A stretch of 28,583 nucleotides of DNA from Methanobacteriota archaeon (lineage in GTDB: Archaea > Thermoplasmatota > Poseidoniia > Poseidoniales > Poseidoniaceae): positions 1 through 28,583 of the forward strand of contig JABIGM010000045.1 in NCBI GenBank assembly GCA_018650165.1, in the 5' to 3' direction. Under the pieces are notes generated by a model. That model did no database searches. It saw nothing but the letters and a program-made list of their open reading frames with translations, and was not told where the DNA came from. Below are positions 1 through 28,583 of this stretch, piece by piece; position 1 is the first letter of the stretch; each line of letters begins with the position of its first letter. The position numbers were made by a program, and so were the translations under genes.

Positions 1-28
1 AAGGGAGACATTGGCGCACGGTTTGGAA

Positions 29-103
29 GGGTCTGTGGGTTAGCTTGGCCTATACTCGGGCGTTTGGGACGCTTGGACTCCAGTTCAAATCTGGACAGAC
101 CCA
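29..103 (+). tRNA. tRNA-Pro (anticodon UGG)
   Basis: Cloverleaf: acceptor GGGTCTG/CAGACCC, anticodon stem GGGCG/CGCTT with loop TTTGGGA, T-arm TCCAG-TTCAAAT-CTGGA, discriminator A103; no intron. Confidence 0.96.
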
Positions 104-129
104 CCTTCCTCGCTAATTTGGTAGCAATC

Positions 130-135
130 TTGATG
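130..135 (+). promoter_or_regulatory. TATA-like box (TTGATG) 29 nt upstream of ATG 159
   Basis: Same position and similar sequence as boxes upstream of many other genes in the window. Confidence 0.45.
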
Positions 136-158
136 TATTGCCTAGTCTAGTCAGTGTC

Positions 159-590
159 ATGGCAAATAGATGGAATGTAATGCAAAACAAGCCAAAACGC
201 AAGAGAAGAGTAACTATGGATTTGTATGAATTCTGCACCTTCTTAGTCTTCGTATCATTGGGTACGATTGGTTTAATGATTTTGCTTAAGCTCCCAAGTG
301 GTACATTTGATCATGTTTCTGATTCTCGAAATGGAATGATTGGAATTGGATTTTTAGTATCTGGGGCTTTATTATTGAGATTTGATGCAAATGCAAGAAT
401 TAGGGCAGCTAAGAAATTTGATTATGATCTGGCAGAATATGAAATGATTAGAACAAGATGGTTGGAAATGGAAGCTACGAAATTGGAAATGGAAAAGGAG
501 CATTCTCTACAATATCTAGCAATGGACCGTAGCAAACCAATTATTATTGAATCATACAAACAAGATGATTCAGATTCATCTGAAGATTAG
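159..590 (+). CDS. Hypothetical membrane protein (two TM segments, charged helical C-terminus)
   Basis: ORF track 138..590 starts at TTG; ATG 159 preferred because a TATA-like box lies at -29. Hydrophobic stretches FCTFLVFVSLGTIGLMILL and MIGIGFLVSGALLL. No family recognised. Confidence 0.6.
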   Translation: MANRWNVMQNKPKRKRRVTMDLYEFCTFLVFVSLGTIGLMILLKLPSGTFDHVSDSRNGMIGIGFLVSGALLLRFDANARIRAAKKFDYDLAEYEMIRTRWLEMEATKLEMEKEHSLQYLAMDRSKPIIIESYKQDDSDSSED

Positions 591-656
591 CAAAATGGTC
601 AGGGAGCGACCATTCAAAACAAACCAAATAAGGTTGAGAGAAAATCATCGAAATAC

Positions 657-866
657 ATGGTTTTCATTTTGAATGATCATTATGAGATAAAGATTAATCC
701 GTACGTATTTGGAATATGTATGCTGATATTATTGGCCGTAACATTTGTCATCCCTTGGGCGGGAATAATTACCGTGCCAACATATCTTGCTATTCTTTTC
801 GCAGCATTATCAGAAAAAATCGATTTTAGGAATGAAGAAATTTTTGAAGGTTCAGAAGAGGAATAA
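657..866 (+). CDS. Small hypothetical membrane protein (69 aa)
   Basis: Long hydrophobic core VFGICMLILLAVTFVIPWAGIITVPTYLAILFAAL; acidic tail ending GSEEE. Confidence 0.6.
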   Translation: MVFILNDHYEIKINPYVFGICMLILLAVTFVIPWAGIITVPTYLAILFAALSEKIDFRNEEIFEGSEEE

Positions 867-958
867 AAACCCTCAAATCAGTTGTTTTTGAATGGGCCAC
901 TCAGATAAATATTTTATCGATTATACTAATCGTTTTATCTACTACATTCACCATTATC

Positions 959-1084
959 ATGTATGTTAATTTGCCAAAGATTTTAGGTGCAGATGGAATT
1001 TTTAGCGATGAAACTTATGCATCATTTTCTTACAATATAAATTGGATAATTCCGATTGTATGTTTGACTATGCTAGTAATTTGA
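959..1084 (+). CDS. Candidate 41-aa microprotein with hydrophobic C-terminus (not in ORF track)
   Basis: ATG 959 to TGA 1082-1084: MYVNLPKILGADGIFSDETYASFSYNINWIIPIVCLTMLVI; AT-rich TTTTAT about 26 nt upstream; fills an otherwise empty gap. Confidence 0.3.
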   Translation: MYVNLPKILGADGIFSDETYASFSYNINWIIPIVCLTMLVI

Positions 1085-1134
1085 TTTAAGTTGCTAATTA
1101 TATCCTATCTTCCATGGATGAGGCTGATGTTGAA

Positions 1135-1440
1135 TCAGTCATCACGTGTATGAACCCAGATTAAGTGGAAACCGAATCGGGATTTAATAAAACAATCACA
1201 TTGTCCGATTTCTTGAGCCCAAACTTGCTTGGAAAACTCTTCAGCCATCTGCTTTTCGTGGAACTCTCCAAGGTCACCTTTTTTTTCAGATGTAGGGCAT
1301 GTAGAATAGTCACGAGCCATCTTTTTGAAGACTTTGAAGGGCTTCTTTGCACTAGTGATTTCATCAAGAATCGCTTGTGCTTGCGACTTAGAGCCAATTA
1401 GAATATGACTCGCATGTGCATACCGCCCAGGATATCTCAT
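1135..1440 (-). CDS. ppiC: Parvulin-type peptidyl-prolyl cis-trans isomerase (PpiC family)
   Basis: Rotamase motifs HASHILI, F..MARDYSTCPT..KKGDLGEF, KSRFGFHLI. Confidence 0.92.
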   Translation of the reverse strand: MRYPGRYAHASHILIGSKSQAQAILDEITSAKKPFKVFKKMARDYSTCPTSEKKGDLGEFHEKQMAEEFSKQVWAQEIGQCDCFIKSRFGFHLIWVHTRDD

Positions 1441-2267
1441 TTTACCACCCTCCTAATTGTAGAAACATGTACTCTGTCTGTTAAGTGAGTGACTACAAAC
1501 AAAAAGGGACAATAAATCCATCCAGTCACATAAGAGGCCCATGTAAATACCAATGGAAGGCTCGGCTTCTTGATTGTATTGCGAATAATTCTGGCATGCA
1601 ACCCCAATAGCAGCATAATGGAAACCTTTGGTAGGAATGTCAAAACTCTGATTCCACTTTTTTGTCCGCCATATATCGCTTTAACAGGGATATGTGCAAT
1701 TTTCCAACCACTTTCAGACAATCGCATCAACCACCAATTTGGGTAGCCATATCCTTTCCACGATTTATCCCAATTCCAAGACCGAAGCACAGCACTACTA
1801 GTTGCAGTATACCCACACTGTGGGTCACGAATAGTTTGGCCACAGGCCAGTGTAGTTAGAATTCCTAGCAGAAAGGTGCCAAAGCGCCGATGTAGTGGCA
1901 TTTTTTCTGAACGATCTAATCTTTCACCCTTTACATGATGAGTTTTACCTGAAATAATTGGCTTGATTAAATCCTCCATGTCACTGGGATCCATTTGTCC
2001 ATCGCCTGCCATCACTACCGATATGAATTCACAATCTAGTATTTTCAGTAAATGTCTGTGCCCGCTATCGATTGCAGCACCAACACCCTCTCCGGATAAT
2101 GTCACCAACTCAGCATCACCTACCAAGTCCCCTGTGCCATCGGTTGAACCATCGTCCACAACGACAACAGTGTCGACAAATTCAGGAATTGTGGCCAAAA
2201 CATTTGGTAAATGTTCAGCTTCATTACGTGCAGGGATGACAACACCAACATGCCAACTCCCGTACAT
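1437..2267 (-). CDS. Glycosyltransferase family 2 (DPM1-like)
   Basis: VIPARNE, VVDDGSTD, MAGDGQMDP, RDPQCGYTA motifs; ATGA overlap with the parvulin gene. Confidence 0.9.
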   Translation of the reverse strand: MYGSWHVGVVIPARNEAEHLPNVLATIPEFVDTVVVVDDGSTDGTGDLVGDAELVTLSGEGVGAAIDSGHRHLLKILDCEFISVVMAGDGQMDPSDMEDLIKPIISGKTHHVKGERLDRSEKMPLHRRFGTFLLGILTTLACGQTIRDPQCGYTATSSAVLRSWNWDKSWKGYGYPNWWLMRLSESGWKIAHIPVKAIYGGQKSGIRVLTFLPKVSIMLLLGLHARIIRNTIKKPSLPLVFTWASYVTGWIYCPFLFVVTHLTDRVHVSTIRRVVK

Positions 2268-2290
2268 GGCCCTCCGACAAAGGGTTGGAT

Positions 2291-2296
2291 GATGAA
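2291..2296 (-). promoter_or_regulatory. TATA-like box TTCATC, -29 from GT2 ATG 2267
   Basis: Minus strand GAAGTTCATCA, nearly identical to GAACTTCATCA at the same distance before ATG 3054. Confidence 0.55.
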
Positions 2297-2326
2297 CTTC
2301 ATGGAAGAACTACAGTAAAACAAATC

Positions 2327-2332
2327 TTCAAA
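2327..2332 (+). promoter_or_regulatory. TATA-like box TTCAAA, -29 from ATG 2356
   Basis: Positional conservation with the other boxes; divergent promoter pair with 2291..2296. Confidence 0.5.
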
Positions 2333-2355
2333 AGCCAATGAACAAAGTTCTAGAT

Positions 2356-2967
2356 ATGCAGATACGATTTCGTTTGTTGGCACTTGCGCTTACCTTACTG
2401 GTAATATTGCCAGGTTGTACCAGCCCAAAGGCGATGGAAGAAAGTGATGAAACAGTAAACGAACTTGATTTGCCAGAACGATTGAATCTTGTTGCAGATA
2501 CAGCAGGGAGAGATATCGATCGTGGTCCACAGATGAATATTATCGCAGATGCTAATGGTTCCAACACATTGTTACTGTGGGTTTCCACTGGGTGCTCTGG
2601 CTGTCATGACTGGACGGAAATGATCGCTGAGTCTATGCGTAATGGTAGTATTTCAAACGATACACGGATTGTAACAGTTCACCGTTACCCATCGTTTGAG
2701 AGCAGTGAGGAAGTTATCGAGGTGTATGCTACCGAAAATAGTACAACAAACTCCCTTTGGCCGGTAATGATGCCATTTGATGGTCAATCCGCCATTGACC
2801 TTGACAAGGGTGAAGAAACCGAATATGATTTCCAAACAGCGTTTGGTAATCCTGCAACACCATCTTTTACCTTGATTGATGGTGATGGAAACACACTTTG
2901 GAAAAATAAACAATATTGGGCGAATTACACAATGTTAACGGATGCATTAGAACTTCTAGACTCCTAA
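2356..2967 (+). CDS. Lipoprotein with thioredoxin-like (TlpA/redoxin) fold, CSGC motif
   Basis: Signal MQIRFRLLALALTLLVILPG-C (lipobox-like); WVSTGCSGC; ATPSFTLIDGDG cis-Pro loop. Start moved from 2338 to ATG 2356 on the basis of the signal peptide and -29 box. Confidence 0.75.
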   Translation: MQIRFRLLALALTLLVILPGCTSPKAMEESDETVNELDLPERLNLVADTAGRDIDRGPQMNIIADANGSNTLLLWVSTGCSGCHDWTEMIAESMRNGSISNDTRIVTVHRYPSFESSEEVIEVYATENSTTNSLWPVMMPFDGQSAIDLDKGEETEYDFQTAFGNPATPSFTLIDGDGNTLWKNKQYWANYTMLTDALELLDS

Positions 2968-3024
2968 TCGGTGAAGATTTAGACTTCTCAAACCGCTACT
3001 TTCGATGTATTTCTATCCATGAAC

Positions 3025-3030
3025 TTCATC
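3025..3030 (+). promoter_or_regulatory. TATA-like box TTCATC, -29 from ATG 3054
   Basis: GAACTTCATCA; supports ATG 3054 over the track start 2916, which overlaps the upstream gene. Confidence 0.55.
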
Positions 3031-3053
3031 ACTTAGAAGTATTCCCGGCAAAT

Positions 3054-3878
3054 ATGGAGTCCCTACGTATTGTACTACTGGGCAAGGACTTCGAATTGCG
3101 GTTTGTATCCTTGGTTGTCCGCGCTAGGGAGTTAGCAGAGGAAGTAGTTCTGTTTGATTTGGGTAGTGTAGATGAAACACTTGACCTCGCTAAAAAGGTC
3201 GATTGCCGTATCATCAATTATACAGATGCTGCACTAGTTCCGGACCTGGCTAAATCCTTGGCAGCAGATAACCCCGTTGAATACACTTTACTTGTGCGAG
3301 TCAATAATCGTCTGAAACTTCGAGACTTACCTTTGTTGGTAAACCGTGCACGTGAGAGTTGGGATGTTCACATGTCGTTTAGCAGCGAAGAGAGCGATAG
3401 TTCAAACCCACAAGAAATAGTTTATGAGGATGCAGAGATCTCACATCTAGCGGCATCGAGGAGGGGGTTAGATGCCTTATCACTTTCCAAAAATTCCGAT
3501 ACTCCTATTGATTTAGACCATGATTTACGTGTACGTGTGCTACACTCAAAGCCGGCCCCCAAAGTACAACAGAGAGAATCTCTTGCAAATGCCTCAAAGT
3601 TTGCTCAACTATTCTTTTGGATGCTAGAATCCAAACATCCCCTTTTGCTATTTGGAATCCCGGGAGTAGTTTTATTCCTAGTCGGATACAAATTATCTGA
3701 TAATGTCCTAGATACATTTGACGAGTGGAATCAAACTAGTGCCGGTGTCGGTTTAGCAGTAATTGCAGTCACATTGATGGGACTATTTGCAATGATGGTC
3801 GGACTTATGCTCTACATCATGGGTAAACAAGTAAAACAAATACAATCACAATACAACCACTTGCCCAAGGAAGAGTGA
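3054..3878 (+). CDS. Degenerate GT2-like membrane protein (probable pseudo-glycosyltransferase) with two C-terminal TM helices
   Basis: Aligns by eye with the GT2 at 16057..16989 (EEVVLFDLGSVD vs DDIICVDDGSSD; KHPLLLFGIPG vs KKPLLVLGLPG), but the DxD region reads LLVRVNNR. Confidence 0.7.
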   Translation: MESLRIVLLGKDFELRFVSLVVRARELAEEVVLFDLGSVDETLDLAKKVDCRIINYTDAALVPDLAKSLAADNPVEYTLLVRVNNRLKLRDLPLLVNRARESWDVHMSFSSEESDSSNPQEIVYEDAEISHLAASRRGLDALSLSKNSDTPIDLDHDLRVRVLHSKPAPKVQQRESLANASKFAQLFFWMLESKHPLLLFGIPGVVLFLVGYKLSDNVLDTFDEWNQTSAGVGLAVIAVTLMGLFAMMVGLMLYIMGKQVKQIQSQYNHLPKEE

Positions 3879-4600
3879 TTTTCTTGGAGAAGCACTTGAT
3901 CTGCTTTGATATGGATCGTGTTTTGGTAGATCATATGTCGACATGGCAATATGTATATGATAATTTAGGGATTTCAAATGCGGATGCCTTCGATCTATAT
4001 AATCAGGGCTTACTAGTTGAATGGGATTGGTTGAAAATGGATTTGGCACTTGTTAAAGAGGCACATCCTTCAATCACAGATGAAAAAATGCGCAACTTGT
4101 GCATTGGTACTCCATTAATGAAAGGGATCAAACAATGTCTCGATTGGATTACTGATAGTGGGCATGAAGTTGCCATAATTAGTGGAGGTATGCAAGAAAC
4201 TGCCAGAGATATTGCATGTATGTATCCAACTAATACTCCATGGCGAAGAAGGTGGGGCGGAATAAATCGTCACCGCGGCTGTGATTCCAAATTCCATGTA
4301 TTCACAAATGGATGGTTGTGTAAAACAGACGGTACGATAGATGATTTTGGGCGTTACCAAGTTCAGATGAACGGTAAAGGTGCAATTGTCAAAATGCTGC
4401 AAAGACGACTTGGAATTCCAAAGGAGAGGACTATTTCGATAGGAGATAGTGCAGGCGATATTGGGATGTTCCAAGAAAGTGAACTGTCAATTTGCTTCAA
4501 TCCATGGGACGAGAAGCCAGTTGCAGTTGCAAAGATGACAATCAGAAGCCGCGACCTACTTGATGTTCTTGAAGCGATTAAGCAACAAATCATGGAGTAA
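3875..4600 (+). CDS. HAD-superfamily hydrolase, phosphoserine phosphatase-like
   Basis: Motif I CFDMDRVLVD, motif II IISGG, conserved K (NGKG), motif IV IGDSAGD; GTGA overlap with the upstream gene. Confidence 0.85.
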   Translation: MIFLEKHLICFDMDRVLVDHMSTWQYVYDNLGISNADAFDLYNQGLLVEWDWLKMDLALVKEAHPSITDEKMRNLCIGTPLMKGIKQCLDWITDSGHEVAIISGGMQETARDIACMYPTNTPWRRRWGGINRHRGCDSKFHVFTNGWLCKTDGTIDDFGRYQVQMNGKGAIVKMLQRRLGIPKERTISIGDSAGDIGMFQESELSICFNPWDEKPVAVAKMTIRSRDLLDVLEAIKQQIME

Positions 4601-5921
4601 CTCTGCGTGAGTCACGCGGGAATGGAATTACTTCTCTAATGTGGTCAGCACCAGATAACCAAGAACAAACTCTGTCTACTCCAAGACCGAATCCTCCGTG
4701 AGGAACACCGCCGTATGTTCTTGTATCGATATAGAATTGGTATGGTTCACGTGGAACTCCTTCCTCATCAATGCGAGCTAGAATCTCTTCTTCCGACCAA
4801 GTTCTCTCTCCACCACCAACAATTTCGCCATAGCCTTCTGGAGCAAGTAAATCGTGGCATAGCACATAGTTGTCTTCATCAGGGTCAACCCTATGATAGA
4901 ATGGCTTTGCAATCTTTGGGTAATGAGTTAGGAAGTGTGGTACATCAAAATCCTGAGTCAGAACCTTTTCTTTGGAATAGTCCAAGTCTTGTCCCCATTC
5001 AATTTCTACATTCATTCCTTGTAGTGTTTCAACAGCCTCATCATAACGCATTCTTGGATATGGATTGTCAGCATATCTTGCAATTAAGTCAAGGTCTCTC
5101 TCAATCTCAGACAATTCATCTTCTCTCTCATCTAGCACAGTGCGCGCGATGTGTCGAACCAAGCCTTCTCCGTGTGACATAATTTCTGCATTTGATGCCC
5201 AAGCAACTTCCATCTCAGCGTGCCAGAACTCAGTAAGATGTCTGCGAGTACGGCTCTTTTCTGCACGGAATGATGGTGCGATTGTGTATAGTCTCTCCAA
5301 TGCAGGCATTGCGGCTTCAGCATAAAGTTGCCAAGATTGAGTCAAGTAAACCTTCTTTCCAAAGTATGGAACTTCGAATAATGTTGAGCCCCCTTCAACA
5401 GCCCCTGCAACGAAATTTGGTGCTTGGTATTCTACGAAATCCTTGTTGCGGAAGTAGGAATGAATTGCTCCAAACACACTAGATCTAATCTTCAGCATGT
5501 TGGTCATTCTGCCTGTACGCAAGTATAGGTGACGATTGTCTAGCAGGAATTCAGTCTCTCCACCATCAGCAGCCGCCATTGCGGACTCGGTGATTGGGAA
5601 TGGTGTATCTGCTCTTACTGCACCAACAACTTCAGCGCTTGAAACTACTATTTCATGCCCGCCAGGTGCTCTTTCATCCACATTGACAGTCCCTTTGAGG
5701 ATTAGAGATGCTTCAATTAATGCACCCTTCAATTCTTCAAAGGCTTCATCGCCTAAGGTTTCACGCTTAGCAACGCACTGTATTGTGCCTGTAGAGTCTC
5801 TTAGTACCACGAAACGAATCTTATTTGAGCCACGAGTTCTCTTAACCCAGCCTTTCAATTCAACCTCAGCACCATCATGTGCGCCTTCCTGGACATCTCC
5901 AATCCAGAACTCCTTCGCCAT
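4590..5921 (-). CDS. asnS: Asparagine--tRNA ligase
   Basis: OB domain GWV..R....RFVVLRD; GAVEGGSTLF, YLTQSWQLY, PSFRAEKSRTRRHLTEFWH, PHGGFGLG.DR, PFPR match archaeal AsnRS. Start MAKEF at 5921 has TTCAAG at -29. Confidence 0.92.
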   Translation of the reverse strand: MAKEFWIGDVQEGAHDGAEVELKGWVKRTRGSNKIRFVVLRDSTGTIQCVAKRETLGDEAFEELKGALIEASLILKGTVNVDERAPGGHEIVVSSAEVVGAVRADTPFPITESAMAAADGGETEFLLDNRHLYLRTGRMTNMLKIRSSVFGAIHSYFRNKDFVEYQAPNFVAGAVEGGSTLFEVPYFGKKVYLTQSWQLYAEAAMPALERLYTIAPSFRAEKSRTRRHLTEFWHAEMEVAWASNAEIMSHGEGLVRHIARTVLDEREDELSEIERDLDLIARYADNPYPRMRYDEAVETLQGMNVEIEWGQDLDYSKEKVLTQDFDVPHFLTHYPKIAKPFYHRVDPDEDNYVLCHDLLAPEGYGEIVGGGERTWSEEEILARIDEEGVPREPYQFYIDTRTYGGVPHGGFGLGVDRVCSWLSGADHIREVIPFPRDSRRVTP

Positions 5922-5944
5922 GTTCTGCCGTGCAAGGCATTGTG

Positions 5945-5950
5945 CTTGAA
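5945..5950 (-). promoter_or_regulatory. TATA-like box TTCAAG, -29 from asnS ATG 5921
   Basis: Positional match to the window-wide motif. Confidence 0.5.
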
Positions 5951-6147
5951 TGCCTCGCTTGTTCGGATGTAATATCGCTAATTCCAATTCGCTTGAAAAT
6001 ATTTGATTATTATCGGTATTCATTGAAGCAAATGTTCTTATTATTCAGGAAAGATTTGTCCCGGTTACTAGATAACCACCGGTAATTGCATTATTTGCGA
6101 CTCGTTATTGGGAAAGCATGAAACATTAGTCTGACAAATCTAAGTTT

Positions 6148-7056
6148 GTGTCTCGTACTGTGGTGTATGCTATTGGGGGAAATGCACTCTCGTCACCAAC
6201 TGGCGGAAGTGACAATGAGTCGGCATTTGTTCTAGCGAAAGTAATCAGCGATGTTGTTGATTTGCTTGAATCAGGTTGGAGAGTGGTTTTAACACACGGT
6301 AATGGCCCACAAGTAGGCCACTTAATGTCATTGGACCCTACGCAATCAATGGATGATTGGGTGGCTGCCACTCAAGGGATGATTGGGCATTCACTTTCAA
6401 TTAATCTAGATTCTATTTTGAAAAATAGAAATCGCCCAGAGGCTACTGCAGTTGTTTTGACAAGAGTGGAGGTAGATGAAAAAGACCCAGGTTTCAGATT
6501 CCCATCTAAGCCAGTTGGCCCTGTATTATCCGATGAACAGGTAATGACTGAGGATTGGGACATTGCTGAAACCTCCAATGGTCCAAGGAGAGTTGTTGCA
6601 TCGCCGTTGCCAAAAAGAATACTCGACATTGAAGTCATCAAAGCTCTTATTTCCGAAAATGCAATTGTGATATGCTGTGGTGGAGGTGGCATTCCAGTTG
6701 TTTACAAGGAAGGCCACTATTCTGGAGTACCTGCGGTAATAGACAAAGATCGGCTTAGTGTTTTACTTGCCCAAAACATTCAGGCAGATGCTTTGATAAT
6801 ATCGACAGCCGTCGATGCAATCCGTACTGGTTTTGGTACACCGGAAGAGAAATCCTATTCCGAACTCAGCGTGGATGAAGCTAAAACATTCCTAGAAAAC
6901 GGTGAGTTTCCAGTAGGTTCAATGGGTCCAAAAGTCGAATCGCTAATCGATGCAGTAGTCAACATTGAAGAGATAAAAAGTGTACTCTGTCAGCCAGGGG
7001 ATGCCATCAAGGCTCTACGTGGAAGTAGTGGCACTACCATCTCAGTATCAAAATAG
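6148..7056 (+). CDS. arcC: Carbamate kinase
   Basis: IGGNAL, THGNGPQVG, ATQGMIG, CGGGGIPV, AVIDKD, GSMGPKVE; GTG start. Confidence 0.92.
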   Translation: MSRTVVYAIGGNALSSPTGGSDNESAFVLAKVISDVVDLLESGWRVVLTHGNGPQVGHLMSLDPTQSMDDWVAATQGMIGHSLSINLDSILKNRNRPEATAVVLTRVEVDEKDPGFRFPSKPVGPVLSDEQVMTEDWDIAETSNGPRRVVASPLPKRILDIEVIKALISENAIVICCGGGGIPVVYKEGHYSGVPAVIDKDRLSVLLAQNIQADALIISTAVDAIRTGFGTPEEKSYSELSVDEAKTFLENGEFPVGSMGPKVESLIDAVVNIEEIKSVLCQPGDAIKALRGSSGTTISVSK

Positions 7057-7126
7057 ATTCTTGTGGGCTACATTTTACTAGCAAATAATTGGATTAAATT
7101 AAATACGACTTGACTGACCGCGGGCT

Positions 7127-7200
7127 GGGCCTGTAGCTTAGTCAGGTAGAGCGATGGACTCTTAATCCATCGGCCGCGGGTTCGAACCCCGTCAGGCCCG
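7127..7200 (+). tRNA. tRNA-Lys (anticodon CUU)
   Basis: Acceptor GGGCCTG/CAGGCCC, anticodon arm ATGGA-CTCTTAA-TCCAT, T-loop GGTTCGAACC, discriminator G7200; CCA not encoded; TTAAAT boxes at 7094 and 7099. Confidence 0.96.
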
Positions 7201-7203
7201 CTA

Positions 7204-7908
7204 TCAAATCAGTCGTCCGTTTGGATTGACAAATGTTTCAACACCATTTGCTCCTGCCAAAACTACAGCATCACACATATTGTTGAACAGGCCCACTTGC
7301 ACAACACCTGCAATCAACAAGATTTCCGCTTCAGTACGAATTGGATTATCAATCGTTGGTCCTGTATGTGCATCTGCAATCATATTTCCATTGTCAGTAA
7401 TGACGGGGCCATTTCCTGCCATTCGAATGTTCACTCGGCAATCTAATAGCCGACAAAGCGACCTTACTGTTGCCTCATGTGAGAACGGTGTAACTTCTAT
7501 AGGAAGGGGGAATGCGCCCAAGTTATCGACACGTTTTCTGTCGTCAGCCACGACGACCATGGCGGCGCTTTCTTGTGCAACTATTTTCTCTCTTAACAGA
7601 GCAGCACCTCCTCCCTTGATGAGCTGAAATTCTGGATCATATTCATCGGCCCCATCAATTACAATATCGAGTCCATCTATTTCTGAAAGTTCGACAAGTG
7701 GTATTCCCACTTCGATTGCTAATTTTTCTGTGGCTAAACTAGTTGGAACTCCTGTGATATTGAGTCCCTCCGCAGAGATTCTTCTTCCAAGTTCGATCAC
7801 AGTATGCTTGACTGTTGAACCGGTACCCAGTCCCACTTTCATTCCATCTTTCACAAACTTGCACGCTTCAATTCCTGCCTCGCGTTTGAGCGCCTCAACA
7901 TCTGCCAT
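7204..7908 (-). CDS. rpiA: Ribose-5-phosphate isomerase A
   Basis: GLGTGST, DGADE, KGGG.ALLREK, PIEV.PF, TDNGN.I.D motifs. Confidence 0.96.
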   Translation of the reverse strand: MADVEALKREAGIEACKFVKDGMKVGLGTGSTVKHTVIELGRRISAEGLNITGVPTSLATEKLAIEVGIPLVELSEIDGLDIVIDGADEYDPEFQLIKGGGAALLREKIVAQESAAMVVVADDRKRVDNLGAFPLPIEVTPFSHEATVRSLCRLLDCRVNIRMAGNGPVITDNGNMIADAHTGPTIDNPIRTEAEILLIAGVVQVGLFNNMCDAVVLAGANGVETFVNPNGRLI

Positions 7909-7984
7909 GTGTGGCCCAGAAGTCTGAAGTCAATAAGTAATGTGAAGGCGAATGTCTGAAGTGCTTAGAGTTCATGCCATAGGC

Positions 7985-10900
7985 ATGGCGAGGCAAAGAA
8001 TGGCACTTTTCCTTGTTGCAATGTTCTGTGTAATGTCATATTCACCACTGGTCAATGCTAACCCTCCATCAAGACAGGTCGATGTTGTGGTTGGCCTTGG
8101 ACCAGATGGCATGTCCGACCAGTTTTTCGTAGAAGTTCCAGATGGCGAAATCGTCACAGATTTTAATGTTAAAGTGTTTGAAAAAGCATGGCCAATCAAT
8201 GATGTTGTAACTCTTGAATCGAAGGCAGACTGGACGAATGGACATACAATGGATGGAGTTGATTACAATCTAACCGGCCTACGAATCTTGCCGATGAGCC
8301 ATGAATGGGATTTCGAAGGATCTGCACAAGGTTGGACTCTTTCAACCAGTGGTGGCTGGGCCCATGGATATGATTCAGCACAGGGCTCAACAGGCGGAGT
8401 TCATTCTGGAACATCAGCACTGTACACTTACAACGGAAACTATCCAAATTACATGGGTGGACCATATTGGGCTACATCTCCGACTATTGATTGCTCTTCA
8501 TGTTCTGGAACTTGGGATCTAAAGTATTGGCGTAAACTCGGTGTAGAATCGTCATCATATGACCATGCATATGTATCTGTTAAGACCACTAATGGCGGAT
8601 GGACTAATGTTTATTCAAATCCTTATGGCTCAACAAATGATGGTTCATTCACACAATTGACTCATGATATTAGCAATCATATTGCTGGCAACTCTGCTTT
8701 CCAGGTCCGGTTTGGGCTTGGAACGACCGATAGTTCAGTAACTTATACTGGGTGGAATGTTGACGATGTTATTCTTGAACCCAGAAGTAATACGGGTACA
8801 GGAATTGCCAATTGGACCAGTCAGGCATTTGGTCCTAATTCCAATGGTAATATGGAGATGCAACATGGCTTGATGGCAATAGATGCCACAGTTCCGATGG
8901 GGTCAATAATGCAGTGGAGCATTATTGACGCAACTGACGGTTCACTGATTCCAGGATTTATCGACCGTGATGATTTATCTGCCGACCTTTCGGTTATCGA
9001 TGAAAGGGCTCACCCTGTAGTTCAGTTGAAGATACGTATGGAATCGACTAGTGATAGCCCGATTATACATTCCATAAAATTAGGTGGAGGTATGATTGAG
9101 TCATTTACCACCGACCCTGCACTTTCCGGTTGGAATGGTTTCACCTCGCATAGCAATGGAGCTGTGAGTGGAAGTAACACGCTCTATGCTCCCGAAATAC
9201 GCACAACGCATCCTTTTAGTGCCATTGAAATGGACTGGGCCGGCAGTGGAACTGGTAATTTCGAAGTATGTTTTAGCGAAGGTAGTTTGTGCACATCGGC
9301 AGATTGGGAGACCATACCCTCTGATGGAAAAATGGCATTAGACCAGCCAAGTGTTAATTTTGTTCTAAGATGGAGTGGGAGTGGTTCATATTCAATCGAC
9401 CATGTCGAGGTTGACTTACATCGACAGTCCTCCCCTCTCGATGCCAGAATTGATATTGGCATGGATGGTGTTAGTGAATGGTCATTCACCGATTCAGCAA
9501 CAGGGGCATGGGGATTACAGGATAGATTTGTAGATGGTAATCGAAGTGTTGATATTTCGCTTACTCCGAATGGAAATCAGCAAGTACAATTCAATTATCC
9601 AATAAGAACTGGACTTTCTGACGGCTCATATGAATCGACTGGAAATATGATGTTTTCACTTACCCCTACAGATGCACCGGTTGATGGTGTGGCTGTAAGT
9701 ATCGCATTTGATGGTATTAATCTGTTTTCAGAGTCACTTGGCTTCATCTCGAAGCCAACAAGTTACATTCTCAGCGACAGTCAAATGCAAGACTTGGTCA
9801 CAGAAATTGAGTCAAGGGTAGCCGATTCCAATATTGTTGGTGAATTGGATGCTCACAGGGTAGAGCTCACTATTTCATCTTCATCAGGGGGTAATCTTCT
9901 AGTTTCAGGATTATCGATACCATATCGATATGACGCACAAATTGATGGGGATGATTCGTTACCAATAATTGCAGCAATAAATTCTCAACTAGCACAGATA
10001 ACTGCAAATAATGGAATTAAGAAAGTCTTGATACCTATTGTAATGACAAATCCCGGGCACCTTTACATCTGGGATTATGGGATTCAAACGCTTGGTTCTC
10101 CCGCACCATTGTCAATGTCGATGACCAATCAAACCGATACATTGGTTGCAGGAAATGATTGGTATGAGTTCAGCAGTAAATTTGACCTTTCAAGCATTGG
10201 TGTTTCTGATGCTTCCCAGCAATTTAGCAGCGAGGGATGGTCATCCGTATTCACTTTGGGTGGAAGTGAATGGAGCCGTTCAGTTTACTGTTCAGTTGTG
10301 ACACATACATGTAATTCTGACCAAGGCATCATCATTGATTCGTTCTCACACACCTTTAGTGGTGCCGAAGTCGAGTTTTTCCACCGAATAAGAATCTCTT
10401 CGATCTGGCCAGATGAAGAAGCAATTATTGCTTCAAGTTCGATTGAAATGAATGGTCCAGAATCACAACCTGCACAAATAAGATTTGGTGCAGGATGGGC
10501 GATGGGTGTTGAGCAAGATGTAGATGTTGTAGATTGGCACTTGGCATTTGCAGATGGTGCAGAATCAACATGGGATGCTCCGTATATCGACCCATCAAAC
10601 CCTGGGTATGTAGAGGTTGAATTAGCATTCGAAGATTTAGATGATTCTCCACGCTCATCCGCATTTAGTATTGGGCTATACATGGATGGAGTTCAAACTG
10701 ATACAACACAGGAGTTGGTAGATGGTGTTGCGACCCTAATGTTCACTCCAAATGTATTGGCTAATGAGGTCGATTTAGAGGTATTTGTTACTGGTCTTTA
10801 TGGACAAAATGTAAATTGGAATGTTCCACAGAATGCGACATTCCTTTTGGATGATTTAGCTCCAATACTCCTCTCATCAAACGTCGCACCACTAGACCAT

Positions 10901-12802
10901 AGGAGCAATGAGGCTCCACTTGAATTAATCTTTGAAATCGGTGATAGGCCACTATTACCGCGGCATTCGCTACTTCATCTTGAATCATCGTGGGAAGGTT
11001 CGCGAACTGTAATTTTAGATAAGCCTGCTAACTTGAATGGTTTCCAAGGGGAGTATACCTCAGTTCTCGATGTAAGTAATGCTAATGTTGGAGATACATT
11101 GGCTGGTTGGCTCGAAGTATTCGACCCTGCCGGACATTCTTTACCAGATTCGGGAAGTGCTGAAAGTCCATTATTCATCATCCGATTTGGCCCTGATGGT
11201 GCGCCGATAATCATGGATGACGGGTTAGGTTGGACTCATGCTGACCATTGGTTACACCCTGGACAAAATTATAGTATGCAAATTCCTATCCAAGATGTCA
11301 ATGGGTATGGTGACATAGAATCTGTGGAAATTGATATGGCCTCAGACTCCCTTGAAAATTTGGTAATAGACTGGTCGTCTACAGACGGCTGTACCTCGTC
11401 AACTACTGAAATTGTAATTGAGGATTGTTTCATCGTAGGTGACGCTTACCACTTTGATGCAATGTTTACTTTGGAGGTTGTAATGTCTTTTGCATGGGAT
11501 TTCAATCCCGACTCTTCTCTCGAGAGAATGATTCGGATTACTGCGAGTGATGATTCAGGACAATCCTACCGTAGTGAGTTAGAAGCAGTCTGGCGATATT
11601 CAAGTGAAATGGAAGTAGATCTTACCAGTGTTGGTTTCGCAGGTTCATCTGCATTCGTTTCGCCGGGAGACGTAAGTCTTCTTTCGGTAGATGTAATCTG
11701 GACAAGAGGTGGGCAATTGGTTACAACCATGGTTGATATTACTGCCAGTATCAATGGTTCAGAACAATACGGGCTTACAACTAATGGTACTGCAGACTTA
11801 CTATTAATTGCTCCAAACTCCACAGGTATCCACCCGATTACCTTAGATTTAGTAAATTTACCATTAGGTGCAATTGACAGAACAGCCACTGAAGAGGTAG
11901 TGGCCTGGATGGTTGTTGATGGGAACCCACCTAGTGTTGTTCAATTCCTATCTCCAGACCCCTTGGCTCTCATACAGGAAAGAGATTGGAAGAATCTAAC
12001 TTTCGAAATAATGGTGAACGAGAGCGAAGGACTGGACATGGACTCAATGCGCATGTACTGGCTCATCTTACCGCATGGAATGGCAATCCCCGAACTAGCA
12101 TTACTTGGTGGGAATGTAAGTATGGAATTGATTGCGGGAACCGGTTCAGGAACATCGATTCCACTTGCTGCAACTCTAGACATCGATGCTATAATTCCTG
12201 AAGTAAGTAGACATAATCCATGGGACCTTTGGGTTTGGATTGCAGGAAATGACTTGGCAGGTCAGGAATTTGATTCTGGCTTCAATAGTAGAACAGCACC
12301 ATTGGCAATACTGCAATTAGCAAATAGAGAAGCGGACTTAAGGTTTGAATCCGAGGATATTGTAATTCCAAAGTCTAATCCTGGAATTGGAGATATTATC
12401 TGGCTAAACATTACAGTCCATAATGATGGACCTGTGGATGGAACAACTAGTGTTCGTGTTGAGGTAATTGAAGACGGGGATAAAAGTAGGCTCATTGAAA
12501 TCGTAACACTCGTTGTACCAGCTTCAAGTTCAATCTCATTTGAAACCAAATGGGTTCCAGAATACGATGGCACTGCTTGGGTAGAAGTATCTACGCCTGA
12601 TGGTTTGAAAGAGCGAACAGATCCAATTCAAATTGAAAAAGGAGAAACGACATTTATCATTGAGGGTCTGGATGGCGCAAGTAATACTATGCTTACCGGT
12701 TTTGCAGTAATTACATTCCTAATGCTTGGATTACTCGGTTATCTAGTGATGTCTGGTAAAAAGCAAAGTAAGTCCCAATATGATGAAGAAGATTACATTT
12801 GA
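7985..12802 (+). CDS. Very large (~1600 aa) secreted, C-terminally membrane-anchored surface protein; N-terminal MAM/adhesin-like beta-sandwich, C-terminal CARDB-like Ig domain
   Basis: Signal peptide MARQRMALFLVAMFCVMSYSPLVNA; WDFE..GW..HSG..SPTID..YD..W..DIS..FQVRF..GWNVDDV pattern; ADL..NPGIGDIIWLNITVHNDG; terminal TM followed by KK. Start uncertain (7952, 7985 or 8000). Confidence 0.85.
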   Translation: MARQRMALFLVAMFCVMSYSPLVNANPPSRQVDVVVGLGPDGMSDQFFVEVPDGEIVTDFNVKVFEKAWPINDVVTLESKADWTNGHTMDGVDYNLTGLRILPMSHEWDFEGSAQGWTLSTSGGWAHGYDSAQGSTGGVHSGTSALYTYNGNYPNYMGGPYWATSPTIDCSSCSGTWDLKYWRKLGVESSSYDHAYVSVKTTNGGWTNVYSNPYGSTNDGSFTQLTHDISNHIAGNSAFQVRFGLGTTDSSVTYTGWNVDDVILEPRSNTGTGIANWTSQAFGPNSNGNMEMQHGLMAIDATVPMGSIMQWSIIDATDGSLIPGFIDRDDLSADLSVIDERAHPVVQLKIRMESTSDSPIIHSIKLGGGMIESFTTDPALSGWNGFTSHSNGAVSGSNTLYAPEIRTTHPFSAIEMDWAGSGTGNFEVCFSEGSLCTSADWETIPSDGKMALDQPSVNFVLRWSGSGSYSIDHVEVDLHRQSSPLDARIDIGMDGVSEWSFTDSATGAWGLQDRFVDGNRSVDISLTPNGNQQVQFNYPIRTGLSDGSYESTGNMMFSLTPTDAPVDGVAVSIAFDGINLFSESLGFISKPTSYILSDSQMQDLVTEIESRVADSNIVGELDAHRVELTISSSSGGNLLVSGLSIPYRYDAQIDGDDSLPIIAAINSQLAQITANNGIKKVLIPIVMTNPGHLYIWDYGIQTLGSPAPLSMSMTNQTDTLVAGNDWYEFSSKFDLSSIGVSDASQQFSSEGWSSVFTLGGSEWSRSVYCSVVTHTCNSDQGIIIDSFSHTFSGAEVEFFHRIRISSIWPDEEAIIASSSIEMNGPESQPAQIRFGAGWAMGVEQDVDVVDWHLAFADGAESTWDAPYIDPSNPGYVEVELAFEDLDDSPRSSAFSIGLYMDGVQTDTTQELVDGVATLMFTPNVLANEVDLEVFVTGLYGQNVNWNVPQNATFLLDDLAPILLSSNVAPLDHRSNEAPLELIFEIGDRPLLPRHSLLHLESSWEGSRTVILDKPANLNGFQGEYTSVLDVSNANVGDTLAGWLEVFDPAGHSLPDSGSAESPLFIIRFGPDGAPIIMDDGLGWTHADHWLHPGQNYSMQIPIQDVNGYGDIESVEIDMASDSLENLVIDWSSTDGCTSSTTEIVIEDCFIVGDAYHFDAMFTLEVVMSFAWDFNPDSSLERMIRITASDDSGQSYRSELEAVWRYSSEMEVDLTSVGFAGSSAFVSPGDVSLLSVDVIWTRGGQLVTTMVDITASINGSEQYGLTTNGTADLLLIAPNSTGIHPITLDLVNLPLGAIDRTATEEVVAWMVVDGNPPSVVQFLSPDPLALIQERDWKNLTFEIMVNESEGLDMDSMRMYWLILPHGMAIPELALLGGNVSMELIAGTGSGTSIPLAATLDIDAIIPEVSRHNPWDLWVWIAGNDLAGQEFDSGFNSRTAPLAILQLANREADLRFESEDIVIPKSNPGIGDIIWLNITVHNDGPVDGTTSVRVEVIEDGDKSRLIEIVTLVVPASSSISFETKWVPEYDGTAWVEVSTPDGLKERTDPIQIEKGETTFIIEGLDGASNTMLTGFAVITFLMLGLLGYLVMSGKKQSKSQYDEEDYI

Positions 12803-12845
12803 ACCTCCCAATGGTTTGAAATGTGTTTGACCTCCACGTCGAACC

Positions 12846-13148
12846 GGAGGATGCAGGAGGGCTGCTGACAGACTTCGAGTCTGAGGAAAGTCCCCTCTCC
12901 ACAGTGCAAGCGGTCGACACAAGTCGGGACACAGAAATGGGTCGGTCAATGGTGCAGAAACGAACGATACGAGGTGTGTACGATGAATCCGGAAGGACGA
13001 GATTGCCACGTGGTCGATGAGACGAGCAACCCCGCTGGAGCAAGTCCAAACAGTCCCGCTTATGCGGCACGTTCAGGGACAGGTAGGACGCACAGTTGAA
13101 TGCAGTCACCGAAAGGGAACAGAAAGGGGCTTACTCCCTGCATTCTCC
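12846..13148 (+). ncRNA. rnpB: RNase P RNA, archaeal type A
   Basis: P1 GGAGGATGCAGG/CCTGCATTCTCC; CR-I GAGGAAAGTCC (12883-12893); CR-V AACAGAAAGGGGCTTA (13118-13133); P2 GGCTGC/GCAGTC; P5 CTCC/GGAG; P7 AGCGG/CCGCT; P6 GTGC(12904)/GCAC(13067); P15 GTCC/GGAC with L15 GGTA; TTGAAA at -30. Confidence 0.95.
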
Positions 13149-13193
13149 ACTATATTTCCACCTGTTGGTCAGCGATTTAAACACTGAGCCGTT

Positions 13194-16004
13194 TTATTCT
13201 AATATTGCATCCACTGCTTTCATTTTCTCATCGGTTAGAACAATGCCATCGCCAAAGTCAATGAAACTAGGCTCACCTTTGATTTTGCTTCTGATAACCT
13301 GGTCTGCAGTTAGGCAAGCAGGAAGCAAGAAAGCACTAGTTAGGAATGCAAAGCCGATAAGTGACATCATAATCACAAAGAAATTTACTAATCCAGGGAA
13401 CGCCACAAAGAAACCGGCCCCAAGTCCTGCTATTGTTGTTGCAGTTGTTTCAAAGATAGTTTGTCCGGTTTGTTCTACAGCATGTGCCATTCCTACAGCC
13501 GTTTCCCCTTCTTCCTGTATTCGATGCATCACGTGAATTGCATCATCAACTCCAATACCGAACACTATCGTTCCTATCATCGCAGTGAATATATTGACAT
13601 TTACATCACCCGAGTTCATCAGTAAGGGTTGCCAAAGGATAATTGTCGCTACAGGTATCATTGTATAGATTCCCAATCGTGGTGAGCGTAAGACAATACA
13701 CATCACAATTGTGAGTATTATTAGAGTTAGAATTGTGGTATAATTTTGGGTTTCATGAATTCCTTCATTGATGTCAAGACTTACTGGCAGTCCTCCAGTA
13801 AGTGGCGATACTCGAATCCCTTGCTCCTGCATAGGCTCATCCAGCATGACATCGATATTGTCTCGTAGCATGCTAGCATTATCCAAATTCATGTAGGGTT
13901 GAGTAACATAAACCAGCGCCTTACTTCCTCCTTCATTGGTTAGCATCCATTGCACTTCTTTTGAAAGAGTATCATAGGCAACATTGACCATGTCTTTCCT
14001 CAAATGTTCTCTACCTTTACCATCCGTTGAAGTTGCATCCAATAGCATCCAAGTAGCACACTCGGCACTATTTGACTCCCAGCATTCTTCATGTAATAGG
14101 CCCCACAAATTCCCATCATAAATTGAAATTCCAGTTGTGGGTTCAACTATGACTACGGGGACAGCTTCGAGGAATGTGATCAGACTCGTAGTATTGGTAT
14201 AGGGTACTTCAGAAATCCGGTTTTCAAGAGCATCCATAGCATCCAGAACTTCAAGGGATCGTATCTTCATCTCTTGGTCATTAGCGTGCTGGGATGCATC
14301 AAAGATGAACAGTGAAGTTTGCCCACCTGAGAAGGTATTAGAGTACTCAACCATCGCTTCCATTGAATCAATATTATCGGGTGTTTGGTCCGAACCAGTA
14401 ATTGGTTTATCCATCTCGTCGAGGTACATTAGTCCCGCTACTGAAATTGACCCTGCGATTAATAGAACAACACCAAAATGCTTTACCGGAAGTCTTGAGA
14501 TTTTGCCCCATACTGGTGGATTAGAACGCTTGTTAAATCTCAGTAACCAGATAAGAACCGGTACCAGTATCATCGAGAACACCAGTGTTGCAAGAATACC
14601 TGCAACAAGAGTCATTCCCACAGAGCGAATTGGTATGATTGAAACAATATTTGGTAATATTAGAACAGAGAACCCTACAACTGTAGTTGCAGCCGAAATC
14701 AATACTGCGATTCCAGTTGTCTTAGACATCTCCATCACGCATGAGCGGTAGAATTCCGGGTCCCATAAATCCGGAACTTCAAGAGGGACCTGGCCTTTGC
14801 GACGCCTTCGTTCGTTTTCATCAATGACCGTATCAATTCTTTTTCGCCGCACCTCTTCGATACGATTTACCATGTGGAGGGCATAATCAACACCTAAACC
14901 TATCAAAATAGGAAATGTGGCAATAATCATCGGAGTTAATGTCATTTTGAGCAATACTGATGCTCCAAATGTAACTGCTAAGGCCATTACAATAGGGGTG
15001 CCTGAAATTACTACAACCTTCCAAGAGCGATGAAGTAGTGTGATAATTATCACAGTCAGGAATAATGAAATTGGCATCATGTTGAGCAAATCCAAATATA
15101 TTGCATCAGAAACATCCTCCAAAATCTTGGATAGACCCGTCTGTGTCATAGTGGTGATTCTGTATTCTTGTGGCCGGTTATCTTCGTCTATCACTTTGTC
15201 TACATGCGTGAAGAATTCTTTGTAATCTTCCCATTCGACAGTGTCACTTATCTGGTTTGATGAAATCATTCCAACCAATACTGCAGTTGTATCCCAGATA
15301 CCATCGCCATTGGTATCTTTAGCTAGTGAATCGAGCGAACCATTTGACTGATTAACGATTTCATCAACCCTCTCCTGTTGATCTGGAATGGCATAAAGTC
15401 CCCCACCTCCACCCGGTGCTTGTTGTATCGTATCGCAATCAATTAATTGCTGAGTCAGGCGTTCACCCGGATTTTCACACATAGCATGATTGAATCTTCC
15501 ATCACTCGAATTAATTTCTTTGATAATTTGTGAAATAGAGATAATCCAAAGAACTCCGTCGTTCTTTCCGTGATCTTCCTTGTCCCAGTCTAGACCATTG
15601 TTTTCAAGTCCAGGTGCACGTTTTTCATCATCACCTTCAATCCAAGATATTTCATGTAAAATATCTACATTAGTGACGTTAAAATCAGCGCCATATATAC
15701 TTGGATCATATGCGTTAGGTGTTTTAATGTAAATAAATCCAACATCTGTAGACCATTCACTTCGCACTTCTAATAGCAGGTCAGTAGACTCAGCACCTTC
15801 TGGCAGGAAAATTTCAACATCGTCAACAATTTGGTCTTGGAAATTAGTTCCTATGTTTCCAAGCCAGACTGAGATAATTACTAGTAATATCAATGTTGTT
15901 TTGGGCTGAGTAAGAATCTGAGAATAGAATGTATCCAGACCTGCTTCGGCTTTTTCTCGAGCCAGGCGGGAGTACTCCGCTATACGCTCTGAAGGCTCCC
16001 CCAT
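13194..16004 (-). CDS. MMPL/RND-family transporter (HAE3-like), copy 1
   Basis: Two repeats of TM-large loop-5TM; motifs GLGVDYALH and GIGVDDAIH; TGG..V before the second TM bundle. Start MGEPS at 16004 has TTCATG at -30. Confidence 0.92.
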   Translation of the reverse strand: MGEPSERIAEYSRLAREKAEAGLDTFYSQILTQPKTTLILLVIISVWLGNIGTNFQDQIVDDVEIFLPEGAESTDLLLEVRSEWSTDVGFIYIKTPNAYDPSIYGADFNVTNVDILHEISWIEGDDEKRAPGLENNGLDWDKEDHGKNDGVLWIISISQIIKEINSSDGRFNHAMCENPGERLTQQLIDCDTIQQAPGGGGGLYAIPDQQERVDEIVNQSNGSLDSLAKDTNGDGIWDTTAVLVGMISSNQISDTVEWEDYKEFFTHVDKVIDEDNRPQEYRITTMTQTGLSKILEDVSDAIYLDLLNMMPISLFLTVIIITLLHRSWKVVVISGTPIVMALAVTFGASVLLKMTLTPMIIATFPILIGLGVDYALHMVNRIEEVRRKRIDTVIDENERRRRKGQVPLEVPDLWDPEFYRSCVMEMSKTTGIAVLISAATTVVGFSVLILPNIVSIIPIRSVGMTLVAGILATLVFSMILVPVLIWLLRFNKRSNPPVWGKISRLPVKHFGVVLLIAGSISVAGLMYLDEMDKPITGSDQTPDNIDSMEAMVEYSNTFSGGQTSLFIFDASQHANDQEMKIRSLEVLDAMDALENRISEVPYTNTTSLITFLEAVPVVIVEPTTGISIYDGNLWGLLHEECWESNSAECATWMLLDATSTDGKGREHLRKDMVNVAYDTLSKEVQWMLTNEGGSKALVYVTQPYMNLDNASMLRDNIDVMLDEPMQEQGIRVSPLTGGLPVSLDINEGIHETQNYTTILTLIILTIVMCIVLRSPRLGIYTMIPVATIILWQPLLMNSGDVNVNIFTAMIGTIVFGIGVDDAIHVMHRIQEEGETAVGMAHAVEQTGQTIFETTATTIAGLGAGFFVAFPGLVNFFVIMMSLIGFAFLTSAFLLPACLTADQVIRSKIKGEPSFIDFGDGIVLTDEKMKAVDAILE

Positions 16005-16056
16005 GTGTCGTGGGGTGCACAACCAATCCATGAAGGCTATGCTAGATGGGGCGGTT

Positions 16057-16989
16057 TCATGCCCATCCGAATTCCTTAACCAAAAGGTGACGAATGAAAT
16101 TCCGTGCCGATTGTAATACGAGTCCAGTTGCCATCAACGCTAATCCCAGAATGCCAATCCAAATCGATGTGAGGCCGGGGCCAACTATTGCATCGACTGA
16201 ATCAGAAATTCCATTTATTGCGTTTAGGGCCATTGCTGCACCTGTAGCGAACAAACCAAGTCCAGGCAATCCTAGAACAAGCAGGGGTTTTTTGTGGGAA
16301 AGAGAAATCATGGCCCATGCTAGTACGGTAAAGCCATGAGATAGAGCTGTGAAATTACTGCCTTTAGGAACATCATAACGAATTACCGTAGGAACTTCTT
16401 GAATAGTCAGATCTTTTTCATGTGCATCCTCAAGCATTTCAAGTGACAATTCCATACCCTCAGCATCAAAGCGCAAGCGCTCAATAGCAGATTTTGAGAA
16501 TGCACGGTATCCAGACTGAGTGTCCTGTATTCCAAGATCACTGGAAAGATTGGATGCTGCAGTAATTACTTTGATTCCAAGCCTTCGGTAAGCCGGCATG
16601 TCTTCACTACCGCCACCGTCTACAAATCGACTTCCAATTACAAAGTCCGCTTCACCAGAAAAAATAGGAGCAAGCAATTTCGGAATATCCGCAGGGTCAT
16701 GCTGACCGTCGCTATCAAGAATTACTAGGGCATCAGCATTCATTTCTCTAGCTTTGGAGAATAGTGTTTTCAGCGCACCACCGTACCCACGGTTTACCCT
16801 GTGGCGATGAACGATTGCGCCGCATGACTCTGCGATTCTTGCACTTGAATCAGAAGAACCATCATCGACACAAATTATGTCATCAACGTAATCTAGGACC
16901 TTGGTAACGACAGTCCCAATGGTCTCTTCCTCGTTGTACATGGGCAGGCCCGCGACGATTCGCCGGGGCGTATCAGGGCCTTCCTCCAT
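16057..16989 (-). CDS. Glycosyltransferase family 2, polyprenol-phosphate glycosyltransferase-like, with C-terminal TM helices
   Basis: LPMYNEE, VDDGSSD, NRGYGGAL, LDSDGQHDP, IGSRF, DTQSGYRA; ATATAT box at -29. Confidence 0.92.
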   Translation of the reverse strand: MEEGPDTPRRIVAGLPMYNEEETIGTVVTKVLDYVDDIICVDDGSSDSSARIAESCGAIVHRHRVNRGYGGALKTLFSKAREMNADALVILDSDGQHDPADIPKLLAPIFSGEADFVIGSRFVDGGGSEDMPAYRRLGIKVITAASNLSSDLGIQDTQSGYRAFSKSAIERLRFDAEGMELSLEMLEDAHEKDLTIQEVPTVIRYDVPKGSNFTALSHGFTVLAWAMISLSHKKPLLVLGLPGLGLFATGAAMALNAINGISDSVDAIVGPGLTSIWIGILGLALMATGLVLQSARNFIRHLLVKEFGWA

Positions 16990-17060
16990 AGTAATACGCG
17001 AAAACTGGTCCGATATATGTGATTCGGCGCCAAAACAGTTCTAACTTCTGTTGTAGGGGT

Positions 17061-17092
17061 GCCTGCTCGCCTAGCACATAGGACGAGCAGGC
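17061..17092. other. Strong GC-rich stem-loop in the 3' region of the small gene 17118..17372
   Basis: GCCTGCTCG-CCTA-GCACA-TAGG-A-CGAGCAGGC: 13-bp stem with a one-base bulge; no U-tract follows on the minus strand. Confidence 0.6.
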
Positions 17093-17117
17093 GGGGTTTT
17101 GGGGGTTAGTAACTAAC

Positions 17118-17372
17118 TCAGTTACTGAGATGGTTTACTGATGTGACAGCGCGGCTTCCATCTATGATGCTTGAAAGAGCATTCATGCTGATCACCAATT
17201 GAACATATGTCTGTCCATCACTAGTTACGTATGTCGCACAGTCTTGGAAAGAACTAGTGTTTATCGACAACTTTACAGCACGGCCTGCGTTAGATTTCCT
17301 TACGAAACCTACAAGCATACTAGTTGCATTTTGTTCATTCTCGGGCTCGGTATTTTTTTGTGTTTTTGGCAT
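17118..17372 (-). CDS. Small hypothetical protein (84 aa) with an internal beta-beta-alpha pseudo-repeat
   Basis: Clean ORF with SD GGAGTGA upstream; resembles a short protein type I associate with Thermoplasmata, but no named family recognised. Confidence 0.8.
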   Translation of the reverse strand: MPKTQKNTEPENEQNATSMLVGFVRKSNAGRAVKLSINTSSFQDCATYVTSDGQTYVQLVISMNALSSIIDGSRAVTSVNHLSN

Positions 17373-17536
17373 TTATATCACTCCTGGAACTTTTGGTTAT
17401 CGCTGTGTTGTTCCACCTCACAGCAAAATACTATTCAATGTCAAAAGTCCTTGTCTTTTTCTAACAGAGGTGGCGTGAAAGTAAATCTAGACGGTGATAC
17501 TGAGATTATTAAAGCAAGAGAAGCAGACGCCCTTAC

Positions 17537-18481
17537 ATGCGAGCACTAGTTACCGGAGGGGCTGGATTCATCGGTTCACATTTAGTCGACCGACTTGTTG
17601 CAAGAGGCGACGACGTTACAGTAGCGGATAATTTGTCATCTGGGGTTCTTGATTTCATCCAAGGCCACATCGACTCTGGAGCAGTTACATTCCACAATAT
17701 TGACCTCAAGGATTTAGACAGTGTAATACCTGTTATGGAAGGCGTCGATATGGTGTACCACCTTGCTGCAAATCCCGATATCAGACTCGGAACTAGGATT
17801 ACAGATACCGACTTGAAAGAAGGCACTATAGTAACTTACAATGTGCTTGAAGCCATGCGCTTATCCGGAGTTGGAAAGATAGCATTTGCATCCTCTTCAG
17901 TAGTGTATGGTGAAGATGCACCAATGCCAACACCTGAGAATCATGGCCCGTGCTTACCAATCTCTCTGTATGGTGCATCCAAACAAGCAGGTGAGGGGCT
18001 AATTGGCTCTTGGGTTGGAACCTTTGGTCTACAGGCATGGATTTTCCGTTTTGCAAATATTATTGGAGAACGTGGTACTCATGGAGTAATTTTTGATTTT
18101 ATTCACAAACTAAGAGCAGATCCAAACCGTCTGGAAGTACTTGGAAATGGCCTTCAAGAAAAGTCCTATATGGAAGTTGGCGATTGTGTCGATGCTATAT
18201 TGCTGGTAGTTAGCAAAACCGACGCACCAATCAATCTTTACAATCTTGGTTCCAGTGACACTTGTAGTGTCAGAAATATCGCAGCAATTGTAATCCGTGA
18301 AACCGGATGTACTGGTGCAAGTATAGATTACACGGGCGGAGACCGTGGTTGGGCCGGAGACATACCTAAGGCTATGCTTGCAATTAACCGGCTTCAGGAT
18401 TTAGGATTCAGGGTCAACTATGATAGTGAGGAAGCCGTGGCCCACACAACCAGAGTCCTCATCGAGGAGATAATGGGGTGA
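17537..18481 (+). CDS. NAD-dependent nucleotide-sugar epimerase/dehydratase (GalE-like extended SDR)
   Basis: TGGAGFIGSH, HLAANPD, ASSSVVYG, YGASK, FRFANIIG. Confidence 0.93.
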   Translation: MRALVTGGAGFIGSHLVDRLVARGDDVTVADNLSSGVLDFIQGHIDSGAVTFHNIDLKDLDSVIPVMEGVDMVYHLAANPDIRLGTRITDTDLKEGTIVTYNVLEAMRLSGVGKIAFASSSVVYGEDAPMPTPENHGPCLPISLYGASKQAGEGLIGSWVGTFGLQAWIFRFANIIGERGTHGVIFDFIHKLRADPNRLEVLGNGLQEKSYMEVGDCVDAILLVVSKTDAPINLYNLGSSDTCSVRNIAAIVIRETGCTGASIDYTGGDRGWAGDIPKAMLAINRLQDLGFRVNYDSEEAVAHTTRVLIEEIMG

Positions 18482-18485
18482 ACAA

Positions 18486-19127
18486 ATGCAGCGAAGAAAT
18501 ATTTCAAACGAAGCCGGAGCCCGAGCCGATGGTATGCTAATGGTCAGTGTACTATTTTTTGCAACACTCGCTTACATTGCACTAACTACGAGCCCAGTTT
18601 ACACAGGGGTCGGGGCCGGGGACAGAGCTCCTGAACTTCAAGGCGAAGTATGGGATGGAAACTCTTGGACCGCATTCAATTTGCATGATACATTTGACGA
18701 AGATTGGATTGAGGGCTCTGGTGAAGGGACTTGGTACATGATTGAATTTATGGATACCAATTGTAGTGCTTGTCAGAATGCTGCAACGAAAACTATTCCG
18801 GAACAACAAGACAAGTGGCTCGGCGATAATCCTCGCCCAACTCCAACCAATACAACTGTGGAATTCTTAGCGGTTTCAATTGCACTCCACCCTGAATCTT
18901 GGGCTTATGGCCAACAAGAAATAAAAGATTTCAAAACCGATTACAACCAAAATTTCCCTTTCATGGATGACCATGACAATTCAAACAGTGATGCTTGGGA
19001 GATTGGTGGAACACCGTCTTACTTCCTCATTGCACCAAATGGGCTGATTGAGTTCGCTTCACCTGAGGATAATTCGAAAACAGTATGGGATGTAATGGAA
19101 AATAAGATTCCTAGAGGTGATGCTTGA
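18486..19127 (+). CDS. Membrane-anchored TlpA/redoxin-like thioredoxin-fold protein, CSAC motif
   Basis: N-terminal TM, GDRAPEL, IEFMDTNCSAC, GGTPSYFLIAPNG. Confidence 0.85.
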   Translation: MQRRNISNEAGARADGMLMVSVLFFATLAYIALTTSPVYTGVGAGDRAPELQGEVWDGNSWTAFNLHDTFDEDWIEGSGEGTWYMIEFMDTNCSACQNAATKTIPEQQDKWLGDNPRPTPTNTTVEFLAVSIALHPESWAYGQQEIKDFKTDYNQNFPFMDDHDNSNSDAWEIGGTPSYFLIAPNGLIEFASPEDNSKTVWDVMENKIPRGDA

Positions 19128-19816
19128 TGGCACTAGATGCAAATACCCAACTGATGTTCCACTGGATTCCAATCGTTTTTGGTATGTTCCTTATGTCTCC
19201 ATTAGGTGAAGGCCTAGCCATGAACTTATCTTCTAAGTGGCCAAGTTTGTCTACCACTCGTGGCAGGACACTTGGTGGAATACTGTCTGTAGCCCTTGGA
19301 GGCTTTACAGTTTCAGCACACACACTTTGGATCCACAACAAAGCCAATGAAATGGGCGGTGCCAGTTTCTGTAGCGCAGATGGCATTTGGGATTGCTCAA
19401 GTGTAATTGGGAACTCGGACTGGAATACAATGCCATTCATTGGACTACCTTGGGGAATAGTTGGAATGCTAGCCTTTGCACTATTCATGTGGCTTATTAT
19501 CTCAGTTGCTAAGGAGCCCACAGCCAGTTGGGTCTTAATGCATCTAAAGGTGGGCACTAATCTTGGAATACTTGGAATTGGTATGATATTCTATCTGATA
19601 TATGCCGAATATGATATCGGCAAACTATGCCAGTATTGTACAACAGCACACGTTGCGCATGTAGTAAGCACATTCGGATTCTTCAGACTAGGCTCAATGT
19701 ATGGTAGTAGTGCTTGGGGAATCGGCGCATCAAGTGATGAAAACTCTTCTTCACGCGACCGCAAATCTAAGCGCGGCGGGTATGTCGCCCCAAAGTTGGC
19801 CTCTGAGGAGGAATGA
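19127..19816 (+). CDS. Vitamin K epoxide reductase (VKOR) family protein
   Basis: Loop cysteines FCSADGIWDCSSV, GLPWGIVG, active-site LCQYC; ATG 19127 (TGATG overlap, SD GAGGTGA). Confidence 0.9.
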   Translation: MALDANTQLMFHWIPIVFGMFLMSPLGEGLAMNLSSKWPSLSTTRGRTLGGILSVALGGFTVSAHTLWIHNKANEMGGASFCSADGIWDCSSVIGNSDWNTMPFIGLPWGIVGMLAFALFMWLIISVAKEPTASWVLMHLKVGTNLGILGIGMIFYLIYAEYDIGKLCQYCTTAHVAHVVSTFGFFRLGSMYGSSAWGIGASSDENSSSRDRKSKRGGYVAPKLASEEE

Positions 19817-20343
19817 ACGTGAAGGAAGGCAGCTGGTGGATGGTATTCACCGTAGTCTGCCTTGTATCACTCGTCGGACTGTTGGAGTATGAAGGACAAA
19901 TTGACATATTTGGTGAGTCCAAATCTAGTACAAGCCCTCTTGAGAATACTTCTGATGAAATGCATCCACTAAGCGAAAGTTGCTTGAACGGTCATGATGG
20001 AATGGCAATGCACTTCCACCCATACCTAACTATTGTTATTGACGGTGATGAATACGCAATAGCACAAAATACTGGAATTGACACTGAAACATGTCCTGAT
20101 GCAATGCATATGACTCACACACATGATGCATCAGGAAAATTACATGTTGAAAGCCACACTGTTGAAGAGGTGCCACTAGAGGTATTCTTTGATGTATGGG
20201 GCGTGCACTTCGATAACACAGGTATTCTTGATTACCGTGATGGAACAATTGAGATGACAGTGAATGGTCAAGAAAGCATGGATTATCAGAATTTAATTCT
20301 TGAAGATGGTCAGAATATTGTGATCACCTATACTTCCAATTGA
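19813..20343 (+). CDS. Membrane-anchored His-rich putative metal-binding protein
   Basis: N-terminal TM; MHFHP.L.I.IDG, NTGI, C..MHMTHTHD.SG.LHVES, FFDVWG; beta-grasp-like end VNG..LEDGQNIVITY; ATGA overlap with VKOR. Confidence 0.82.
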   Translation: MNVKEGSWWMVFTVVCLVSLVGLLEYEGQIDIFGESKSSTSPLENTSDEMHPLSESCLNGHDGMAMHFHPYLTIVIDGDEYAIAQNTGIDTETCPDAMHMTHTHDASGKLHVESHTVEEVPLEVFFDVWGVHFDNTGILDYRDGTIEMTVNGQESMDYQNLILEDGQNIVITYTSN

Positions 20344-20613
20344 TTACGGCGCATAGATTCCTTCAAAGTACAGGAAGTCTGTATTCGTTGTAATTGGCTC
20401 CATCCGATGCACTGTAACATCAACTCTTGAACTAGTTTGGTAGGCCTTACGCAATTCATGAAGTAATTGTTGATGAACAGAAGAAACATCGTCTGCACGG
20501 ATCATAGAGAGATGTCTATGACTTTCTTCATCAACCTGAACAGTATACTCTACCATCCAGGCTTTTGCACTTGTAAGGCCCCAGTCTTCAGAGGGATTGT
20601 GTGTTGGTTCCAT
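20344..20613 (-). CDS. Hypothetical protein (89 aa)
   Basis: Protein-like composition, TTGAAA at -29, stop abuts the convergent gene with no gap. Confidence 0.7.
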   Translation of the reverse strand: MEPTHNPSEDWGLTSAKAWMVEYTVQVDEESHRHLSMIRADDVSSVHQQLLHELRKAYQTSSRVDVTVHRMEPITTNTDFLYFEGIYAP

Positions 20614-20720
20614 AGTTATACATTACACTCCAACCTTTTCAAGCCTTTGGTCGGTTTGTGTATCTTTTACCGGAAAACAGTAATAAAATCCACTAAAAGA
20701 TAATTTTTAGCGGTAATATC

Positions 20721-21524
20721 TCACTCTTCTTCCGAATTAGGGGGCCTGTTTGAGGGGATAAATACTAGCAATCCACCTAAGAATATACAAATAGCCAAAA
20801 TCTGAAGCAAGTTATCATCTGCATCTTCTTGCAAAACTTGGTTACTAATTTCGACAACACCGTATGGTTCTCCTCCTTCAACCGGTTCATGGATTAGAAT
20901 AACTGACCACACTTCCGGAAGTTCTAGGTCACCGTATATTGTGATATTTGACCCAGAGTCAATCACCTTCATGCCGATTAGAACTCGATCTCGAGTATCC
21001 TCTCCAGGATTATCGGCAGATGCGGGAACCACTTTTCCATGTTCGAGAACCATGAGAGTAAGTTGTCCATTTGCAGGAGTTGGAATTGCGAATTCCCCAT
21101 CCACCAAACTTAGTGCGATATCTTCGGGGGCTTGCCGATTACTCTCTTGTGATAATATCTTTTTTTGGACATCTGCCCAGGAATCATAACCTTCGGCAGC
21201 TTTTACTCCATCAACGAAAAAGGTAGGTGTGCCGTAATTTGTCTCATCATTCTGCATCTGGTATTCGATTCTTGCGCGGCTTGCATTATTTTCAAAGGCA
21301 TCATCAATATGCAATCCCACAATGGCAGTTCGTGCCCCATGTGATCTGGCAACCATTGATAATTCAGGATCTATTTCGGCACATGAAGGACACCAAATCG
21401 CAGTTCGCTCCTCAACCAGTACTGTCCTTTTCAACCAATGCTGCTCAACACTCTCTTCTGCAATCGCAGTGGTTATGGACGAGAGGCACAAAGCCAGGAT
21501 GAGTACGGCCAGAATGTGCCTCAT
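20721..21524 (-). CDS. Secreted, C-terminally anchored thioredoxin-fold protein (Omp28/DUF1223-like), CPSC motif
   Basis: Signal peptide; VLVEERTAIWCPSC; YGTPTFFVDG; C-terminal TM; TTCATG at -31. Confidence 0.8.
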   Translation of the reverse strand: MRHILAVLILALCLSSITTAIAEESVEQHWLKRTVLVEERTAIWCPSCAEIDPELSMVARSHGARTAIVGLHIDDAFENNASRARIEYQMQNDETNYGTPTFFVDGVKAAEGYDSWADVQKKILSQESNRQAPEDIALSLVDGEFAIPTPANGQLTLMVLEHGKVVPASADNPGEDTRDRVLIGMKVIDSGSNITIYGDLELPEVWSVILIHEPVEGGEPYGVVEISNQVLQEDADDNLLQILAICIFLGGLLVFIPSNRPPNSEEE

Positions 21525-21597
21525 TGGACAGATGGGGGCCTATCCCGTCCATGAAGTTATCATGGAGGTGCTTCCCCGATTGATTTGAGGGTGTACA

Positions 21598-22341
21598 ATG
21601 GTTGACCGCTGGGTTCAAGATCATCAACGTGATTCTTGGCGTAAGCAAGCAAAGGCCAGTGGATATAGAGCCCGTTCCGCATTCAAATTAAAGCAAATTC
21701 AAGATCGCCACAAACTCATCGAGGCAGAAGATAGTGTACTAGATGTCGGATGCCATCCTGGTGGTTGGGCGCAAGTTGCGGTAGAATTAGTAGGAGAGAA
21801 AGGCAAAGTTGTCGGAGTTGACCTGAAATCGTGTGTACCTGTTGAGGGTGCAAATTTGATTATTGGAGATATTACCGACCCATTTGCCCAGCAAACTGTT
21901 CTCGATGCAATCGATACAGAGGTAATCGATGTTATAATTTCAGATATTTCACCTAATATTACTGGAAAATGGGACATAGACCAAGCAGTATCGCTTATGC
22001 TTGTCGCAGATGTTTTTGATTTTGCACTTCCAATCCTCAAGTATGGTGGTCACTTTGTAACAAAACTATTCCAAGGAGTAGGGGTTGAAGAGATGATAGA
22101 ACTCGTGCGACCTCATTTCCAAACAGTGAAGAGATTCTCACCAATGGCAAGTAGAAACTCATCATCTGAAGTATATCTTGTCTGTAAATTCCACACTCCA
22201 AAAAGAGGTCCGGATTGGCATATCAGGCCTGCATTCGAGTATGCACTAGAAAACCGCAAGGGTGGGCCTGAGCCACTTGATGAGGTGGAGCCAGCAAAAT
22301 CTACGTTCAGTGTCCGTAAGAAATCATCTCTTAATGAGTGA
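21598..22341 (+). CDS. rlmE: 23S rRNA (uridine-2'-O)-methyltransferase RlmE/FtsJ
   Basis: GYRARSAFKLKQI, VLDVGCHPGGW, IISDISPN, KLFQG, ASRNSSSEVYL. Confidence 0.95.
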   Translation: MVDRWVQDHQRDSWRKQAKASGYRARSAFKLKQIQDRHKLIEAEDSVLDVGCHPGGWAQVAVELVGEKGKVVGVDLKSCVPVEGANLIIGDITDPFAQQTVLDAIDTEVIDVIISDISPNITGKWDIDQAVSLMLVADVFDFALPILKYGGHFVTKLFQGVGVEEMIELVRPHFQTVKRFSPMASRNSSSEVYLVCKFHTPKRGPDWHIRPAFEYALENRKGGPEPLDEVEPAKSTFSVRKKSSLNE

Positions 22342-22403
22342 TTGTTTACTTTTAACGTGGCTTAGGAAGCATTGATTATGGTAGAATTAATCCAAATCGA
22401 TTC

Positions 22404-22802
22404 ATGCCAACAAAGCCTAGCATAAACAATTCCGAGCCGGACGAACGAACAAAATCGATTTTGTCTGCAATGAAAAGTCAAACGAACCCTGTGACTTCAA
22501 GGGCAATTAGACAACGAGTTGTAGATTTGCTTCCAAACGAACCAGTTAATCGACTAGAGTTGGTTGTTTTACGAAGGTATCCGCGTCGTTTGGTTAATTC
22601 TGCGAACTACACCGGTTCACTTGCCGCAGCATGTGGCAGAGATGAGACTGGACTGGTTGGAATTGTATTGTGGGGTGACCAAGTAAAGCAGGTCAAAACG
22701 GGTGACATAATACGAATTGAGAATGGTTGGTGCCGTAAACGTAATGGTGAAATTATTGTTTCAACGGGTAGAAATGGTTCACTTATGGTAATTGAGAGAT
22801 GA
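22404..22802 (+). CDS. Single OB-fold ssDNA-binding protein (SSB/RPA-like)
   Basis: DETG.V.IVLWGDQ..VKTGDIIRIENGW..G...VSTGRNG pattern of single-OB archaeal SSBs. Confidence 0.82.
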   Translation: MPTKPSINNSEPDERTKSILSAMKSQTNPVTSRAIRQRVVDLLPNEPVNRLELVVLRRYPRRLVNSANYTGSLAAACGRDETGLVGIVLWGDQVKQVKTGDIIRIENGWCRKRNGEIIVSTGRNGSLMVIER

Positions 22803-22867
22803 ACCACTTTGCCGCGCAAGGATAAAGAGGGAGAGGTCGTGGCCGAAACGCACTGAGGTGTAATATC

Positions 22868-23032
22868 ATGTCTGACCGCGCTACTGTCTGTTCCTCATCT
22901 GGAGTCCCTTTGGTTGACAAAGGATCTACAACATTTCCATGCCCATCTTGTGGTGAATCCATTGGTCGCAGCCCTCGCTGTAGAAACCAAGGTGTCGCAT
23001 ATGTTTGTGCTTGTGGCTTCCAGGGGCCTTGA
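22868..23032 (+). CDS. Small zinc-finger protein, DUF1610 / HVO_2753 family (54 aa; not in ORF track)
   Basis: MSDRATVCSSSGVPLVDKGSTTFPCPSCGESIGRSPRCRNQGVAYVCACGFQGP; SD GAGGTG at 22855-22860; directly upstream of EF-1beta, the usual archaeal synteny. Confidence 0.92.
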   Translation: MSDRATVCSSSGVPLVDKGSTTFPCPSCGESIGRSPRCRNQGVAYVCACGFQGP

Positions 23033-23050
23033 AAACACTAGGTGATTTCT

Positions 23051-23323
23051 ATGGGAATGGTCGCACTAACTTACAAAGTAATGCCTGATTCTAGTATTGA
23101 CGATGTATCTGCTGATGATATCGCAACACAAATTACAGCACTGAAGGACGAAACATTCGATGTCCAACTTTGCGAAACCAAGCCACTTGCGTTTGGACTA
23201 AAATTCATTCAAGTGCACGTTGTAATGAACGACGGCTCTGGATTATCCGATATCTTCGAAGAAAAGATGCGTGCTATTTCCGGCACCGGTGAAATCGAAG
23301 TTCTATCAATGGGACTTCTTTGA
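23051..23323 (+). CDS. ef1b: Translation elongation factor aEF-1beta
   Basis: MGMVALTYKVMP, KPLAFGLK, GEIEV; ATG 23051 follows SD AGGTGA. Confidence 0.95.
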   Translation: MGMVALTYKVMPDSSIDDVSADDIATQITALKDETFDVQLCETKPLAFGLKFIQVHVVMNDGSGLSDIFEEKMRAISGTGEIEVLSMGLL

Positions 23324-23355
23324 AGTCAAATAATACAAATTGTATTTTGATCAAC

Positions 23356-24753
23356 TTACAATTGTTGTAACGGAGTTCGCATGAACTCACGAAGTAAAGT
23401 TGTAGCATAACTTCCAGATGGAAGAATAAATCTGAATCTAATACATGCGCCTTCGGGGTTCCATAATTCCCCGTCCTGGACTCCAGCCCCCCATTTCTCG
23501 CCCATAGTCTCATCTCCTGCAATAGGGACCGACTCATATTGGAATTCACTGAATGTTGTGACTAAAGGTCGTCGTGTTCCCTTTGTTGTGAGTCGACCTA
23601 TCCTCTCTACTTCCCAAGTACATTCTGAAAGTCCCATTTCATTGAGGACCTGCTGTTCAATTTCTCCAAACTCGCCATCAGGTGTGTTCGTAATAGAGCC
23701 CGGTAATTGTCCGGTAACGACTAGCCGTCCGAGTTGGCAATTCCGAGTAATACGGCTAAGAGTACGTTCCTCTACAGATACCATCGATGAAGTTTCTAGC
23801 TGGCCATTTTCATCAACACGTCCTACTAAGTCACCACTGACTGGGGTAGAGAGTGAAAGCCCTGCATCAATTCTTGCTTTTATTGTACGATTAAAGGCGA
23901 CAGACTGTAGTGAGTGGACAGTCATCAATTGAAGATTATTTGGGAGTTTACGGAAAGCTCCAATCCAATCTCCGGGATTAGCAACAATATGGCGCAACAG
24001 ATCCCGCTCAAATCCAAGCCAATGAGGAATAATTTCCAGTGCTGCCTCAGTTGGTCCATTGTCACGAATGTATTTTCGGAATGCGGACACATCATCATTT
24101 TCATCTCCCTCAAATGAGAGATATGCCATTACTGCACCTTCCCAGTCCCCCGAAATAACATGCCGTCCAACAACCGGGGTAACCGGCCTTCCTGCACCAA
24201 ATCTCTGAGGGCCAATCCAATTTGGAAATAGGCCATCGCCCAATTTTTCTTTCATAGTAGATTCAATTTTTGCAATATGGTCCATTGCTTCGGAATCAGT
24301 CATTGGAGTGCCATCTGGATGGCAGCAACCTCTTGCAACAATCGTAAATCGATTGCCTCTATGATTTCCAAAGCCCAACTTTTGGTGGGTTCTTCCAATG
24401 ATTTCGATATCAACATCTGGTAAACTAACATTAGAAACTCGCTTCATTGGAGCATCAATAATGAATACCTGGCGTGTCACTGCTCGCTTATCTTTGGTTC
24501 CAGCAAAGAAAATACGATTTCGTGAAATACCACACGCTGAAGCCAGTTTGGAAATGAAGCGATTGGTTTCCCAATTTGTTAATGTGACATTTGCAGCTGT
24601 AAAGCGACCCTTCGGGTCCAAACTGATTTTGGTTGAGATTTCCTCAACACGGAAATCTGCAACTCTTGCCTTTAGTACTCCGCCGATACCTTCTGAATCA
24701 ACAGCGTATCCTGTTAGGCCAATAGAATTGGCGAGGCTATCCTCGACAAGCAT
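23356..24753 (-). CDS. truD: tRNA pseudouridine(13) synthase TruD
   Basis: DFRVEE, FAGTKDKRAVTRQ, GNRFTI, PNWIGPQRFG, F.LPSGSYAT..LRE. Confidence 0.95.
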   Translation of the reverse strand: MLVEDSLANSIGLTGYAVDSEGIGGVLKARVADFRVEEISTKISLDPKGRFTAANVTLTNWETNRFISKLASACGISRNRIFFAGTKDKRAVTRQVFIIDAPMKRVSNVSLPDVDIEIIGRTHQKLGFGNHRGNRFTIVARGCCHPDGTPMTDSEAMDHIAKIESTMKEKLGDGLFPNWIGPQRFGAGRPVTPVVGRHVISGDWEGAVMAYLSFEGDENDDVSAFRKYIRDNGPTEAALEIIPHWLGFERDLLRHIVANPGDWIGAFRKLPNNLQLMTVHSLQSVAFNRTIKARIDAGLSLSTPVSGDLVGRVDENGQLETSSMVSVEERTLSRITRNCQLGRLVVTGQLPGSITNTPDGEFGEIEQQVLNEMGLSECTWEVERIGRLTTKGTRRPLVTTFSEFQYESVPIAGDETMGEKWGAGVQDGELWNPEGACIRFRFILPSGSYATTLLREFMRTPLQQL

Positions 24754-24766
24754 GTTCTAACACATC

Positions 24767-25024
24767 TCAAATGTTTAGAGCAGCGTAATCGCCTTTGATG
24801 TCACCAAGCAACTTCATGAGGAGCTTGGCGGGGTCTACTCCCTTGTTAGTACGAATAAAGAATTCCGGGTCATCTAATTCAGGGTGGCCGGGGAAATAAT
24901 TAGCATAATCGACTCCTTTGTCGCTGTTTAATCTCTCACGGAGAACCTGTAGTGAGGTGTGAGATTCTCCAATAAAGCGAACACGAAGTTCGTTTGCATC
25001 GCGGGCGAGGACCTTAACTGGCAT
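24767..25024 (-). CDS. rpoL: DNA-directed RNA polymerase subunit L (Rpo11)
   Basis: GESHT..L...L...GV.YA.Y..GHP......IRT pattern of the RPB11/RpoL family. Confidence 0.9.
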   Translation of the reverse strand: MPVKVLARDANELRVRFIGESHTSLQVLRERLNSDKGVDYANYFPGHPELDDPEFFIRTNKGVDPAKLLMKLLGDIKGDYAALNI

Positions 25025-25171
25025 AGTGAACGATGCTGGCGTCCAGCCTCGCGTTCATGAACCTTTGGCTTTATTTCGGGAAAATCGCTATTGAAAATGG
25101 GATAGAAAATCGTACTATAGATGACTTTCCCACCCTTCTCGCTTTTGTACTGAATCGGACCCCAGCAGAAT

Positions 25172-27736
25172 GTGAGTGCTACTGATATTGAGCGGCAATT
25201 ACGTGGTCAATCAGCCACCTTCAGGAAGTATTCCTGGCCTATTTTAATTCTTTCAGTTGTACTAACCGCCGGCCTAGTAGCCGATTTAGCCTTTGTTGAC
25301 ACCCCTTCTTTCCATACAGATTTGGCCGATTTCGCTCCGGAATCAGAATCAGCAGATGCCCATGAAAGAATAAGTTCACATTTTACTAACGAAACAAGAC
25401 CAATGTTCGTCCACGTCACTCGAGATGATGGTGGAAACATTCTGGAGATGGACTCTCTCAAAATAATGGACGAGCACCTGCAAACCGTTCAGAATGAAAG
25501 TGTAAGTTTGCAAAATTTAGTTCAAAATTGGATTACAGCCCCCTCTATTCTGCAATTAGCACTAGATGAAGAAGCCAATGGCACTCAATTATCCGAGGTT
25601 CAAAGTTGGGAAGAAATGCTAAACTTGGTTCTCGATGTAAATGAATCGGACTGCCCAGGTGATGTGTCTAAGCAAAGAGAAGTTGCTCAATTCATTCTTG
25701 ATGGAATGCTCAACAAGGACTTTGATGGTACCAATATTTGTGTTTGGATTGAGAGTAATGGAGTGAATGGCTCTGCAATAATGAATGCATCATCTACACT
25801 TTGGATACTGGAAGTCGACCCGAATCTCTCAACGGAGGAGCGTAAAGTCAAGGAAAACCAGTTACGAGATTTATTCCATCAACTCAGTGATGAGTCTGAA
25901 TTGAATTATGGCGTGGCCTCGCTAGATCTGATTTCCCACGACATAGATGAAGGTACATTTGACAACCTAGCAACGCTCATTCTACTTGCAGTATTAGTTG
26001 TAGTAGTTCTACTTGCAATCGCATTTAGAAGTGTCAAAGGTGTTGTATTTCCTCTTGTAGGACTTTCATTTGCACTAATTTGGACGTATGGTATTCTCAA
26101 CCTTTCAGGTGCGAGATTTACTGCTTTAGAAGTAGCTGTAGCACCATTGGTACTAGGACTTGGAATCGATTATTCTATTCATTTACAACGAAGGTACAAT
26201 GTGTTCCGAAGTGAATTGGATGATGCTGCAGAATCATGGTTGGCATCCTGCGCACGTCTATCGACACCACTTGGTCTTGCAGTAATTACGACTGTAGCAG
26301 CATTCCTTGCAAATATAATTTCACCATTACCACCGTTAGAAACATTTGGTATAGCGTTAGCAATTGGAGTATTATCTGCATTCATTAACGCAACAGTTGT
26401 TGTTGGAGCGTTGCACGTAGTTCTTGATTCGCCAAGCAATAAGCCACCGGCTGAACCAATCAGAATGCCACGTCTAGCAAAGAAGTTGGTAGATTTGCAG
26501 AGAACACAACAAGCAATTGTGTTCATAGCAGCCCTGATTATTTCTGGAGCATCAATTATCGGAGCAATCGGCCTTGAAACCGAATTCGACTTGACAGATT
26601 TCCTTGATGAGGACATGGAAATAATGTCAGTGAGAGATAATCTCGATACCAGTTACGAAAGTGCAGGCTGGAAAGTAGTCTATGTGCTAATGGAGCCTAC
26701 TGAAGGAAGTGAGGAGATCAATTCAGATTTCAAACTCCTAAATGAAATGCGGGGTTTACATGGAGATTTGGCCAATAATCACGATGTAGTGGGTGGTGGA
26801 GGCACTGATGCAAGTCCATCTTATGAGGGTCCATACAAGGTTCTGTATGACGCTGTTGACAACGATGTAATGTTTGGTGAAAGATATGGTCTGGTCATTA
26901 CCGGAGGGGACTTACGCCGGGGTGATGCAGGGTCTTTTGATTTGGGCGCAGCATTTGTTAATCTCTCAGAAAATAATTCGGTAGCAGACCCATTCACCGG
27001 TGACTCTTGGGCAGAAAGAATCGAAAACACAGTTCATCTGGATGGAGATAAGATTGTTCATATCAGAATTGAAGTGAGGGTTGATGCCTCAACCTCGAGT
27101 GAAACCAGCCGTATTGTTGAGTGGTTTGAAAATGAACTAGGCAGCGAAGACGACTCTGGTAAAATGCGTAGTGAATTATCTAGTTCTGCTAAAGTGTATG
27201 TCACTGGCGACTTAGTTGCTCTGCAAAATGTACTCGATGGAATGAATTCATCTCAACTGTCATCAACTGCAATCTCGTTTGCAGTATCATTCACTGTACT
27301 CATTGTTCTTACCAGAAGGGCGGTCCCTGCTTTGGTAGTCTTGACTCCTGTTGTTCTAGCAACATTATGGGTTGTAGGCTCAATGGTCATTCTCTCCCTC
27401 AAATGGAATGTCCTCACAGTGATGGTTACTGCACTCTCGCTTGGAATCGGTATAGATTATTCCATTCATATGTGGCGTAGGTTTGAGGCTGAACAAAGTA
27501 AAACCGATGATGTTTGGAAAGCTCTTGAAGAGACTATCTCTACAACAGGTGTTGCATTAGTCCTTTCTGCAGGAACTACTGCCCTCGGGTTCCTTGTTTT
27601 GTTATTCTCCCCAATGCCAGTTGTACAGCAATTCGGATTGGTAACTGCGCTTACAGTGACATTTTCTCTAATACTTACAGTGGTTGTATTACCAGTTTTG
27701 TTGATGATGGCAGAAAATACATCACGACGCGAGTGA
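25172..27736 (+). CDS. MMPL/RND-family transporter (HAE3-like), copy 2
   Basis: Motifs GLGIDYSIH and GIGIDYSIH; two TM bundles with large extracytoplasmic loops; VTG before the second bundle; GTG start with TTTTGT at -29. Confidence 0.92.
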   Translation: MSATDIERQLRGQSATFRKYSWPILILSVVLTAGLVADLAFVDTPSFHTDLADFAPESESADAHERISSHFTNETRPMFVHVTRDDGGNILEMDSLKIMDEHLQTVQNESVSLQNLVQNWITAPSILQLALDEEANGTQLSEVQSWEEMLNLVLDVNESDCPGDVSKQREVAQFILDGMLNKDFDGTNICVWIESNGVNGSAIMNASSTLWILEVDPNLSTEERKVKENQLRDLFHQLSDESELNYGVASLDLISHDIDEGTFDNLATLILLAVLVVVVLLAIAFRSVKGVVFPLVGLSFALIWTYGILNLSGARFTALEVAVAPLVLGLGIDYSIHLQRRYNVFRSELDDAAESWLASCARLSTPLGLAVITTVAAFLANIISPLPPLETFGIALAIGVLSAFINATVVVGALHVVLDSPSNKPPAEPIRMPRLAKKLVDLQRTQQAIVFIAALIISGASIIGAIGLETEFDLTDFLDEDMEIMSVRDNLDTSYESAGWKVVYVLMEPTEGSEEINSDFKLLNEMRGLHGDLANNHDVVGGGGTDASPSYEGPYKVLYDAVDNDVMFGERYGLVITGGDLRRGDAGSFDLGAAFVNLSENNSVADPFTGDSWAERIENTVHLDGDKIVHIRIEVRVDASTSSETSRIVEWFENELGSEDDSGKMRSELSSSAKVYVTGDLVALQNVLDGMNSSQLSSTAISFAVSFTVLIVLTRRAVPALVVLTPVVLATLWVVGSMVILSLKWNVLTVMVTALSLGIGIDYSIHMWRRFEAEQSKTDDVWKALEETISTTGVALVLSAGTTALGFLVLLFSPMPVVQQFGLVTALTVTFSLILTVVVLPVLLMMAENTSRRE

Positions 27737-28273
27737 ATTGATAATCGTACTCATTTCAAGACCTTGTTCACGGCTGATTAAGCATAACGCTAGCCAAATC
27801 GTACAGTACCGCAAAGCCTTGACCTTACGCTCCGCCCTTCGCCTAACCTCTGCGCTTTCAATACCTGCTTGCCTGGCAATATAGCGAATCAGTCTTTTCT
27901 CTACCTTTGCTCGAGGATCGCCTTCAACAATATCCTCGCTGGGCTTGACTACAGGCTGAGGAACTATTGCAACTGGTGGTTGTTCGACAATGAATGCTTC
28001 ATTGACAACAGGGTCCGTCAACCGCGATGGTCTGGGTTGCCAACCGAGGGGCGCTCTGATATTTTTCAACTCACAATTGGGGGATAATATTCCCGCGTCA
28101 TCCTTGATCCATCCTGCGAATATTAGGGCTTTGATAGCATCATGAGCAGTGTCGGTATCCATCCACCCCATGTCAAATGAAAGAACTCGCTCTAAATCAT
28201 CCGATGACTGGCAATCACCCATCCGAAAGCAAATCGCCAGTACACGCTTGATGTCCTCTGACTCGACTGACAT
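27722..28273 (-). CDS. DUF2240-like archaeal conserved protein
   Basis: N-terminal LSFDMGWM..D.A...I..L...GWI pattern, Pro-rich linker, C-terminal helical domain. Confidence 0.7.
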   Translation of the reverse strand: MSVESEDIKRVLAICFRMGDCQSSDDLERVLSFDMGWMDTDTAHDAIKALIFAGWIKDDAGILSPNCELKNIRAPLGWQPRPSRLTDPVVNEAFIVEQPPVAIVPQPVVKPSEDIVEGDPRAKVEKRLIRYIARQAGIESAEVRRRAERKVKALRYCTIWLALCLISREQGLEMSTIINSLAS

Positions 28274-28279
28274 CAGTTC

Positions 28280-28582
28280 TCACTCCAACTTAGAAAACGA
28301 ACCATCTTCTTCAAGTTTCCAGCGCCCGATGTTATCTCCAAAGTAGAAGGTTCCTTCAGTGAGGTATTCATATTCACCACCGCCTGGTAATGATTCAAAC
28401 GATGATACACTTTCAGGTTGATGTTCGCTACGACCAGGTAATTGACTCAAACTCAATTTTGCCATAGCATCAGAAATATCTACTGCAGGAGCATCGACTG
28501 AGACATTTACCGGCTTAGATGGAGGACCCTTCTTTGGTTTAGTCGCAGGTGGTGGGCCACTTTTATTGCGAGACTCCATTGG
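28280..28582 (-). CDS. C-terminal part of a protein that starts beyond the window end (Pro-rich linker, LPGGGEY..W.LEEDGSF tail)
   Basis: Frame stays open up to the window edge (CCA codon before ATG 28579); stop lies 6 nt from the DUF2240-like start. Confidence 0.7.
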   Translation of the reverse strand, partial: PMESRNKSGPPPATKPKKGPPSKPVNVSVDAPAVDISDAMAKLSLSQLPGRSEHQPESVSSFESLPGGGEYEYLTEGTFYFGDNIGRWKLEEDGSFSKLE

Positions 28583-28583
28583 G

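Follow-up and report, generated by a model that had tools for sequence, protein, structure and literature searches.

The closest described systems to the locus reported here are bacterial VKOR systems, namely the VKOR-Trx fusion of Synechococcus (PDB 3kp9, 4nv6) and the actinobacterial VKOR with its DsbA-like/MdbA partner. These have a four-helix core, a Cys pair in a loop, a CxxC in TM4 and an outward-facing partner of thioredoxin (Trx) fold, either neighbouring or fused, with menaquinone as the likely acceptor. All of this is shared by a Trx-VKOR pair encoded in a 28,583-nucleotide stretch of archaeal DNA (contig JABIGM010000045.1 of assembly GCA_018650165.1, Poseidoniales), the whole of which is referred to as the window. 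The archaeal partner differs from those of the bacterial systems in being a polypeptide in its own right, with an N-terminal anchor, and in having a ResA/TlpA rather than a DsbA-like scaffold. An extra helix is present at the N terminus of the archaeal VKOR, searches for a fused form found none, and the host is a member of the Thermoplasmatota.

The partner resembles ResA, TlpA and CcmG (DsbE) in its Trx fold, N-terminal anchor, G..AP motif before the first strand, CxxC and G-T-P cis-Pro loop. The ResA/TlpA scaffold is classically a reducing one. In contrast to these proteins, the CxxC dipeptides of the archaeal family are of the DsbA/PDI/DsbC type, most orthologs contain an additional inserted Cys pair, and scores fall under the curated cut-offs. 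The gene is encoded with VKOR instead of ccm, res or CcdA genes, and is missing from genomes that keep CcmF.

The logic proposed for the pair is similar to that of DsbA/DsbB in Proteobacteria, where a quinone-linked membrane protein carrying two Cys pairs recycles an oxidase that is soluble or tethered. The two systems are unrelated in sequence, and no DsbA or Thioredoxin_4 protein was detected in the source genome (80% complete). A literature search on VKOR in Marine Group II (MGII)/Poseidoniales or Thermoplasmatota, or on VKOR with TlpA, found nothing relevant. MGII archaea are uncultured and among the most abundant archaea of the surface ocean. These organisms rely on large proteins that they export, among them proteases, adhesins and S-layer proteins. 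The Trx-VKOR pair most likely makes disulfide bonds in exported proteins.

Arrangement of the four genes

Four ORFs, all confirmed, occupy positions 17537-20343 of the window (Table 1). The epimerase and Trx genes are separated by a 4-nt gap (TGA, 'acaa', ATG). At the Trx/VKOR junction ('gcTTGATGg') the VKOR ATG at 19127 overlaps the Trx stop TGA, and at the VKOR/His-cluster junction ('gaATGAac') the ATG of the His-cluster gene overlaps the VKOR stop. The three internal starts are each preceded by a purine-rich SD-like motif (GGGGTG, GAGGTGAT and GAGGAGGA). The gap, the TGATG and ATGA overlaps and the SD motifs had been noted in the first-pass annotation and were all confirmed by direct reading. 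The operon junctions suggest translational coupling, and the position of GAGGTGAT within the end of the Trx gene suggests that the VKOR start is coupled to it. The same annotation had named conservation of the gene order as a check on its reading. The arrangement is conserved across the order far beyond chance, and Trx and VKOR are adjacent wherever the locus could be examined.

Table 1. Features of the four-gene locus, in positions of the window
Feature	Coordinates	Strand	Remarks
Extended-SDR nucleotide-sugar epimerase/dehydratase-family gene	17537..18481	+	314 aa; first gene of transcription unit
ResA/TlpA-fold membrane-anchored Trx-like CxxC protein	18486..19127	+	213 aa
SD-like GAGGTGAT	19114..19121	+	5 nt 5' of VKOR ATG, within Trx gene end; read from sequence
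VKOR-family membrane quinone reductase	19127..19816	+	229 aa; 230 aa from the alternative in-frame TTG start at 19124
Anchored extracytoplasmic His-cluster protein	19813..20343	+	176 aa

The Trx protein and its VKOR

The active site of the Trx protein is CSAC (C93, C96), with a cis-Pro at P177, and all three residues are invariant among its orthologs. CSAC, the version found in the source genome, is not a textbook oxidase motif. The orthologs carry CPHC, CGHC, CGYC, CPYC and CPAC, dipeptides of the DsbA, PDI and DsbC types, where ResA or TlpA has CxPC. These dipeptides would argue for a higher redox potential. The protein has an N-terminal helix anchor, and an outward topology is expected from its sequence.

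A ResA/TlpA-like scaffold had been proposed at the outset for this CxxC protein, and it is borne out. The GDRAPEL motif is present, a profile of 29 orthologs has ResA as its best match (1e-9), and the top Foldseek matches of the AF2 model (pLDDT 92) are all ResA (E 4e-8, TMt 0.81). The profile and the model place the protein in the ResA/TlpA fold class, typified by a thioredoxin fold with an N-terminal beta-hairpin and a central insert. Scores remain below the curated cut-offs of NCBIfam ResA NF002854 (26.6 bits vs 170) and Pfam AhpC-TSA (23.3 vs 26). The protein shares the fold class and is not an ortholog. There is no match to the DsbA or Thioredoxin_4 domains (PF01323 / PF13462).

The VKOR protein matches PF07884 at 54.2 bits (cut-off 27.5, 2e-14) and at 55.3 bits in a scan of the whole genome, in which it is single copy. 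Its loop contains C82 and C90, and TM4 contains a CQYC (C168, C171). The four cysteines are invariant in 28 orthologs and align to those of Synechococcus VKOR, the structures of which (4nv6/3kp9) are matched by the ortholog profile. The additional N-terminal helix is hydrophobic, and the protein has a basic cytoplasmic tail.

The functional core of the locus is the Trx-VKOR pair. Trx lies directly 5' of VKOR in 47/47 related loci with sequence reaching both genes, and this adjacency is kept even in lineages in which the epimerase has moved and flanks the pair on its opposite side. Across 121 Poseidoniales genomes the by-genus tallies of the two genes agree, and an identical set of 16 genomes has neither, a joint absence that is partly trivial for neighbouring genes, since a single deletion or assembly gap takes both. 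A second exported Trx (CPSC) does not co-vary with VKOR. The initial reading of VKOR with a thioredoxin-fold partner is upheld. Where one of the two genes has been gained or lost, so has the other. When the Trx domain (38-213) was co-folded with VKOR (40-205) on the basis of ortholog alignments, the ipSAE values were 0.28 and 0.27, where the mark is 0.32, a result taken as neutral with regard to binding. No fused Trx-VKOR protein was found, with one search covering only proteins of at least 509 aa, which is outside the relevant size range. A search among longer VKOR proteins revealed none either, and both searches are weak evidence.

The epimerase and the His-cluster protein

The epimerase is cytoplasmic and matches PF01370 at 156.4 bits (cut-off 20.9, 1e-45), with the motifs GxxGxxG (GGAGFIGSH) and SSS...YxxxK (YGASK). 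It is GalE-like and scores below the GalE equivalog cut-off (111.8 vs 262.3). Its identity across the order is 59-89%.

The His-cluster protein consists of an N-terminal TM helix followed by an extracytoplasmic part with two cysteines (C57, C94) and clusters of histidines. The invariant residues of its family are H67, H69, H102, H104, H111 and E113. It is probably a metal-binding surface protein, and with its conserved Cys pair it is a plausible client of Trx-VKOR. No Pfam or NCBIfam model matches it. It belongs to a large family that no Pfam model covers and that has a five-His-plus-Glu site, with 108 close homologs and 2,730 representative clusters counted. CPR bacteria and DPANN archaea often encode members.

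The fold of the protein appears to be a beta-grasp domain, with 3u7z (RUMGNA_00854) as the best match (Z 6.7, 81 residues, rmsd 2.6, identity 12%). A beta-grasp-like arrangement may be common to the His-cluster protein and RUMGNA_00854 / the transcobalamin beta-domain. The match has a middling Z score, does not extend to the His/Glu cluster and is no evidence of a common function. Foldseek gave no match in the PDB at E <= 0.001, and searches of the atlas returned unnamed clusters only.

A general link between the His-cluster family and VKOR was considered and rejected, as no consistent partner was seen in 63 loci of other phyla. The neighbours there were formyltransferase (6), DUF305 (5), Cu-ATPase (3-4), MauE (3) and DsbA-like (2-3) genes.

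Proposed electron route and competing explanations

Together, Trx and VKOR probably constitute a two-component extracytoplasmic system that generates disulfides. In archaea, under the same proposal and with the same good likelihood, the pair would correspond to DsbA/DsbB or to the actinobacterial DsbA-like/VKOR system. In the mechanism proposed, both the course of the electrons and the range of substrates are inferred. The N-terminal helix would hold the ResA/TlpA-fold Trx at the membrane's outer face, where its CxxC disulfide would be donated to cysteines of exported proteins. Re-oxidation of Trx would be carried out by C82 and C90 of the VKOR loop. Electrons would then pass to the CQYC pair, on to menaquinone and into the aerobic respiratory chain.

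A quinone pathway had been named as a further check, and menaquinone genes of the futalosine type are present in the genome, in the form of two MqnA/MqnD-family (PF02621) genes and a UbiD-UbiA pair. The haem-copper oxidase gene COX1 is also present. Among 1,203 crude ORFs of the source genome, sorted with a crude signal-peptide heuristic, an even number of cysteines was found in 55% of exported or anchored proteins vs 49% of cytoplasmic ones, a difference that is not significant (Fisher p = 0.24).

A separate 569-aa protein (C12:51992-53701) combines a TlpA-like Trx and a CcdA-like domain in one fusion and is likely to provide a reducing route of its own. A scan with the Pfam DsbD_TM model was negative. 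Absence of CcdA, which that scan would imply, is ruled out by this divergent domain, found via a relative that passes the model. The CcdA-like domain could in principle also reduce the Trx of the operon.

The genome additionally encodes CcmF, CcmC, a CcmA-like ATPase and two SCO1/SenC lipoproteins. Along with COX1, the CcdA-like domain and the ResA character of the Trx fold and of its best sequence matches, these genes would suit a Trx devoted to a single pathway as its reductant or isomerase, for example cytochrome c maturation (CcmG/ResA-like) or CuA/Sco assembly (TlpA-like), with VKOR only tuning or opposing it. This is unlikely. CcmF occurs in 118/121 genomes, including every genus without Trx-VKOR (CcmF-like genes in g12, 4/4; g16, 7/7; g19, 1/1), and because it persists there, Trx is not the required CcmG/ResA, that is, the cytochrome c maturation reductase. 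The CcdA-like domain already has its fused TlpA-like Trx. The operon Trx co-varies with VKOR, an oxidant, and its orthologs have dipeptides of the DsbA/PDI/DsbC type. On established thermodynamic grounds, menaquinol (about -74 mV) is unable to power a TlpA-type reductant. A very improbable explanation is that the pair serves mainly quinone chemistry, with a naphthoquinone or its epoxide being reduced at the outer membrane face and protein thiols acting just as the electron source. The VKOR enzymes of animals do reduce quinones and epoxides, and viral VKOR modules are reportedly used for lipid modification, according to a 2026 preprint. However, no gamma-carboxylase-like or epoxide-forming partner is seen in the locus, and a dedicated outward-facing Trx partner fits the disulfide-forming arrangement of prokaryotes.

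It had also been suggested that all four genes form one module, in which disulfide formation is coupled to glycosylation of surface proteins and to the loading of metal sites. The genes are indeed tightly joined, the epimerase adjoins the pair, co-oriented, in both of the gene orders seen in the order, and elsewhere the His-cluster family is sometimes found beside DsbA-like, Cu-ATPase/HMA, DUF305, ZIP or MauE genes. Against this, an epimerase ortholog is retained in 14/16 genomes without Trx and VKOR, and the whole neighbourhood is syntenic, the flanking divergent and convergent genes equally so, for which reason adjacency alone says little. The wiring to glycosylation is accordingly not supported, and the epimerase is a positional and not a functional partner, simply co-transcribed with the others. 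The proposed wiring to metal-site assembly fares no better. Linkage of the His-cluster gene to VKOR is confined to Poseidoniaceae, in some of which the gene is missing from the locus. In the sister family 47/59 genomes have it, either at a distance of 38-42 kb or on contigs other than that of VKOR, and VKOR-less genera keep it with the Cys pair intact. The His-cluster protein is therefore an accessory neighbour and not an obligatory part, and a single four-gene module is quite improbable. Since its Cys pair is retained in VKOR-less genera, Trx-VKOR may be dispensable for disulfide formation in oxic seawater.

A wider version of the disulfide-forming proposal is advanced only tentatively, at somewhat less than even likelihood. 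Under this version, a ResA/TlpA-scaffold protein would have been recruited in Poseidoniia (MGII and its MGIII-like class-mates) as the main extracytoplasmic disulfide oxidase, replacing DsbA and recycled by VKOR. The TlpA-like-CcdA fusion would reduce, so that a single cell would use one scaffold for both directions. With the co-transcribed His-cluster protein as founding member, there would be a new and very widespread beta-grasp family of surface proteins that bind metal (Cu or Zn), occur in CPR bacteria, DPANN and Thermoplasmatota, and depend on that oxidase for folding.

How MGII archaea form disulfides matters for the expression of their exported proteins in other hosts and for an understanding of their surface biology. 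A scaffold regarded as reducing seems here to have been converted to an oxidising partner of VKOR, beside a second, CcdA-fused copy. Such two-way use would be a natural case in which to test how the partner and the CxxC dipeptide determine which way electrons flow.

In other Thermoplasmatota (genomes G180 and G266), VKOR is immediately preceded by a DUF929 CxxC (CPYC) protein. Placement of VKOR beside a Trx-fold/CxxC partner is thus a general habit, and the partner family differs, which shows partner replacement within the phylum.

Architecture and conservation of the Trx-VKOR pair

The window corresponds to contig C49 in a 1.75 Mb genome (66 contigs, 80% complete). Database labels of homologs (Candidatus Poseidoniaceae or Euryarchaeota archaeon) place the organism in Marine Group II (MGII). 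Four ORFs at 17537-20343, all on the + strand, encode an epimerase, a ResA/TlpA-like thioredoxin-fold protein (Trx), VKOR and a His-cluster protein. The coupled arrangement proposed in the first-pass annotation was read in the sequence in all its parts. A 4-nt gap separates the epimerase stop from the Trx ATG, the Trx/VKOR junction is TGATG (VKOR ATG at 19127, in-frame TTG at 19124) and the junction of VKOR with the His-cluster gene is ATGA. Each internal start is preceded by a purine-rich SD-like motif. Two small flanking ORFs are syntenic across the order and have no family match; one abuts the stop codon of the His-cluster gene with zero spacer.

Features of the operon, its surroundings and related loci (window positions unless a contig, C, or locus, L, is named)
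Feature	Position	Strand	Length (aa)
Four-ORF operon	17537-20343	+	
Epimerase	17537-18481	+	
Trx	18486-19127	+	213
VKOR	19127-19816	+	
His-cluster protein	19813-20343	+	176
Small flanking ORF	17118-17372	-	84
Small flanking ORF abutting His-cluster gene	20344-20613	-	89
Second exported Trx (CPSC)	20721-21524	-	
CSGC protein	2356-2967	+	
Own-genome Trx-CcdA fusion	C12:51992-53701 (L144:993-2702)		569
Relative's Trx-DsbD_TM fusion	L139:883-2208		441
Cluster with CcmF-like gene (its length given) and UbiD-UbiA pair	C5:43243-49590 (L143)		781
Tandem SCO1/SenC lipoproteins	C34:14064-15241 (L145)		
Parcubacteria His-cluster locus	L054:5001-6918		
ORF replacing His-cluster gene	L009:2201-3394 (equivalent L011)	-	397
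VKOR loci of other Thermoplasmatota and a class-mate	L152:311-2013, L170, L162:463-1431, L154:430-2559		

VKOR is the only one in the genome and scores 54 bits with PF07884 (cut-off 27.5). Across 28 orthologs the loop cysteines C82 and C90 and the CQYC pair do not vary, and the profile of these orthologs matches Synechococcus VKOR structures. The Trx contains an N-terminal TM helix, a G..AP motif, CSAC and a G-T-P cis-Pro loop. Its single-sequence matches to AhpC-TSA and ResA fall under the curated cut-offs; a profile of 29 orthologs matches ResA at 1e-9, and ResA is the best structural match (TMt 0.81) of its AF2 model (pLDDT 92). The CxxC motifs found among the orthologs (CPHC, CGHC, CGYC, CPYC and CPAC) have dipeptides of the DsbA, PDI and DsbC types, whereas the ResA/TlpA type is CxPC. 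Most orthologs also contain a further, inserted pair of cysteines.

VKOR was found in 59/59 Poseidoniaceae and 42/59 sister-family genomes. Of 49 related loci, 47 extend across both genes, and in all 47 a ResA-like gene lies directly 5' of VKOR. The Poseidoniaceae order is GT2(-), small(-), epimerase(+), Trx(+), VKOR(+) and usually His protein(+), followed by small(-), a second exported Trx with CPSC(-) and RrmJ(+). Several sister-family genera have the order Trx-VKOR-epimerase, so that the pair stays intact while its surroundings rearrange.

By-genus tallies of the Trx from the ortholog-profile search match those of VKOR, with four discordant cases, all at contig ends or on fragments. Both genes are absent from an identical set of 16 sister-family genomes, a pattern that adjacent genes would to some extent show in any case. 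Two whole genera lack both in every sampled genome (g12, 0/4; g16, 0/7). The second exported Trx does not follow VKOR: g12 has it in 4/4 genomes, and at 1e-8 many VKOR-positive genomes lack it. This leaves the ResA-like protein as the dedicated partner. This comparative sequence evidence points to Trx-VKOR as the probable core of an oxidative-folding system.

Syntenic throughout the order, though its distribution is independent of VKOR, the second exported Trx combines a signal peptide and an invariant WCxxCA with a beta-rich C-terminal domain and a TM anchor at the C-terminus. No family model matched it (best, Pfam Thioredoxin, E 0.009).

Cyanobacteria, plants and actinobacteria are known to combine VKOR with a Trx-fold partner, either fused to it or encoded beside it. 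No fused Trx-VKOR forms were found here, one search covering only proteins of at least 509 aa. Elsewhere in Thermoplasmatota, VKOR lies directly 3' of a gene for a DUF929 protein with CPYC or has a plastocyanin-like copper protein as its neighbour, and in a class-mate a long VKOR (~350-aa N-terminal extension) is followed by a Redoxin-like CGHC protein. VKOR homologs have been on record in archaea for a long time (PMC4555120); literature searches turned up no paper on one from MGII or Thermoplasmatota. What is new here is the partner's ResA/TlpA scaffold, the presence of a TlpA-like-CcdA fusion alongside it, and the lineage.

The epimerase and the His-cluster protein

The epimerase belongs to the extended-SDR nucleotide-sugar epimerase/dehydratase family (PF01370, 1e-45) and is GalE-like, under the equivalog cut-off. 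It is far better conserved than its neighbours (59-89% identity in related loci vs 21-58% for the Trx). It is likely co-transcribed with the pair. The proposed link to glycosylation is not supported, nor is functional dependence on the pair: the epimerase is kept in 14/16 genomes without Trx and VKOR, and divergent and convergent flanking genes are equally syntenic.

The His-cluster protein has no match to Pfam or NCBIfam models. It has 108 close homologs, and a profile search returned 2,730 representative clusters (1,293 below 1e-10), mainly from Patescibacteria, DPANN archaea, Thermoplasmata and Bathyarchaeia. H67, H69, H102, H104, H111, E113, G88 and F126 are invariant family-wide; the two cysteines are usual, not universal. 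Fusions elsewhere to YHYH, cupredoxin, cyclophilin, esterase, FG-GAP and Calx-beta domains fit an extracytoplasmic location. Its model (pLDDT 76) shows a beta-grasp fold, the best match being 3u7z, a putative metal-binding protein, at a middling Z of 6.7. Neighbours in other phyla are inconsistent, a minority being Cu-ATPase/HMA, DUF305, ZIP, MauE or DsbA-like. The protein is probably a metal-binding surface protein.

The gene occurs in 56/59 Poseidoniaceae and 47/59 sister-family genomes. In the sister family it and VKOR are 38-42 kb apart or on different contigs, and the gene persists in VKOR-less genera with its Cys pair intact; in some Poseidoniaceae it lies elsewhere or a different gene takes its place. 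The suggested coupling of the pair to metal-site assembly is not supported, and the protein is better regarded as a possible client of the oxidase than as part of the system itself.

In the genus-mates G108 and G010 a minus-strand ORF replaces this gene; theirs are also the only Trx-CcdA fusions that score above the Pfam cut-off. On a Parcubacteria contig, the genes after a His-cluster member encode a DsbA-like protein and a polytopic membrane protein of 191 aa without family match; nearby lies a Cu-type P-type ATPase with HMBD domains.

Proposed electron flow and redox partners

We infer the direction of electron flow in Trx-VKOR from comparative evidence. The Pfam model detected no DsbD/CcdA in the own genome. 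One relative's protein joins a TlpA-like Trx to a DsbD_TM domain that scores over cut-off, and only through this protein was an own-genome homolog found. The latter has an N-terminal anchored TlpA-like Trx (CANC), a long insert and a fused CcdA-like membrane domain, which Pfam DsbD_TM misses and which keeps both conserved CcdA cysteines. A separate reducing route, with its own Trx, is therefore likely. The operon Trx as a required CcmG/ResA was ruled out, since CcmF-like genes occur in 118/121 genomes, including every genus without Trx-VKOR.

Two MqnA/MqnD-family genes, a UbiD-UbiA pair and a haem-copper oxidase would plausibly provide VKOR with a menaquinone acceptor and an electron sink. No DsbA or Thioredoxin_4 protein was detected in this 80% complete genome, and an even-cysteine test on it was not significant.

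A third putative outward-facing CxxC protein (CSGC) in the window has no Pfam match at E <= 0.01. Besides the UbiD-UbiA pair, the CcmF-like gene has as a neighbour a flavoprotein that, on its N-terminal sequence alone, looks geranylgeranyl-reductase-like; genes for haem handling and for prenylquinones thus cluster there. The two SCO1/SenC lipoproteins carry CxxxC motifs and, together with COX1 on contig C36, suggest CuA-type oxidase assembly.
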